From positions 3,058 to 67,057 of the forward strand of contig CACBBE010000002.1 of the NCBI GenBank assembly GCA_902537395.1: DNA of 64,000 nucleotides. Reading direction: 5' to 3'. The first letter of the stretch is position 1; every line of letters starts with the position of its first letter. Origin of the DNA: an uncultured Synechococcaceae cyanobacterium (GTDB lineage: Bacteria > Cyanobacteriota > Cyanobacteriia > PCC-6307 > Cyanobiaceae). The notes under the pieces were generated by a model. The model saw nothing but the letters and a program-made list of their open reading frames with translations. It searched no databases and was not told the DNA's origin. Positions 1 to 64,000 of the stretch are shown here, piece after piece. The position numbers and the translations under genes were made by a program.

Positions 1-1
1 T

Positions 2-1147
2 GATTGTCTTAGAAAATTAGGTGTGAATATACCAGAAATAAAAAGAAATGAGCCTTTTACGATTTCAGGATTGGGTCTTGATGGATTAAAAGAGCCCAAA
101 GAAATTCTAAATTGTGGGAATTCAGGAACCACCATGAGATTATTAATGGGGTTACTTGCGGGTCAAGAAGGTAAGAATTTTATCTTAACAGGTGACATTT
201 CTCTTAATGAAAGGCCAATGGGGAGAGTGGGCAAGCCATTATCATTGATGGGTGGCAAAATTTTTGGTAGAGAAAAAGGAAACAAAGCTCCAATATCAAT
301 TAATGGGAATAAACTAAAAGGATGTGTTATTGGAACTCCTGTAGCGAGCGCTCAAGTAAAATCTGCAATCTTATTGGCAGGCCTCAAAGCTTCTGGAACT
401 ACTTCTGTTATTGAACCAGCATCTTCAAGAGATCATACTGAAAGAATGTTAAAAGCATTTGGAGCAGACATCAGTATCAGAGGAGAATTAGGAAGGAATG
501 TAGTTATTAAGTCAGGGAGAAACTTAATTGGCCAGAGAATATTAATTCCTGGGGACATAAGCTCTGCTTCTTTTTGGATGATTGCTGCATCTATTGTTCC
601 AAATTCAGAGGTTTTAATTCAGAATGTCGGTTTAAACCCCTCTAGAACAGGGATTTTAAGTGTAATGGATTCAATGGGATGCAATTATAAGATTTTAGAT
701 AAATCGACTATTGCAGGTGAACCTATTGGATCTATTAAAGTAAAGACTTCAAATAATTTGAGATCATTCACTATCGAAGGAAATATTCTCCCAAAACTTA
801 TAGATGAAATTCCTATCCTTACTGTTGCTGCCTGTTTTTGTAAGGGAGTTTCTGAAATTAAGGATGCACAAGAATTAAGAGTTAAGGAGACAGATCGATT
901 AAAAGTCATGGCACGGCAGTTACAAAAATTTGGTGCTGAAATAACAGAAAAAGAGGATGGGTTAATTATTCATGGGCAATCAAAATTTCATTCTGCGGAG
1001 GTAGACAGTGAGACAGATCATCGAGTAGCAATGAGTCTTGCTATTGCTTCACTTCTTGCCAAAGGTACCTCAAAAATCATGCGGGCTGATGCAGCTAGGG
1101 TCTCGTATCCCACTTTTTGGGAAGAGCTGGCCAAACTAACTAATTAA
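2..1147 (+). CDS. aroA: 3-phosphoshikimate 1-carboxyvinyltransferase (EPSP synthase), 5' end outside window
   Basis: Motifs [49 protein letters not shown]. The frame is open from position 2. Confidence 0.97.
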
Positions 1148-1163
1148 CTAAGTTAAAAAGTTT

Positions 1164-2069
1164 TTGTCTGAATTAATAGAAGTTTTAACTAAAGATGGTA
1201 GTTACTCTTTAAGAAGTCTGTTTTTTCATGAGAACTTTCATAGTTTACTGGGCGCATTGGAGGAAACAAAGTTAAAGTTTACAGCTACTTCAAATTTGCA
1301 AAGATTTAAGGGTAAATCTCTTAATGTTTTGGATATATGTTTTGGTTTAGGATACAATTCCGCTTCTTTATTAAATGAATTAATTAAACAAAAATCGTAT
1401 TTAAATTTGTATGCATTGGAGATTGATAAAAAGCCTCTTGAATATTCGCTCAGAAATAAATCTTTCCTTAAATTGTGGGCTCCGAAAGTCAAAACAATAT
1501 TTGAATCACTATATCGAAAAGATTACTTTGAGGATCAATTTTTTAAATGCAGTGTTTTATGGGGTGATGCTAGAGAAAAAATCAACATTATTCCTTCATC
1601 TGTTAAATTCGATCTGATTTATTTAGATGGTTTTTCTCCTCAAAAATGCCCACAAGTATGGACAATTGATTTTTTATCTAAGGTCACAGAAAAACTTAAC
1701 TCTCAAGGCTATTTAATAACTTATTCTTCTTCAGCAGCGGTAAGAAAAACTTTAAGAGATCTTGGATTAGAAATTTTTACTATTAAGCCAAGTTTTAAAA
1801 ACAGAACTTTTTGGAGTCAGGGAACTGTCGCAATATCAAAATTTGATAAGTATGAATTAAAACCTAATTTCAATTTTGAAAAGTTATCTTTAATGGAAGA
1901 GGAACATCTATTAACTAAAGCTAGTATTCCATATAGAGATCAAGATTTAAAAACAAGTAAAGACGATATAATTAAAAGAAGATTAGACGAACAATTATTC
2001 TCAAATCTATTATCGACAAATAAATGGAGAAAGAAGTGGGGAATGACGAAGTTATCCATTAAGAGTTAG
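1164..2069 (+). CDS. MnmC/MnmD-like SAM-dependent tRNA mnm5s2U34 methyltransferase (methyltransferase domain only)
   Basis: TKDGSYSL, ENFHS, LDICFGLGYN (SAM motif), GDAR, YLDGFSPQKCPQVW; TTG start. Confidence 0.85.
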   Translation: MSELIEVLTKDGSYSLRSLFFHENFHSLLGALEETKLKFTATSNLQRFKGKSLNVLDICFGLGYNSASLLNELIKQKSYLNLYALEIDKKPLEYSLRNKSFLKLWAPKVKTIFESLYRKDYFEDQFFKCSVLWGDAREKINIIPSSVKFDLIYLDGFSPQKCPQVWTIDFLSKVTEKLNSQGYLITYSSSAAVRKTLRDLGLEIFTIKPSFKNRTFWSQGTVAISKFDKYELKPNFNFEKLSLMEEEHLLTKASIPYRDQDLKTSKDDIIKRRLDEQLFSNLLSTNKWRKKWGMTKLSIKS

Positions 2070-2094
2070 ATTGAAATAAGGATTTCAAATAAAC

Positions 2095-3444
2095 ATGTTA
2101 AGTGTTGCGATATTAGCGGCAGGCAAAGGCACAAGGATGGAAAGCTCATTGCCAAAAGTTTTACATAAAATTTCTGGCAAAAGTCTTCTTCAAAGAGTAA
2201 TTGATTCATGTGTCGAATTAAAACCTGATCAAATTTTCGTAATTACTGGACACAAATCAAAAGAAGTACAAAAATCAATCCCAAATGATAAAAAAATCCA
2301 TTTTGTTATTCAAGAACCTCAATCAGGAACAGGTCATGCTATCCAGGCACTTTGTAGAGAAGTAAAAAATCATGAAGGAAAACTTTTGGTACTTAATGGC
2401 GATGTGCCACTCATTAGGCCTAACACTCTAAACAGACTTTTGTTTTTACACGATTCAAAAAATGCCGATGTTTCTTTAATTACTACAAAGAAAACAAATC
2501 CTCATGGATATGGCAGGGTTTTTTTGAAGGGGGATTTTATAGATAGAATTGTTGAAGAAAAAGATTGCGATGATTTAGAAAGAGAAAATCCATTAATAAA
2601 TGCAGGTGTTTACTGTTTTAACTGGGGTAACTTATCAGAAATAATTAATACCTTGCAAAGTAATAATATTCAAAAAGAGATTTACTTAACAGATACAGTA
2701 TCTTTACTAAAAAATTCCTTAAGTCTAGAGGTAGATGATAACGGAGAGCTTCAAGGAATTAATAACAGAATTCAACTATCAGAATGTGAGGATATTTTTC
2801 AGAATTCAATTAAAGAAAAGCATATGCTTAAGGGTGTAACTTTTATAAATAAAGCAAGTTGTTCAATTAGTGAAGATGCTGAAATTGGTAGGGATGTAAT
2901 TATAGAGGCTAATACACATATAAGAGGAAATACCAAAATAGATAGTTATAGCATTATCGGACCAAATACTTTTATTGAGAATTCTAATGTGGGATTAAAT
3001 TGCGAAATTTCAAACTCTACTGTTTATGCTTCTCAGATTATGGATTATATAAAAATTGGCCCTTATAGTCATATAAGACCTAATTCCAAAATATCATCCT
3101 TTAGCAAAATAGGTAATTTTGTCGAAATCAAAAATAGTCAATTAGAGGAGGATTCTAAAGTAAACCATTTAAGTTATATTGGCGATTCAATTATTGGAAG
3201 ATCTACAAATATTGGAGCAGGTACTATTACCGCAAATTTTGATGGGCAGAAAAAACATCAAACAAAAATTGGTAAAAATTCCAGTATTGGTGCAAATACA
3301 GTTTTTGTAGCGCCAATAAATCTCGGGGAATCAGTTACAACTGGAGCTGGTTCAGTGATCACAAAAGATTCAAAAGATAATTCATTAGCAATCTCAAGAA
3401 CTAAGCAAATAAATATAGAAAATTGGGAAAGAAAGAAATCCTGA
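2095..3444 (+). CDS. glmU: Bifunctional UDP-GlcNAc pyrophosphorylase / glucosamine-1-phosphate acetyltransferase
   Basis: [19 protein letters not shown], hexapeptide repeats, [20 protein letters not shown]. Confidence 0.98.
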
Positions 3445-3445
3445 T

Positions 3446-4819
3446 CTAATTAATTAATTCAATAATTTTTTCAAGTTGCCAACATCTACTCCCTTTTATA
3501 AGAATAGAATCACCTTTTTTCGTAGATTTGTTTATCTCTTTAGGTATATTTTTAATATTGTTTAAAACTAAAAATTTTTTCTTATTTTTAAGATAATTGC
3601 TATAAATTTTTTCATTTTTTTTATCGCAAATAAATAAACATTTTTCTATGTCTGAATTATTTATTAAGTTGAATATTTCTTTATGATATTTTTCAGATTC
3701 TTTTCCCAGTTCTTGCATACTTCCAAATATGAAAAATTTATTTCTCGGTTTTTCAAGCAGGTTTTTAATACATGCTTTTACTGATTCTGGCGAAGCATTA
3801 TATGATTCATCATATATTGTTGTTTTTACTGATTTCAAAATTTTATTCCTTCCGCCTAAAATTGCAAAATCAAATTTATTAAAACTTGCAAAATCAATGC
3901 CTAGCTCTTTGGCAACTGCATAAGCAAATAAGAAATTCGAAGCATTGTGAAATCCCTCAAGTGAAATTTCAAAGATATTTTCTTCAATTAAAATTGTTTT
4001 ATTCGAAGAATTATAAAATCCTCGCAGATTATTATCTTTCTTGAAACTCTCCTTTTTATTTTCTATATTTAATAGTTTTACTTTTATAACTCTACCTTTC
4101 CAAACTTCTTTTAAAGTTTTTTCTAGGAATGGATCATTTGCTGGAATTATTATAACTCCTTCGGGCTTTAAATACTTACTAATTTCACACTTTGCATAAG
4201 TAATATTTTTTTTTGAACCTAACAATCCAATATGAGCTGTGCCAATGTTAGTAATAACTGCAATATCGGGTTCACTATATTTAGATAAATTCTCGATCTG
4301 TCCAAGACCTCTCATCCCCATCTCAAGAACTAAAGCTTTATCCTCTGTATCTGTAGCAAGAATAGTAAGACCAACTCCAATCTCATTATTGAAATTTGCA
4401 TGAGATAATTTAATACTTCCAAGTTTATTTAAAACTCCACCAATCATTTCTTTTGTTGTTGTTTTACCCACTGAACCAGTTATTGCGACAATAGGGATAT
4501 TTAATTTTTTTCTTTTTAGCAATGCTAATTTTTGAAATGCCTCTAATGTGTCATTTACAACCCAATAAGGAAAATTACTAGGAAGTAATCTCTGCATACC
4601 TTTTTTTATTACTACTGATTTAGCTCCTTTATCTAAAACATTTGGAAGAAAACTATGTCCATCAAAATTTCTACCCTCTATAGCTATAAAAAGATCATTT
4701 TTTAATAAAGTTCTACTATCAATACTTATATTTTTAAAATTTAAAAAATCTCTTTTTCCTTCGCTCAGATTTTTAATATCCCCCAAAACGTTGTTTAATT
4801 CTGATAAAGAGAATTCCAT
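3446..4819 (-). CDS. murF: UDP-MurNAc-tripeptide D-Ala-D-Ala ligase
   Basis: IDSR, FDGH, ITGSVGKTTTKE, NNEIG, LEMGM, DESYNASPES, KGSR. Confidence 0.96.
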   Translation of the reverse strand: MEFSLSELNNVLGDIKNLSEGKRDFLNFKNISIDSRTLLKNDLFIAIEGRNFDGHSFLPNVLDKGAKSVVIKKGMQRLLPSNFPYWVVNDTLEAFQKLALLKRKKLNIPIVAITGSVGKTTTKEMIGGVLNKLGSIKLSHANFNNEIGVGLTILATDTEDKALVLEMGMRGLGQIENLSKYSEPDIAVITNIGTAHIGLLGSKKNITYAKCEISKYLKPEGVIIIPANDPFLEKTLKEVWKGRVIKVKLLNIENKKESFKKDNNLRGFYNSSNKTILIEENIFEISLEGFHNASNFLFAYAVAKELGIDFASFNKFDFAILGGRNKILKSVKTTIYDESYNASPESVKACIKNLLEKPRNKFFIFGSMQELGKESEKYHKEIFNLINNSDIEKCLFICDKKNEKIYSNYLKNKKKFLVLNNIKNIPKEINKSTKKGDSILIKGSRCWQLEKIIELIN

Positions 4820-4830
4820 TAAAAATTAAG

Positions 4831-6282
4831 TCATACTTTTTTTAAAGATGGGTCAGCCGATTGTCCGTAAGAGAATTTTTCGACTTCAGCAAAATCTGGA
4901 GATGGTTCTTTTATTCCACAAACATCTTTATACATAATTTCGTATTCTAGAGCAGATCTTTGCCAACTAAACTCTTGGCTCATTGCTCTTTTTTGCAATA
5001 ATTCCCAACTATCTTTATGCCTAAAGGCCTCCCAAGACCTTACTAAAGATGTATAGAAATCTATAGGTTCAAAGCGATCGAAGCAAAAACCAGTGCCATT
5101 ATTATTTTCTGGATCATAAGGTAAAACTGTGTCAACTAAACCTCCTACTCTCCTTACTATTGGAATAGAACCATATCTCATGGCAAGTAGTTGACTAATG
5201 CCACAAGGTTCGAACCTACTTGGCATTAAAAATGCATCAGAGCCTCCATATATAAGTCTTGATAAAGAATCATCATAAGTAAGAAATACAGAAAATCTTC
5301 CTGGGTAATCTAATGCAAGTTGCCATAATCCTGACTCTAAATATCTATCCCCAGTCCCTAAAACAACTATTTGCGAATCTGTATATGCTAAAAGTCTTCT
5401 TGAAACTTGCAGAAGTAAGTCAACCCCTTTCTGATCAACCAACCTACTGACCATACCTAAAAGATATTTTTTGGGATTAACTTCGAGACCCATTTCTCTT
5501 TGCAGAATTTTTTTATTTTCTAGCCTATTTTCTAAACTCTTAATACTAAATTTAGCAGGTAAAACTGGGTCTTGGGCTGGATTCCATTCATCAAGATCTA
5601 TACCATTAAGAATTCCCCTTAATTTACCTGAAATGTAATTAAGTAATCCTTCAAGGCTTTCTCCATATTCATGGGTTTTAATTTCATCTGCATAAGTCGG
5701 AGAAACAGCATTGACCCTATCTGCATATAACATTGCCGCTGCCATTGTATGGTCTCCATGCATATACCAAGGACACCAAGTCATTTTTTCTAGTTTCCAT
5801 CTCCAGGGGCCTTGGTATTTTAAATTATGAATTGTGAAGACAGTACTAATTTCGGGGTCCTGATGCATCCACACAGGGATCATGCCAGTGTGCCAATCAT
5901 GGCAATGGAGAACTTGAGGTTTCCAACAATTCCAGGCAAATTCTGCAGTGGCACTTGCAAAAAATGTAAAGCGCCAGTCCTCATTTTCGCCTCCGTATAT
6001 TTGGTCAGAGTCAAATGTTGGATGGCCCACTAGGTAAATCACATAATTATGAATGGGATGTTTTGCTTCATATACGGCGAAATCAGTACCCATTGTATTT
6101 GCTCTAAAGACTGGTTCATTAGATACCTCTAAAAGACTCCACAACTTTCCATATCCTGGAATTATTACTCTTACATCGTGACCAAGTTTTATCAAAGATG
6201 GAGGTAACGAACCAACCACATCTCCCATACCTCCAACTTTGATCATTGGAGCACATTCAGCAGCGGCAAGAAGAATTCTCAT
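4831..6282 (-). CDS. glgA: Glycogen synthase
   Basis: [34 protein letters not shown]. Confidence 0.98.
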
Positions 6283-6317
6283 TGATAATTATTTAAAAAG
6301 TTCTTTTGAAAAATAAA

Positions 6318-7175
6318 CTAGGGTGTCCAATTATATTCAGAAAAATCTGGTGGACGCTTTTCAAGAAAGGCATTTCTACCTTCTTGAGCTTCTTCAGTCG
6401 AATAGAATAATTGAGTTGTGTATCCAGATAATTCTTGAATACCCGCAATCCCATCATTCTCCGCATTGAATGAAGCTTTAAGAATACGAATAGCAGTTGG
6501 ACTATTTCGTAAAATCTCTCTTGCCCAGATTACACCCTCAGCTTCTAATTCTTCAATCTTTGTAATTGCATTTATCAAGCCCATCTTAAGAGCTTCCTTG
6601 GAATTATATTTTCTACATAAAAACCAAATTTCTTTTGCTTTTCTTTGACCAACAAGTCTTGCTAAATAACTAGATCCAAAACCAGCATCAAAACTACCAA
6701 CTCTAGGACCTGTTTGACCAAATATTGCATTTTCGGAGGCGATACTGAGATCACAAATTAAATGAAGTACCTGGCCTCCTCCAATTGCAAAACCTGGAAC
6801 TAAGGCAATAACCACTTTAGGCAAACTTCTTATTAATCTTTGAAGTTCAAGTACATTTAATCTCTGCTTCCCTTCATCATTTTTATATCCATTTTCACCT
6901 CTTACACTCTGATCACCTCCAGAGCAAAAAGAATGAATACCTTTCTTGTCAGGTCCCGCACCTGTAAAGAGAACTACGCCTATAGTTTCATCATTTCTTA
7001 CGATATTAAATGCATTAATGAGTTCATCTACAGTTTGCGGCCTAAATGCATTTCTTTTTTCAGGCCGATTAATTGCAATTCTCGCAATACCCTCATCTGA
7101 TTTGTGAAACAAAATATCCTCATAAGATTTGCATTCTGACCAATTTAAAATTGTTTTACCAGGTAATACTTTCAT
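6318..7175 (-). CDS. menB: 1,4-dihydroxy-2-naphthoyl-CoA synthase
   Basis: [31 protein letters not shown]; adjacent to menD. Confidence 0.97.
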
Positions 7176-7209
7176 GAAACCTAATTATTTAAGATAGAAA
7201 ATGATAAAT

Positions 7210-8973
7210 TTAACTGCCAATTATTTTTTCTAGCAGGGCATTTTTTTCACAAATTTCATTTTCTGGATCAATATCAACCTTAATTATTACAGATTTCTGG
7301 ATAGAAATGCTCCAATTGAATGCCTCTCGTAATTTTTTAAAATTTGCCACATTTCTAAAGCTTACTTGATAACCCTCTGCGAGTTTTGACCAGTTTATTT
7401 CTTTTGGCATAAGAAAAAGTTTTTTTAATTCATCTTCTTTTAAATTTTCTTTATAAATACGATTAAATATATTTCCGCCATTATTATTTATCAAAAGAAT
7501 TGTTAAATTCAAATCGATGGAATTTTCAATAAGCCAACCGTTTATATCATGAATAAAAGCTAAATCTCCAGTCACAAGAAGTAGAGGATTTTTAATTCTA
7601 GAAATGCCTAATGCAAGCGATAAAGTACCGTCTATGCCCGAAGCCCCCCTAAAGCTGAAACAATTTCTTGTTAAAGTACCATTTTCAGAAAATGTAAGCC
7701 AATCTCTAATAGGGCTACTCGCGGAGAGCATTATAGGATTTTCAGCTGGCCAAATTTTTGGAACAAGATTTGCAAGCATGTACTCAGTAATCTGATTATC
7801 TTGATTAATTTTCTCTTTCAAAATTACTTTAATCTGCTCGCCTTCCTCTATTAGATTTAGAGCCATCGGAGTAAGAGACTTTTTGTTTTTTTCGTTAATT
7901 GATAATTCTTCAAACAATAGAGTAGTAAAATTTGACAACCCAAAATCATATTCAAATGATTTTTTTATAGGGTCCAATTTTCTATGGTTTTTTTCTTTTA
8001 TAAGAATTTGTATCCCTTCGAATGTTGTTAAAAACTTCTCTAAATCAATTGAGGATGACATAGGACCAAGCCTCAAAAGTTGATGGCATTTAATTGAATT
8101 ATTATTTTTTCTTAAAACTAATTCCCAATTCAAAACTAATCCTCTCAAATCAGAATAAACGCCTGAAACAGGATCAGCAAATACTGGCCAACCAGTTATA
8201 TCTTGTAATTGTTCTAAAGATTTATTGAAAGAAGTTAGATCATTTATGGAACCTTGATATGGACCTACCAAAATAATGCCGGATTCATCTAAATTTAAAC
8301 TTTTTGAAATTTCTAATAATTTGTTTTTATCAGACTTTATTTCAACTTCCTGAAATATATATTTTTTCTTTAAATAAATTCTCCCAAAAACCTCTAAAAC
8401 ATTTTTTTTATTCAAAGATGAAATATTCAAAGGCTTATCAATAGGAATATTTAAATGAAGAGGTCCAGGGAAGGTTAATATTTGTTTCTCAGTAATTTGA
8501 ACTAAATTTAAGATTTCATTTTCTTGTGTTTTATGAAGTCCATTTAGATTTGTGCTTAAAACTCTCCTACAGACTGAACTCAAAAAATCTTCTTGATTTA
8601 CTGTTTGATTAGCGCCACAATCTTTTAATCTTAAGGGCCTATCAGCAGTAAGAAATATAATACCTTTACAAGATCGGTCAGCCTCAACTGCTGCTGGCAA
8701 TAAGTTACTTACGGCAGTCCCAGAAGTTGTAATAACTAGAGAAAGATTACCTGATGCAGCAGAAATCCCAAGAGAGTGGAATCCCGCAGATCTCTCATCT
8801 ATTGAATTAAAAATATTTACCAGTCCTAATTTATTTAATTCTCCAGCAGCTATAGCAAGAGGTGCTGATCTACTACCTGGACATAGTATTAAATTTTGAA
8901 CTCCAATTTTAATAAGGAGATTTAAAAGTTGTAAACTTCTAAGAAAATTTTTGCATTCAATAGATGATGTCAT
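7210..8973 (-). CDS. menD: SEPHCHC synthase
   Basis: [45 protein letters not shown] (ThDP motif). Confidence 0.96.
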
Positions 8974-9023
8974 AATTTATATAAATGCTTTGGGATTTTC
9001 CTTATAACTGAATTAAATTAAAC

Positions 9024-9608
9024 ATGTCTAAAACTCAAGAAAAAAGAAATTCAATACTAAAGGATTTAAAAAACCTTTTAATCTGGATATCTATAGCTTT
9101 AATTATACGATGGCAGGTTATAGAGCCAAGATGGATCCCATCCAGTTCAATGCTTCCGACTCTTCAAATACAAGATAAAATTCTTATTGAGAAGGTGACC
9201 CCCAAAATCACTTCCAAATCAAATCTTTCAAAATTAAGAAATAAAATAGTTGTTTTTAACGTTCCAGAACAATTAATTAATGCTGGTTATGAAGCAGATA
9301 CTGCACTTATAAAAAGAGTAATTGGAATACCTGGAGACAAAGTAGAAGTAAGAGACGGTAAACTTTACTTAAATGATATCGCTCAAAAAAATTACTTTTT
9401 TGACAAAAATATTAACTATTCTACAGGGCCTTTTATTGTCCCAAAAGAGTCATTATGGGTGATGGGAGATAATAGAAATAACAGTATGGACTCACATATT
9501 TGGGGATTTTTACCCTATGAAAAGGTTATTGGTAAAGCTATTTTTAGATATTGGCCGTTTAATAAAATTGGACCTATTCGGTTCCCTGCCCTTAATAATT
9601 TAGATTAA
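9024..9608 (+). CDS. lepB: Signal peptidase I
   Basis: N-terminal TM helix, IPSSSMLPTL (catalytic Ser), IKRVIG (catalytic Lys), GDNRNNSMDS. Confidence 0.95.
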   Translation: MSKTQEKRNSILKDLKNLLIWISIALIIRWQVIEPRWIPSSSMLPTLQIQDKILIEKVTPKITSKSNLSKLRNKIVVFNVPEQLINAGYEADTALIKRVIGIPGDKVEVRDGKLYLNDIAQKNYFFDKNINYSTGPFIVPKESLWVMGDNRNNSMDSHIWGFLPYEKVIGKAIFRYWPFNKIGPIRFPALNNLD

Positions 9609-9653
9609 TGGGTACATGATGTTGTAGGGTTTTTATATCTTGAAGTTGTAGAA

Positions 9654-9989
9654 ATGTTTAATCCAGAATTTCTTGCTACTGAAAATAATGATCCAAACGA
9701 TGAGAATGATTTAATCCAATATTTACAAAAACAATCTCCAGAAGTTTTGCAAAGAGTAGCAAAATCAGCTAGTGAAGATATTCAAGAAATTATTAGACAT
9801 AATGTTCAAGGTCTTCTTGGAATGCTTCCCTCAGATCAATTTGATGTAAAGATAACATCTTCAAAAGACAATATTGCTAATTTATTATCTTCTGCAATGA
9901 TGACAGGATATTTCTTAAGACAAATGGAGCAAAGAAAAGAGTTGGAACAAACTCTTAAAAATGATGAAAACATGTCTATTGAAGAATAA
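9654..9989 (+). CDS. DUF760 family protein
   Basis: LIQYLQ..PE, HNVQGLLG.LP..F.V.I, LLSSAMMTGYFLRQMEQR. Confidence 0.85.
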   Translation: MFNPEFLATENNDPNDENDLIQYLQKQSPEVLQRVAKSASEDIQEIIRHNVQGLLGMLPSDQFDVKITSSKDNIANLLSSAMMTGYFLRQMEQRKELEQTLKNDENMSIEE

Positions 9990-9995
9990 TAGTTT

Positions 9996-11168
9996 TTAAA
10001 GATTTACTTCTTCAGGAATTATTCCTAGTTCAAACAACTTTTTATATAAACCCATCAAAAATTTATTATCCTCAGCAAGTTTGTCCCACTTTTGGGAATT
10101 AATTTCATTAATTAATTTTTGACAATCTTCTATCGTAAATTTTATAGGGGCCGTAAAATGAGCTGGAATTAAATATTCCATATCTTCAAAAGACTTGATA
10201 TTTTCTAACCAATTAAGTAAAACTTCTTTTGAACGCGGAAAAATTAATTTCTGTAAAACTGGTGCAATTTGAATCTTAGGAGTATCTTCACCCATTATTT
10301 CAACAAGAGAGGATTCCCAATCTTTGTCCCATAAAAAGGGATAAATACCGAAATGAGATCTCCAATTTCTAAGATCTTTTTTGAATGCATACTTAAATAT
10401 TTTTTTTAAAGGTGGAATATTTAATTTATCTGGTTTCAAAAAAGATGAAAATAAGACTAACCTTTTCCATCCTTTTTTTCTACGTTCGATAGAGTCAATC
10501 AAAGCTTCATCTCCTCTCTCTCTAGAATGAAAAAGAAGTGGAGTTGGATCAAAATTAAATATCTCAGGTGGAGTGGAGTCTATTCCAACTATTGCGTCTG
10601 TCACATGAAGAGTTTTCGTAGGATAATGGAAACAGCTTATCTCCTGATATCTGCCAAGTCCTAAATTCAGAGGGCCTAATGAAGACCATTTAAAGTAGTT
10701 TGTATGTGGAGTACCTTCCTCGAACAGTATTCTTGATCTTTTTGATGGAATTCCTAAGAAATCTAGTGGTAGATTTATGGGGAAACTCCATTGTCCAGGA
10801 CAAAGCCAAATTTCTGCATCTTTAAAAATTCTTGAAAGAGCTGGCAGTCCGATTTTATGTTCTAGTCCAGAGGCACTCGGTAGAATTATTGTTTTAACTT
10901 TGCCATGAATCGCAATTAATTTTTCTAACTCATTTATTAATTCTTTTGTCGGAGGCAGTGGATTTATTAGCATCAATCCATTATCAACCTTAATTACCGT
11001 CATTCTTATTGGAACCGCAACATAATAAAGCCCCTGTATTTGTTCTAAGGACCATATTTGATCAGGGATTAATTCTTTTAAAATTGTATTCTTTTTTCCA
11101 TAAGGATATAAGGGGAATAATGGCCACCAATTCCACTTTTTATTTAAAGTTTCATCCACCACTATCAT
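9996..11168 (-). CDS. DUF4336 family protein (metallo-beta-lactamase-like)
   Basis: WNWWPLFPLYPYG, PIRMTVIK, GLEHK, IPAHF. Confidence 0.8.
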   Translation of the reverse strand: MIVVDETLNKKWNWWPLFPLYPYGKKNTILKELIPDQIWSLEQIQGLYYVAVPIRMTVIKVDNGLMLINPLPPTKELINELEKLIAIHGKVKTIILPSASGLEHKIGLPALSRIFKDAEIWLCPGQWSFPINLPLDFLGIPSKRSRILFEEGTPHTNYFKWSSLGPLNLGLGRYQEISCFHYPTKTLHVTDAIVGIDSTPPEIFNFDPTPLLFHSRERGDEALIDSIERRKKGWKRLVLFSSFLKPDKLNIPPLKKIFKYAFKKDLRNWRSHFGIYPFLWDKDWESSLVEIMGEDTPKIQIAPVLQKLIFPRSKEVLLNWLENIKSFEDMEYLIPAHFTAPIKFTIEDCQKLINEINSQKWDKLAEDNKFLMGLYKKLFELGIIPEEVNL

Positions 11169-12037
11169 TTATACCCAGCAAATAATTTCTTTAACTTAAA
11201 TATTCCGTATCTTGGAGCGAATAAAAAAGCAAATAAAAATATAAAAGTTTGAGCCAAGACAATTGATCCACCTGTTTCAAGATCAAACCAAAAACTAACA
11301 TAGATTCCTATAAGGCTTGAGATAATTGCACTTAATACTGAAATTACTGTCATATTATCAAACTTATCCGTAAGTAAATATGCTGTAGCCCCTGGTGTAA
11401 TCAACATTGCAACTACCAAAATAATTCCAACAGACTGCAAGCCCACAACAGCTGCCAAAGATAAGCATGTAAGGAGTAAATAATGAAGAAAAAATACATT
11501 AATCCCAACTGTTTTTGCATGCCTAGGATCAAAACAATAAAGCATTAAATCTTTTCTAAAAATTAATAAAAGGATTACTACTAATAAAGAAATGAATATA
11601 GTTTGTTTAACATCTGAAAGTGATATTCCTAATGGGCTACCAAAAAGAATAGAGTGCAGATCAATATTACTTTTAATCTTAGAAACCAATACGATTCCAA
11701 GAGCAAAAAATCCAGTAAATACCAACCCAATAACAGTATCTTCCTTAACTCTAGATTTCTGCTTAATAAACCCTATCAATGCTACAGAACCAACTCCGAA
11801 AATAAATGCCCCTAATGAGAAAGGAAGACCTAATGCATAAGCAACCACAACACCAGGCATTACTGAATGTGACACTGCATCTCCCATTAAAGCCCATCCT
11901 TTAAGAGTCAAATAACTTGATAGAAAACCACAAACAGCTGCAACTAATGAACTCATAAGAAGTGCTTTTCTCATAAAGTCATGAGTTAAAGGATCTGTGA
12001 TAAATGAATCTAAAGTTAAAAAAGAACAGAGCTCCAT
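11165..12037 (-). CDS. mntB: Mn/Zn/Fe ABC transporter permease
   Basis: GDAVSHSVMPG, multiple TM helices; operon with ATPase and binding protein. Confidence 0.88.
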   Translation of the reverse strand: MELCSFLTLDSFITDPLTHDFMRKALLMSSLVAAVCGFLSSYLTLKGWALMGDAVSHSVMPGVVVAYALGLPFSLGAFIFGVGSVALIGFIKQKSRVKEDTVIGLVFTGFFALGIVLVSKIKSNIDLHSILFGSPLGISLSDVKQTIFISLLVVILLLIFRKDLMLYCFDPRHAKTVGINVFFLHYLLLTCLSLAAVVGLQSVGIILVVAMLITPGATAYLLTDKFDNMTVISVLSAIISSLIGIYVSFWFDLETGGSIVLAQTFIFLFAFLFAPRYGIFKLKKLFAGYK

Positions 12038-12049
12038 ATAAATTTAAAT

Positions 12050-12814
12050 TTAGGATTCAGGTCCAAACAAGAAATCAGGTGAGATCCCTCCAAAAGTGGT
12101 TGTAATATTTTCAGGAGTAAACACTTCAGAGGTTTCGCCATAAGCTACAACCGTTTTATTTATTAAAAGAACCAAATCACAAAATTCACGGACATGAATC
12201 ATATCGTGAGTTGATAATAATATGGTTTTCCCTTCATTTTTAAATTGAATAAATAATTCCGAGATAAGTTTCTCAGTTCTTATATCAACACCTGAAAAAG
12301 GCTCATCAAGAAGTAATATTGATGCTCTTTGCGCAATTGCTCTAGCTAAAAAAGTTCGCTTTCTCTGACCACCAGATAAGTTTCCAATAGGTGTAGATAA
12401 ATGTTCAGTAAGATCAACTCTCTCTATAGCATCTTTAACAGCCTGAACATCAGACTCTCTAGGACACCTAAAAATATTCATCGAACCATATCTTCCCATC
12501 ATCACTACATCCCAAACATTTATTGGAAATTGACTATCAATTCCCTCATTTTGAGGAACATAAGCAATTGTCTGATCTTTTTGAGCAGATCTTACTGACT
12601 CTCCATTTATTCTAATTTTTCCCTTTGAAATATTTACAAAGCCAGTTAAAGCGTTAAAAAAAGTTGTTTTACCAGCCCCGTTCATTCCTACTAACCCACA
12701 AATCTGACCAGGTTTCAATCTTAAATTGGCATCATACAAAGCCACCTTACCGTTGTAATCTACGCAAATATTCTCTGCCTCAATCCTAAAGTTTTGATAA
12801 TTGATTGTTTCCAT
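12050..12814 (-). CDS. mntA: Mn/Zn/Fe ABC transporter ATP-binding protein
   Basis: GMNGAGKT, YVPQ, LSGGQ, LLLDEPF, STHD. Confidence 0.88.
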   Translation of the reverse strand: METINYQNFRIEAENICVDYNGKVALYDANLRLKPGQICGLVGMNGAGKTTFFNALTGFVNISKGKIRINGESVRSAQKDQTIAYVPQNEGIDSQFPINVWDVVMMGRYGSMNIFRCPRESDVQAVKDAIERVDLTEHLSTPIGNLSGGQRKRTFLARAIAQRASILLLDEPFSGVDIRTEKLISELFIQFKNEGKTILLSTHDMIHVREFCDLVLLINKTVVAYGETSEVFTPENITTTFGGISPDFLFGPES

Positions 12815-12817
12815 AAT

Positions 12818-13726
12818 TCAAAAAAGCCCTTTTTTTATCAAATCCAAATTATGCTCAAGCATTTTTATATAGGAACTAGCAGGCCCACTATCATCAGATA
12901 ATGAATCAACAAAAAGATTTCCTCCAAAATTAGCCCCAGTTTCGTTTGCAACAACCATTTGTGATTCGTTACTTACAGTACTTTCACAAAATACAGATGG
13001 AACATTTTTTTCTTTAACTAGTGAGATTGTTCTTGCCATTTTTTTAGGAGTAATTTGACTCTCAGCATTAACTGGCCACAAATAAACTTCATCTAATCCA
13101 TAATCTTTTGTTAAATATGAAAAAGCACCTTCACAACTTACTAGATACCTCCTGTCTTTATTTAAATTATTAATAAAAAGTGAGAATTCTTTATCTATTT
13201 TAGATAGTTTATCTTTATAAATTTTTCCATTTTCTTCAAATAATGTCTTTCTGGATGGCCTCAATTCTGATAAAGAATCCACGATAATATCTACGTATAG
13301 GATCCCTCTTTTTGGAGAAATCCAGGCATGAGGATTGGGTTTCCCTTTATAAAAATCTTCACTGATAAAAATAGGATCTAAATCTTCCGCGACAGTAATT
13401 CTTTTAACTTTTAAATTTGAAACAAATTTTTCAGCCCATAATTCAAATCCAAATCCATTATCAACAAAAACAAAAGCATTAGAAGCATTTACCAAATCGC
13501 TTGGAGTTGGCTGGTAGCCATGAACTTCAACTCCAGGTTTCGTTATTGATCTGACAATAAAATCATCTTTAGCGACATTGCTAATTATGTCCGCCAAAAC
13601 AGTGAAACTTGCCAGTATTACCTCTTTAGTTTCATTTTTATTTGATATTCTCTTACATGATCCTGAAGCAAGAGAAAGGAGAAGTATCAAACTTAAAAAA
13701 AGAATATTTTTTTTCATTATTAACAT
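12818..13726 (-). CDS. mntC: Mn/Zn/Fe ABC transporter substrate-binding lipoprotein
   Basis: Signal peptide with Cys; metal ligands in EVHGY, NPHAW, CEGAFSY, VDSLS. Confidence 0.88.
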   Translation of the reverse strand: MLIMKKNILFLSLILLLSLASGSCKRISNKNETKEVILASFTVLADIISNVAKDDFIVRSITKPGVEVHGYQPTPSDLVNASNAFVFVDNGFGFELWAEKFVSNLKVKRITVAEDLDPIFISEDFYKGKPNPHAWISPKRGILYVDIIVDSLSELRPSRKTLFEENGKIYKDKLSKIDKEFSLFINNLNKDRRYLVSCEGAFSYLTKDYGLDEVYLWPVNAESQITPKKMARTISLVKEKNVPSVFCESTVSNESQMVVANETGANFGGNLFVDSLSDDSGPASSYIKMLEHNLDLIKKGLF

Positions 13727-13737
13727 TCATCCTAAGA

Positions 13738-15072
13738 TTAAGAACTGAAAGATAGTTTCATAATTGGTTTTCTAAGATCAGAAATAAATCCTTTCCAATT
13801 TATTTTTTCTTTTTCAAAAGCTTTTTCAACAATTTTCTCAGAATTTTTCTTTATAAAATCTAAATCAGGTTCTTCTACTCCTTTTGTTATTGCCATAAAA
13901 TCAGCCAAAGAACTTGATACTACTCTTGTTAAATAAGCAGCACTGACAGCCTGAAATGTTCCAGAGACAAGCCAATTAGGGCCATGTATTTTTGTTATGC
14001 CAATTAGAGTCTGTCCACTCCATTCAATGACTCCCTGAGCTATTGCAGTCTTTATAATCTCTTTGGATACTTTATCTAAAATTTCAGGAGACCAATTACA
14101 TCCCCATATAGACTTAATTTCCTTAATCATTAGAGAATTTAGTACTGTCATTGCCATTACATCAATTGATGGGATAGGAGAAAAGAAAACAATTGTTGCT
14201 ACAAGAATTTGATTTTTTCTTTGTATAACTTTTAACTGCATTCTTCTTATCCCTTCAATTTCAGATTGCCAGGCAACATGAAGTTCTTTCATTAGCCTTT
14301 TTTTTGTATTTTCAATATTTATAGATGAACTTATGAAAAACTTCCTTAAGGAAAAAGGTATGTTTGTTATTTCATTCTTGTTCACATCAAAAGTAATAAT
14401 TTTGTTTGTAAAGTCACTTGAAATTTGAGACTTTAGGTCTTCTATCTGATTTTTGGCTTCTATTTGGTTGGAAGTTAAAGCCACCAACCAGATTGGCATA
14501 TTTTTAGGAAACTTTTCCAGCCACAAAAAATCATTTGCCGACAAAGGCAAGTTTATAAAATACAAGATTGCATCACTTTTCAAAGCTTCTTCTGGAATAA
14601 TTTCAGAAGAATTGTATTTAGGCAGTTTTTCGTATAAATCAAAGTCAAACTTATCTGATTTAAAATAACTTTTCAAAACAGATTGAAATTTTTGATAATC
14701 TTTTTGTCCAAGGCAACCTATTTTTTCTTTTTCACATCTATTAAGAATCGATTCAAGTATTTTTTGTCTTTTTGAATTCTGTTTTTCTAATTCATTTGTT
14801 GCTTCAAGTTCTTCAAAAAAATTTAAATCTTCATTACATAAATTTATCCAACCATCTAAATTATTAGGCTCATTAAATTTAGGCTTATCATTCTTCAAGT
14901 AAAAATATCCCCCCAAACACAACGCAAAAAATCCTATTGAGCCTCCTGCAAAATGAATTAAGTCACTGACAAACCATTCCCCAAAACCTAAAAATAATAA
15001 AATAATAAGAAGATTTTTTCTTGGAAACTTAATGAAATCCCTTAAAAGGTTGTCTTTACTAATATCAAACAC
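13738..15072 (-). CDS. YcjF/DUF697 family membrane protein
   Basis: Two N-terminal TM segments; C-terminal SPIPSIDV and QAVSAAYLTRVV typical of DUF697. Confidence 0.75.
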   Translation of the reverse strand: MFDISKDNLLRDFIKFPRKNLLIILLFLGFGEWFVSDLIHFAGGSIGFFALCLGGYFYLKNDKPKFNEPNNLDGWINLCNEDLNFFEELEATNELEKQNSKRQKILESILNRCEKEKIGCLGQKDYQKFQSVLKSYFKSDKFDFDLYEKLPKYNSSEIIPEEALKSDAILYFINLPLSANDFLWLEKFPKNMPIWLVALTSNQIEAKNQIEDLKSQISSDFTNKIITFDVNKNEITNIPFSLRKFFISSSINIENTKKRLMKELHVAWQSEIEGIRRMQLKVIQRKNQILVATIVFFSPIPSIDVMAMTVLNSLMIKEIKSIWGCNWSPEILDKVSKEIIKTAIAQGVIEWSGQTLIGITKIHGPNWLVSGTFQAVSAAYLTRVVSSSLADFMAITKGVEEPDLDFIKKNSEKIVEKAFEKEKINWKGFISDLRKPIMKLSFSS

Positions 15073-15236
15073 AATACTTTATTTTTCTAATCTTATTTTA
15101 AAGCAAGTTGTGAATGAGAAAAGCAAATTTCATAAGTCGTTAATCAAAAGATAAAAATTTAAGCCTTTTAAAAAGATTTATTGCATAACAAGATGCTAAG
15201 TTAATAGACTATTTAAATAACTTAAGAAACATCAAG

Positions 15237-15659
15237 ATGTCTAATTCAAATTTCATCAATAATCCTGGAAAAGAAAATTACAGAGGTCGTTCTAACAATG
15301 AAAGATCTAATTTCAGAGATAGATCGGGCGGCAGAAGAGATGGAGGAGGATTCCGCATAAGATTGAGTGACAACGAAATGAAAGCTGTTAAATCAATACA
15401 AGAGACCTTTCAATTAAGATCTACCGTTGCAGTTCTGGGGTTCTCTGTTAGAACACTTAGCGAAATGATCAAAGACGAAAAATTGATTGAATCAATCACA
15501 GAATATGCAAAAAATACTAAAAACTCTTCTCCGAGTAGACAATCAGAAAACTCTTATGAAGAAAAGCCAAAATCAACACCTGACCCTTTTGCAAGACCTG
15601 CAAAAAGTACATCACTTGAAGAGATCAAATCTAGCGAAGTAGAAGAGGATGGCAAATAA
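15237..15659 (+). CDS. Hypothetical protein with an R/G-rich N-terminus and a possible ribbon-helix-helix core
   Basis: 140-aa ORF overlapping the trpS start; core FRIRLSDNEMKAVKSIQETFQLRSTVAVLGFSVR. Confidence 0.75.
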   Translation: MSNSNFINNPGKENYRGRSNNERSNFRDRSGGRRDGGGFRIRLSDNEMKAVKSIQETFQLRSTVAVLGFSVRTLSEMIKDEKLIESITEYAKNTKNSSPSRQSENSYEEKPKSTPDPFARPAKSTSLEEIKSSEVEEDGK

Positions 15660-16665
15660 AAAAAGAATTCTTTCGGGAGTTCAACCAACTGGTGATTTAC
15701 ATATTGGGAATTGGCTTGGGGCCATAAATAATTGGGTTACGCTGCAAGAGCAATATGAAACATTTTTGTGTGTAGTTGATTTGCACGCAATAACAGCCTC
15801 ATACAATCCCAAAGAATTATCTAAAAACACTATCTCTACTGCCGCTTTGTACGTCGCTTGTGGGATAGATCCCAATATATGTTCGATTTTTGTCCAAAGT
15901 CAGATTTCAGCGCATTCAGAACTTTGTTGGATATTAAATTGCATGACCCCAATAAATTGGATGGAAAGAATGATTCAATTCAAAGAAAAATCCATACAAC
16001 AAGGTAATAATGTATCTATTGGATTATTTGACTATCCAATACTTATGGCTGCTGACATCCTTCTTTATGATGCTGACTTCGTACCAGTAGGTGAGGATCA
16101 AAAACAACACCTTGAACTTGCAAGAGATATTGCACAACAGAGAATTAATGCCAGATTTAGTAAAGATAAAAGTATTTTAAAGATCCCTCAACCAATCATC
16201 ATGAAGAATGGTTCAAAAATAATGAGCTTAATTGATGGTTCAAAAAAGATGAGCAAAAGTGATCCTAATGAGGGCAGTCGCATTAACTTATTAGATCCTC
16301 CTGAAATAATCACAAAAAAAATTAAAAGAGCAAAAAGTGACAGCTCTATTGGAATTGAATTTAACAATCCTGAGAGACCAGAATCTAAAAATCTTTTGAT
16401 GATTTATTCAATATTATCTGGCAAAGAAATTTCTCAATGTGAAAATGAATTCTTAGAGACTGGATGGGGGACATTTAAAAAATTAATTACTGAACAACTT
16501 ATTGAATCACTAGAACCTATTCAGAAAAAATATAAATTATTAATTAATGATCCTTATCAACTAAATAAAATCCTTGATGAAGGGAAGGAAAAAGCTGAAG
16601 ATTTAGCAAATCAGACTTTAAAAAGAGTTAAATCAAAATTGGGATTCTTTGAAATGGAGAAATAA
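15649..16665 (+). CDS. trpS: Tryptophan--tRNA ligase
   Basis: SGVQPTG..HIGN, YPILMAADIL, PVGEDQKQH, KMSKS. Confidence 0.98.
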   Translation: MANKKRILSGVQPTGDLHIGNWLGAINNWVTLQEQYETFLCVVDLHAITASYNPKELSKNTISTAALYVACGIDPNICSIFVQSQISAHSELCWILNCMTPINWMERMIQFKEKSIQQGNNVSIGLFDYPILMAADILLYDADFVPVGEDQKQHLELARDIAQQRINARFSKDKSILKIPQPIIMKNGSKIMSLIDGSKKMSKSDPNEGSRINLLDPPEIITKKIKRAKSDSSIGIEFNNPERPESKNLLMIYSILSGKEISQCENEFLETGWGTFKKLITEQLIESLEPIQKKYKLLINDPYQLNKILDEGKEKAEDLANQTLKRVKSKLGFFEMEK

Positions 16666-16668
16666 ATT

Positions 16669-18585
16669 ATGCCAATTATCACCTTGCCTGATGGTTCAAA
16701 AAAAGTTTTCGAAAAATCTGTAACTATTTTAGAAATTGCCCAGAGTATTGGCGCTGGATTAGCTAAAGCAACAATTGCTGGGAAAGTAAATAATGTTCTT
16801 CTTGATGCAACAATTCCTATACATAAAGATTCCAAAGTTGTAATCATCACATCAAAAGACAAAGAAGGAATTGAAATAATAAGACATTCCTTCGCTCACC
16901 TTATTGGTCATGCAGTTAAACAAATTTACTCTGATATTAAAATGGCGATTGGTCCTGTAATTGAAGATGGTTTTTATTACGATATTTTCTCTGAATACAG
17001 ATTTACTCCTGAAGATTTAATAAAAATCGAAAATAGAATTAATAAATTAATAAAAACAAACTATGACGTTGAAATTTCACAAGTTTCTAAAGAAGAGGCA
17101 ATTAAAACTTTTAAAGATAGAGATGAGACTTTCAAATTAAGAATAATTGAAGAAATTCCTGAAGAAAGTCTTATTAATTTATACAAGCACGAAGAATACA
17201 TCGACATGTGTAGAGGGCCTCACGTTCCTAACACTAGGCATTTGAGACACTTTAAATTACTCAAATTATCAGGTTCATATTGGAGAGGTAATAGTGAAAA
17301 TGAATCATTACAGAGAATATATGGAACTGCATGGGCAAAAGAAAAAGAACTCAATGACTACTTAACAAGAATTGAGGAAGCGGAAAAAAGAGATCATAGA
17401 AAACTTGGTAAAAAACATTCACTATTTCATATACAAGAAGAATCTCCAGGAATGATTTTTTGGCATCCAAATGGATGGACAATCTACCAAGTACTTGAAA
17501 AGTACATAAGAGAAATACTCAAAAAAAATGATTATTTAGAAATTAAAACCCCACAAGCTGTTGATAAATCTCTTTGGGAAAAATCTGGTCATTGGGAAAA
17601 ATTTAGAGACGATATGTTCACTACTGCATCAGAAAATCGAACATATGCAATTAAACCAATGAATTGTCCATGCCATATTCAAGTATTTAATCAAGGTTTA
17701 AAAAGTTATAAGGATTTACCTATTCGTCTTGCAGAATTTGGTTCTTGTCACAGAAATGAGCCCTCTGGAGCACTACATGGCTTAATGAGAGTAAGAAACT
17801 TTACTCAAGATGATGCGCACATATTTTGCACAGAAGAGCAAATACAAGAAGAAGTATCTATTTTTATAGATCTTGTTTTCGAGGTTTATAAAACTTTTGG
17901 TTTTGATGAAATCATTATCAAATTATCAACTCGTCCTGAAAAAAGGGTAGGTAGTGAAGAGATTTGGGATAAATCAGAAGAGGCTCTTACCAAAGCTTTA
18001 GATAACAAGAATCTAAAATGGGAACTCCAACCAGGGGAGGGAGCTTTTTACGGTCCAAAAATAGAATTCTCGTTAAAAGATTGTCTTAATAGAGTTTGGC
18101 AATGCGGAACTATTCAGGTTGATTTCTCAATGCCTATTAGATTAAATGCAACTTATGTAGATATTGACAACGAAAAAAGAAATCCAGTTATGCTTCATAG
18201 AGCAATTTTAGGATCTTTTGAAAGATTTATAGGAATATTAATTGAACAATATGAGGCAAAATTTCCAATTTGGCTTGCGCCTTATCAAATAATTTTATTG
18301 AGCATTACTGATAGAAATATTGAAAAGTGTTCAGAGTTTAATGAATTAATAAATAATAGTGGTTACCGATCAAAAGTGGATATTAGGAATGAAAAAATAG
18401 GATATAAAATACGAGAGGCAACTCTCGGCAGAGTTCCTTTAATTGCAGTTATTGGCGATAAAGAAGAGGAAATGGATTCAGTCGCCTTAAGAGCTTTGAA
18501 TGGAAAAAATTTAGGAATTTTCAATTTACCTAATCTTTTGAAATTAATGGATGAACAAATAGAAAAAAAAGGGAGAACAGAATAA
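16669..18585 (+). CDS. thrS: Threonine--tRNA ligase (TGS-containing, gammaproteobacterial-like)
   Basis: [52 protein letters not shown]. Confidence 0.98.
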
Positions 18586-18595
18586 TTTCTAATAT

Positions 18596-19630
18596 ATGAA
18601 TTTTCTAGCTTGTGATTTAGGAGGTACAAAGGTTCTATTAGGAATTTTCGAAAAAGAAATAAATAATAATTCACCCAAGTTAATAATTAAGAAGAAATAT
18701 TTATCTTCTGATTGGAGTTCTTTTGAATCAATCCTAGAAGATTTTCTGAAAAAAGAATGCAAAAATATCATTCATCCTTCTTCTGCATGTTTTGCCGTAG
18801 CTGGTCCTTTATCTAACAACAACGCAAAAATTATTAACTTGTCATGGAATATTTCTGGAAATGCTTTACAGAGGAAGTTTAATTTTAAAAGCTGCGAGCT
18901 AATAAATGATTTCGCTGTCCAAATTTATGGAATACCTTTTTTAAAAAAAAATCAATACTCTACTATCCAAAATGGATCCTATTATCAAGGTGTTAATAAT
19001 GATTTGCATGCCATTGTTGGAGCGGGGACTGGTTTGGGCATTGCAAGAGGAATAATATCAGGGGAAAAGGTAAAAGTTTTAGCTAGTGAAGGTGGTCATG
19101 TTGAGTACTCCCCAAAGTCAAAATTAGAATGGGAATTAAAAATTTGGCTTAAGAATTACCTAAAAGCTGAAAGGATATCCTGTGAAAGAATTATTAGCGG
19201 GACTGGTTTATCAAGAATTGCCGAATGGAGGCTAAGTAAACCTGATGCCCAAAACCATTCTCTACAACCATATTTAAAAAAAATTAAAATTTTTGATGAT
19301 GCGAGAAAAGAACTACCTGAAAAAATTTGTAATCTTTCTAAAGAAGGGGATCAAATAATGATTGAAGTTGAGAGGATTTGGTTAGGGGCTTATGCCTCTT
19401 TATTGGGAGATGTTGCTCTTCAAGAATTGTGCTTTGGCGGATTATGGATTTCCGGAGGAACAGCATCAAAACATTTCAAAAACTTTAAATCAGACTTATT
19501 TTTAAAACAATTTTTCGACAAGGGAAGATTAAAAGATATTCTTAAAACAATACCTATTAAAGTAATTCTAGATGAAGAGTTTGGACTTTTTAGTGCAGCC
19601 TGCAGAGCAAAAATGCTTTTAAAAACTTAA
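18596..19630 (+). CDS. glk: Glucokinase
   Basis: DLGGTK, AVAGP, INDF, GAGTGLG, SEGGH. Confidence 0.95.
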   Translation: MNFLACDLGGTKVLLGIFEKEINNNSPKLIIKKKYLSSDWSSFESILEDFLKKECKNIIHPSSACFAVAGPLSNNNAKIINLSWNISGNALQRKFNFKSCELINDFAVQIYGIPFLKKNQYSTIQNGSYYQGVNNDLHAIVGAGTGLGIARGIISGEKVKVLASEGGHVEYSPKSKLEWELKIWLKNYLKAERISCERIISGTGLSRIAEWRLSKPDAQNHSLQPYLKKIKIFDDARKELPEKICNLSKEGDQIMIEVERIWLGAYASLLGDVALQELCFGGLWISGGTASKHFKNFKSDLFLKQFFDKGRLKDILKTIPIKVILDEEFGLFSAACRAKMLLKT

Positions 19631-19639
19631 AAACAAAAA

Positions 19640-20587
19640 ATGTCTATTCCTGAAGTAGGTAAAAAAATACGGGTAACAGTGCCTTCCACAACTGCCAATT
19701 TAGGGCCTGGATTCGATTGCCTTGGAGCAGCATTAGATTTGTATAATGAGTTTATTTTTACAAGAATTGAAGGTGGTGGAGATAGATTTGATTTAATAAT
19801 GGAAAGTACAGATGGTAATCACTTAAGAGGAGGACCTGAAAACTTAGTTTTTAGAGCAGCTCAGAAAGTTTGGGAGAGCGCAAATATGGATCCTTTTGCA
19901 CTTGAAGCAAGAGTTAAGTTGGCAGTGCCACCTGCACGGGGGCTTGGAAGTAGCGCTACAGCGATAGTTGCTGGATTAATCGGAGCAAATGCAATAATGA
20001 ACTCTCCATTGTCCAAAGAAAAACTCCTTGAACTTGCCATTGATATAGAAGGTCATCCTGACAATGTAGTCCCCTCTCTTCTGGGTGGGCTTTGCTTGAC
20101 AGCTAGGTCTTCTTCTCAAAGATGGAGAATCATTAGATGTGATTGGCACGATTCAATTAAAGCTGTTGTAGCAATACCTGCAATTCGTTTAAGCACAAGT
20201 GAAGCAAGAAAGGTTATGCCCAAGAATGTACCCATATCTGATGCAGTTACAAATATGGGGGCACTTACTTTGTTACTAAACGGCTTAAAAGCAGGTAACG
20301 CGGAACTTATAAAAGAGGGAATGTTTGATAAGTTACATGAACCCTACAGATGGAAACTCATTAGGGGTGGATTAGAAGTTAAAGATGCCGCACTTAATGC
20401 AGGCGCTCTAGGATGTGCAATCAGTGGGGCTGGGCCAAGTATCTTAGCTTTGTGTAAAAAAGAAAATGGTAAAAACGTCAGTCAAGCCATGGTGAAAGCA
20501 TGGGAGAAGCATGGTGTAGCTAGCAGAGCACCGTTCTTAAACATTCAAATAACAGGAAGTCAATTTAGCACTATCTCTGGTAAGTAG
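19640..20587 (+). CDS. thrB: Homoserine kinase
   Basis: TTANLGPGFD, PPARGLGSSA, EGHPDN, ISGAGPS. Confidence 0.97.
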   Translation: MSIPEVGKKIRVTVPSTTANLGPGFDCLGAALDLYNEFIFTRIEGGGDRFDLIMESTDGNHLRGGPENLVFRAAQKVWESANMDPFALEARVKLAVPPARGLGSSATAIVAGLIGANAIMNSPLSKEKLLELAIDIEGHPDNVVPSLLGGLCLTARSSSQRWRIIRCDWHDSIKAVVAIPAIRLSTSEARKVMPKNVPISDAVTNMGALTLLLNGLKAGNAELIKEGMFDKLHEPYRWKLIRGGLEVKDAALNAGALGCAISGAGPSILALCKKENGKNVSQAMVKAWEKHGVASRAPFLNIQITGSQFSTISGK

Positions 20588-20666
20588 TTTTACTTAGGCA
20601 TTTTTAATGTTATAGTCTCAAGCTAGTACAACTTCAACTAGAATAAAAAAATTATTCATTACATAA

Positions 20667-22208
20667 ATGAATTTAGAATCCTTTCCTTGGCTATCATCTA
20701 TTGTTTTACTGCCTTTAATTGGGGCATTAATAATGCCTTTCTTGAGTTCAAAAGAAGGAGAAGATAATTCACTACCTAGGAATATCTCATTAAGTTTTTT
20801 ATTTATAGATTTTTTATTAATAATCGGCGTCCTTTTTCAAAAATTCAATACTTCAGATAGCTCTTTACAACTGATAGAAAGAGCTTCTTGGTTACCATCA
20901 ATAGGTTTAGAGTGGTCTCTTGGAGTAGATGGGTTATCTGCTCCTTTAATAGCTTTAAGTGGGTTAATTACATTTTTATCAGCTGCAGCTAGTTGGAAAA
21001 TTAAGAAAAAATCTAATCTATATTTTGCTCTTTTATTAGTCCAAGCATCAGCACAAGCACTAGTTTTCCTTTCTCAAGACTTCTTATTATTTTTCTTGGC
21101 CTGGGAACTTGAATTAGTTCCGGTATATCTTCTTATTGCGATTTGGGGAGGAAAAAAGAAATTATATGCAGCCACTAAATTTATTCTTTATACAGCTTTA
21201 GCTTCTTTATTAATATTAATAAGTGGATTAGCACTTGCCTTAAGTGGTGATACCTTTACTTTAAATATTACTGATTTAACCAATAAACATGTATCGGGCA
21301 GCTTAGCTTTATTATCCTATTTAGGATTTTTAATTGGGTTTGGAGTAAAACTTCCTATCTTTCCATTACATACATGGCTGCCTGATGCACATGGAGAGGC
21401 TAATGCTCCAGTTTCAATGTTACTAGCTGGAATACTCTTAAAAATGGGAGGATATGCTCTTTTAAGATTTAATGTTCAAATACTACCTGAAGTACATCTT
21501 CAAATTGCACCTGCGTTAATTATTCTTGGAATCATTAATATAATTTACGGAGCTCTAAATGCATTTGCGCAAGATAATGTCAAAAGAAGAATTGCATGTA
21601 GCTCTGTGAGTCATATGGGTTTTGTTCTGTTAGGGATTGGAGCAGTAGATGCTCTAGGGATTAGCGGAGCAATGCTACAAATGATCAGTCACGGACTTAT
21701 AGCTGCTGCTATGTTCTTTGTTACGGGCTCATTCTATGAAAGAACAAATACTCTTTCTATACCAAATATGGGCGGCTTAGCAAAGGTCTTACCAATAACT
21801 TTTGCTTTTTTCTTAGCAAGTTCATTGGCCTCTCTAGCACTACCTGGAATGAGCGGTTTTATAAGTGAAATAACTGTATTTTTAGGAATCACTAGTCAAG
21901 AAGGATTTAGCTCTATCTTTAGATCAATCACGATTATAATTGCAGCAATAGGATTAGTTCTAACACCAATATATTTATTATCAATGTGTAGAAGAGTATT
22001 CTTTGGCCCTAGAATTCCAGCACTAGCTACAGTTAAAGAGATGAATGGTAGAGAATTGACAATAGGTTTCAGTTTGTTGTTGCCTACATTGGTAATAGGT
22101 TTTTGGCCCAAAATCGCCATAAATTTATACGAATCTTCAACAAATGCTCTCAGTCAGCAGTTAACTTTAGCTAAATTAGTCGGAATAATTCCAACTTTAG
22201 TTAATTAA
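20667..22208 (+). CDS. ndhD: NAD(P)H-quinone oxidoreductase subunit 4 (NdhD family)
   Basis: [48 protein letters not shown]. Confidence 0.95.
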
Positions 22209-22221
22209 ATTATCTTAATAA

Positions 22222-24309
22222 ATGGATACCTCAATTTTTAAATATGGAGAGTTACCAGAATTTAAAAAATTTACTCCCGAAACTATAACCAAACAATTTC
22301 CAGTAGTACTTAAAAAGATAACTGAAGAATTTAAATGCATAGAAAAAAATTTATCTAATTATTTGATTCAAAATGATTTAAATTGGGATAAGGTAATAAA
22401 TCCTTTAAATGAAGTAAATGAAACTCTTAGATGGAGTTGGGGAGTAATAAGTCACCTAAATGCTGTAAATAATTCTGAAAGTTTAAGAGATATTTATTCA
22501 AAATTTCTTCCAGAGATTATTAGCTTGAGTAATAAATTCGGGCAAAGCAAAATAATTTACAATTCTTTAGTCAAGCTTAAAGAAACAAATAACTTTGATC
22601 AAATTAAAAACAGAATTTTAGATAAAGAAATTCTTGAGATGCAACATAGAGGAATCTCACTACAAAAAAACGATCAAGAAGAATTTAACAAAATTTCAGA
22701 AGAACTTGGAAAGCTATCAACCGAATTCAGTAACAATGTTCTTGATGCCACTAACGAATGGTTTTTAATATTAAATAAAAAATCCGAAGTCGATGGTCTT
22801 CCTGATCGAGTACTTGAATTGATGGCAATTTCTGCACAAAATCACCTAAAAAATGATGAAGAAGTTGATATTAAAAATGGTCCTTGGAAATTAAGTCTAG
22901 ATATTCCAACTTATACTTCGTTCATGACATATGCCACCGAGCGTAGTCTTAGAGAAAAACTATACAAAGCATTCGTTGGTAGGGCGTCTCAAGGAGATAA
23001 AAATAATTCTCAAATTATTGAAAATATATTATCTCTTAGAACTAAACAAGCTAATCTTCTCGGTTATAAAAGTTGGGCAGAACTAAGTTTGTCAACGAAA
23101 ATGGCGAAAGAAATTAAAAATGTAGAAACCCTTTTAGAAGAGTTGAGAGAACCAGCATTCGAAACCGCAAAATTTGAATTAGAAACGCTCGAAAAGTTTT
23201 CTAAAGCTAATGGGTTTCCAAAATCGCAGAATATTGAACCATGGGATATTAGTTATTGGTCTGAACTGCTTAGAAAGGAAAAGTTGAATTTGGATCAAGA
23301 GTCCTTAAGACCTTGGTTCCCACTAAATGATGTTTTGAAAGGTTTATTTAAATTAAGTGAGAAGCTTTTTGAAATTAAAGTAGTTGAGGCGACTGATGAG
23401 GCTCCTCTATGGAATGATGACGTCTTATTTTTTAATATCTTCAATAAAGAAGATAAGAAAATAGCATCTTTTTACCTGGATCCATATTCGAGGCCTGAAT
23501 CAAAGAGAGGAGGGGCTTGGATGGATGAATGTTTGAATAAAAATAATGTTGGCAAAAAGACCCTCCCAGTAGCTTATCTCGTTTGTAATCAGACTCCACC
23601 ATCAAAAGATAAACCTAGTTTGATGAGTTTTGAAGAAGTTCAGACACTGTTCCATGAATTTGGTCATGGACTTCAACATATGCTTACTACTGTAAATCTT
23701 CCTCAAGCAGCTGGCATCAACAATGTTGAGTGGGATGCAGTCGAACTTCCAAGTCAATTTATGGAAAACTGGTGTTTTCACAAAAATACACTTATGAATA
23801 TTGCTAAGCACTACAAAACAGGAGAAAAATTATCCGATGAGAATTTTGAGAAGCTCCTAAAGAATAGAACTTTTAATTGTGGTATGGCTACTCTTAGACA
23901 ACTACATTTTGCAATTACAGACCTCAGATTGCATAGTAGTATAGATAAAAACGATGGTAAAACAGCAGATGAAATAAGAAGAGAAATTGCCAAACAAACT
24001 ACTGTTATTGAACCAATTCAAGAAGATCACTTCCTTTGTTGTTTTAGTCATATATTTGCAGGCGGATATTCTGCAGGATATTACTCATATAAATGGGCTG
24101 AAGTTCTAAGTGCTGATGCATTTTCAATGTTTGAAGAAGCTGATCTAGAAAACTCTGAAGATTTAAGGTTAATAGGAAAGAAATTCAAAGATACAATACT
24201 TAGCTTAGGAGGAAGCTTACCGCCCTTAGACATATTTAAACTATTCAGGGGAAGAGAGCCACAAACTGATTCCTTAATAAGACACTTAGGTCTATCTGGA
24301 GCTACATAA
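22222..24309 (+). CDS. prlC: Oligopeptidase A (M3 metallopeptidase)
   Basis: KRGGAWM, FHEFGH, WDAVELPSQFME, HIFAGGYSAGYYSY. Confidence 0.95.
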   Translation: MDTSIFKYGELPEFKKFTPETITKQFPVVLKKITEEFKCIEKNLSNYLIQNDLNWDKVINPLNEVNETLRWSWGVISHLNAVNNSESLRDIYSKFLPEIISLSNKFGQSKIIYNSLVKLKETNNFDQIKNRILDKEILEMQHRGISLQKNDQEEFNKISEELGKLSTEFSNNVLDATNEWFLILNKKSEVDGLPDRVLELMAISAQNHLKNDEEVDIKNGPWKLSLDIPTYTSFMTYATERSLREKLYKAFVGRASQGDKNNSQIIENILSLRTKQANLLGYKSWAELSLSTKMAKEIKNVETLLEELREPAFETAKFELETLEKFSKANGFPKSQNIEPWDISYWSELLRKEKLNLDQESLRPWFPLNDVLKGLFKLSEKLFEIKVVEATDEAPLWNDDVLFFNIFNKEDKKIASFYLDPYSRPESKRGGAWMDECLNKNNVGKKTLPVAYLVCNQTPPSKDKPSLMSFEEVQTLFHEFGHGLQHMLTTVNLPQAAGINNVEWDAVELPSQFMENWCFHKNTLMNIAKHYKTGEKLSDENFEKLLKNRTFNCGMATLRQLHFAITDLRLHSSIDKNDGKTADEIRREIAKQTTVIEPIQEDHFLCCFSHIFAGGYSAGYYSYKWAEVLSADAFSMFEEADLENSEDLRLIGKKFKDTILSLGGSLPPLDIFKLFRGREPQTDSLIRHLGLSGAT

Positions 24310-24895
24310 TAATTTCATCGATTATTTTGTCAACCACAGATTGATTTCTTACAAGGTTTCTATGTTTATATACTTTTACTGATATTTTTTTCCCAAAATT
24401 TAAATTTGTCCACCAGCCTGGGAAAACCATCATATCCCAATAAGTAAAGAAATTTATACACTCTACATCCTCAAGAAAAACATCATTATTTGCGAGTCCT
24501 CTTAAAAACTTACTATTTATTTTCATTTCTGATATTCCTCTAAAGGGGTATTTAGGTATTAATTGAGCCATCAAAGTTCCTTTGTGAGGGGAACCTATAG
24601 ATATTAATCTTCTTGTTCGTTTATACCCATTAAATTTTTGAAGCCAGTATCTGCCAATTATTCCTCCCATAGAAAATCCCAAAATATCTATTTCTTTTTC
24701 TAAACCATATTTCTCTAAAATTAATTCGTTTAATTTATTAGTCAAATCCAGAATTGAAGTCATTCCATATGAATGCTTTAGAGTTGGGGCAAGATATTCA
24801 ATGCCAATATCATCAAGTTTTGAAGTAATAGAAGAAAAAATACTTGAATTATTCCAAAGACCATGAATCAATATAATGGGATTTCTTTGTTCCAA
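24302..24895 (-). CDS. Alpha/beta hydrolase (lipase/esterase)
   Basis: IHGL, GFSMGG nucleophile elbow, GSPHKGT. Confidence 0.88.
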   Translation of the reverse strand: MEQRNPIILIHGLWNNSSIFSSITSKLDDIGIEYLAPTLKHSYGMTSILDLTNKLNELILEKYGLEKEIDILGFSMGGIIGRYWLQKFNGYKRTRRLISIGSPHKGTLMAQLIPKYPFRGISEMKINSKFLRGLANNDVFLEDVECINFFTYWDMMVFPGWWTNLNFGKKISVKVYKHRNLVRNQSVVDKIIDEIIM

Positions 24896-24903
24896 TACTT
24901 TTA

Positions 24904-25263
24904 TTATTTTTCAAGAATTCTTACAATTGAAACCTTCCCATCGAAACCTGTGATTGGAGGATTACATTTTGTCAAAATAATTTTAACTTTAGAAAGCTTA
25001 AATTCCTGATCAATGATTTCTAAAATTGCGTTTGAATATTTTTCGATTGTGAAACAATATATTTTCTTTGATTGATCTTTTAAAATTTGAACTAATTTTG
25101 AATAGTCAATTGTTTTTTTTATATCATCATTTATTGTACATTTTTCAAAATCAGTCCACAAAAATATATCTATAGTAAATAGTTGTCCTAATTCCCTTTC
25201 TTCTTCAAGAACGCCAACCCTAGCCCAAAGTTTAATATTCTCAATTTTTAAAAAAGTTTCCAT
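24904..25263 (-). CDS. folB: Dihydroneopterin aldolase
   Basis: GVLEEERELGQ.F.ID, TIDYS, TIE, K..PPI. Confidence 0.92.
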   Translation of the reverse strand: METFLKIENIKLWARVGVLEEERELGQLFTIDIFLWTDFEKCTINDDIKKTIDYSKLVQILKDQSKKIYCFTIEKYSNAILEIIDQEFKLSKVKIILTKCNPPITGFDGKVSIVRILEK

Positions 25264-25274
25264 CTTTAAAAGTT

Positions 25275-26585
25275 TTAAAGATCTTTATGTGTATAGATAG
25301 CTTTTCCTGATGAAAAATCATCAACTAGATTCCCATCACCTTTTAGGAAATATTTATAAGTTACCAAACCTTCTAGACCAACGGGTCCCCTTGGTGGAAG
25401 GCTTTGAGTAGATATGCCAACTTCAGCGCCGAATCCGTATCTAAACCCATCTGCAAACCTAGTAGAGCAATTATGAAAAACACCTGCACTATCAACTACA
25501 TTCATAAATTTATTGGCAGTATTTGAATTTTCAGTAATTATTCCATCTGTATGTTTTGAACTATATTTTTGAATATGTGTGATTGCTTCCTCAAGATCAT
25601 CAACAATTTTTATCGATAGAATTAAATCCAAATATTCAGTTTCCCAATCTTCTAGGCTAGCCTCATACTTTACCCCTAACTCAACTGATCTCTTATCCCC
25701 GAGTAATTTAACATCATTAGAATTAAATAGAGGGATGGCCTTTTCTAAAAAAGCTGGTGCGATATCTTTATGGACTAATAAAGTTTCGATAGCATTACAT
25801 GCTGCAGGATATTGATTTTTGCTATCCAAAGCGACTGATAAAGCCATCTCTAGATTAGCCTCAATATCTATAAATAAGTGACAAATTCCATCAGCATGGC
25901 CTAGAACAGGAATTCTTGTATTCTCTTGAATAAATTTAACTAATTCATTACTTCCTCTTGGGATTATTAAATTAATATATTTTTCAAGATTTAACATCGC
26001 CATGCTATCTTTTCTGGTTGTTAATAAACATATTGCATTTTTGTCAAGACCTGATTCATTTAAACCTTCTTGCAATGCTTTCACTATTGAAGTATTTGTT
26101 AAATTCGCTTCACTACCACCTTTTAGCATTACTCCATTACCTGATCTTATTGCTAAAGAACTAATCTGCATCACGGCATCTGGCCTTGATTCAAAAATAA
26201 CCCCTAAAACTCCAATTGGCACAGTTTTTCTCTCTAAGATCAACCCCTTTGAAAGCTCTCTTTTTATTTGAACTTGATTTACAGGATCCGCCAAGTCTCC
26301 AACTTTTCTTACCCCTTCAATTGCCGAATTTAATTTTGATTTTGATAACTTTAATCTAGAAAGTAAAGCTCTAGAAATACCCTTTTTTTCTGCATTTAAA
26401 TAATCCGTATTATTAGCCTCTAATATTTCTTTAGAATTTTTTTCTAGATAATTAGCCATAAAATTTAAGGCTTTAATTCGATTTTGATTTTCAGTCTGAC
26501 TTATTTTTATTGATGCCAAACGAACTTTCTCAGTTTTTTCTAGAAGATCATTCCCTGGTTGAGGAACTTCAAAGATATTAGCCAT
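25275..26585 (-). CDS. proA: Gamma-glutamyl phosphate reductase
   Basis: VPIGVLGVIFESRP, IPRGS, ACNAIETLLVH, STRFADG, RGPVGL. Confidence 0.97.
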   Translation of the reverse strand: MANIFEVPQPGNDLLEKTEKVRLASIKISQTENQNRIKALNFMANYLEKNSKEILEANNTDYLNAEKKGISRALLSRLKLSKSKLNSAIEGVRKVGDLADPVNQVQIKRELSKGLILERKTVPIGVLGVIFESRPDAVMQISSLAIRSGNGVMLKGGSEANLTNTSIVKALQEGLNESGLDKNAICLLTTRKDSMAMLNLEKYINLIIPRGSNELVKFIQENTRIPVLGHADGICHLFIDIEANLEMALSVALDSKNQYPAACNAIETLLVHKDIAPAFLEKAIPLFNSNDVKLLGDKRSVELGVKYEASLEDWETEYLDLILSIKIVDDLEEAITHIQKYSSKHTDGIITENSNTANKFMNVVDSAGVFHNCSTRFADGFRYGFGAEVGISTQSLPPRGPVGLEGLVTYKYFLKGDGNLVDDFSSGKAIYTHKDL

Positions 26586-26651
26586 AATATTTTTTAGTTA
26601 ATCTAATGATAATTCAAATTCAAGATTCTTTAAAGTGAATTTCTTTCTGAA

Positions 26652-29600
26652 TTAATATCTAAAAAATAATTGAACTTGACTTTTCCAATCCCCATTGGAA
26701 TCATAAGAACCTAATAATTCTAAGTTTGGATTTGCCTGAAAAGTCAAAATTCCCAAAGGTGAAATATCATCTCTACCAGGAACCGTTTGAAAGGCAAAAT
26801 TTATAGCATCAGTAATATCAAACCCTATTTCAGCAACCCAAGCCTCAGAAGAAAATTCCTCATTAGAAGATGATTGACCATCATTCTCTATATCTACATT
26901 TTCATTGGAAAAAATATTATTTAATGAATCATTATTTTCTATTATCGCTGGATATAGAGATAACTGAAATCTTTCACTGAATGCATCAGCATTATTAAGT
27001 TGAGAAATAAATGCTCTATTTATTAAATTTGCAGAGTTACCTCCAATCAAGCCAATTATTTGTGACCTATTATAACTTGGCGTGCTCCTTAATTGGATTC
27101 TTCTATTTTCATCAGCAAAAGATAATTGATCTAAAAATCCTTCATAGGATGCTTCAATTTTGATAAGCCTTGAATTACCAATGCCAAATGATCCCAAACC
27201 ACTAGAAGTCGCATTTACATCAAGATCACCTGAGATGTTTGAATCCTGATTATTTTCACTTATAGGTATTATAGAATCTGGAACTTTACTAACAAGAGAA
27301 AAATTAATAAATGGAACGACGCCACTTCTTGATGCAAATAAAATATAATTGTCTTTATTTTTATCAAGTTTAAATGGAGTAGTATAAAGATTAGCCCTAC
27401 CTTTTTTAAGGTAAATTAGACCTCTAGCATTTAAATCTTTACCTACCTTTCCTTTTATATTAAGGTCTAATTTAGTATCTAAATAAGCTTGAATTAATTC
27501 TGAATATTGAAGTTTAAAATCTGGACCAAGTTTCAATTTAAGATTATTAAAACTCAAATTATCCAAATAATTAGGCAAAGTTTCTCCCAAAAGAACCGAA
27601 TTCAAAATTGTTTCATTTGAAATTATTTCAATATTCTTTTTATTATTCCAATAGAGTTCTGCCCAATCATTTTCATCATCTTTTCGAATAATTTTTTTTC
27701 TTTTTTTATTATTTTGATTGGTACTATTTAAATTAATAAATCCATTATTAAAAGATAGGGAACCTCCCAAAACAGGACTTTCAAATGATCCACTTAAATC
27801 AATATCTGAATCTATTAAAAAATTAAAATTATCTTTCTCTAAAGTAAATCTTTTTGTTATAAGATTAATTTTTGCCTTCTCGGAATCATTCTTACTGTAA
27901 AAAGGCAAAGATCCTTTTATAAAAATTTCTCCAGAATCTTCAGACTTTGCTTGTAGATTATTGATCTCTAAAGAATCAAAATCAAAAATTATTATGCTAT
28001 TAATATCTTTTATTATATTATTGAAAAAATCAATTTCAGAATCTTTAATTACTACAAACCCATTTAATAGAGGTTTATTTAAGGTACCTTTTAGAATAAT
28101 TCTAAGATTCACATCACCTTCTTTAAAGGTAAAGTATTCATCAGCATAAATATCAATTAACTCAATAAATTTTCCATTCCCAATCAATCTTAGATCTAAG
28201 TTATCTGATTTATTTATAGGTATCGAGCCTTGAATATTAATTGGAATTTCAGAATCATTTATTAGAAGGGAAAAATCAATATCAAAAACAGAATTATCAA
28301 ATTCAACTAGTCCTTTATCAAATATTATTTTTTTATTTTTAATTGATGAATTATTGGAAGAAATTTCGCTAGAGAAAGATTTTGTATCAAGATCATAAAA
28401 TAAATTCATATCTATCCCTCCAAGAAAATCTCTTGGTTTATTTAAAAAGATATTTGCAGTACTTAATGGTAATTTATTAATTTTTAAAGAACCTTTACCT
28501 GTTAATAATCCTCCTTCCAAATCAATAGAAAATTCCTTTTTATTATTCTTGGAGTCATCTATAGGTATATCAAGATAGCCATTTAATTTTGCATTCAATT
28601 TATAATTTACTGGTTTATCGCCCTGAATAGTAATTTTTCCATTGTATCTACTTCTAAATTTATTTAAATATTTTTGCAAATTTAATTTTTCCTCAAGCAC
28701 ATTACTATTTTCAATAAAGTTATTTATAAAATCGATCCTCTCCTTAAATGATTTATTATCATTATTTATTTCCAAATCATTCAAAATATTCGATTTACTT
28801 ATGGGAATAACTTTTTTATTATCAAAGTTAAAAATATCAACTGCGGTAAGGATAGTCCAACTAGTGCTTACATTAGTGAATTCTGAGTTAATAAAATTAT
28901 TTTTATTTGAATCATATTCGACTTCAATTACTCCTCCATCAATTGGATACAATGAAGAATTTATATAAAAATAATTATTTTTGACACTGAAATCAAATAA
29001 TGAATTAGCTAGATTAATATTTCTATATTTACCTAAACTCCAAGCAAGTCGGCCAACAAGGGATGACTGGTCTGACGAAATTGATCCCTCACCATTAATA
29101 ATTCCATCAATTCTATCGAATTGATTTTTGTTTAAAGATAATTCAAGTTCATCAAGAGGAAAATTATCTGCGCGCCAGTTATAACTATCGTCATCTTTGA
29201 CTATACTCACAGTGCCTTTATTTGAGTTAAAAACTCTTATAAAATTTGCATTATCTAGTTTAAGATCAGAATCAAACTTAATTGAAAGAAATGAAGGGAT
29301 TGGAGAATATCTATTTTTCATATTTAGCAGAAATTCATTATTTTCATTTTTAATATCTCCCTCCCATGTTTCTCTAATACGGACTCCTTTAAAGTGCGGA
29401 TAATCAACATTAAAGTTTATAGAAATATCAGGATCAGTAATTTTTCCTTTTAATTCTCCTTTAGCAGTAATGAAACCCCTTATATCATTTTTTCGGAAAA
29501 TATTTAAATTAGATAATTGAGTTCTATTTATTCTGAAACTAGTATCTATATCACCAAAATTAATACCTCTTCTATCAAACCAGTAGGGCATATTACCCGA

Positions 29601-30611
29601 TAATTTGATATCTGGATTCAGGCTATTAATGTATCCAATACTTCCTATTAGATCAATATTATTGGAACTTTTATTTAATGGTACATTGAGATTAAAATTC
29701 GAAGTCAAAGTTCCATAATTTAATTTTTCTGAATTAACAATTAAATTATTATCTTTACAAAAAAACCTAGTCGAATTTGAATTTATATTCTCTACTAAAT
29801 TTTCTGGTTTTATTTTTAAATTAGTAAAAGAAAATATTCCTTCACAAAATATACGCTTTGATGATTTATTAAATTTAAAGTTAGATTTAAAGTTACCCTT
29901 TTTAAAGCTAATTTTTCTATTACCAATAATATATGAGGAATTCTCAAGATCTAAACCCTTAGAAAATAAATCCAGTTTTAAAAAGTCTTGATTTAATTTT
30001 ATATTAAATTTAAATTTCAAAAAACCCTTTTCATCAAAATTTGATTTTACATTTGCAATGATTTGTCTATCTTTTGACTTGTAAATAACATTACCTTTTA
30101 CTTTTGTTTTTAATCCTGCTTTATTAAAATACAGATCTGAATATTTATTTAAGTGAAAATTCAATTCATACTTTGATTGCGATTTTTTTGTACTTCGAGC
30201 ATTTTTATAAGATTTGTCCCTTTTAAAAAAATCTCTATCTACATTTATGGCAGCTTCCTTAGGAATTATTTTTACAATCCATTTTTGTTTTAAAAAAGAT
30301 CTAAAAGGCATAATGCCCACATATACATTTTTAGCTTTAATTTCAGAATCTATATTTTTTTTATCATTAATTTTTGAATTACCCAAAGAAATACCTAGAA
30401 ATCTAATCCCGACAAACTCACCTAAATCAACATTCTTATCTAAAAGATTCTCAATACTTTCTTCTATTTTTAATTTCCTAGAACTATAAGTTTCTTTTAA
30501 AAAATTATTTAATAAAAAAGTGCCTAAATAACTCAAGGGGAAAAGCATCCCTAACAAAAGAATCTTAGTATTTAAATTTAGAGATCTAATTTTTTTCAAG
30601 TTAGAGCCCAA
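26652..30611 (-). CDS. tamB: TamB/DUF490-like translocation and assembly module protein
   Basis: 1319 aa, N-terminal TM anchor, long amphipathic beta-strand body (G.I.DP, G.L..P.LNG repeats), LRSTP, C-terminal QLFFRY. Confidence 0.75.
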   Translation of the reverse strand: MGSNLKKIRSLNLNTKILLLGMLFPLSYLGTFLLNNFLKETYSSRKLKIEESIENLLDKNVDLGEFVGIRFLGISLGNSKINDKKNIDSEIKAKNVYVGIMPFRSFLKQKWIVKIIPKEAAINVDRDFFKRDKSYKNARSTKKSQSKYELNFHLNKYSDLYFNKAGLKTKVKGNVIYKSKDRQIIANVKSNFDEKGFLKFKFNIKLNQDFLKLDLFSKGLDLENSSYIIGNRKISFKKGNFKSNFKFNKSSKRIFCEGIFSFTNLKIKPENLVENINSNSTRFFCKDNNLIVNSEKLNYGTLTSNFNLNVPLNKSSNNIDLIGSIGYINSLNPDIKLSGNMPYWFDRRGINFGDIDTSFRINRTQLSNLNIFRKNDIRGFITAKGELKGKITDPDISINFNVDYPHFKGVRIRETWEGDIKNENNEFLLNMKNRYSPIPSFLSIKFDSDLKLDNANFIRVFNSNKGTVSIVKDDDSYNWRADNFPLDELELSLNKNQFDRIDGIINGEGSISSDQSSLVGRLAWSLGKYRNINLANSLFDFSVKNNYFYINSSLYPIDGGVIEVEYDSNKNNFINSEFTNVSTSWTILTAVDIFNFDNKKVIPISKSNILNDLEINNDNKSFKERIDFINNFIENSNVLEEKLNLQKYLNKFRSRYNGKITIQGDKPVNYKLNAKLNGYLDIPIDDSKNNKKEFSIDLEGGLLTGKGSLKINKLPLSTANIFLNKPRDFLGGIDMNLFYDLDTKSFSSEISSNNSSIKNKKIIFDKGLVEFDNSVFDIDFSLLINDSEIPINIQGSIPINKSDNLDLRLIGNGKFIELIDIYADEYFTFKEGDVNLRIILKGTLNKPLLNGFVVIKDSEIDFFNNIIKDINSIIIFDFDSLEINNLQAKSEDSGEIFIKGSLPFYSKNDSEKAKINLITKRFTLEKDNFNFLIDSDIDLSGSFESPVLGGSLSFNNGFINLNSTNQNNKKRKKIIRKDDENDWAELYWNNKKNIEIISNETILNSVLLGETLPNYLDNLSFNNLKLKLGPDFKLQYSELIQAYLDTKLDLNIKGKVGKDLNARGLIYLKKGRANLYTTPFKLDKNKDNYILFASRSGVVPFINFSLVSKVPDSIIPISENNQDSNISGDLDVNATSSGLGSFGIGNSRLIKIEASYEGFLDQLSFADENRRIQLRSTPSYNRSQIIGLIGGNSANLINRAFISQLNNADAFSERFQLSLYPAIIENNDSLNNIFSNENVDIENDGQSSSNEEFSSEAWVAEIGFDITDAINFAFQTVPGRDDISPLGILTFQANPNLELLGSYDSNGDWKSQVQLFFRY

Positions 30612-30662
30612 AATAGAGTAGGCTTACAAAATATAAGAAATTAATCAGGCTAAAGCCACTAA

Positions 30663-31106
30663 ATGTCTTTTTTTGAACTATTAGAGAACACACCCAAAAT
30701 TTTTGGATTCTTTGGAGTATTTCTTTTTATTTGTACCCTAGCAGCTTTTATATTTAATTTTGGCTTTAAATTTCGAATAATAGGAGCAACCATTTTCTCA
30801 TTATTACTTTCTTTAAGCAGTTGGGCATTTATACAAGGTTATACTGAAAAAGTAGTAATAGATGATGCAAAATATGTCCCAATTGTTTATGACAATGGGT
30901 TCGATTTAATTATTGTTAAAGCAGATGATGATTTCCCAGAAGAGTCTATTAAACCAACTTTAAAACAATTATCGGAAAACTTAAGGAATGGTAGCAGATC
31001 TGGTGCGAATGTAAAAATAAAGATAAGAAAACTTGAAAAAATTTCAGATGGTGTAAGTAAACCTGTGGTTATAGGAGAAGTTCAGAAAAATGTCAAAATG
31101 AATTAG
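30663..31106 (+). CDS. Ycf51/DUF2518 family membrane protein
   Basis: Two TM helices around FRIIGAT, then IVYDNG. Confidence 0.8.
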   Translation: MSFFELLENTPKIFGFFGVFLFICTLAAFIFNFGFKFRIIGATIFSLLLSLSSWAFIQGYTEKVVIDDAKYVPIVYDNGFDLIIVKADDDFPEESIKPTLKQLSENLRNGSRSGANVKIKIRKLEKISDGVSKPVVIGEVQKNVKMN

Positions 31107-31117
31107 TCTCTTAAACA

Positions 31118-31513
31118 ATGGAAAGAAAAACCTTTTTAGATTTTTTACCAACTAACTTTAGACATGAGAAATCTTTTTTTATTCAAAACAATCTAACTGA
31201 CTTTGAAAAATTAAGTAATCTTTCAGACCTAGATATAAATGAGATTCAAAGAAAATCTTCACTATGTACATTGAATAATCTTAAGAAAATTAGAGCTATA
31301 GCTATTTTCAAAAAAGAAATTGGAATTTCTCCACCGCAAGCATATTTACTTTTACATTGCGGTATATCTTCTATAAAATCATTATCACTATCTACTCCTT
31401 ACGAATTAGAACGCAAAATTGGTAGATTAGAAAGAGCTCTTAGAGTAAAAACTAAAACAGATACAACTTTTACTCTCTTAAAAGAATGGATTAAAAAAGC
31501 TAGTCAAATATAA
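31118..31513 (+). CDS. DUF4332 family protein (helix-hairpin-helix-like)
   Basis: GISPPQAYLLLHCGISS and terminal WIKKA pattern. Confidence 0.75.
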   Translation: MERKTFLDFLPTNFRHEKSFFIQNNLTDFEKLSNLSDLDINEIQRKSSLCTLNNLKKIRAIAIFKKEIGISPPQAYLLLHCGISSIKSLSLSTPYELERKIGRLERALRVKTKTDTTFTLLKEWIKKASQI

Positions 31514-31578
31514 AAATCCATTTGAAATCTTGGTTAAAAAAATTTTTTAATGTAGAATTTAAAAAAAAGTTGGTAATA

Positions 31579-31845
31579 ATGAAACCTTTTTTATCTTTGT
31601 TATTTTTGTTTTCCAATTCTTTAAACCCTGTTTTTAGTCAATCTAACTTATTAGAAAGTGTAAAAAAGAATCCAAACGAAGCTAGGAATTTATGTGACAA
31701 GTTTAGAGATTTTAATTCAAAAGGAATTTCAGCTAGTTCAGATAAAGCTATAGAGTATGTATCCAACAAAAAAAAGTTAACTCCCGTTAACGCAGAGATC
31801 TTTTCTATTTACGTCATCGGGCTGCACTGTCCAGATATTATCTAA
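31579..31845 (+). CDS. Small exported hypothetical protein with two Cys
   Basis: The in-frame ATG at 31579 gives a signal-peptide-like N-terminus; LCDKF...GLHCPD. Confidence 0.7.
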   Translation: MKPFLSLLFLFSNSLNPVFSQSNLLESVKKNPNEARNLCDKFRDFNSKGISASSDKAIEYVSNKKKLTPVNAEIFSIYVIGLHCPDII

Positions 31846-31852
31846 AGCCTAA

Positions 31853-33433
31853 ATGTCTGGTTCAAGATGGTTTGACAAGTCTCTATTACTTAGAGATGGA
31901 GTAAAACTTTTTTCAAGGATTTGGTTACCTAATAGTAATGGGCCATGGCCTGCATTATTAATGAGACAACCTTATGGAAGGGAAATAGCTTCAACCATTA
32001 CCTATTCTCATCCTCAATGGTGGGCTTCTAAGGGGTATATGGTAATCATTCAGGATGTTAGGGGGATGGGTAATTCTGAAGGAGTTTTTAATGGTTTCAA
32101 ACAAGAAGCTAGCGATTCTTCAGAAACACATGAATGGGTAAGATCCCTAAAAGAATGTAATGGAAAACTTGGCTTATATGGGTTTTCATATCAAGGATTT
32201 ACTCAACTAACTGGTGAATTAAATTCAAAGCCGCCTGATTGTTTATCTCCAGCAATGACTGGGATGAATATTAAGGATCATTGGTGCTCAGATGGAGGAG
32301 CATATTGGTGGCATAACAATATTGCATGGGGACTTCAAATCGCAGCACTAAAAATGAAAAGAGAAAATAAATTGCTTGAGTGGGAAAAGATAAGATTAGC
32401 TTTAGAAAATAAAAGTTATTTAAGGGAAGGAATTGATACTTTAAAAAAATATGATCCTAATAGCTTTGTTTTGGAATGGCTTAAAAATTTAAATGATGCT
32501 CGCCCATTTGAAGAATTTAAACCAATTTCAACATGGATTAAACAACCTATGTTAATTATTGGAGGGCTTTGGGATCCACATTTAAAAGGTGCCTTTGATC
32601 TTTATCAAAAATCTAAAGAAGCTGGTGGGAGCCCAGAGATTATCATTGGGAATGCGACACATCTTAATTGGTGGGAGGGGTCACAAGAATCTTTATTAAA
32701 ATTTTTTGATAAACATTTAAAATCAGATGAAAAATTTAATTCTAAGAATTTTAAAGACGAAAAAAAAATATGGAATATTACATTAAATAAATGGGAAGAA
32801 TTGGATAATAAATTTCATCCTGAATTTATTTTTGGGCTCAAAAGCGATGGAAAAGCGAATGAAGAGGTTGAAGATGGAAGTCTGACCATAAATTCAAAAG
32901 GATCAGGATGGTTCACAATTGTTAATGACCCATGGAGACCTACTCCATCTGACGGCGGGCATTTAGGTCCAAATCCAGGAAAGTTTAATAGAAGTATTAT
33001 TGATAAACGCCTAGATGTAGGTGTTTTTCAAACCAATTCTTTTGAAAAAGATCAATATTTAAGAGGAGTTCCCTCATTAGAAATCATAGTAAAAAGTGAT
33101 CAGCCCAATTTCGATATCTGCCTTGCTTTATCTCTAGTTGAAGAAGGTAATGAAAAGGTCAATCAATTTTCAACCGGATTCTTAAGGGTTAAAAACTCCA
33201 AAATAAGTGAAGAATGCATTTATCAAATAACAATGCAGCCAACAAATATTTCTTTAATTAAAGATAGCAAGCTTCGCTTATCTATATCTGCAGCTGCTTA
33301 TCCCGCTATTGGAGTTAATCCTGGATTTGGGGATGGGAATGTTGGAGCGCCTTCAGCAAATCATAGAGTTATTACTCTAAGTTTTTGCCTTAATAAAACA
33401 TTTATGAAAATGACCCCTTTTTTTAATAAATAA
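31853..33433 (+). CDS. CocE/NonD family serine hydrolase
   Basis: RDGVKL, RQPYG, QDVRG.G.SEG, GFSYQG nucleophile motif. Confidence 0.9.
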   Translation: MSGSRWFDKSLLLRDGVKLFSRIWLPNSNGPWPALLMRQPYGREIASTITYSHPQWWASKGYMVIIQDVRGMGNSEGVFNGFKQEASDSSETHEWVRSLKECNGKLGLYGFSYQGFTQLTGELNSKPPDCLSPAMTGMNIKDHWCSDGGAYWWHNNIAWGLQIAALKMKRENKLLEWEKIRLALENKSYLREGIDTLKKYDPNSFVLEWLKNLNDARPFEEFKPISTWIKQPMLIIGGLWDPHLKGAFDLYQKSKEAGGSPEIIIGNATHLNWWEGSQESLLKFFDKHLKSDEKFNSKNFKDEKKIWNITLNKWEELDNKFHPEFIFGLKSDGKANEEVEDGSLTINSKGSGWFTIVNDPWRPTPSDGGHLGPNPGKFNRSIIDKRLDVGVFQTNSFEKDQYLRGVPSLEIIVKSDQPNFDICLALSLVEEGNEKVNQFSTGFLRVKNSKISEECIYQITMQPTNISLIKDSKLRLSISAAAYPAIGVNPGFGDGNVGAPSANHRVITLSFCLNKTFMKMTPFFNK

Positions 33434-33485
33434 TTATTTTTTTGGTTAATCATTTGATATTATTAATCCTTAATATCTACCAGTC

Positions 33486-35750
33486 ATGATCGAGACATTT
33501 CAAGCAGACTGGATTAAATCAGAAGCTATCAACTTAGAAAATTGTTGCAATGATAATCCATTAAAAATATTAGGTCCTCATTTTTATGAAGAAAAATGGG
33601 TAATTAGGGTATGGATGCCTGAGGCCGACGAAGTTAAAATAAATTTTAAAAACAATACTTATAAGGCTGAAAGCATAAACCATAAGTGGCTTTTTGAAGC
33701 TATCCTGCCTGAGAATCCAAATTATAATTACGAAATAAATATTTCACGAGGGGGGATCAAACATACACAAAATGACCCTTGGTCATATAGAGAAGAGTGG
33801 ATGGGAGAAGTTGATAGACACCTTTTTGCAGAAGGTAATCATCATCATATTTGGGAAAAAATGGGAGCACATCTCATTGAAGAAAATAATCAAAAAGGGG
33901 TCATGTTTTGCATTTGGGCTCCAAATGCAAAATCAATCTCGATAATTGGAGATATAAATTCTTGGGATGGAAGACATCATCCAATGCAAAAAAGATTAGG
34001 GGGAATTTGGGAACTATTCATGCCATCAATGCAAGAGGGCGACACATATAAATACGAAATAAGAACACAACAAGGTCATATTTATGAGAAAGCTGATCCA
34101 TATGGTTTCCTTCATGAAATCAGACCTCAGAATGGTTCAATAGTTTCAAAATTGAAAAACTTTAATTGGAATGATAGTTCTTGGGTTTCAAATAGAGATT
34201 CTTCTAGTCAAATTAACAAACCAATTTCAGTTTATGAAATGCATCTAGGAAGTTGGCTCCATGAATCAACAGATAATAAATTTCTGGAGGACAATGGTAA
34301 TGCAAGAGACCCAGTGCCTGCAGCCGATTTAAAACCTGGAACAAGATTATTAACTTATCCAGAATTAACCGAGAAACTCATCCCTTATGTAAAAGAGAGA
34401 GGATTTACTCATATTGAACTAATGCCAATATCTGAACATCCTTTCGATGGTTCATGGGGATACCAAGTCACAGGCTGGTATGCACCAACAAGTAGATTTG
34501 GCACCCCAAATGAATTTAGAGAGTTTGTTAATAAATGTCATGAAGAGGGCATAGGCGTAATTCTTGATTGGGTGCCTGGTCATTTTCCAAAAGATAAGCA
34601 TGGTTTAGCATTTTTTGATGGTTGTCATCTTTATGAACATGGAGATTCACGCATAGGTGAACACAAAGAATGGGGAACCCTAATTTTTAATTACAGCAGA
34701 AACGAAGTAAGAAATTTCTTAGTAGCCAATCTAGTTTATTGGTTTGAAGAGTTTCATATTGATGGCATAAGAGTAGATGCTGTAGCTTCAATGCTTTACA
34801 GAGATTATCTCCGTCCAGATGGAGAATGGATACCCAATGAAAATGGTGGAAATGAAAATATAGAAGCCGTTAAATTTCTTCAACAAGCTAATCATGTACT
34901 CTTCCAACATTTCCCAGGTGCACTTTCTATTGCTGAAGAATCAACAACTTGGCCAATGGTAACCCAACCCACTGACATAGGCGGGTTAGGGTTTAACTTG
35001 AAATGGAATATGGGATGGATGCACGATATGCTCGATTATTTTGAAATTGATCCTTGGTTTAGGCAATTCCATCAAAACAGTGTAACTTTCTCAATAACAT
35101 ATAACTATACAGAAAACTTTATGCTTGCTCTTAGTCATGATGAGGTTGTCCATGGGAAAAGTCATCTTTTGCACAAAATGCCTGGGGATGACTGGAAGAA
35201 GTTTGCAAATACTAGAGCTTTACTAACTTATATGTGGACCCACCCTGGTAAAAAAACGATCTTTATGGGAATGGAATTTGGACAAAGACAAGAATGGAAT
35301 GTTTGGGATGATTTGCAATGGGAGTTACTAGAGTTTGATCCTCATAAAGGGATCAGAAACTTGATTGATGATCTCAACGCATTTTATAAAAATGAACCTG
35401 CATTATGGAAAAATGACTTTGATCCTTATGGATTTCAATGGATTGATTGTAATGACAAATCTAATTCAGTTATAAGTTTCATGAGAAGAGAAAACGATAC
35501 CAATGAGTGGCTTGTTGTTGTTGCTAACTTTACACCTAATACTCATGGGTCGTACAAAGTAGGTGTTCCTGTAGAAGGATTCTATAAAGAAATATTCAAT
35601 TCAGATAGCTCTAGATACGGGGGCAGTAACAAAGGAAATATGGGGGGTAAAGAAACTATAAATTACAATATTCATGACTATCAAAATGCTCTAGAAATTG
35701 CTTTGCCACCATTAAGCGTGAGTATCTTCAAGCATCAATCAAAAAAATAA
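33486..35750 (+). CDS. glgB: 1,4-alpha-glucan branching enzyme
   Basis: [39 protein letters not shown]. Confidence 0.98.
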
Positions 35751-35868
35751 GAAGGCTCATTTAACTTAGTGCTTCATATAAATGTTCATATAACGCTTTT
35801 GCTCTGCTTTGCATTGTAAGATTTTTAAGTTGGATTTTAATTTTTTTTAAAAAATATCGAATTGAAAA

Positions 35869-36909
35869 ATGGGTCAAGATTTACCACTACTACTTTCTGC
35901 CGCATTGGGTAAAAAAGTAACTAGACCTCCAGTATGGATGATGAGGCAAGCAGGAAGATATATGAAAATCTATAGAGATTTAAGGGAGCGTTACCCAAGC
36001 TTTAGAGAGAGGTCTGAAAATCCAGAACTATCATATGAGATTTCAATGCAGCCTTTTCATGCTTTCAAACCAGATGGTGTGATCCTTTTTTCAGATATTC
36101 TCACACCTCTTCCAGGGATGGGCATAAATTTTGAAATAATAGAAAGTAAAGGTCCAATTATTGAGGACCCAATAAGAACTCTTAACCAGGTTGAAAATTT
36201 AAAAGAATTAAATCCAAGTAAGAGTTTAAGTTTTGTTGGGCAAGTTCTTTCTTCACTAAAAAAAGATGTAAATAATGAGGCAACTATTTTAGGTTTTGTT
36301 GGCGCACCTTGGACTCTTGCTGCATATGTAGTTGAAGGTAAAAGCAGTAAAAATTATTCTTTAATAAAATCAATGGCTTTTAATGAACCAGATTTACTTC
36401 ATAAACTTCTTGATCATTTTGCAAAATCTATTGGTGAATATCTTAAATATCAAATAAAATCTGGAGCGCAAGTAGTACAAATTTTTGATTCATGGGCAGG
36501 CCAACTAAGCCCACAAGATTACGATATCTTTGCTGGACCATATCAAAGAAAAGTTGTTGAAATTGTAAAAGCCGAATACCCTGAAACACCCATAATTCTT
36601 TACATTTCAGGTAGTGCTGGAGTCATAGAAAGAATGGCAAAAACTGGAGTAGATATAATCTCATTAGACTGGACAGTAGATATCGAAGAGGCTTGTAAAA
36701 GAATCCCTAGTGGGATAGGAATTCAAGGTAATGTTGATCCCGGCATCTTATTCGGAAATAAAGAATCAATAAAAGAAAGGATAGATAATACTTTCAATAA
36801 AATAAAAGACAGGAAATATATTCTTAATTTAGGTCATGGGATTTTACCTGGGACTCCAGAAGAAAATGCTCAAACATTTTTTGAACATGGGAAAAAACTC
36901 ACTTACTAG
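35869..36909 (+). CDS. hemE: Uroporphyrinogen decarboxylase
   Basis: [34 protein letters not shown]. Confidence 0.98.
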
Positions 36910-36917
36910 TCAAAGTC

Positions 36918-37901
36918 TTGGCATATAAAAACTTATTAATAACAGGTGCGAATGGATGTGTTGGCCAATATTTAGTTGATTGGTTTTTAAAAAACACAAA
37001 ATTCAGGCTTTATCTCATGGTAAGAGACAAAAGTAAGTTGCCAATTTCTGTTCAAAAAAATAAAAAAGTCAAGTTAATTGTTTGTGACATCAGGGAATCA
37101 AATAAGTATAAAAGGGAAATTAGTCAAATTAGTTACCTAATACATACTGCTACAGCTTGGGGAGATCCAAGAAGAGCCTATGAAGTGAATATTAAAGCTT
37201 TTGAAGAATTACTTGAAATGCTTGATATTGAAAAGTTAGAAAAGATTATTTATTTTTCAACAGCTAGTATTCTTGATACCAAAACAGAACTAATGAGGGA
37301 ATCATTGATTTATGGAACAGAGTACATTCAAACAAAATATGAATGTTTCCAGAGACTTAGAGAAAGCTCATTTGCAGAAAAAACATTCGCTGTTTTCCCT
37401 ACCTTAGTTTTTGGAGGAAATCTTGGAAAAAAAAGTAAATATCCTGTGAGTTATTTAACCAGTGGATTAAAAGAAATTGGGAAATGGCTTTGGTTAGCAA
37501 GATTTTTAAAACTCGATTCTAAATTTCACTTTATACACGCAAATGATATTGCCCAGATTTGCGGGTTTCTAATTAAAAATCATAAAGAAGAGCAATACAA
37601 AGGCTTTAGAAAATTTGTGCTAGGTCAGAAATTCATCTCAATTGATGATGCCATAATTACACTTTTAAAAAGAAATAATATGAGGAGACTTTTTGCGATA
37701 CCGCTTACAAAAAAAATTCTAAAAATATTATTAAGAATTCTCCCCATCCAAACCACTCCTTGGGACAGCTTTAGTATCAAAAAATATGACTTTAATCATG
37801 TTCCCATCACCAATCCTGAGACTTTCAAACTTAAAAGTTATGCCAAGTCATTGAATGATATTTTAAGGTTATCTAAGTTACCAAGCTGTAATAACAATTA
37901 A
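36918..37901 (+). CDS. NAD-dependent epimerase/dehydratase family protein
   Basis: ITGANGCVG Rossmann motif, HTATAWG, FSTAS, YIQTK. Confidence 0.85.
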
Positions 37902-37960
37902 AATTCTCGCAGTTAGGTTACCAAAGCCTTGTAATATATATAAATAAGCAAATTTTAATT

Positions 37961-38311
37961 ATGTTACGTTCAATCTTTGCAGGGTTATTTGCAATAGTTT
38001 TAACTCTTGGTCTAGGTATTTCGTCAGCTTCAGCTCAAACTGTTGAAGTAAAACTGGGAACGGATGCTGGAATGCTTGCATTTGAACCAAGTACAGTAAC
38101 CATTAATGCTGGTGATACAGTTAAATTCATCAATAATAAACTTGCCCCTCACAATGCTGTTTTCGATGGGCATGAGGAATTAAGTCATGCAGACTTAGCG
38201 TTTGCTCCAGGAGAGTCTTGGGAAGAAACATTTGATACTGCTGGAACTTATGATTACTATTGTGAGCCACACAGAGGAGCTGGAATGGTAGGTAAAGTTA
38301 TTGTTGAATAA
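37961..38311 (+). CDS. petE: Plastocyanin
   Basis: Signal peptide; copper ligands in PHNAVF and [10 protein letters not shown]. Confidence 0.98.
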
Positions 38312-38380
38312 ATTAATTCTTCTAAATAGTTAAAAACTCTTTTTTACTTAATACATACTACGTTAATACCTTAATTTTGA

Positions 38381-40966
38381 TTGATGAAAATAGTTCCAAG
38401 CGAATTTTCAAATTCTGCTTGGAACTGTTTTAATTTTGCCAAAAAAATTGCTTATAAAAATCATCAACAAGACGTAGACTCTGATAATTTATTAATAGCT
38501 CTGATAAAAGAGGATGATTTTACAAGAAAGATCTTAAAAAAAAATAATGTAAATCTAAAAGATCTTGAGAGGGAAATAATTTCTTCATTAAATTTGAAGG
38601 CAAAAATGAAAAATAAGCAAGATAATTTATATATTAGTGATACTCTTCACAAAATATTTTTGAGGGCGAATGATATTAAAAATAATTTAAATGATGTAGT
38701 GATATCAACAGAACATTTAGTTTACGGTTTGATTTATGATGATAAATATGGTTTTCAAATTTTAAATCAAAAAGGCATTCCAGAATTTCTTGAAATCATA
38801 AAGAAAATGAAGTCAGATCCGTCAGTAAAAAATGAATTTAATAGTTCTAATGAGTCTTTGGAAAAATATGGTATTGATCTAACTCAATCTGCACGAGATG
38901 GGATTTTAGACCCAGTTATTGGTAGGGATGAAGAGATTAGAAGAACAATTCAAATATTGAGTAGAAGAACAAAAAATAATCCGGTTCTTATTGGAGAACC
39001 TGGGGTTGGCAAAACAGCCATTGTAGAAGGGTTATCTCAAAGAATTGTTAATGGCGATGTCCCTTCTGCATTACAAGATAGGAAACTAATTTCATTAGAT
39101 ATGGGTTCACTTTTAGCCGGGGCAAAATATCGTGGAGAATTTGAAGAAAGAATAAAAAATATTTTAAAGAAAGTGAAAGAATCAGACGGTAAGATTATCC
39201 TTTTTATTGATGAAATTCATACGGTTGTTGGTGCAGGCGCTAGTGGAGGTTCTTTAGATGCAAGCAACCTATTAAAACCAATGCTTGCAAGAGGAGAACT
39301 TAGATGTATTGGTGCTACCACTATTAATGAACATAAACAAAATATCGAAAAAGATCCTGCTTTAGAACGAAGATTTCAAAAAATAAAAGTTGATGCTCCT
39401 TCTATAGATGATACTGTATCAATTTTAAGAGGATTGAGAGAAAGATACGAAGTTCATCATAGTGTGAGAATTTCTGATAATGCTTTAGTTGCTGCTGCAA
39501 CCCTTAGCGAAAGATATATTAACGATAGATTTCTTCCTGACAAAGCAATAGATCTAATCGATGAAGCAGCCTCAAGATTAAATATGGTCATAACTTCCAA
39601 ACCTGAAGAAATTGATGAAATTGATCGAAAAGTTCTACAGTTTGAGATGGAAAAATTATCTTTAAAAAGAGAAACAGATGATTTTTCTATAGAAAGATTA
39701 AAAAAAATCAATAATGAACTTATATCTCTTAAAGATAAACAGGCAGAATTAGGCGCTCAATGGAAAAAAGAAAAAGATGAAATTGATGAGATTAGCAACA
39801 TAAAAGAAGAAATTGAATCTGTTCAATTGCAAATAGATCAAGCTAAAAGGAGTTTTGACCTCAACAAAGCAGCAGAATTAGAATTTGGAACTTTAAATTC
39901 TTTGCAAAAAAAATTGAATGAAAAAAGTGATTCGCTAGTAAATTCCCAAAAAAATGGAGATACAAGTCTTTTAAGACAAGAGGTAACTCTTGATGATATT
40001 GCAGAAGTTGTTTCAAAATGGACCTCTATTCCAGTACAGAACTTAAACCAGTCAGAAAAAGATAAACTTTTGAGCCTCGAGTCAATCCTTAGAGAAAAAA
40101 TTATTGGTCAAGATTGTGCAATTAGGGCTGTTGCAGATTCCATCAAGAGATCAAGGACTGGTCTAAATGATCCAAGCAAGCCATTAGCCAGTTTTCTTTT
40201 TTTAGGTCCAACTGGTGTCGGGAAAACAGAGTTAAGTAAAGTAACAGCCAAAATTATATTCGATTCAAATTCTTCAATTACAAGACTGGATATGTCTGAA
40301 TATATGGAAAAGCATTCAGTGAGCAAAATTATAGGCGCGCCTCCAGGATATTTAGGTTTCGAGTCAGGCGGTCAACTAACTGAAGCTGTACGCAAAAATC
40401 CTTACTCATTGATACTTCTTGATGAAATAGAGAAAGCTCACAAAGATATTTTAGATATTCTCTTACAGGTTCTTGATGATGGAATCATTACAGATGGTCA
40501 AGGTCGTACAATCAATTTCAAAAATTCAATCATTGTTCTTACAAGTAATTTAGGAAGTCAATCAATTAATGATTTATCAGTTAGAAAAGAAGATACAAAT
40601 GAAATTAAAAAAGTTGTAGATAATGAAATTAAAAAATTTTTCAAACCTGAGTTTTTAAATCGACTTGATGAAATAGTTATTTTCAATAATTTAGAATTAA
40701 CTGACATAAAAGAAATTGCAAAAATCCAGCTTCAACATTTAGAAAAAAGACTTAGCAAAAAAAACTTAAAATTCAAAATTACGGATGATGCAATTAACCA
40801 ACTTGTCGAGAATAGTTTCGATCATACATATGGTGCAAGGCCTTTAAAAAGAATTATTCAAAAACAAATTGAGACAAAAATTTCAAATAATATATTGAAT
40901 AATCATTACCTTTATAAAAACGAGATTAATATTTATCTGGTTAATAGAGAGATAATTGTTGATTGA
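38381..40966 (+). CDS. clpB: ClpB chaperone
   Basis: Two AAA+ modules ([16 protein letters not shown]), coiled-coil middle domain, GARPL; N-domain looks divergent. Confidence 0.93.
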
Positions 40967-41015
40967 AGATCTATATTAAAGAATCCTGTATGACTTGAAA
41001 ATTAACAACTTTAAT

Positions 41016-41489
41016 CTAAGATTTGAACCAATCAGGAATTCCCTCATAACTTGCTTTATTCGATTTATTTTCTTTTGATTCTGTTTTCCAACAACATGTT
41101 CTGCCCTTATCCTTATCCTGTAAGTATTCATTAGCCCATCTCCAGATTAATTTAGAGGTGAACTCCATTCCCACATTATCCATAATTCTCAGATCTAAAG
41201 CATCTAAGTCATGTAATTTTTTCCAGTAATTTAGCAAAGGGTCATCTTTATTTATTAAAAAAGTATGGTCAAATTGCTCCTTTAGTCTATTTTCTAGGGG
41301 CTTTAGACTTGAAAAATCGACAACAAAATCATTTAGATCTAATTTTTTTGCAGTGAACCAAAAGGTGAATGATCTTGAATATCCATGCACAAATCTGCAG
41401 TGGCCTTCATGGCGCCATTGCCGATGTGAACAGGGAAAATCCTCGTAACTTTTGCTGCATGAAAATTTCAGAGAATGAATATACATCAA
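41016..41489 (-). CDS. queD: 6-carboxytetrahydropterin synthase / PTPS family
   Basis: CSHRQ..H.GHC..VHGY, VVDFS, FDHTFL. Confidence 0.82.
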   Translation of the reverse strand: MMYIHSLKFSCSKSYEDFPCSHRQWRHEGHCRFVHGYSRSFTFWFTAKKLDLNDFVVDFSSLKPLENRLKEQFDHTFLINKDDPLLNYWKKLHDLDALDLRIMDNVGMEFTSKLIWRWANEYLQDKDKGRTCCWKTESKENKSNKASYEGIPDWFKS

Positions 41490-41549
41490 TTAACTGTTAA
41501 TATTATTTTTAATAAAACACATTGAGTGGAATTTAACATAACGATTATA

Positions 41550-42209
41550 ATGACTTATTCAACTAATTTTTCGATAGAGGATCTACGCTTTGATAATTAT
41601 GGATTAATCCCTGCAATAGCACAAGATTGGCTTGAAGGATCTATTCTTATGCTTGCTTGGATGAACAAAGAATCTTTGAAAATGACCCTTGAAACCAAAA
41701 ACGTTTATTATTGGAGTAGATCAAGATCCGAAATTTGGAGAAAAGGAGCTACAAGTGGAAGTACCCAAATACTTAAGGAGATAAGATTCGACTGCGATAA
41801 TGATGCACTAATCCTCTTGATTGAACAAAATGGTAAAGGAGCATGTCACACTGGGGAAAAAAGTTGTTTTTTCAACGAAATTCAAATTAATCAAAGTGAT
41901 AAAAAAGAGAAAAAAATAACCCCCTTCTCAAATGTTTGCTCTGAATTATTCAATACAATTAACGAAAGATCAATAAATCCCTCAGAAAAAAGTTACACAA
42001 ATCATTTATTAACAAAAGGCAGTAATACTATTTTGAAAAAAATAGGAGAGGAATCTGCAGAATTTATAATGGCTTGCAAAGATAATGATAAAATTTCAAT
42101 CTCAAATGAAGCTGCTGATTTAATTTATCATATGCAAGTAGCCCTTATGCATAAAGGCGTTGAGTGGAGAGATATACTTGCTGTTCTAGAATCAAGAAGA
42201 AAAAATTAA
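41550..42209 (+). CDS. hisIE: Bifunctional phosphoribosyl-AMP cyclohydrolase / phosphoribosyl-ATP pyrophosphatase
   Basis: WSRSR..W.KGATSG, DCDND, ACHTG..SCF, KKIGEE, EAADL; in-frame ATG at 41550 preferred. Confidence 0.95.
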   Translation: MTYSTNFSIEDLRFDNYGLIPAIAQDWLEGSILMLAWMNKESLKMTLETKNVYYWSRSRSEIWRKGATSGSTQILKEIRFDCDNDALILLIEQNGKGACHTGEKSCFFNEIQINQSDKKEKKITPFSNVCSELFNTINERSINPSEKSYTNHLLTKGSNTILKKIGEESAEFIMACKDNDKISISNEAADLIYHMQVALMHKGVEWRDILAVLESRRKN

Positions 42210-42340
42210 ATAATTAAAATTTATAATTTTTAATCTAAAATTATTAAAAAATATTGTTAATAAATTATTAATTAATTATTACATGTGTGGCTTATTACCA
42301 AAATGACTATAAGTTTAATATATCGACAATGAGGTAAATC

Positions 42341-43264
42341 GTGAGTTCATTAAGCGATTTTCTTGGTGAAATAGGTCGTCATCAACTTTTGACACCTGAA
42401 AGAGAACTCACAATGGGCAGAAAAGTCCAAGAAATGGTTGTACTTGTTAATAGATGTCAAGAGGCAGGAGGGAAAGGCCCCGCTTGTGAATATTCCGAAG
42501 CTGAGAGAAAAAAGATCAAAATTGGTGAGAAAGCTAAAAACGAGATGATAACAGCCAACCTAAGACTAGTTGTCAACCTTGCCAAGAGATACCAAGGCAA
42601 AGGATTAGAATTACTGGACTTAATTCAAGAGGGGACATTAGGTCTTACAAGGGCCGTAGAAAAATATGATCCGTCTAGAGGACATAGATTTTCTACCTAT
42701 GCTTATTGGTGGATTAGGCAAGGTTTAAATAGAGCATTGTCAACTCAAAGTAGAACGATAAGGATCCCTGTTAACATCAATGAAAAACTTACAAAACTAA
42801 GATCAGCAAAATCGAAGCTTATGCAACTTAAGGGTATTCCACCCACTAGTGGTGAGCTAGCTGAAGAAATGAAAATAACCAAAGAGGAAATTGACGAACT
42901 CCTTTCTTGTGAATTGAGAAGCATCACTGTTAGTCTCCAAGGTACTGTTAAATCAAAATCAGATCCTTCCGAGTTAGTTGATATTCTTCCAAGTGATCAA
43001 ACTCCCCCAATGGAATTAGCCGAATTAGCCGAAAGGACAGCCTCGGCTTGGAAGTTATTAAATAAAGCAAATTTAACTGATAAAGAAAGAAAGATAGTAA
43101 GCCTAAGATTTGGTTTAGACGGCTCAAATGAATGGAGAACTTTAGCTGAAGTTGCAAGACATATGAGTTGTAGCAGGGAATATTGCCGACAAGTTGTTCA
43201 ACGTGCTTTAAGAAAACTTAGAAAAGCAGGAATACAGAATGGATTAGTTGATAGTATTAGCTAA
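42341..43264 (+). CDS. Group 2 sigma-70 family sigma factor
   Basis: ANLRLVV, DLIQEG..GL, RFSTYAYWWIRQ, SRTIRIP, region 4 HTH; no region 1.1; GAGGT before the GTG start. Confidence 0.95.
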   Translation: MSSLSDFLGEIGRHQLLTPERELTMGRKVQEMVVLVNRCQEAGGKGPACEYSEAERKKIKIGEKAKNEMITANLRLVVNLAKRYQGKGLELLDLIQEGTLGLTRAVEKYDPSRGHRFSTYAYWWIRQGLNRALSTQSRTIRIPVNINEKLTKLRSAKSKLMQLKGIPPTSGELAEEMKITKEEIDELLSCELRSITVSLQGTVKSKSDPSELVDILPSDQTPPMELAELAERTASAWKLLNKANLTDKERKIVSLRFGLDGSNEWRTLAEVARHMSCSREYCRQVVQRALRKLRKAGIQNGLVDSIS

Positions 43265-43301
43265 AAATTCTATTAAAAATATTTAAATTTCATTTATAGG
43301 G

Positions 43302-43670
43302 ATGAAAGAGAATTACAAAACCCAAGAAAAAATCTATGATGCTGAAGTTTTAGAGAGTTCAACATTTGATGAAAATATCATTATCAAGATTCTTATTAAA
43401 GCAGGAAGAACAATTGCCAAGCCTGCCTTAGAAGTTTTGGAGATGGCTGCAGATCCTTATACTCCAGCACAAGTAAGAGTTTCATTAATGGCTGCTCTAG
43501 CATATTTGATTATGCCATTTGATCTTTTCCCTGACTTTATGCCTCTAGTTGGGTTTAGTGATGATTTTGTAGCCCTCACAGCAGTACTCAGTATATGGAG
43601 TAAATACATGACTCCCTCTATAAGAGCAAGAGCAGAGAATAAGCTTAATAAGTTATTTCCATTTTATTAA
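43302..43670 (+). CDS. YkvA/DUF1232 family membrane protein
   Basis: ALAYLIMPFDLFPDFMPLVGFSDD. Confidence 0.88.
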   Translation: MKENYKTQEKIYDAEVLESSTFDENIIIKILIKAGRTIAKPALEVLEMAADPYTPAQVRVSLMAALAYLIMPFDLFPDFMPLVGFSDDFVALTAVLSIWSKYMTPSIRARAENKLNKLFPFY

Positions 43671-43991
43671 ATGAGTAAATTATCTATACAGGAAGAAAAA
43701 GAACTCATCTCCTTCATTAAAGATTGGTTAAAATCGCATGGATTCACCCAAAAAGACTTAGCAAATGAATTAAATATTAAATCGAGCAGAACCTCGGAGA
43801 TTATTCTCAAAATTAAAGAATTATATAAAAAAGGGGGCATGTTCAATATTGCAAAAAATCTTATAAAGATTGAGCAAAAATGGTTAAACAATATCAATAA
43901 CGATTTTCGAGAACCAAAACAAACACCACCATATAATCAATTAGATATCGACTCATTAGTAAACCAGATAAATCAAGATACTAGTAATTAA
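43671..43991 (+). CDS. Hypothetical protein with an XRE-like helix-turn-helix
   Basis: IKDWLKSHGFTQKDLANELNIKSSRTSEI; ATG directly abuts the upstream stop. Confidence 0.65.
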   Translation: MSKLSIQEEKELISFIKDWLKSHGFTQKDLANELNIKSSRTSEIILKIKELYKKGGMFNIAKNLIKIEQKWLNNINNDFREPKQTPPYNQLDIDSLVNQINQDTSN

Positions 43992-44185
43992 ATATTATTT
44001 AAAATATTATATTTTTTTTCAAAAATGACATAACCTTTTAAAACTAATCTTTAAATAAACAACGGTTTAAATATTAAATGTGACAAATTATTGAATTATT
44101 AAAGAAAAAATATTATTTATTTTTACTAAAATAAGTTCTTTTTAATTAATAGTTAATAATTACTAAAATTTTTCGTAAATCATAT

Positions 44186-44455
44186 TTAAAATGCCTGAAT
44201 CCAGGGATAAATATCATAATTAACCCATATACCTTTTTCCCAATATATATCCTCCTCAATGAGATCTTTCAACTCGTTTACATCATTAGCATTAAAAATT
44301 CCAAACAAATATTTAGTACATTTTGTTGGCCCTAATGTAACTAGAATATCGCGATCTTTTAAGTTTTTAAGTCTATTTAGATGTTGTTCACGAAATGGTT
44401 CCCTTTTAAAAATTGCATCTTCACAGTACCTTCCAAAAACTACAAACTTTTCCAT
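44186..44455 (-). CDS. YciI family protein
   Basis: MEKFVV, REPFREQHL, GPT, DIYW..G.W; in-frame ATG at 44455 preferred. Confidence 0.85.
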   Translation of the reverse strand: MEKFVVFGRYCEDAIFKREPFREQHLNRLKNLKDRDILVTLGPTKCTKYLFGIFNANDVNELKDLIEEDIYWEKGIWVNYDIYPWIQAF

Positions 44456-44552
44456 TTTTAAATATAAATAATAGAATAAATACATACTAAATAATTGCAT
44501 ATATTACACGCAAATTGCTATGTTATTTAATACAACTTTCTTATAATTAATT

Positions 44553-44909
44553 ATGCTAACTGGTAGTGATCTCCTTGCAAAAGTTAAAGAACTTGGTGAT
44601 GTTAGCAAATCTGAGCTAGTTCGGGCCTGTGGATATTTTTCCACTAAGAAAAACGGAGGTGAACGCTTAAACTTTACTGCATTCTATGAAGCACTTTTAG
44701 AAGCGAAAGGAGTTAATCTTGGTGATTCTGGAGTTGCGGGTATTGGAAAAGGTGGAAGAAAACTTAGTTATATAGCTACAGTACAAGGCAATGGGAATCT
44801 TCTGATTGGGAAAGCATATACAACACTTCTTGATTTAAAAGCAGGTGATGAATTCGAAATTAAGCTCGGAAGAAAACAAATCAGATTATTACCCACAGAA
44901 GAATCTTAA
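44553..44909 (+). CDS. Cyanobacterial AbrB-like transcriptional regulator
   Basis: LTG..LL.KVK, ACGY, FYEALLEAKG, VQGNGNLLIGKAYT, FEIKLGRK. Confidence 0.92.
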   Translation: MLTGSDLLAKVKELGDVSKSELVRACGYFSTKKNGGERLNFTAFYEALLEAKGVNLGDSGVAGIGKGGRKLSYIATVQGNGNLLIGKAYTTLLDLKAGDEFEIKLGRKQIRLLPTEES

Positions 44910-44993
44910 AGACAATAAAAATAAATTAGACTAAATTGTTTTTAATAAATTTTTCTATAATTGATTCTTTTAATTAATAAATTTTCTTCGTAT

Positions 44994-45836
44994 TTATTTT
45001 TTTTGATCAGCAGCTAAACGCATTTCTTTACAAAATTTACCAACATGCTCGACAACATCCTTTTCACTTGAACTAGAGATTCGTTTTACAAATGCACTCC
45101 CAATAATTACACCATCTGCGCCCCACTCACGAACTTTATTAACATGTTCTGGAGTGGATATTCCAAAACCAACAGCGATTGGATTGATAGTTACATCTTT
45201 TAATTTAGAGATAAGATTTTCTACTCTATTTTCCATTTTGTTTCTCTCACCAGTGACACCTGTAACACTTACTAAATAAGTAAAGCCTTTTGTATTATTT
45301 GATATTTGTTTCATTCTTTCAAAAGGAGTAGTTGGAGCTACCAATAAAATTAAGTCCATAGAATGGTTACTAACTATTTTAGAAAATTTATAAGCTTCTT
45401 CTAGAGGGAGATCAGGAACTATTAGTCCAGAAACTCCAGCATTAGATGCCATCTCACAAAAATTTTCAAAGCCATAGCATAGTAATGGATTTAAGTAAGA
45501 AAAAAGGATGATGGGAATATTTAATTTACCTTTTAAAGACTCTAAAAGTTGAATTACTTTTCTTAGGCTAGTCCCTGACTTTAGGGCTCGCGAGGCCGCC
45601 AATTGAATAACAGGTCCATCTGCAAGAGGGTCGCTATAAGGGATACCTAATTCAATAAGGTCAGCTCCATTTTCTTGCAACTTTAATAAGATCTCAGACG
45701 TTATTTCAATATTGGGATCTCCAGCCATTATAAAAGGCATCAAAGCTAATTTTTTATTATTTTTTAACTCACAAAACATCTCATCTACCTTAGATAAAGA
45801 TTCATTTTTAGTAATTTGCATTTTGTTATCTTTCAT
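44994..45836 (-). CDS. trpA: Tryptophan synthase alpha chain
   Basis: AGDP, ELGIPYSDPLADGPVIQ, VTGVTG, VGFGIS, IIGSA. Confidence 0.98.
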   Translation of the reverse strand: MKDNKMQITKNESLSKVDEMFCELKNNKKLALMPFIMAGDPNIEITSEILLKLQENGADLIELGIPYSDPLADGPVIQLAASRALKSGTSLRKVIQLLESLKGKLNIPIILFSYLNPLLCYGFENFCEMASNAGVSGLIVPDLPLEEAYKFSKIVSNHSMDLILLVAPTTPFERMKQISNNTKGFTYLVSVTGVTGERNKMENRVENLISKLKDVTINPIAVGFGISTPEHVNKVREWGADGVIIGSAFVKRISSSSEKDVVEHVGKFCKEMRLAADQKK

Positions 45837-45864
45837 GATTTTTAGATATTTTTCTATGAAAAAT

Positions 45865-46185
45865 TTATGTATTTTTTTCTAAATCTTCCATTAGTTTTTG
45901 CTGCTCTTCCTTTGACAATGAGTTGAATTTGGTTTCTAGTTTATCATTAACAACTTTTTCATACTCTTTTCTATAACGCTTCCTTTGTTCCATAAAAGTC
46001 ATTTTTCCATTTATAACTCTATAAACATAAGATGTGACCCAAGTAATAACAACCAAAATCAAGATGCAACTTGAGAGAGTAGTGGCTGTAAAATTGTCGA
46101 TCCCAATTCGTGGTGCAAATTTATAACTAATTAATCCTATTAATGAAATAAATAAACCTATTTGTATAACTTTTCCTTTAGTCAA
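45865..46185 (-). CDS. DUF3007 family membrane protein
   Basis: Two TM helices, W..SY..RV..G.MTF..Q...Y; follows ndhL. Confidence 0.82.
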   Translation of the reverse strand: MTKGKVIQIGLFISLIGLISYKFAPRIGIDNFTATTLSSCILILVVITWVTSYVYRVINGKMTFMEQRKRYRKEYEKVVNDKLETKFNSLSKEEQQKLMEDLEKNT

Positions 46186-46189
46186 TTAT

Positions 46190-46423
46190 TTACCCTTTAC
46201 CACTTCCTTTTAGTCTGAGATTTAAAAACGGAGAGAATAAAATTAAACCTGGAAAGAAAAGAAATACAAGGCCATAAATTCCTAATCTTTCAAATTTGCC
46301 CATAATATTCCATCTATTATTCATCCAGTAAAATAGTAACAATGGGATAACCAATAAATAGGTAGAAATAATTCCGATATAAGCAATTAAAGTAGCGAAT
46401 GAATTATTGAAAAAACTTTCCAT
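46190..46423 (-). CDS. ndhL: NDH-1 subunit L
   Basis: [25 protein letters not shown]. Confidence 0.92.
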
Positions 46424-46501
46424 TTTAATTTATGGTTGCTTAGTTAAAACATAACAACTATTGGAAGTTATCGTCAGAACTAAAAATAAATAATTAAATA
46501 G

Positions 46502-46587
46502 TGGGAGTGGGGGGACTTGAACCCCCACGAGCTAAATCGCTCGACGGATTTTAAGTCCGGCGCGTCTACCAATTCCGCCACACTCCC
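46502..46587 (-). tRNA. trnL: tRNA-Leu(UAA), intron-less, CCA not encoded
   Basis: Minus strand GGGAGTGTGGCGGAATTGGTAGACGCGCCGGACTTAAAATCCGTCGAGCGATTTAGCTCGTGGGGGTTCAAGTCCCCCCACTCCCA: 7-bp acceptor stem, long variable arm, TTC loop, anticodon TAA at 46551-46553. Confidence 0.97.
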
Positions 46588-46662
46588 AAAGGAATTTGCG
46601 CTTACTAATCGTAGCTGAAAGTATCCCATTTAACCAAGAAAAATTGGAAAATTTACACTTTT
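46553..46662. repeat. Direct repeat copy A (5' half of tRNA-Leu plus ~75 bp upstream)
   Basis: Ungapped match to 48150-48259, 13 mismatches in 110 bp by manual count; first 22 bp identical. Confidence 0.95.
46608..46613 (-). promoter_or_regulatory. Putative -10 element (TACGAT) of the tRNA-Leu promoter
   Basis: TAnnnT hexamer about 20 nt upstream of the mature tRNA 5' end; inferred from position only. Confidence 0.45.
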
Positions 46663-46681
46663 CGGGAAACAGTAGACACGC

Positions 46682-46710
46682 TGGATAACCATATTATTTA
46701 TAAATATAAT
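46682..46710 (+). promoter_or_regulatory. Putative sigma-70 promoter of the islet gene
   Basis: TGGATA-N17-TATAAT, with palindrome TATTTATAAATA (46695-46706) overlapping the -10; AT-rich context weakens this. Confidence 0.35.
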
Positions 46711-46761
46711 TAAACATAACCTTGAAAGATCTAATTTTTATAAGTAATAAAAAGAGAAAAG

Positions 46762-47997
46762 ATGATGATTATGAAGAAATTATTATTTACATCATTAATT
46801 AGTTCAACAATTTTTTTTGGTGCAAATTCAGCAAAAGCCGATTGGGATTATTGGGCAGTAAAAACTCCACCCAAGGGAGATGGGAATGGAGATGGAATAG
46901 CAGATACAAATTTTTGGGATTTATATACAATAAATAGCTCAAGAGAATCTGCGACATTTATTAAAAGATTCTGTATGAATGACAATGAAAGTTGTGCAAC
47001 AAATTTTGGCTATCCTATTTGGAATAAAGTGGATTATTCAATAAATGATAAAAATCATTCTATAGATAAAAACACTATTATTCTTAAGGTGAAAGATGCT
47101 GATTCCGGTACTTATAAGCAATATAAATATTCTTTAAGTGGAGGCACTTTTAGTAGGGGAGAGGAAGTAACAGTTTCTCCTACTGATGAGACTTTAGGCA
47201 TAGCACCTGAAGAAGTAGCACAGTGGTATGATAGCTACTCTTACTATGGAAATAGAGAAAATAACGCGATTATAAGAGAGTACGGTAATGTCAACGCAAG
47301 ATTTGGGGAAACAATAATAAGTCAAGAAGGGGTAATTATTGACGGGGATCCACTTATTACTAAAAAAGACAATGGAGAAATTCATATTGGTAAAAATTCA
47401 TTAATAACCAAAGAGGAGGATGGAGTGCAGAAACTTTATGCTCAAGATGAAAATGGTAATGCAATAAATATCGATGTAAGTAAAGGAACTAAATTATTAA
47501 TAAACGGAAGAGATGTGGAGCAATCAATTAATAATGTTGGAGCATTGAGTGCTGCCTTAACAGGTTTACCAACGGTTCCTTCTGATACAACCCTTGCTTG
47601 TGGTTTAGGAACTGGAACTCATGGAGGTGATTTTGCTTTTTCGGGTGGGTGCGCTTCTAGGTTAAATGAAAAACTCTCAATTAACTATGCTGCATCGACG
47701 ATAATGCCAGGGCAAGATTATGTAGGTGATTTTGAAGATACTTTTTCTGCGAGGGCTGGGTTTGTATGGAAGTTAGGAAAATCTATAAAACCCACTCAGA
47801 TTTCAATCAACCAGAAAAAAGATATGGATCTAAAAATATCTAAACTTGAAAAAAATAATGAAGAATTAAAGACTAAGAATAATGAAATCATTTCTCAAAA
47901 TGCAAAACTTCTTGAAAGATTAGAGAAATTAGAAAATATTGCTTTTAAGTTTCAAACAAATGCGGAAATTAAGTTATCAAAAGAATTCCAAGAATAA
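46762..47997 (+). CDS. Secreted YadA-like (trimeric autotransporter anchor) surface protein with a C-terminal coiled-coil tail
   Basis: Signal peptide MKKLLF...AKA|DW (start may be 46771). Anchor-like VEQSINNVGALSAALTGLP..LACGLGTGTHGGDFAFSGG..RLNEKLSINYAAS..ARAGFVWKLG at 47515-47778, followed by heptad repeats. Confidence 0.72.
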   Translation: MMIMKKLLFTSLISSTIFFGANSAKADWDYWAVKTPPKGDGNGDGIADTNFWDLYTINSSRESATFIKRFCMNDNESCATNFGYPIWNKVDYSINDKNHSIDKNTIILKVKDADSGTYKQYKYSLSGGTFSRGEEVTVSPTDETLGIAPEEVAQWYDSYSYYGNRENNAIIREYGNVNARFGETIISQEGVIIDGDPLITKKDNGEIHIGKNSLITKEEDGVQKLYAQDENGNAINIDVSKGTKLLINGRDVEQSINNVGALSAALTGLPTVPSDTTLACGLGTGTHGGDFAFSGGCASRLNEKLSINYAASTIMPGQDYVGDFEDTFSARAGFVWKLGKSIKPTQISINQKKDMDLKISKLEKNNEELKTKNNEIISQNAKLLERLEKLENIAFKFQTNAEIKLSKEFQE

Positions 47998-48144
47998 ATG
48001 AATTTGGGATTTTCACTCCTCAGACCGAGCTAGATATATGTTGGATAATCCTACCAATGTGGATAGTTTATAAATTAAGAAAGAGAATGAGTTTTCACCT
48101 AATCCCTATATATGCTGTACTTAATATATTCATAATTCGGTTTG

Positions 48145-48184
48145 TTTTAAAGTCCGGCGCGTCTACCAATTTTGCCATACTCCC
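48145..48184 (-). pseudogene. Decayed 5' half of tRNA-Leu(UAA)
   Basis: GGGAGTATGGCAAAATTGGTAGACGCGCCGGACTTTAAAA: G7A, G12A, G13A and one extra base in the anticodon loop; no 3' half follows. Confidence 0.9.
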
Positions 48185-48259
48185 AAAAGAATTAGCGCTT
48201 TCTAAGCGTAGCTGAAATTAACCCATTCAACAAAGAAAAATTGGAATATTTAGACTTTT
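48150..48259. repeat. Direct repeat copy B
   Basis: About 88% identical to 46553-46662; ends 24 bp from the pyrC stop codon. Confidence 0.95.
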
Positions 48260-48283
48260 AATTGTCAGATTAGATAAAATTTT

Positions 48284-49333
48284 TTAATTTACTATTCCTT
48301 CTACTTGCCATTGTAAAGTTTCACCTGCATGAAATGGTTTTATTTGTCCGACAATATTTTTTCCTTCAACAACATCAATATATTCTTTAATTTTGTTAGG
48401 TCTAGAAACTAATTTTAATTTTTCTTTATTTGGTGGGACATTATAAAAATTAGGGCCATTCAAACTTGCAAACTTTTCAAAATTATCTAGAGCATCCTCC
48501 TCTTCGAAAACTGTTAAGTAGCTTTCTATTGCTACTGGTGAATTAAAAATGCCTGCACATCCACAAAAAGCCTTCCACTTCCTAAGGTGTGGAGCAGAGT
48601 CAGTCCCCAAGAAAAAACATTTTTTCCCACTTGTTGCTGCTCTCCTCAAAGCGAGTCTATTATTTTCCCTCTTAGCAACTGGTAAGCAGTAAAAATCACT
48701 ATTTAAGCCTCCAAAAAACATTGCATTTCTATTTATATGCAAATGATGGGGAGTAATAGTTGCCCCAATATTATTTTCTTGCACAAAATCCACTGCGTAA
48801 GAGGTGGTTATATGTTCAAGAACGATTTTTAATTTTGGGAATCTTTTAGTTATTTGAGAGAGTTCTTTATCTATGAAAACTTCTTCTCTATCGAATACAT
48901 CTACTTCAGAATCAGTCACTTCCCCATGAATTAAAAGAGGCATTCCAGAATCTTGCATTAATTCAAAGATCTTATAAAGATTTTCTATTTTCCTGACTCC
49001 ATGACTGGAATTTGTTGTGGCATTAGCAGGATATAATTTTGCCGCAAAAAAAACATTATTTTTAAAACCACTAATTAGTTCCCCTTTATCAGTGTCATCT
49101 GTAAGATAAATTGTCATTAATGGTTCAAACTTAGAACTTTCTGGTAACGCTTCAACAATAGATTCCCTGTAAGAAATAGCGCTATTTACTGATGTTATGG
49201 GACTTTTAGTATTTGGCATAACAATGGCTCTTCCAAAATATTTCGAAGTAAACTGAATGATATTTTTTAATACAAGACCTTCTCTTAAATGTAAATGCCA
49301 ATCATCAGGTTTTATTATGTTTAAAGTCTTCAA
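48284..49333 (-). CDS. pyrC: Dihydroorotase (homodimeric type)
   Basis: PDDWHLHLR, MPN, KLYPANATTNS, EHIT, CLPVAK, LGTDSAPH. Confidence 0.97.
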   Translation of the reverse strand: MKTLNIIKPDDWHLHLREGLVLKNIIQFTSKYFGRAIVMPNTKSPITSVNSAISYRESIVEALPESSKFEPLMTIYLTDDTDKGELISGFKNNVFFAAKLYPANATTNSSHGVRKIENLYKIFELMQDSGMPLLIHGEVTDSEVDVFDREEVFIDKELSQITKRFPKLKIVLEHITTSYAVDFVQENNIGATITPHHLHINRNAMFFGGLNSDFYCLPVAKRENNRLALRRAATSGKKCFFLGTDSAPHLRKWKAFCGCAGIFNSPVAIESYLTVFEEEDALDNFEKFASLNGPNFYNVPPNKEKLKLVSRPNKIKEYIDVVEGKNIVGQIKPFHAGETLQWQVEGIVN

Positions 49334-49451
49334 AATTTTTTCGATTTAATCAATTTTAACAGCAAATTAAAATTGACAATAAATTATAGATATTCGAGGA
49401 TAGTTATTAACCAATTATGAAAGTTTTTATTATCTAAATTAAATCCTAAAT

Positions 49452-50531
49452 ATGAGTGATTTTTTATTTCCAATAATTGAAATAATTTTAGGCGTAGTTC
49501 TACTTTTTGCTGGAGGAGAGTTCTTTATTCAAGGAGCCATATTTTTATCTTTAATTTTAGGAATACCTCAAATAGTAATTGGTTTGACAGTTGTTTCTCT
49601 TGGAACAAGCTCTCCTGAGTTGTTGGTAAGTTTGAGTTCAATTTTAAAAGGCAGTGATTCGCTTGCGGCAAGCAATGTAATTGGAAGCAATATTTTTAAT
49701 GTTCTCGTTGTTTTGGGCATAAGCTCATTGATAACACCTCTTAAAGTAAAAAGCAGAATAGTCAGAAGAGATGTGCCTCTTTTAATGGCAATTTCTTGTG
49801 CAGTATGGGCTATGTCATCCACAGGCTTATTAACATTGCAAGCAGGGGTATTTCTAATATTTTGTTTAATCTTAAATACAATATGGGAAATCAATACCAT
49901 CAATGAGAAAGCGGAGGAGACAAAAGATGCTGAACCAGAGATAGAAGAATTAAAAGATAACTATAAAGGGATAGTGAATATTTTACTAAAGTTAATATTG
50001 GGAATATTTCTTTTAAGCTTTGGTTCAAATATTTTAGTAAATGGTTCTCAAACGCTCGCTACTCTTTTGGGTGTAAATGAAATTGTTATTGGTTTAACTA
50101 TCGTCGCAACTGGGACATCTTTGCCAGAATTAGTAACTTCAATAATTGCTGCATTTAAAGGCAAAACAGATCTTGCGATTGGGAATGTAATAGGAAGTAA
50201 TTTACTCAATCAACTTTTAATCCTTGGAAGTTGCAGTATTTTTTCAGGATTTAAAGGTTTAGTAATTGAACAGAGTCTAATAAAAGTTGACTTACCTTTT
50301 ATGGTTTTAACTACCTTTGCATGCTTACCAATTTTCTGGAGCAAAGGGAAAATCACAAGAATTGAAGGATTTATTTTGCTTAATCTTTATATTTTCTACA
50401 TTCTCGATAAGATACTTTTCCTGAATGAATTTAACTTCCTTTCTGAATTAAGGATAGGTTTATTTATTTACTTTGCATTACTTATAGTATTTCTGATTAT
50501 TCAAGAAAAATTAAAATTTTCTAATTCATAA
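49452..50531 (+). CDS. Ca2+/Na+ antiporter (CaCA, YrbG-like)
   Basis: Two alpha repeats: GTSSPEL..NVIGSN and GTSLPEL..GNVIGSN. Confidence 0.92.
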   Translation: MSDFLFPIIEIILGVVLLFAGGEFFIQGAIFLSLILGIPQIVIGLTVVSLGTSSPELLVSLSSILKGSDSLAASNVIGSNIFNVLVVLGISSLITPLKVKSRIVRRDVPLLMAISCAVWAMSSTGLLTLQAGVFLIFCLILNTIWEINTINEKAEETKDAEPEIEELKDNYKGIVNILLKLILGIFLLSFGSNILVNGSQTLATLLGVNEIVIGLTIVATGTSLPELVTSIIAAFKGKTDLAIGNVIGSNLLNQLLILGSCSIFSGFKGLVIEQSLIKVDLPFMVLTTFACLPIFWSKGKITRIEGFILLNLYIFYILDKILFLNEFNFLSELRIGLFIYFALLIVFLIIQEKLKFSNS

Positions 50532-50533
50532 TT

Positions 50534-51898
50534 TTATCCATACATAGTCACAAATTCTTCTGAGATAGTTGGGTGCAAAGCCATAGTAATATCAAAGTCT
50601 TTTTTTGTTATCCCTGCATTTAATGAAATTGATACCATTTGAATAATTTCAGACGATGTTTCTCCAAACATATGACATCCTAGGACTTTGTCAGTTAGCT
50701 TATGAACTACAATCTTCAACATACATTTTGATTTATTCTTTTTAAAGGTATTAGACATAGGGGTAAATTTGCATTTGAAAATTTTTATATTTTTCTCAAA
50801 GTAAATTTCTTTAGCTCTTTTCTCACTTAAGCCAACTGTTGAAATTTCTGGAATAGTAAAAACGGCCTTAGGGATATATTCATAATTTACATTTCTTTTT
50901 TGGTCATTAAAAAAATTATCCGAAAAAACTCTCCCTTGTTCTATTGCTACTGGAGTTAAGTTTGGCTTATTTATGATATCGCCAACTGCAAAAATATTTG
51001 CGTTGCTTGTTTGATTAAGTTCATCGACATCTAAATATTGGCCATCCATCTTTAGATTTAAAAAATCCAAATTTAAAGGCAAAAGATTTGGTTCTCTTCC
51101 TGTAGCAATAAGGATATTATTAGTTAGGATTTTATCTCCCGAGTCTAGGTTAGATTCCAGATTTCCATTTACTTTCTTGATAGACTTTAATTGAGTATTG
51201 GATATTATATTAATTTCAGTAAAAGTAGGTGATTCCTCTAGGCATGAAGAAAGATCCTCATCAAAACCATTAAGTAAATGTTGACCTCTAATTAATTGAG
51301 TTACTTCAGTACCTAAATTTCTGAAAATAGAAGCAAATTCACAAGCAATATATCCACCTCCTACTATTAATATAGATTTGGGAAACTTTTCTAATTCAAA
51401 AATATCATCACTAGTCCATGCCAAATCTACCCCAGGAATATTTAATTTCTTTGGTTTACCTCCAACTGAAATAAGAATTTTTTTTGAACTTATTTTGTTT
51501 GTAATTTTCTTTGTGTTTGAACAAATAATTTCTAATTCATTTTGAGTAATAAATCTCCCTAAGCCTTCAAAAATAGTTATATTCAACTTCTTTAAAGAAT
51601 TTCTATGTAAATTACTTAATCTAGAAACCTCCTCTCGAACATTCTTCAACAAAATATTTGATTCAAAACTAATACCTTCATTTTTCAATCCATATCCTTC
51701 AGAAGAATCCATATTTTTTTTACTTTTGGCTGCATAAACCATTAATTTCTTAGGTACACAGCCCCTTATCACACAAGTTCCTCCTATTTGATTTGCTTCT
51801 ATGATTGCGACTTTGGCTCCATAACTAGCAGCACGTTTAGCCGCCGCGAGTCCTCCAGATCCAGCGCCAACAACAATTAAATCAAATTCAAATTTCAA
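50534..51898 (-). CDS. gor: Glutathione reductase
   Basis: GAGSGG, GGTCVIRGCVPKK, GGGYIA.E, LTPVAI, HPTISEE. Confidence 0.96.
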   Translation of the reverse strand: MKFEFDLIVVGAGSGGLAAAKRAASYGAKVAIIEANQIGGTCVIRGCVPKKLMVYAAKSKKNMDSSEGYGLKNEGISFESNILLKNVREEVSRLSNLHRNSLKKLNITIFEGLGRFITQNELEIICSNTKKITNKISSKKILISVGGKPKKLNIPGVDLAWTSDDIFELEKFPKSILIVGGGYIACEFASIFRNLGTEVTQLIRGQHLLNGFDEDLSSCLEESPTFTEINIISNTQLKSIKKVNGNLESNLDSGDKILTNNILIATGREPNLLPLNLDFLNLKMDGQYLDVDELNQTSNANIFAVGDIINKPNLTPVAIEQGRVFSDNFFNDQKRNVNYEYIPKAVFTIPEISTVGLSEKRAKEIYFEKNIKIFKCKFTPMSNTFKKNKSKCMLKIVVHKLTDKVLGCHMFGETSSEIIQMVSISLNAGITKKDFDITMALHPTISEEFVTMYG

Positions 51899-51950
51899 GA
51901 CTTTTTTTAATCAATTACTATAACGTTAGTTTATAGCTTTAATTCAAACA

Positions 51951-53183
51951 ATGAATGGGATTTTGACATGGGATGATTTAAAAAAATTTGAAGTTGAAGA
52001 TCTTGATAGAGTCCATGGTATAAATAATTCCTACGCAAATTTAAGATTATTTGGACATAGTGAAAATGATGTATTAGTTACCTTCTATAGGGATAGGCAT
52101 TCTTGGTGTCCATACTGTCAGAAGATATGGTTATGGCTCGAATTTAAGAAAATTCCATACAGAGTCAAGAAAGTAAATATGTTTTGCTACGGCCAAAAAG
52201 AAAGTTGGTTCCTTGAAAAAGTTAGATCGGGTAAATTACCTGCAATTGAATTTAAAGGGCAAGTTATAACTGAAAGCGACGATATCATAGCTTTTTTAGA
52301 AAATAAATTTGGAGCACTTGGATCTTTTATAACATCTAGTCACCTTATCAAAACTCGAGAATTAGAAAGAGAAATTTTCAGATCCTGGTGTAATTGGCTC
52401 TGCCGAGAAAGCTTTAATTTTATAGATAACTCTTTTAGAAAAAAAAGATTTAAAGAATCCATTTCTAAACTCGATGAAATCTTAAGAAGCTCAAAATCAG
52501 GTTTTATTGATCCATCAGTTTCTAACACGGGTGATATTGAGCCTGGTGTTGGAGATATAATTTTTATTCCCTATATGGAGAGAATGAATGCGTCACTTAT
52601 TTATTATAAAGGGTTTAATTTAAGATCTAATTACCGTCATATAGATAACTGGCTTACCCTTTTTGAGGGTGCAAGTGCTTATAGAGGCACTCAAGGAGAT
52701 TTTCATACTCATTCTCATGATTTACCCCCACAAATGGGGGGATGCTATAAAGAAAGCAATGAACAACAGATTACTTTCTCTAAGCTAATAGATACTGGGG
52801 AGGGTTTAGGTAATTTTGAATTAAACCAAAATTATGAGTCAAAATACTATGCAATAATTGCTCTTAAAAGAGTGATAAAGCATAAAGACAATTTACTAAA
52901 GGTAAACCCATACAATGAAGAATCCTTTGACGAATCATTGAGATCAGCTTTGAGCTATATGATCACAGGTGAAGTATTAATCCCTAAAAAACTTTCAGGA
53001 ATCTCTCTAAGATACTTAAAAAATAGAATCTCAGTTCCAAGAGATATGCCAATTATTTCAGCAAGGTTATTAAGGCAATCATTAAATAAAATTGAATCGC
53101 TCAGTGATATCAATGAAATAGACAAGATACCTTCCAGGCATAGATATGATCAAGATCCTATAAATTTTATTTCTAGTTATTAG
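51951..53183 (+). CDS. Glutathione S-transferase family protein (CPYC type)
   Basis: WCPYCQK, SGKLPA, TESDDI, HSHDLPPQMGG. Confidence 0.88.
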   Translation: MNGILTWDDLKKFEVEDLDRVHGINNSYANLRLFGHSENDVLVTFYRDRHSWCPYCQKIWLWLEFKKIPYRVKKVNMFCYGQKESWFLEKVRSGKLPAIEFKGQVITESDDIIAFLENKFGALGSFITSSHLIKTRELEREIFRSWCNWLCRESFNFIDNSFRKKRFKESISKLDEILRSSKSGFIDPSVSNTGDIEPGVGDIIFIPYMERMNASLIYYKGFNLRSNYRHIDNWLTLFEGASAYRGTQGDFHTHSHDLPPQMGGCYKESNEQQITFSKLIDTGEGLGNFELNQNYESKYYAIIALKRVIKHKDNLLKVNPYNEESFDESLRSALSYMITGEVLIPKKLSGISLRYLKNRISVPRDMPIISARLLRQSLNKIESLSDINEIDKIPSRHRYDQDPINFISSY

Positions 53184-53188
53184 TAAAA

Positions 53189-54583
53189 CTATAAATTTTT
53201 TCTTGAATCTATTTGAAGTAAATCTCTTATTTTTTGAACTTGACTTGCAATATTTGGATCAATAGATAATTTTTTTTCAACTTGTTCAATAGCATACATA
53301 ACTGTTGTATGGTCCTTACCACCAAACTCATCTCCAATTCTTGGTAGGCTTAGATCCGTACTATGCCTCATAAGATACATACCTATTTGTCTAGCTTGGC
53401 TTACTGGTTTTCTCCTACTTGAACTGATCAATTCATCAGTAGAAACTTTAAAGAAATCTGAAACTTTATTAATAACTTGTTTTGGAGTAACAACTACTCC
53501 AACACTATTAGGATCAAGCATTGGAGCAATTGATTGAACTGTCATTGGCAAGCCTGTTATTGATGCGAATGCAACAGCTCTAGTAAATGCTCCTTCCAAT
53601 TCTCGAATATTAGAAGTGAATCTTCCTGCTATAAATTGAATTAAATCTCTTGGAAGACTCATCCTCTCTTGTTCTGCCTTTTTTTGAAGGATGGCTGTCC
53701 TCGTCTCAAGGTCAGGTGGTTGAATATCTGCGGTCATACCCATTGAGAACCTAGAAATTAATCTCTCTTGAATTCCCGATAATTGACTTGGTGGTCTGTC
53801 ACTTGCAATAACTATTTGACTTCCTGATTCGTGAAGTGCGTTAAAAGTATGAAAGAATTCTTCCTGTGTATACTCTTTGCCTTCTAAGAACTGTATATCA
53901 TCTATTAAAATCAAATCTACATTTCTATATTTATCTCGAATAGCTGTCATTCCATCTCTTCGAATACCACTAATGACATCATTTGTAAAAGTCTCTGTAG
54001 ATACATATTTAACTTTTGCTTCCGGATCTATTTCTACTCGATAATGACCTATTGCTTGCATTAAATGAGTCTTACCAAGACCTACTCCTCCACAAATAAA
54101 TAATGGATTGAATTCTCTCCCAGGAGATTCGGCAACGGCTAAAGCTGCCGCATGAGCCAACCTACTATTTGGACCTACAACAAATCTTTTAAATACGTAG
54201 CGTAAATTTAAACCATTAGGATTTTTGAATTGATTTTTTGAAGAATTATTTTGGTTATTACTAGACAAAGATCTTGCTTTATGATGAACGTTCTGTTCGT
54301 TAGGTTTATCTTCATTTGTTAAATCGCTGCTTGTATTCGTTTCAGATTTAAAAACAACTTTTACATCATGACCGCAGATTTCCTTTGCAGCTTTTTCAAT
54401 AGTTTCACAATAGTTCTTTCTCAACCAATCACTAGAAAATGTATTTGGGGCGATTAAAGTTAATAAGCCATTTTCAAAACAATTAAATTTAGCAGGCCTT
54501 ATCCATGTCTCAAATGAAGGCTTACTTAAAGTTTTTTGGAGTGATTGTTGAACTTCCGCCCAAATAGGATTAGTTGCTTGCAA
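53189..54583 (-). CDS. dnaA: Chromosomal replication initiator
   Basis: [49 protein letters not shown]. Confidence 0.98.
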
Positions 54584-54752
54584 AGTTTTATTCTCTAGAT
54601 TATTAATCTAGTTGGAATTTAATAATTGGCCATTATCAAATCACAAGATCACGACAAATTTAAAATTATTTAACAAAGTATCGACTAAATTTATAAAAAT
54701 AAATTTTATATTTTTTAATAGGCATATAATTATTTTAAGTTTCAATAAATTA

Positions 54753-55388
54753 TTGGATAAAGCATTACTTATTATCATGGCGAAATGGCATGGTTTTGGA
54801 AGATGCAAAACACGATTATCAAAAGATATAGGTAAAAGTAATTCGGCGAAAGTACAAAGTGTAATGACCAAACATACAATTTCGGTCGCAAAATTTCTTC
54901 AAGAAAATAAACTGCTTGATATTTCTATTGCCATTACTGGTTTGGGAGTAGAAAATTGTAGAAAATGGTCTAGAGAATTAGGCATCACAAAATTTAATTT
55001 GCAGGGGAAAGGCTGCTTGGGAGAAAAAATGAAACGGCAAATCATTATCAACAAAAAATTTTGTGCAAGACATAAGATCAAAAATATTATTTTTATTGGT
55101 ACTGACCTTCCAGACTTATGCCATCAAGATTTATTAAATACTCTGAAAGAGCTTCAACATAATGATCTTATTTTAGGACCATCTAACGATGGAGGATATT
55201 GGCTTATTGGTTTATCAGAGAAAATAATGTTGTCACATACATATTTACCTTTTATAAACATAAAGTGGGGGACAGAAAATGTTCTTCAAAATACGATTGA
55301 TAATTTTGCTTCAAAAAAATTAAAATATAAGTTTTTAGATAAAAAAATTGATATAGATACAATTATTGATATTGAAAATAGAAAGTAA
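54753..55388 (+). CDS. TIGR04282/DUF2064-type (CofC-like) transferase, arsenosugar-biosynthesis-associated family
   Basis: AK....G.CKTRL, QG.G.LG.KM, IGTDLP, LGPSNDGGYWLIG, DIDT; in-frame TTG at 54753 preferred over 54612. Confidence 0.8.
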   Translation: MDKALLIIMAKWHGFGRCKTRLSKDIGKSNSAKVQSVMTKHTISVAKFLQENKLLDISIAITGLGVENCRKWSRELGITKFNLQGKGCLGEKMKRQIIINKKFCARHKIKNIIFIGTDLPDLCHQDLLNTLKELQHNDLILGPSNDGGYWLIGLSEKIMLSHTYLPFINIKWGTENVLQNTIDNFASKKLKYKFLDKKIDIDTIIDIENRK

Positions 55389-55393
55389 TCGAC

Positions 55394-56077
55394 TTGTCAA
55401 AAATTTCAATTATCATACCAACTATTAATGAAGCTAGTAATTTGCCATTATTGCTTTCAGACTTATCAAGTATTCAGAAAGAGGGCGAAATCATAATTGT
55501 TGATTCTGGAAGTAAAGATAAAACTATCGATGTAGCAAATATTTATGGAGCGAAAGTATTTATATCTAAAGAAAGGAATCGAGGTTTACAATTAGATATT
55601 GGAGCTAAAAATTCAAAAGGAGAGTGGCTCATATTTTTACATGCAGACACAAGATTAACTCATGATTGGTTTAAAAAAATAAATTCATTTTTAAAGGGAA
55701 ATAAGAATAGTATTTACTATTTTGAATTCAAAATTAATCACAAAAAGATAATTTATAGAGTTCTCGAAATCCTCGTGAATTTTAGAAGTAAATTTTTTAA
55801 ACAACCGTATGGTGATCAGGGTTTGATTATTCATAGAACTACCTACTTTAAGAATAATGGTTTTAGAAAAATACCTTTGATGGAAGATGTTGATTTTTTA
55901 AGGAGATTAAACAAAAAAAAAGATTTAAAACAATTAAATTTACCTATTTTTATAAGTTCAAGAAAATGGGAAAGAACTAATATTTTTCTCCAAGCAATTA
56001 GGAACTGGCAGTTTAGAAGAAGATGGTTAAAAGGCGAATCGTTACGATCTATATATTCTGAGTACTACAAAAAATAA
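55394..56077 (+). CDS. TIGR04283-type family 2 glycosyltransferase
   Basis: SIIIPTINE, VDSGS.D.T, FLHAD, PYGDQG, PLMED, SSRKW. Confidence 0.85.
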   Translation: MSKISIIIPTINEASNLPLLLSDLSSIQKEGEIIIVDSGSKDKTIDVANIYGAKVFISKERNRGLQLDIGAKNSKGEWLIFLHADTRLTHDWFKKINSFLKGNKNSIYYFEFKINHKKIIYRVLEILVNFRSKFFKQPYGDQGLIIHRTTYFKNNGFRKIPLMEDVDFLRRLNKKKDLKQLNLPIFISSRKWERTNIFLQAIRNWQFRRRWLKGESLRSIYSEYYKK

Positions 56078-56608
56078 TTAATTTGCATACCAAAAAGCAC
56101 ATTTTGAGCCTTTAGGCTCTAATGTCCAACCTTGTCTTTTATAAAATGAAACAACTTCGGCATCAGCAAAAAGGGTTACTTTAGAAATTCCAATATTTTT
56201 CAATTCTTTTAGGACATATTTCATTAACTCTTTCCCCAATCCAAGTCCTTGATAGACAGGGTTAATAGCCACATCCCAAACTGTTGCTTCTAGAATTCCA
56301 TCGCCAGTACATCTTGCAAATCCTACTAGTCTTGGGAATTTATCATCATGACGCCATAACCCAACAACCAAAATACTAAAATCTAAAGCTCTTTTTACCC
56401 TCCTTATCGGTCTTCTGCTCCAACCAACAGTTTGCAAAAGTTGATCTAGTTCTATTAGATCTAAATCTTTATTTTTACTACATACAAATATTTCTTCTTT
56501 ATTTGTTTGAGTGAACTCATAAGAATTTAAACCATAGAGATCTATCAGCTCATCCCCTGATATACTGTTTGTTTTTTTTATTAACGATCCTTGGTTTCTA
56601 AAAATCAT
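56078..56608 (-). CDS. GNAT acetyltransferase (Ycf52-like)
   Basis: VGWSRRP, GFAR, WDVAI.P.YQGLGLG, FY...G. Confidence 0.9.
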   Translation of the reverse strand: MIFRNQGSLIKKTNSISGDELIDLYGLNSYEFTQTNKEEIFVCSKNKDLDLIELDQLLQTVGWSRRPIRRVKRALDFSILVVGLWRHDDKFPRLVGFARCTGDGILEATVWDVAINPVYQGLGLGKELMKYVLKELKNIGISKVTLFADAEVVSFYKRQGWTLEPKGSKCAFWYAN

Positions 56609-58404
56609 TAAAAATTCACGAATCCTTTTTGTTGAAGCTCAGAGAGCTGAAAATATAAACCCTTTTTCAATCTCAATTCACTATGTGTTCCCTCTTCAAC
56701 TAATGCGCCCCCTTTTAAGACTAAAATCTTATCAGAACTTTCAATAGTGGCTAATCTGTGAGCTATAACTAATGCTGTTCTTTTTGACAGAATTCTCTCA
56801 AGATCTTTCTGCAAAGTAGCCTCTGTAGAGGGATCCATAAACGCTGTTGCTTCGTCCATTATTAAAACAACAGGATTTCTAATCGCTACTCGAGCTACTG
56901 AAAGAAGTTGTCTCTCTCCAGAAGAGAGATTCCCCCCTCTTTCTCTTAGTGAGGTGTTCAAACCTTCTGGTAATTTTTGTAATAAATTATCTAACCCTAA
57001 TTCGTTACAAAGATTTTCTAATTCAAGATTGTCAAGATTGGAATTTAGTTTTAAATTATCTGCTACATTTCCACTAAAGATAAAGGTATCTTGCAAAACT
57101 ACTCCCAACATATTTCTAAGAGTTGCAATAGGAATATCTTTGATATCTATGTCGTCGATTAAAATTTGACCTGACTGAGGCTCATATAATCTACATAAAA
57201 GTCTTATTATGGTGGTTTTACCTGAACCAGTTGGCCCTACAAAAGCCACATGCTCGCCTGGATTGATCATGAAAGATAAATTTTTTATAATATGTTCTCC
57301 TTCGTTATAGAAAAAATTAACATTCTTGAACTCAATTTTGCCCTTAAATTTTTTATTTACATTTTTAGAATTTTCTAAAAAATGTTTTGCGGAAGTAGAG
57401 TCCTTAATCTGTATTTCTTCATCCAATAATTCGTTTATTCTTTCTACAGCTGTTAAACCTCCTTGTATTTGAGTAAATCTTTCTGCAAGTTGCCTAAGAG
57501 GTTCAAAAAGTCTTTGGGAATATAAAATAAAAGTTGTTAATGTTCCTAAACCAATATTTCCAGAAGTAACAAGATAACCTCCAACTGCCAAAACCAAGGA
57601 AACTGCGGCAAGAGAAATCCACTCAATAAATGCCGAAATACTACTGTCATAAAATATTGTTCCATTGACTGCTTTCTCATAAGCAACTCCAGTTTTGGAA
57701 AATTTCTTGCTATTAAAAGCCTCTCTTCTAAACATCTGAACGACTTCTAAACCTTGAAGATTCTCTTGAAAATCAGAGTTGAGTTGAGACAATTCTTCCC
57801 TTACTTGATAATTGGCTCTTCTATAACGTTTTTGAAGCCAAATAATAAAATATGAAACTGGGATTTGAGTCAAAAGTAATAAAATGGCAAGACCTCTATC
57901 AATTGTCAGCATTGTCAATGAAATTACTATCAGACTGACGAAGTCAGCAATGACTCCAACTGCCCCACTACCAAAAACCTCGGCTAAAGCATCAACATCA
58001 TTTGTTAATCTCGTTAATAATTTCCCTACAGGCATTTTATCGTGATACTTAAGAGATAAAGATATTGAATGATCAAAAAGTTCTCTTCTTATTCTTGCTG
58101 TCAAACGTTGTCCCACTGCTTGGATATTGTAAGTTTGGTATCCCTGCAAAACTAATCTGAATAATACAGTTATAAATAAGGTTAGGATTATGGCATTTAT
58201 TGACTGCCCAAAGAAAGTTTTACTTAGCCAAACATCTGTAGTTTCGTTCTTTAGAATAGTAATGGCTTGACCAACTAATAATGGTTGAATTGCTCCAGAG
58301 AAAGAAACAGGTAACAAAACTATCAAGATTAGATAGATTGTTCTTTTATCTTTAGTTAAATATTTACCTAACTTTTTAATCCTTCTAAAATCTTTAAAAA
58401 ACAT
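56608..58404 (-). CDS. ABC exporter, fused permease/ATPase
   Basis: N-terminal TM domain, GPTGSGKT, LSSGERQ, IMDEAT, IAHRL. Confidence 0.93.
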   Translation of the reverse strand: MFFKDFRRIKKLGKYLTKDKRTIYLILIVLLPVSFSGAIQPLLVGQAITILKNETTDVWLSKTFFGQSINAIILTLFITVLFRLVLQGYQTYNIQAVGQRLTARIRRELFDHSISLSLKYHDKMPVGKLLTRLTNDVDALAEVFGSGAVGVIADFVSLIVISLTMLTIDRGLAILLLLTQIPVSYFIIWLQKRYRRANYQVREELSQLNSDFQENLQGLEVVQMFRREAFNSKKFSKTGVAYEKAVNGTIFYDSSISAFIEWISLAAVSLVLAVGGYLVTSGNIGLGTLTTFILYSQRLFEPLRQLAERFTQIQGGLTAVERINELLDEEIQIKDSTSAKHFLENSKNVNKKFKGKIEFKNVNFFYNEGEHIIKNLSFMINPGEHVAFVGPTGSGKTTIIRLLCRLYEPQSGQILIDDIDIKDIPIATLRNMLGVVLQDTFIFSGNVADNLKLNSNLDNLELENLCNELGLDNLLQKLPEGLNTSLRERGGNLSSGERQLLSVARVAIRNPVVLIMDEATAFMDPSTEATLQKDLERILSKRTALVIAHRLATIESSDKILVLKGGALVEEGTHSELRLKKGLYFQLSELQQKGFVNF

Positions 58405-58416
58405 TTAGCTAATCTT

Positions 58417-59055
58417 CTATAAAGCATTAGTTGATTCTATTGATAAAATAGTATCTCTGAGATGATCATCATCTAACCTCATAGATAAAGGATTTCCAAT
58501 TAGTCTTGCAGTCGAGTAATAAAGATCATCTATTTTAATTAAACCATTTTCTTTAAGAGTTTTTCCGGTTGCCACCAAATCAACTATTGCCTCTGCCATA
58601 CCTGTAATAGGACCAAGCTCGACTGATCCAGTCAAATGAACTATTTCTACAGGAATATTTAATTCTTCAAAATAAGATCTTGCTGTTTTAATAAATTTAC
58701 TTGCTACTTTACAATTTGCTGGAAGATCAGTTGGTTTTGAATAATTGCTATTTTTCTTAACCGCCAACGACATATGACAACCGCCAAATCCTAAATCTAA
58801 TAACTTTGCGACTTTTAATTCAGATTCTCGTAAAACGTCATACCCAACAATACCCAAATCAGCCTGACCATAACTTACATAAACAGGCACATCTCCATTT
58901 CTCACTAATAAAGCTTTTGCTCGTTTACAATTTGATTCAAAGGTTAATGATCTATTATTTTCGTCCAAGGCATCTGAGAAATCTAACCCAGCTCTCTTAA
59001 AAGTTGAAATTGAATCTTTTAACAGAGCTCCTTTTGGTAAAGCTATAGTAAACAT
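58417..59055 (-). CDS. hisG: ATP phosphoribosyltransferase, short form
   Basis: [33 protein letters not shown]; 212 aa. Confidence 0.96.
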
Positions 59056-59095
59056 AGATCAATTTCTTCCAAAGATTCTTCATTCTAAGTTAACA

Positions 59096-59836
59096 ATGGA
59101 ATTTAATAAAGCTCGAAATATAATCGGACTTAGAGTTTTAAGTGATAACGTCATTTGGTTGTTGGTAAAAGATAAATCTGTTGTGGTTGTAGATCCATCT
59201 GTTCACGAACCAGTTATTAGATATATAAATGAAAACAATTTCCAATTAGAAGCTATTTTGCAAACTCATCATCATTCAGACCATATTGGAGGAACGAAGT
59301 CTCTTATTGAAAGATGGCCAAATGTAAAAGTGATTGCTTCTTCCAAAGAAAAAAAGCGAATACCTTTTCAAAATGTATCTGTAGAGGATGGAGAAACTTT
59401 GAGTATTTTAGATGAAGAAATAAAAACAATTGAAGTATTAGGACATACAAGCTCACATATTGCCTTCTTTTTGAATGGAGAAAATCCTGTTCTTTTTATT
59501 GGTGACACATTATTTTCTGGAGGCTGTGGGAGAATTTTTGAGGGGACTTATCAACAAATGTATTCTTCACTAGAAAGAATCAAATCTTTACCAAAAAATA
59601 CTCTCATATATTGTGCACATGAATATACAAGGGAAAATATGTTGTGGGCATTGAATCTCAAGCCAAAAGATCAAGATATAAAAAATAAACTTTCAGAAGT
59701 TGAAAAAAAACTTTCTCTTAATGAATTGACAATTCCATTTTTACTTGATGAAGAGATGAAAATAAACCTTTTCTTAAGAGCAAAAAATTTAGAGGAATTT
59801 ACTTTTTTAAGAACAAATAAAGATTTATGGGTTTAA
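59096..59836 (+). CDS. gloB: Hydroxyacylglutathione hydrolase (glyoxalase II)
   Basis: [30 protein letters not shown]. Confidence 0.95.
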
Positions 59837-59860
59837 ATAGATAGGTATCTTCTTAAACAA

Positions 59861-60253
59861 ATGTCCCCCAAACAAGTAATTAAAACAACAAATGCTCCAG
59901 ATCCAGTCGGACCTTATAATCAAGCAATAAAAGCTGGGGATTTTATCTATTGTTCTGGTCAAATTGCTATAGACCCAGCTTTAAATGAAATAACATGTTT
60001 AGGTGATATAGAGAAAGAAACTATTCAAGTTTTAAAAAATCTCGAAGAAGTTCTTAAAGCTGGTGGAGCAAAAATAGAAGACGTCATAAAAACAACTATT
60101 TACTTAACGGACTTAAGTAATTTTCAAATTGTCAATAAAATATATAGTGATTTTTTTAATATTGAGAATCCTCCAGCAAGGGCCTGTGTGGAAGTTTCAT
60201 CTCTACCAAAAGGAGTTTTAGTTGAAATAGATTGCGTCGCATTTCTAGATTAA
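59861..60253 (+). CDS. ridA: RidA family reactive imine deaminase
   Basis: AP.PVGPYNQA, SGQI, PPARACV, LP....VEID. Confidence 0.92.
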   Translation: MSPKQVIKTTNAPDPVGPYNQAIKAGDFIYCSGQIAIDPALNEITCLGDIEKETIQVLKNLEEVLKAGGAKIEDVIKTTIYLTDLSNFQIVNKIYSDFFNIENPPARACVEVSSLPKGVLVEIDCVAFLD

Positions 60254-60273
60254 TTTCTAAATATTTAGAAATT
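60252..60273. repeat. Perfect 22-bp palindrome
   Basis: AATTTCTAAATATTTAGAAATT equals its own reverse complement. Confidence 0.9.
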
Positions 60274-60336
60274 TGAAATATGAACCAATTGTGCACCATA
60301 GTTGTATAGATTATTAGTGATATTCATCTTTGATCT

Positions 60337-60564
60337 ATGTCAGCAGCAAAGCTTAATATAGATGAACTAGAAGCAGGTTATCCTTTATTTTGCAAAGCTC
60401 TTAGACTATTAATTTTAAAAGGAAATTCAATTAAAGATATAGAAAAGACAGTGTGTTGGAGTCATCTTGAAACTTTAAATAGATGTTTACCTGGTAGATA
60501 TAAAGCTCCAACATATTTAATGGCTTTAATCAAAAGAGATATTGCAAAGCCAAATAATTATTAA
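60337..60564 (+). CDS. DUF3136 family protein
   Basis: ELEAGYPLFCKALR, TVCW..LE.L...LP.RYK.P. Confidence 0.8.
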   Translation: MSAAKLNIDELEAGYPLFCKALRLLILKGNSIKDIEKTVCWSHLETLNRCLPGRYKAPTYLMALIKRDIAKPNNY

Positions 60565-60570
60565 AAAAGA

Positions 60571-60810
60571 CTAATCTTCTAAATAAAATTTATCAATATC
60601 CATTGAAAAGACTTTTTCTTTGTCTGATATTTCTTTATTGTCTAAAAATATTGAAAGACTTATAAAATTCCTACCGAAGCTGATATTTGGATAGATATCC
60701 TTTTCTTTGCATAATTTCTCGATTTTCTCCATGAATTTACTAATTTTTGAGTATTGATCAAATTCAAATCTTTTTTCAATCCTCAAAGGTGATTCTCTTT
60801 CATTCCACAT
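60571..60810 (-). CDS. Pterin-dehydratase-like alpha-carboxysome RuBisCO assembly factor (acRAF/pseudo-PCD)
   Basis: W.ER..P.R.E.RFEF..Y and YPNISFG (no catalytic HHP motif); immediately downstream of csoS4B. Confidence 0.82.
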   Translation of the reverse strand: MWNERESPLRIEKRFEFDQYSKISKFMEKIEKLCKEKDIYPNISFGRNFISLSIFLDNKEISDKEKVFSMDIDKFYLED

Positions 60811-60884
60811 TAAATTCTTTTTTCAATACTAATTACACTATACCTTCAACAAAGTTTCTCAATAAAATTTTGAAGTTAAAATTT

Positions 60885-61133
60885 TTAGTCACTTTCCCAG
60901 TAATCAATAATACCGCCAATTGTCAAATCGGTTTGAACTTCTGGATTAGGGCATGCAAATCTAGCGGCAGAGCCACTAGCAGTAAAAACCCAGTTACCTT
61001 CTCTAGCTCCAACAGGATCAACCGCAACTAATTTCTTTCCTTTATTATTCTCTAAAATTCGTAAATTCATATGACCTAAGCCAGCGACTCTTTGAGTGCA
61101 TACCATCCTTCCTAATACCTTCATAATTTCCAC
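60885..61133 (-). CDS. csoS4B: Carboxysome vertex pentamer B
   Basis: MEIM.V.G..VCT.RV, VAVDPVG, GSAAR, DLTIGGIID.W; GGAGG RBS. Confidence 0.95.
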   Translation of the reverse strand: MEIMKVLGRMVCTQRVAGLGHMNLRILENNKGKKLVAVDPVGAREGNWVFTASGSAARFACPNPEVQTDLTIGGIIDYWESD

Positions 61134-61150
61134 AATTTATATCCTCCTTT

Positions 61151-61402
61151 TTATGAATTGTCAGGATCCCAATGATCAATTATTCCAACAATCGTTAAAT
61201 CGCTAGGGTAAGATTTACTTCCAGCCGCTTCCCTAGCTGCAGAACTTCCAACACAAATAACCCAATCTCCTGGCTTACAGCCAACAGCATCAACTGCAAC
61301 TTTACTAGAAGAACCATCTAGTACAACCTGCAGATGTTTATGTTCAAAGCCAGGAATCCTATTAGTAGAAACAAGTGGTTTTACAACCTTGCAAATTAAC
61401 AT
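61151..61402 (-). CDS. csoS4A: Carboxysome vertex pentamer A
   Basis: LVSTNRI, VAVDAVGC.PGDWV, GSSAAR, PSDLTIVGIID.W. Confidence 0.95.
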   Translation of the reverse strand: MLICKVVKPLVSTNRIPGFEHKHLQVVLDGSSSKVAVDAVGCKPGDWVICVGSSAAREAAGSKSYPSDLTIVGIIDHWDPDNS

Positions 61403-61404
61403 AA

Positions 61405-62934
61405 TTAGTGAGCCTCCTCTGTTTTTTTATCTAAAGACATTCCAATAATTTGTGCGGAATGAATGTTGTCCCTATCTCTAATAGTAGAGCAAGTATGTAA
61501 CAAACCTTGATCAACTAAATTTCTATATCTAATTGATATCGCATTATTAACTCTTTCACAATCATTTATTGCCCTTTCTTTTGCGCCAGGTACTTTGCCA
61601 GAATAATCAAATCTTATTACTACCGGAATAGGTAGATCTTGAGAAACATTCAATCCAGTAAAAATCTTCACTCCTACATCTAAATCTGGAGCCCCTTCTT
61701 CGACTGTATCTAAATGGGCAAAATAAGTTAAATTCCTGAGATGTACTTCTTTAAAACCTATACCTACTCCAATGAACCTCTCTGCATGTCCAATATCTTC
61801 ATAAGAACCATTATGAAAACTTTTAACATAATCAATTTGAGAAATATTATTGACAATTAATTTATAAGTGAATTTTTCCAGCCCACAGAGTTTATCTTTT
61901 GAAGATTGCTTAGAAATTGTCTGACAAATTTCTCTTTCCGCATCCTCTTTTGAAAAATTTATTGTTGAATTATAAATTTCTAATGTAGAAATAGTTTTTT
62001 CTAAATTTATACCGCCATCGCTAGTTGATAAATGTATTTTTAATGAATCAGTGTCTGTATCAAGTCCAATTAACATTAAATCCACAGAAGCTCCGCAGCA
62101 AAAGCTATTCTCTACAGCCTCTTTGAAAGCATATAGTTTATTTCTACCTTCTGCTGCAGCTAACTCGTCATTACTCCCATGAGCTGCGCATCCCTGATGC
62201 AAAGGATCTACTGAACTAAAATGATAAGTTATAACTTTTAAGTACCTGGTATCTTTATGGGCTTCATTAGGAACATTCTCTCTATATCTTTTATGTTCAG
62301 TTTTTATCCATCGATTAACGGTATTTTCAATATCAAACAGTGCCCCAGCATGGGATCTTCTTCTTACTGAACTAAAAGGTATTCTCATTACATAAGCAAC
62401 TGAATGAGCTAATCTTCCATCTGAACAAGGCGTTATATCAAGTAAATGTATTCCACAATCTAAAAGAAATTTTTCGAAGTCTTCCGCATCCCTACTTCCA
62501 GTAGAGCCTTCAAGTGGATCATTGTTAAAAAAATTGTCGCTAAGTTTCTCATGCTGTTTGAAAGCACACCATGCATATAAAGCTCTCATATCAAGAGGTT
62601 TAACCCAAGATTTATCTAATACATGTAGGGGTAAATCTATTCCCAAATTTTTTCTTGATATTTTCTGAGCCTTATTTATAAAATCTTCATGATGTTGAAT
62701 TCGGGCAATTTCTTTTAGAGTTGGAACAATCTCGTCAAAATCACTTTTTATTTTGCTTTCATACCTAAATAAATTTTCATTTTGAATATTATTGGTTAAT
62801 TTATGAGACCTTCCAGAATTTCGTAAATTATTTGATTCTTTAGTTTGTATATGGATATTTTCAGTAAAAGTTTTCATTGGAGCGGTTGGCCCCAATGTGA
62901 AGTTTTTGGCTTTAGCCAGTCCTCTTAAAGGCAT
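61405..62934 (-). CDS. csoSCA: Carboxysomal carbonic anhydrase (CsoS3)
   Basis: PCSDGRL, HFSS.DP.HQGCAAH (Zn ligands), HAERFIGVG, HLDTVEEG. Confidence 0.96.
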   Translation of the reverse strand: MPLRGLAKAKNFTLGPTAPMKTFTENIHIQTKESNNLRNSGRSHKLTNNIQNENLFRYESKIKSDFDEIVPTLKEIARIQHHEDFINKAQKISRKNLGIDLPLHVLDKSWVKPLDMRALYAWCAFKQHEKLSDNFFNNDPLEGSTGSRDAEDFEKFLLDCGIHLLDITPCSDGRLAHSVAYVMRIPFSSVRRRSHAGALFDIENTVNRWIKTEHKRYRENVPNEAHKDTRYLKVITYHFSSVDPLHQGCAAHGSNDELAAAEGRNKLYAFKEAVENSFCCGASVDLMLIGLDTDTDSLKIHLSTSDGGINLEKTISTLEIYNSTINFSKEDAEREICQTISKQSSKDKLCGLEKFTYKLIVNNISQIDYVKSFHNGSYEDIGHAERFIGVGIGFKEVHLRNLTYFAHLDTVEEGAPDLDVGVKIFTGLNVSQDLPIPVVIRFDYSGKVPGAKERAINDCERVNNAISIRYRNLVDQGLLHTCSTIRDRDNIHSAQIIGMSLDKKTEEAH

Positions 62935-62941
62935 TATTTAC

Positions 62942-64000
62942 TTAACCTCTTGCACCGCCTGAAAAGGTAACAAGTTGTCCTTCACGAGTATTCCCACTAG
63001 AACCAGTTATCAAGAAATCTGGTTTTTCTGTTTCCTCATTTCTTTTAACTTCCATAGAGGGCATTGCACTCATTAATCCTGCTCTTGATGGATTTCGCTT
63101 TCTCGAAGAAGCTCCCTCTGTGCCTGTTACCTTATCACCTCGATCCCAATCATCACCAGTTACGTTTCCCACTGATTGTCCTTCACCAGTAATCCTTGAT
63201 GCGACTCTTTTTTCTGGTGTCTTTGTAGCACGATCTACCTCTTCAATTTCCATTTTTTGTTTATAAGTAATATTCTTATTCGGTTCAAATCTAAATTTTT
63301 CAGTACCAGTGACCTTATCAACTGCCATATCAAAGGGTCCTGTCACCTTCGAACCATTTTCATATTCATTACCCGTAACAACTTGAGTATTTTTTTCAGA
63401 ATATTTATCTCTTGATGGTGATTTAACAGAGAATTCCTTCCAAGAGTTACCTGCTGACTTTTCCGGATTCGCATAAGCCGTATCATATGGAGGATTATCA
63501 CAAGCTTGTGAAAGCTGATCTCCACCAACATAGGGAGTACCTGTTAGATTTTTACAAGCGCCTTTCTTAGCACCTGTCATTACTCCGCCAATTCCTGGTT
63601 GCTGGCCTGTAAGTCTGGCATTTGAATTATTACCAGAATTAACTGTTGATCGGGATTTCATATCTTCAGAAATCTCAGTACTACAATTTTCATTAATCTG
63701 ATCTAAGCCTGCGTATGGTGTTCCTGTTAACACTTTGCATGAACCCGGTTCATCTCCAGTTACTATTTCTGATCTTCCTGTCATAGTGCCGCTTATTAAA
63801 TTTGACTTTGAAGAAAGGCTTAAACCTACTTTTCTAGCTTCTGGTTTTGGTTTTGAACCGCAAAACTTCTCATATTGTTGAGATCCTATGTACTCATCGC
63901 CAGTTACATTCTTACAACTCCCATGTTCATTGCCTGTCATATGGTCTGATCTTCCAACCCCTGTACCAGTTACATTATTCCCATTAAGAGTGTTGTAACT
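62942..64000 (-). CDS. csoS2: Carboxysome scaffold CsoS2, 5' part outside window
   Basis: Repeated (V/I/M/L)TG motifs with Cys pairs; terminal ITGSSGNT..VTFSGGARG; frame open to 64000. Confidence 0.96.
   Translation of the reverse strand, partial: SYNTLNGNNVTGTGVGRSDHMTGNEHGSCKNVTGDEYIGSQQYEKFCGSKPKPEARKVGLSLSSKSNLISGTMTGRSEIVTGDEPGSCKVLTGTPYAGLDQINENCSTEISEDMKSRSTVNSGNNSNARLTGQQPGIGGVMTGAKKGACKNLTGTPYVGGDQLSQACDNPPYDTAYANPEKSAGNSWKEFSVKSPSRDKYSEKNTQVVTGNEYENGSKVTGPFDMAVDKVTGTEKFRFEPNKNITYKQKMEIEEVDRATKTPEKRVASRITGEGQSVGNVTGDDWDRGDKVTGTEGASSRKRNPSRAGLMSAMPSMEVKRNEETEKPDFLITGSSGNTREGQLVTFSGGARG

Follow-up and report, generated by a model that had tools for sequence, protein, structure and literature searches.

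What does a gene that stands alone between tRNA-Leu and pyrC encode, and how did it come to lie there? We analysed a stretch of 64,000 nucleotides (nt) of cyanobacterial DNA, hereafter the window (GC content 31%; source assembly 61% complete), in which, by names read from translations, trpA is followed by two small genes, tRNA-Leu, the open reading frame (ORF) under study, pyrC and dnaA. The ORF is intact on inspection of its translation, and a homolog search found 1219 proteins, of which the 120 listed underlie all per-homolog figures given below. Because the listed homologs begin with MKKL, the true start is probably the third Met, at 46771, which gives a product of 408 aa. Gene order, GC content and one homolog with the NCBI name 'YadA C-terminal domain-containing protein [Prochlorococcus sp.]' assign the window to Prochlorococcus, and its gene likely encodes a three-chain surface adhesin. 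On balance, we read the locus as a probable tailed trimeric autotransporter adhesin (TAA) that stands alone in an integrase-less cassette, probably inserted at tRNA-Leu by the integrase of a T7-like cyanophage (Table 1).

Table 1. Features of the tRNA-Leu cassette and of the protein that it encodes (window coordinates).
Feature	Position	Strand	Remarks
tRNA-Leu(TAA), intact; attB of T7-like cyanophages	46501..46587	-	ARAGORN, Rfam; attB role from PMC8776855
Left copy of 114-nt direct repeat	46549..46662		tRNA 5′ half from the anticodon loop plus about 75 nt of host-like upstream DNA
Distal motif X (GTAGACACGCTGGATA)	46672..46687	+	also closes the arm of P-SSP7 attP on the integrase side
Trimeric autotransporter gene with C-terminal coiled-coil extension	46762..47997	+	411 aa
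Sec-type signal peptide, aa 1-26	46762..46839	+	AKA before D27; sequence pattern and homolog conservation
Hypervariable head, aa 27-165	46840..47256	+	beta-meanders that look like two propeller blades; Cys pair C71/C78
Conserved beta-stranded stalk/neck, aa 170-249	47269..47508	+	chains interlock here in the trimer model
YadA-type anchor, aa 250-339, helix and four strands	47509..47778	+	Pfam; folds like Hia, YadA and AtaA
72-aa C-terminal tail; coiled coil aa 349-399; RhxxhE at aa 386-391	47779..47994	+	probably periplasmic
Phage-type attP arm, RNA-polymerase side of P-SSP7 attP	48027..48145		starts with the second GCTAGATA motif copy
Right copy of 114-nt repeat, 88% identical	48146..48259		partial tRNA-Leu and the host's original upstream DNA

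As sequence anatomy, the cassette is real: it measures 1597 bp, and the autotransporter gene is the sole ORF between the repeats, with no integrase, RNA polymerase or structural phage gene beside it. The tRNA part of the left repeat includes an att core of about 40 nt, and the first 48 nt of this repeat match the attP of phage P-SSP7 at 95.8%; the right repeat runs on as empty-site sequence before pyrC. Adjoining the right repeat is a 120-nt element that, together with the core, matches P-SSP7 over 158 nt (80%, E 1e-29) in the gap between int and the RNA polymerase gene, and P-SSP7 attP has been reported from experiments to drive integration at tRNA-Leu (PMC8776855). Motif X is a candidate arm-type site for the integrase, coincides in part with a weak -35-like hexamer and lies 124 nt from the core start in the window versus 122 nt in phages. 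P-SSP7 Int found no match in the source genome as assembled (61% complete), Rfam identified no RNA family besides tRNA in the 120-nt element, and promoter and terminator scans did not rise above shuffled sequences and missed a degenerate hairpin in the arm (48082-48107), after which the minus strand has a T-run. This hairpin folds at -5.8 kcal/mol in the window versus -14.7 kcal/mol in P-SSP7, and the window's right core stands at 90%; since arm, hairpin and right core are all degenerate, the window's copy of the cassette may be immobile. In most intact copies, the hairpin folds at least as well on the minus strand (in this comparison, 3 of the 18 sequences had the hairpin stretch misplaced, and the arm alignment used those 22 of its 26 rows that had the right orientation), and it may halt transcription running on from the orphaned tRNA promoter. 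The preliminary description of this gene, made from the sequence of the window, did not mention the phage-attachment-site cassette around it.

A search of 60 genomes yielded 20 loci for comparison, 12 picked for a second repeat copy and 8 for a single copy. The gap between the tRNA and pyrC was just 100-104 nt in 6 of the 8 single-copy loci (6/20 overall), and the others hold unrelated inserts, whose products include PspC, MORN, DUF3721, DUF805, TPR and beta-barrel proteins as well as unknowns (Pfam family for 7 of 14 insert products). The phage arm itself occurs at 28 places in 27 of 285 genomes of the genus, every time at the same tRNA-Leu; these comprise 23 cassettes of 636-1597 bp, one empty 250-bp cassette, one prophage end and three unmeasured places. 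About one genus genome in ten holds the P-SSP7 attachment arm beside a small non-phage cargo. The cargoes are mostly unrelated to each other, a TAA fills the tRNA-Leu cassette in 5 of the 27 arm genomes and in a sixth genome (G121), and P-SSP7 Int had no match in the 28 cassette loci. By a strict pattern, 13 of 24 measured cassettes have motif X at +122 to +125, counted from the core, and most of the others have a degenerate version; the motif is absent at all seven empty sites and stands at +122 in all 18 phage loci that are long enough. Among 24 viral contigs retrieved with a pattern made from the arm, 19 are T7-like and combine RNA polymerase, arm and core.

With both attP ends and no phage gene, the cassette would be a non-autonomous passenger of a phage integrase: an infecting phage would supply the enzyme in trans, and the cassette would then move. 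That this cassette was mobilized by an integrase is, judged from its sequence, a substantial possibility somewhat short of probable, and the conserved motif spacing, a tandem insertion with a phage-like left arm in genome G304 and two cargo pairs closer than their flanks would fit it. More tentatively, we propose that Prochlorococcus has a family of such minimal, integrase-less cassettes with both attP ends, which borrow the integrase of podophages that infect the cell and are otherwise lytic; the enzyme would cut out one or two genes for the cell surface, hypervariable TAAs included, and insert them at tRNA-Leu. A serious rival, which we hold to be possible and rather doubtful, is that the cassettes are fixed scars: a prophage would have been lost between its two GCTAGATA repeats, and cargo genes would later have entered the site and been exchanged by host homologous recombination, the integrase having no further role. 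An empty 250-bp cassette with the two motifs merged (L128) and a real prophage end carrying the same arm (L113) speak for a scar, as do right cores and hairpins that are degenerate in several copies and cargo identity that often tracks host identity. A scar, however, predicts a phage-type left arm, whereas in most cassettes this arm is host-like for 75 nt and then reaches motif X at near-phage spacing; moreover, the phage arm keeps 76-93% identity to P-SSP7 along its matched stretch next to numerous unrelated cargoes, and the G304 tandem insertion needs a second integration. Comparison of cargo with host sequence gave results of both kinds: cargo was more alike than the flanking pyrC in two clear pairs (94.8 vs 89.2% and 95.1 vs 89.4%), and in most of 14 pairs cargo identity tracked or fell below pyrC identity. 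No excised circle junction was identified in four sequencing runs; a joint from 48076 to 46547 may be phage attP or the right end of another cassette and is therefore no circle evidence.

Several individual loci illustrate the range of arrangements at this site. In the empty 250-bp cassette (L128/L107, G130:C6:35508-35617), motif X leads straight into the phage arm and the locus looks as if two GCTAGATA repeats had recombined. The prophage end (L113:2270-10514, G109:C41) is that of a T7-like phage at tRNA-Leu, on a contig that ends inside the phage; its RNA polymerase gene, 91% identical to P-SSP7 over the part tested, directly abuts the attP arm, followed by ORFs resembling SSB, endonuclease, primase/helicase and DNA polymerase, and the locus may show a transient integration captured in one cell. 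Two cassettes lie in tandem in G304 (L114, G304:C1:15500-21000), the first with a TAA and the second with two unknown genes and a left arm that matches P-SSP7 at 93% identity along 53 nt. A cassette of 636-639 bp recurs in six genomes (L129, L134, L138, L140, L141 and L144) with a 63-aa PspC-domain membrane protein as its sole cargo, and pyrC is just about 80% identical in some of these genomes. Two further tRNA-Leu inserts, one with two beta-barrel genes (L036) and one with a TPR gene (L030), have ends without a match to the P-SSP7 arm and are possibly cassettes of another attP group.

Among known elements, the P-SSP7 attP/integrase module, as presented in PMC8776855, shares with the window the tRNA-Leu core, an RNA-polymerase-side arm that is 77-80% identical and the same distal motif (+122 in the phage, +124 in the window). 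Unlike that module, the window's cassette has no phage gene, is 1.6 kb long and has a host-like left arm, and cassettes of its type carry a host surface gene and are stably present in genomes. An integrated T7-like prophage shares the attP-derived junctions at tRNA-Leu with the window but differs in the phage genes between them. Tycheposons are likewise cargo insertions between a full and a partial tRNA in Prochlorococcus; as described by Hackl et al. (bioRxiv 10.1101/2020.12.28.424599), however, they bring an integrase with them and insert at one of seven target tRNAs (Pro, Ser, Ala, Thr, Arg, Met and tmRNA), whereas the window's cassette has no integrase and sits at tRNA-Leu(TAA), and 'Leu' does not occur in the main text of that report. 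Window-type cassettes are also smaller than tycheposons and have phage attP arms. A search of openly readable literature found no description of such tRNA-Leu cassettes, and integrase-less cassettes with attP ends are apparently undescribed. The role of T7-like cyanophage integration was left open in PMC8776855, as no lysogens form. If phage integrase moves the cassettes, lytic phages would deliver single surface genes to their hosts, by a route distinct from tycheposons and as a lasting consequence of transient integration. Metagenomic counts of host-phage junctions at tRNA-Leu may include such cassettes.

The encoded protein begins with what appears by inspection to be a Sec signal peptide (a basic n-region, a hydrophobic h-region and AKA before D27), conserved among the listed homologs, and would be exported via Sec. 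Pfam gave a single match, YadA_anchor (PF03895) at aa 270-336 (E 8e-5), whose score of 23.1 bits lies just 0.4 bits above the cut-off of 22.7; all 120 listed homologs match the same family at E<=0.01, and YadA head repeats occur in 9 of them. In NCBIfam, the window protein had no match and three homologs had sub-threshold TAA matches, while a PDB sequence search with the family profile returned one chance-level match only. Two cysteines of the anchor, C280 and C297 in strands 1 and 2, are invariant in the 120 listed homologs and were found in both anchor subfamilies from genome loci (71 of 73 rows, a list that includes 3 duplicates, 1 unrelated match and 1 row that the pattern missed). The pair sits on adjacent strands (window 47599-47652) and likely forms a cross-strand disulfide; we know of no disulfide inside a TAA barrel.

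Structure prediction points the same way. The monomer model (mean pLDDT 66.7; anchor pLDDT 50-60) consists, in its C-terminal part, of a helix at 252-268, strands at 278-287, 290-300, 305-315 and 328-336, and a helix at 349-399. The best fold matches of aa 244-339 among 48,161 chains were TAA anchors: Hia (3emo, Z 7.0, rmsd 3.8, 82 aligned; 2gr8, Z 6.8, rmsd 3.0, 77 aligned), AtaA (Z 6.1) and YadA (Z 5.7), with every fold Z below 8; Foldseek named the same anchors with probability 1.0 and weak E-values. Three copies of aa 170-411 gave a trimer model with a score of 0.89, versus 0.00 for the best of three controls, with contact agreement of at least 91% and pLDDT of at least 82 across runs. In calibration, 20 of 30 solved pairs and 1 of 23 single chains attained the mark set for this score; to three copies modelled from a custom alignment, such figures apply only roughly, and since solved TAA anchors exist, the pass may reflect likeness to anchors that the predictor already knew. 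In the model, strand 4 (328-343) contacts strand 1 (273-289) of the neighbouring chain; the barrel and the side of the tail were taken from contact lists rather than coordinates. That the protein is a trimeric autotransporter of type Vc whose coiled coil lies in the periplasm is very probable. The preliminary description had proposed a Sec signal peptide and a YadA-anchor pattern, quoting four motifs, and had expected a Pfam anchor match and a 12-stranded homotrimeric barrel; the motifs are all present in the translation, the signal peptide and the anchor were borne out as described above, and the trimer agrees with expectation at the level of prediction.

The protein does not end with the barrel, whose fold in aa 244-339 it has in common with canonical type Vc proteins (Haemophilus Hia, Yersinia YadA and Acinetobacter AtaA). 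Those proteins end at the last barrel strand, whereas the window protein runs 72 aa further, and where some canonical adhesins use separate helpers (SadB, TpgA), its tail is built in. The count of 72 residues after FVWKLG (ending at G339) is exact, and all 120 listed homologs likewise have a tail, which extends 59 to 110 residues beyond the aromatic residue of the last strand. Heptad a positions are occupied by I359, N366, N373, N380 and L387 and d positions by L362, L369, I376, L383 and L390. Between the barrel end and a conserved tail motif lie 33, 40, 47, 54, 61 or 68 residues, spacings that are identical modulo 7 in all 119 of the 120 listed homologs in which the motif was located. The motif RhxxhE occurs in the tails of 115 of the 120 listed homologs versus 1.2% of shuffled tails; in the window it spans R386-E391 in a g-a-d-e register, with E391 invariant. 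Contacts of the tail in the trimer model recur every 3-4 residues over 351-397, and the four-strand anchor topology, which is established knowledge, places the tail in the periplasm. Asn at a combined with Leu at d is a dimer-favouring pattern, and the window tail has three Asn at a with Leu at d. RhxxhE is reported as a determinant of parallel trimers, with exceptions that include some dimers (PMC3653964). Taken together, the tail coiled coil likely trimerizes in the periplasm.

Tails of this kind have precedents. A coiled-coil or SLH domain follows the anchor in all Veillonella TAAs, and post-anchor domains also occur in TAAs of Synergistetes and Fusobacteria (Béchon 2020, PMC7549365); they were counted in 1508 of 12394 TAAs, about 12%, and in 92.5% of Synechococcus TAAs (Dorison 2026, bioRxiv 10.64898/2026.01.22.700529). 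According to the latter report, deletion of the Veillonella coiled coil, even in part, abolished function through degradation, a protein with a deleted SLH-type tail still trimerized and reached the surface, and short coiled-coil tails did not act as peptidoglycan binders; its authors suggest that tails compensate for missing BAM lipoproteins. By analogy with these tail-stability data, which come from Veillonella only, the main job of the window's tail is probably to stabilize the trimer. It is improbable that the tail serves mainly to tether the outer membrane to the peptidoglycan layer or to bind a partner in the periplasm: its last 15-30 residues after RhxxhE, conserved within site-specific lineages, could be a binding end and the tail is Lys-rich, but Pfam matched no SLH or OmpA domain in the window protein or the 120 listed homologs, tail length ranges from 56 to more than 100 residues, and a Veillonella coiled-coil tail failed to reproduce peptidoglycan-dependent localization in the account of Dorison 2026. 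Of the built-in periplasmic trimerization or tethering module that the preliminary description had seen in these 72 residues, trimerization is thus upheld by the trimer model, RhxxhE and the heptads, which were described as clear and which do exceed chance, whereas tethering found no support. Its further suggestion of a distinct type Vc architecture is not supported, as the design was already in print (Béchon 2020; Dorison 2026).

The window protein is a further member of this described coiled-coil-tailed TAA subtype. Like the short-coiled-coil TAAs of Veillonella (VtaA, VtaE and VtaF), Synechococcus, Synergistia and Fusobacteriia, it has a signal peptide, a passenger, a YadA anchor and then a coiled coil predicted to form a three-helix bundle, and its 72-aa tail fits the short-tail class of Dorison 2026 (>10 and <100 aa, mainly coiled coil, no SLH or OmpA). 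It differs from them in its passenger, which measures about 225 aa and has neither head nor stalk repeats of the YadA kind, in the invariant anchor Cys pair and in a long loop between strands 3 and 4; the tails of Synechococcus are called long by Dorison 2026, whereas those of the window family are short. 'Prochlorococcus' is absent from the main text of that report, the supplements of which may list the genus, and a literature search showed no study of this Prochlorococcus or picocyanobacterial TAA family among the papers that it listed. Coiled-coil-tailed autotransporters are hereby extended to a common mosaic accessory family of a streamlined planktonic cyanobacterium.

It is highly improbable that the protein is a phage fibre or another virion protein left by a prophage: the gene is located at a phage attachment site, T4-like cyanophages have structural proteins with a 'YadA domain' (PMC9146016) and the beta stalk bears a faint likeness to the prisms of phage spikes (3pqh, Z 4.5, rmsd 4.6, 53 aligned), but the protein has a signal peptide and a membrane anchor, tblastn found no match in 50,697 phage records, no PHROG family was assigned to it, and its homologs lie in host chromosomes, mostly beside argJ. 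A better match to a phage fibre, which the preliminary description had named as an outcome that would count against an autotransporter, likewise did not emerge from a BFVD fold search (no match at E<=0.001), and PDB matches of the passenger stayed below Z 6. A viral-contig search for the protein, in which one of four candidate stretches passed, returned 0 loci.

For the preferred reading as a type Vc autotransporter, assembly may be pictured as follows. Sec would export the chain, and three chains contributing four strands each would form a 12-stranded outer-membrane barrel by way of the host Omp85/BamA, as is known for the family and in agreement with the model contacts. A short beta stalk would then display the variable head, and the tail would zip into a parallel trimer starting at RhxxhE to give a three-helix bundle in the periplasm, where, as suggested by Veillonella, it may shield the assembly from degradation when BAM is without lipoproteins. 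Omp85 was found in the source genome, and BamD/YfiO had no match in this assembly (61% complete).

The head is the most variable part of the protein. By median identity to the listed homologs, the anchor (90%) is the best conserved part, ahead of the neck (59%), the tail (46%) and the head (34%); the head could be aligned in just 52 of 119 listed homologs and has only one close relative. A passenger-only model of the head (pLDDT about 80) gave weak matches to propeller blades (Z<=5.8), an Atlas search with the head gave nothing usable, and Foldseek propeller matches obtained from the whole-protein model (TM 0.1) were rejected as meaningless. In some trimeric lectins, a six-bladed propeller is closed by three chains, and three heads of the window protein might do the same, an idea that concerns a region outside the trimer model (aa 170-411, without the head). 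To judge from sequence, heads appear to have been exchanged on a conserved anchor; such swapping likely diversifies the cell surface, and the variable heads are candidate contacts for phage, grazers or particles.

Across genomes, the proteins form a mosaic accessory family that roughly one in four of the 285 genus genomes carries. Matches to anchor and tail occur in 83 of these genomes (74 at E<=2.2e-15), 70 of 401 genomes of the taxonomic family match, spread over 16 of 42 genera, and a whole-protein search of 24 genomes outside this taxonomic family found none. A bias to incomplete genomes, suggested by 2 of 13 genus genomes at >=90% completeness, was ruled out: 31 of 92 genus genomes at >=90% completeness match, or 25 of 92 versus 49 of 193 once nine genomes with a best E >1e-10 are dropped. 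Four of these weak matches, when fetched, proved to be unrelated genes. In two metatranscriptomes, contigs cover anchor and some passenger DNA; contigs of this kind cannot show transcription.

Family genes occupy three recurring sites, argJ, tRNA-Pro and tRNA-Leu, and the final residues of the tail track the genomic site. At the main site, argJ, tandem arrays hold one to four TAAs with different heads (L076, L077, L082 and L086), and the source genome has one argJ paralog of 408 aa. The argJ arrays contain no partial tRNA and no att DNA, and their repeats are coding anchor sequence and short intergenic matches only. That the majority of family members lie at argJ, away from att DNA, weighs against the reading of the cassette as integrase-delivered. 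In one array, three tandem 99-bp repeats that are 96-97% identical directly follow a TAA gene (L077:3606-3924). tRNA-Pro is also a tycheposon target (bioRxiv 10.1101/2020.12.28.424599). A third TAA lineage adjoins tRNA-Pro(TGG) in seven loci (L006, L010, L017, L047, L048, L050 and L051) and has its own tail ending.
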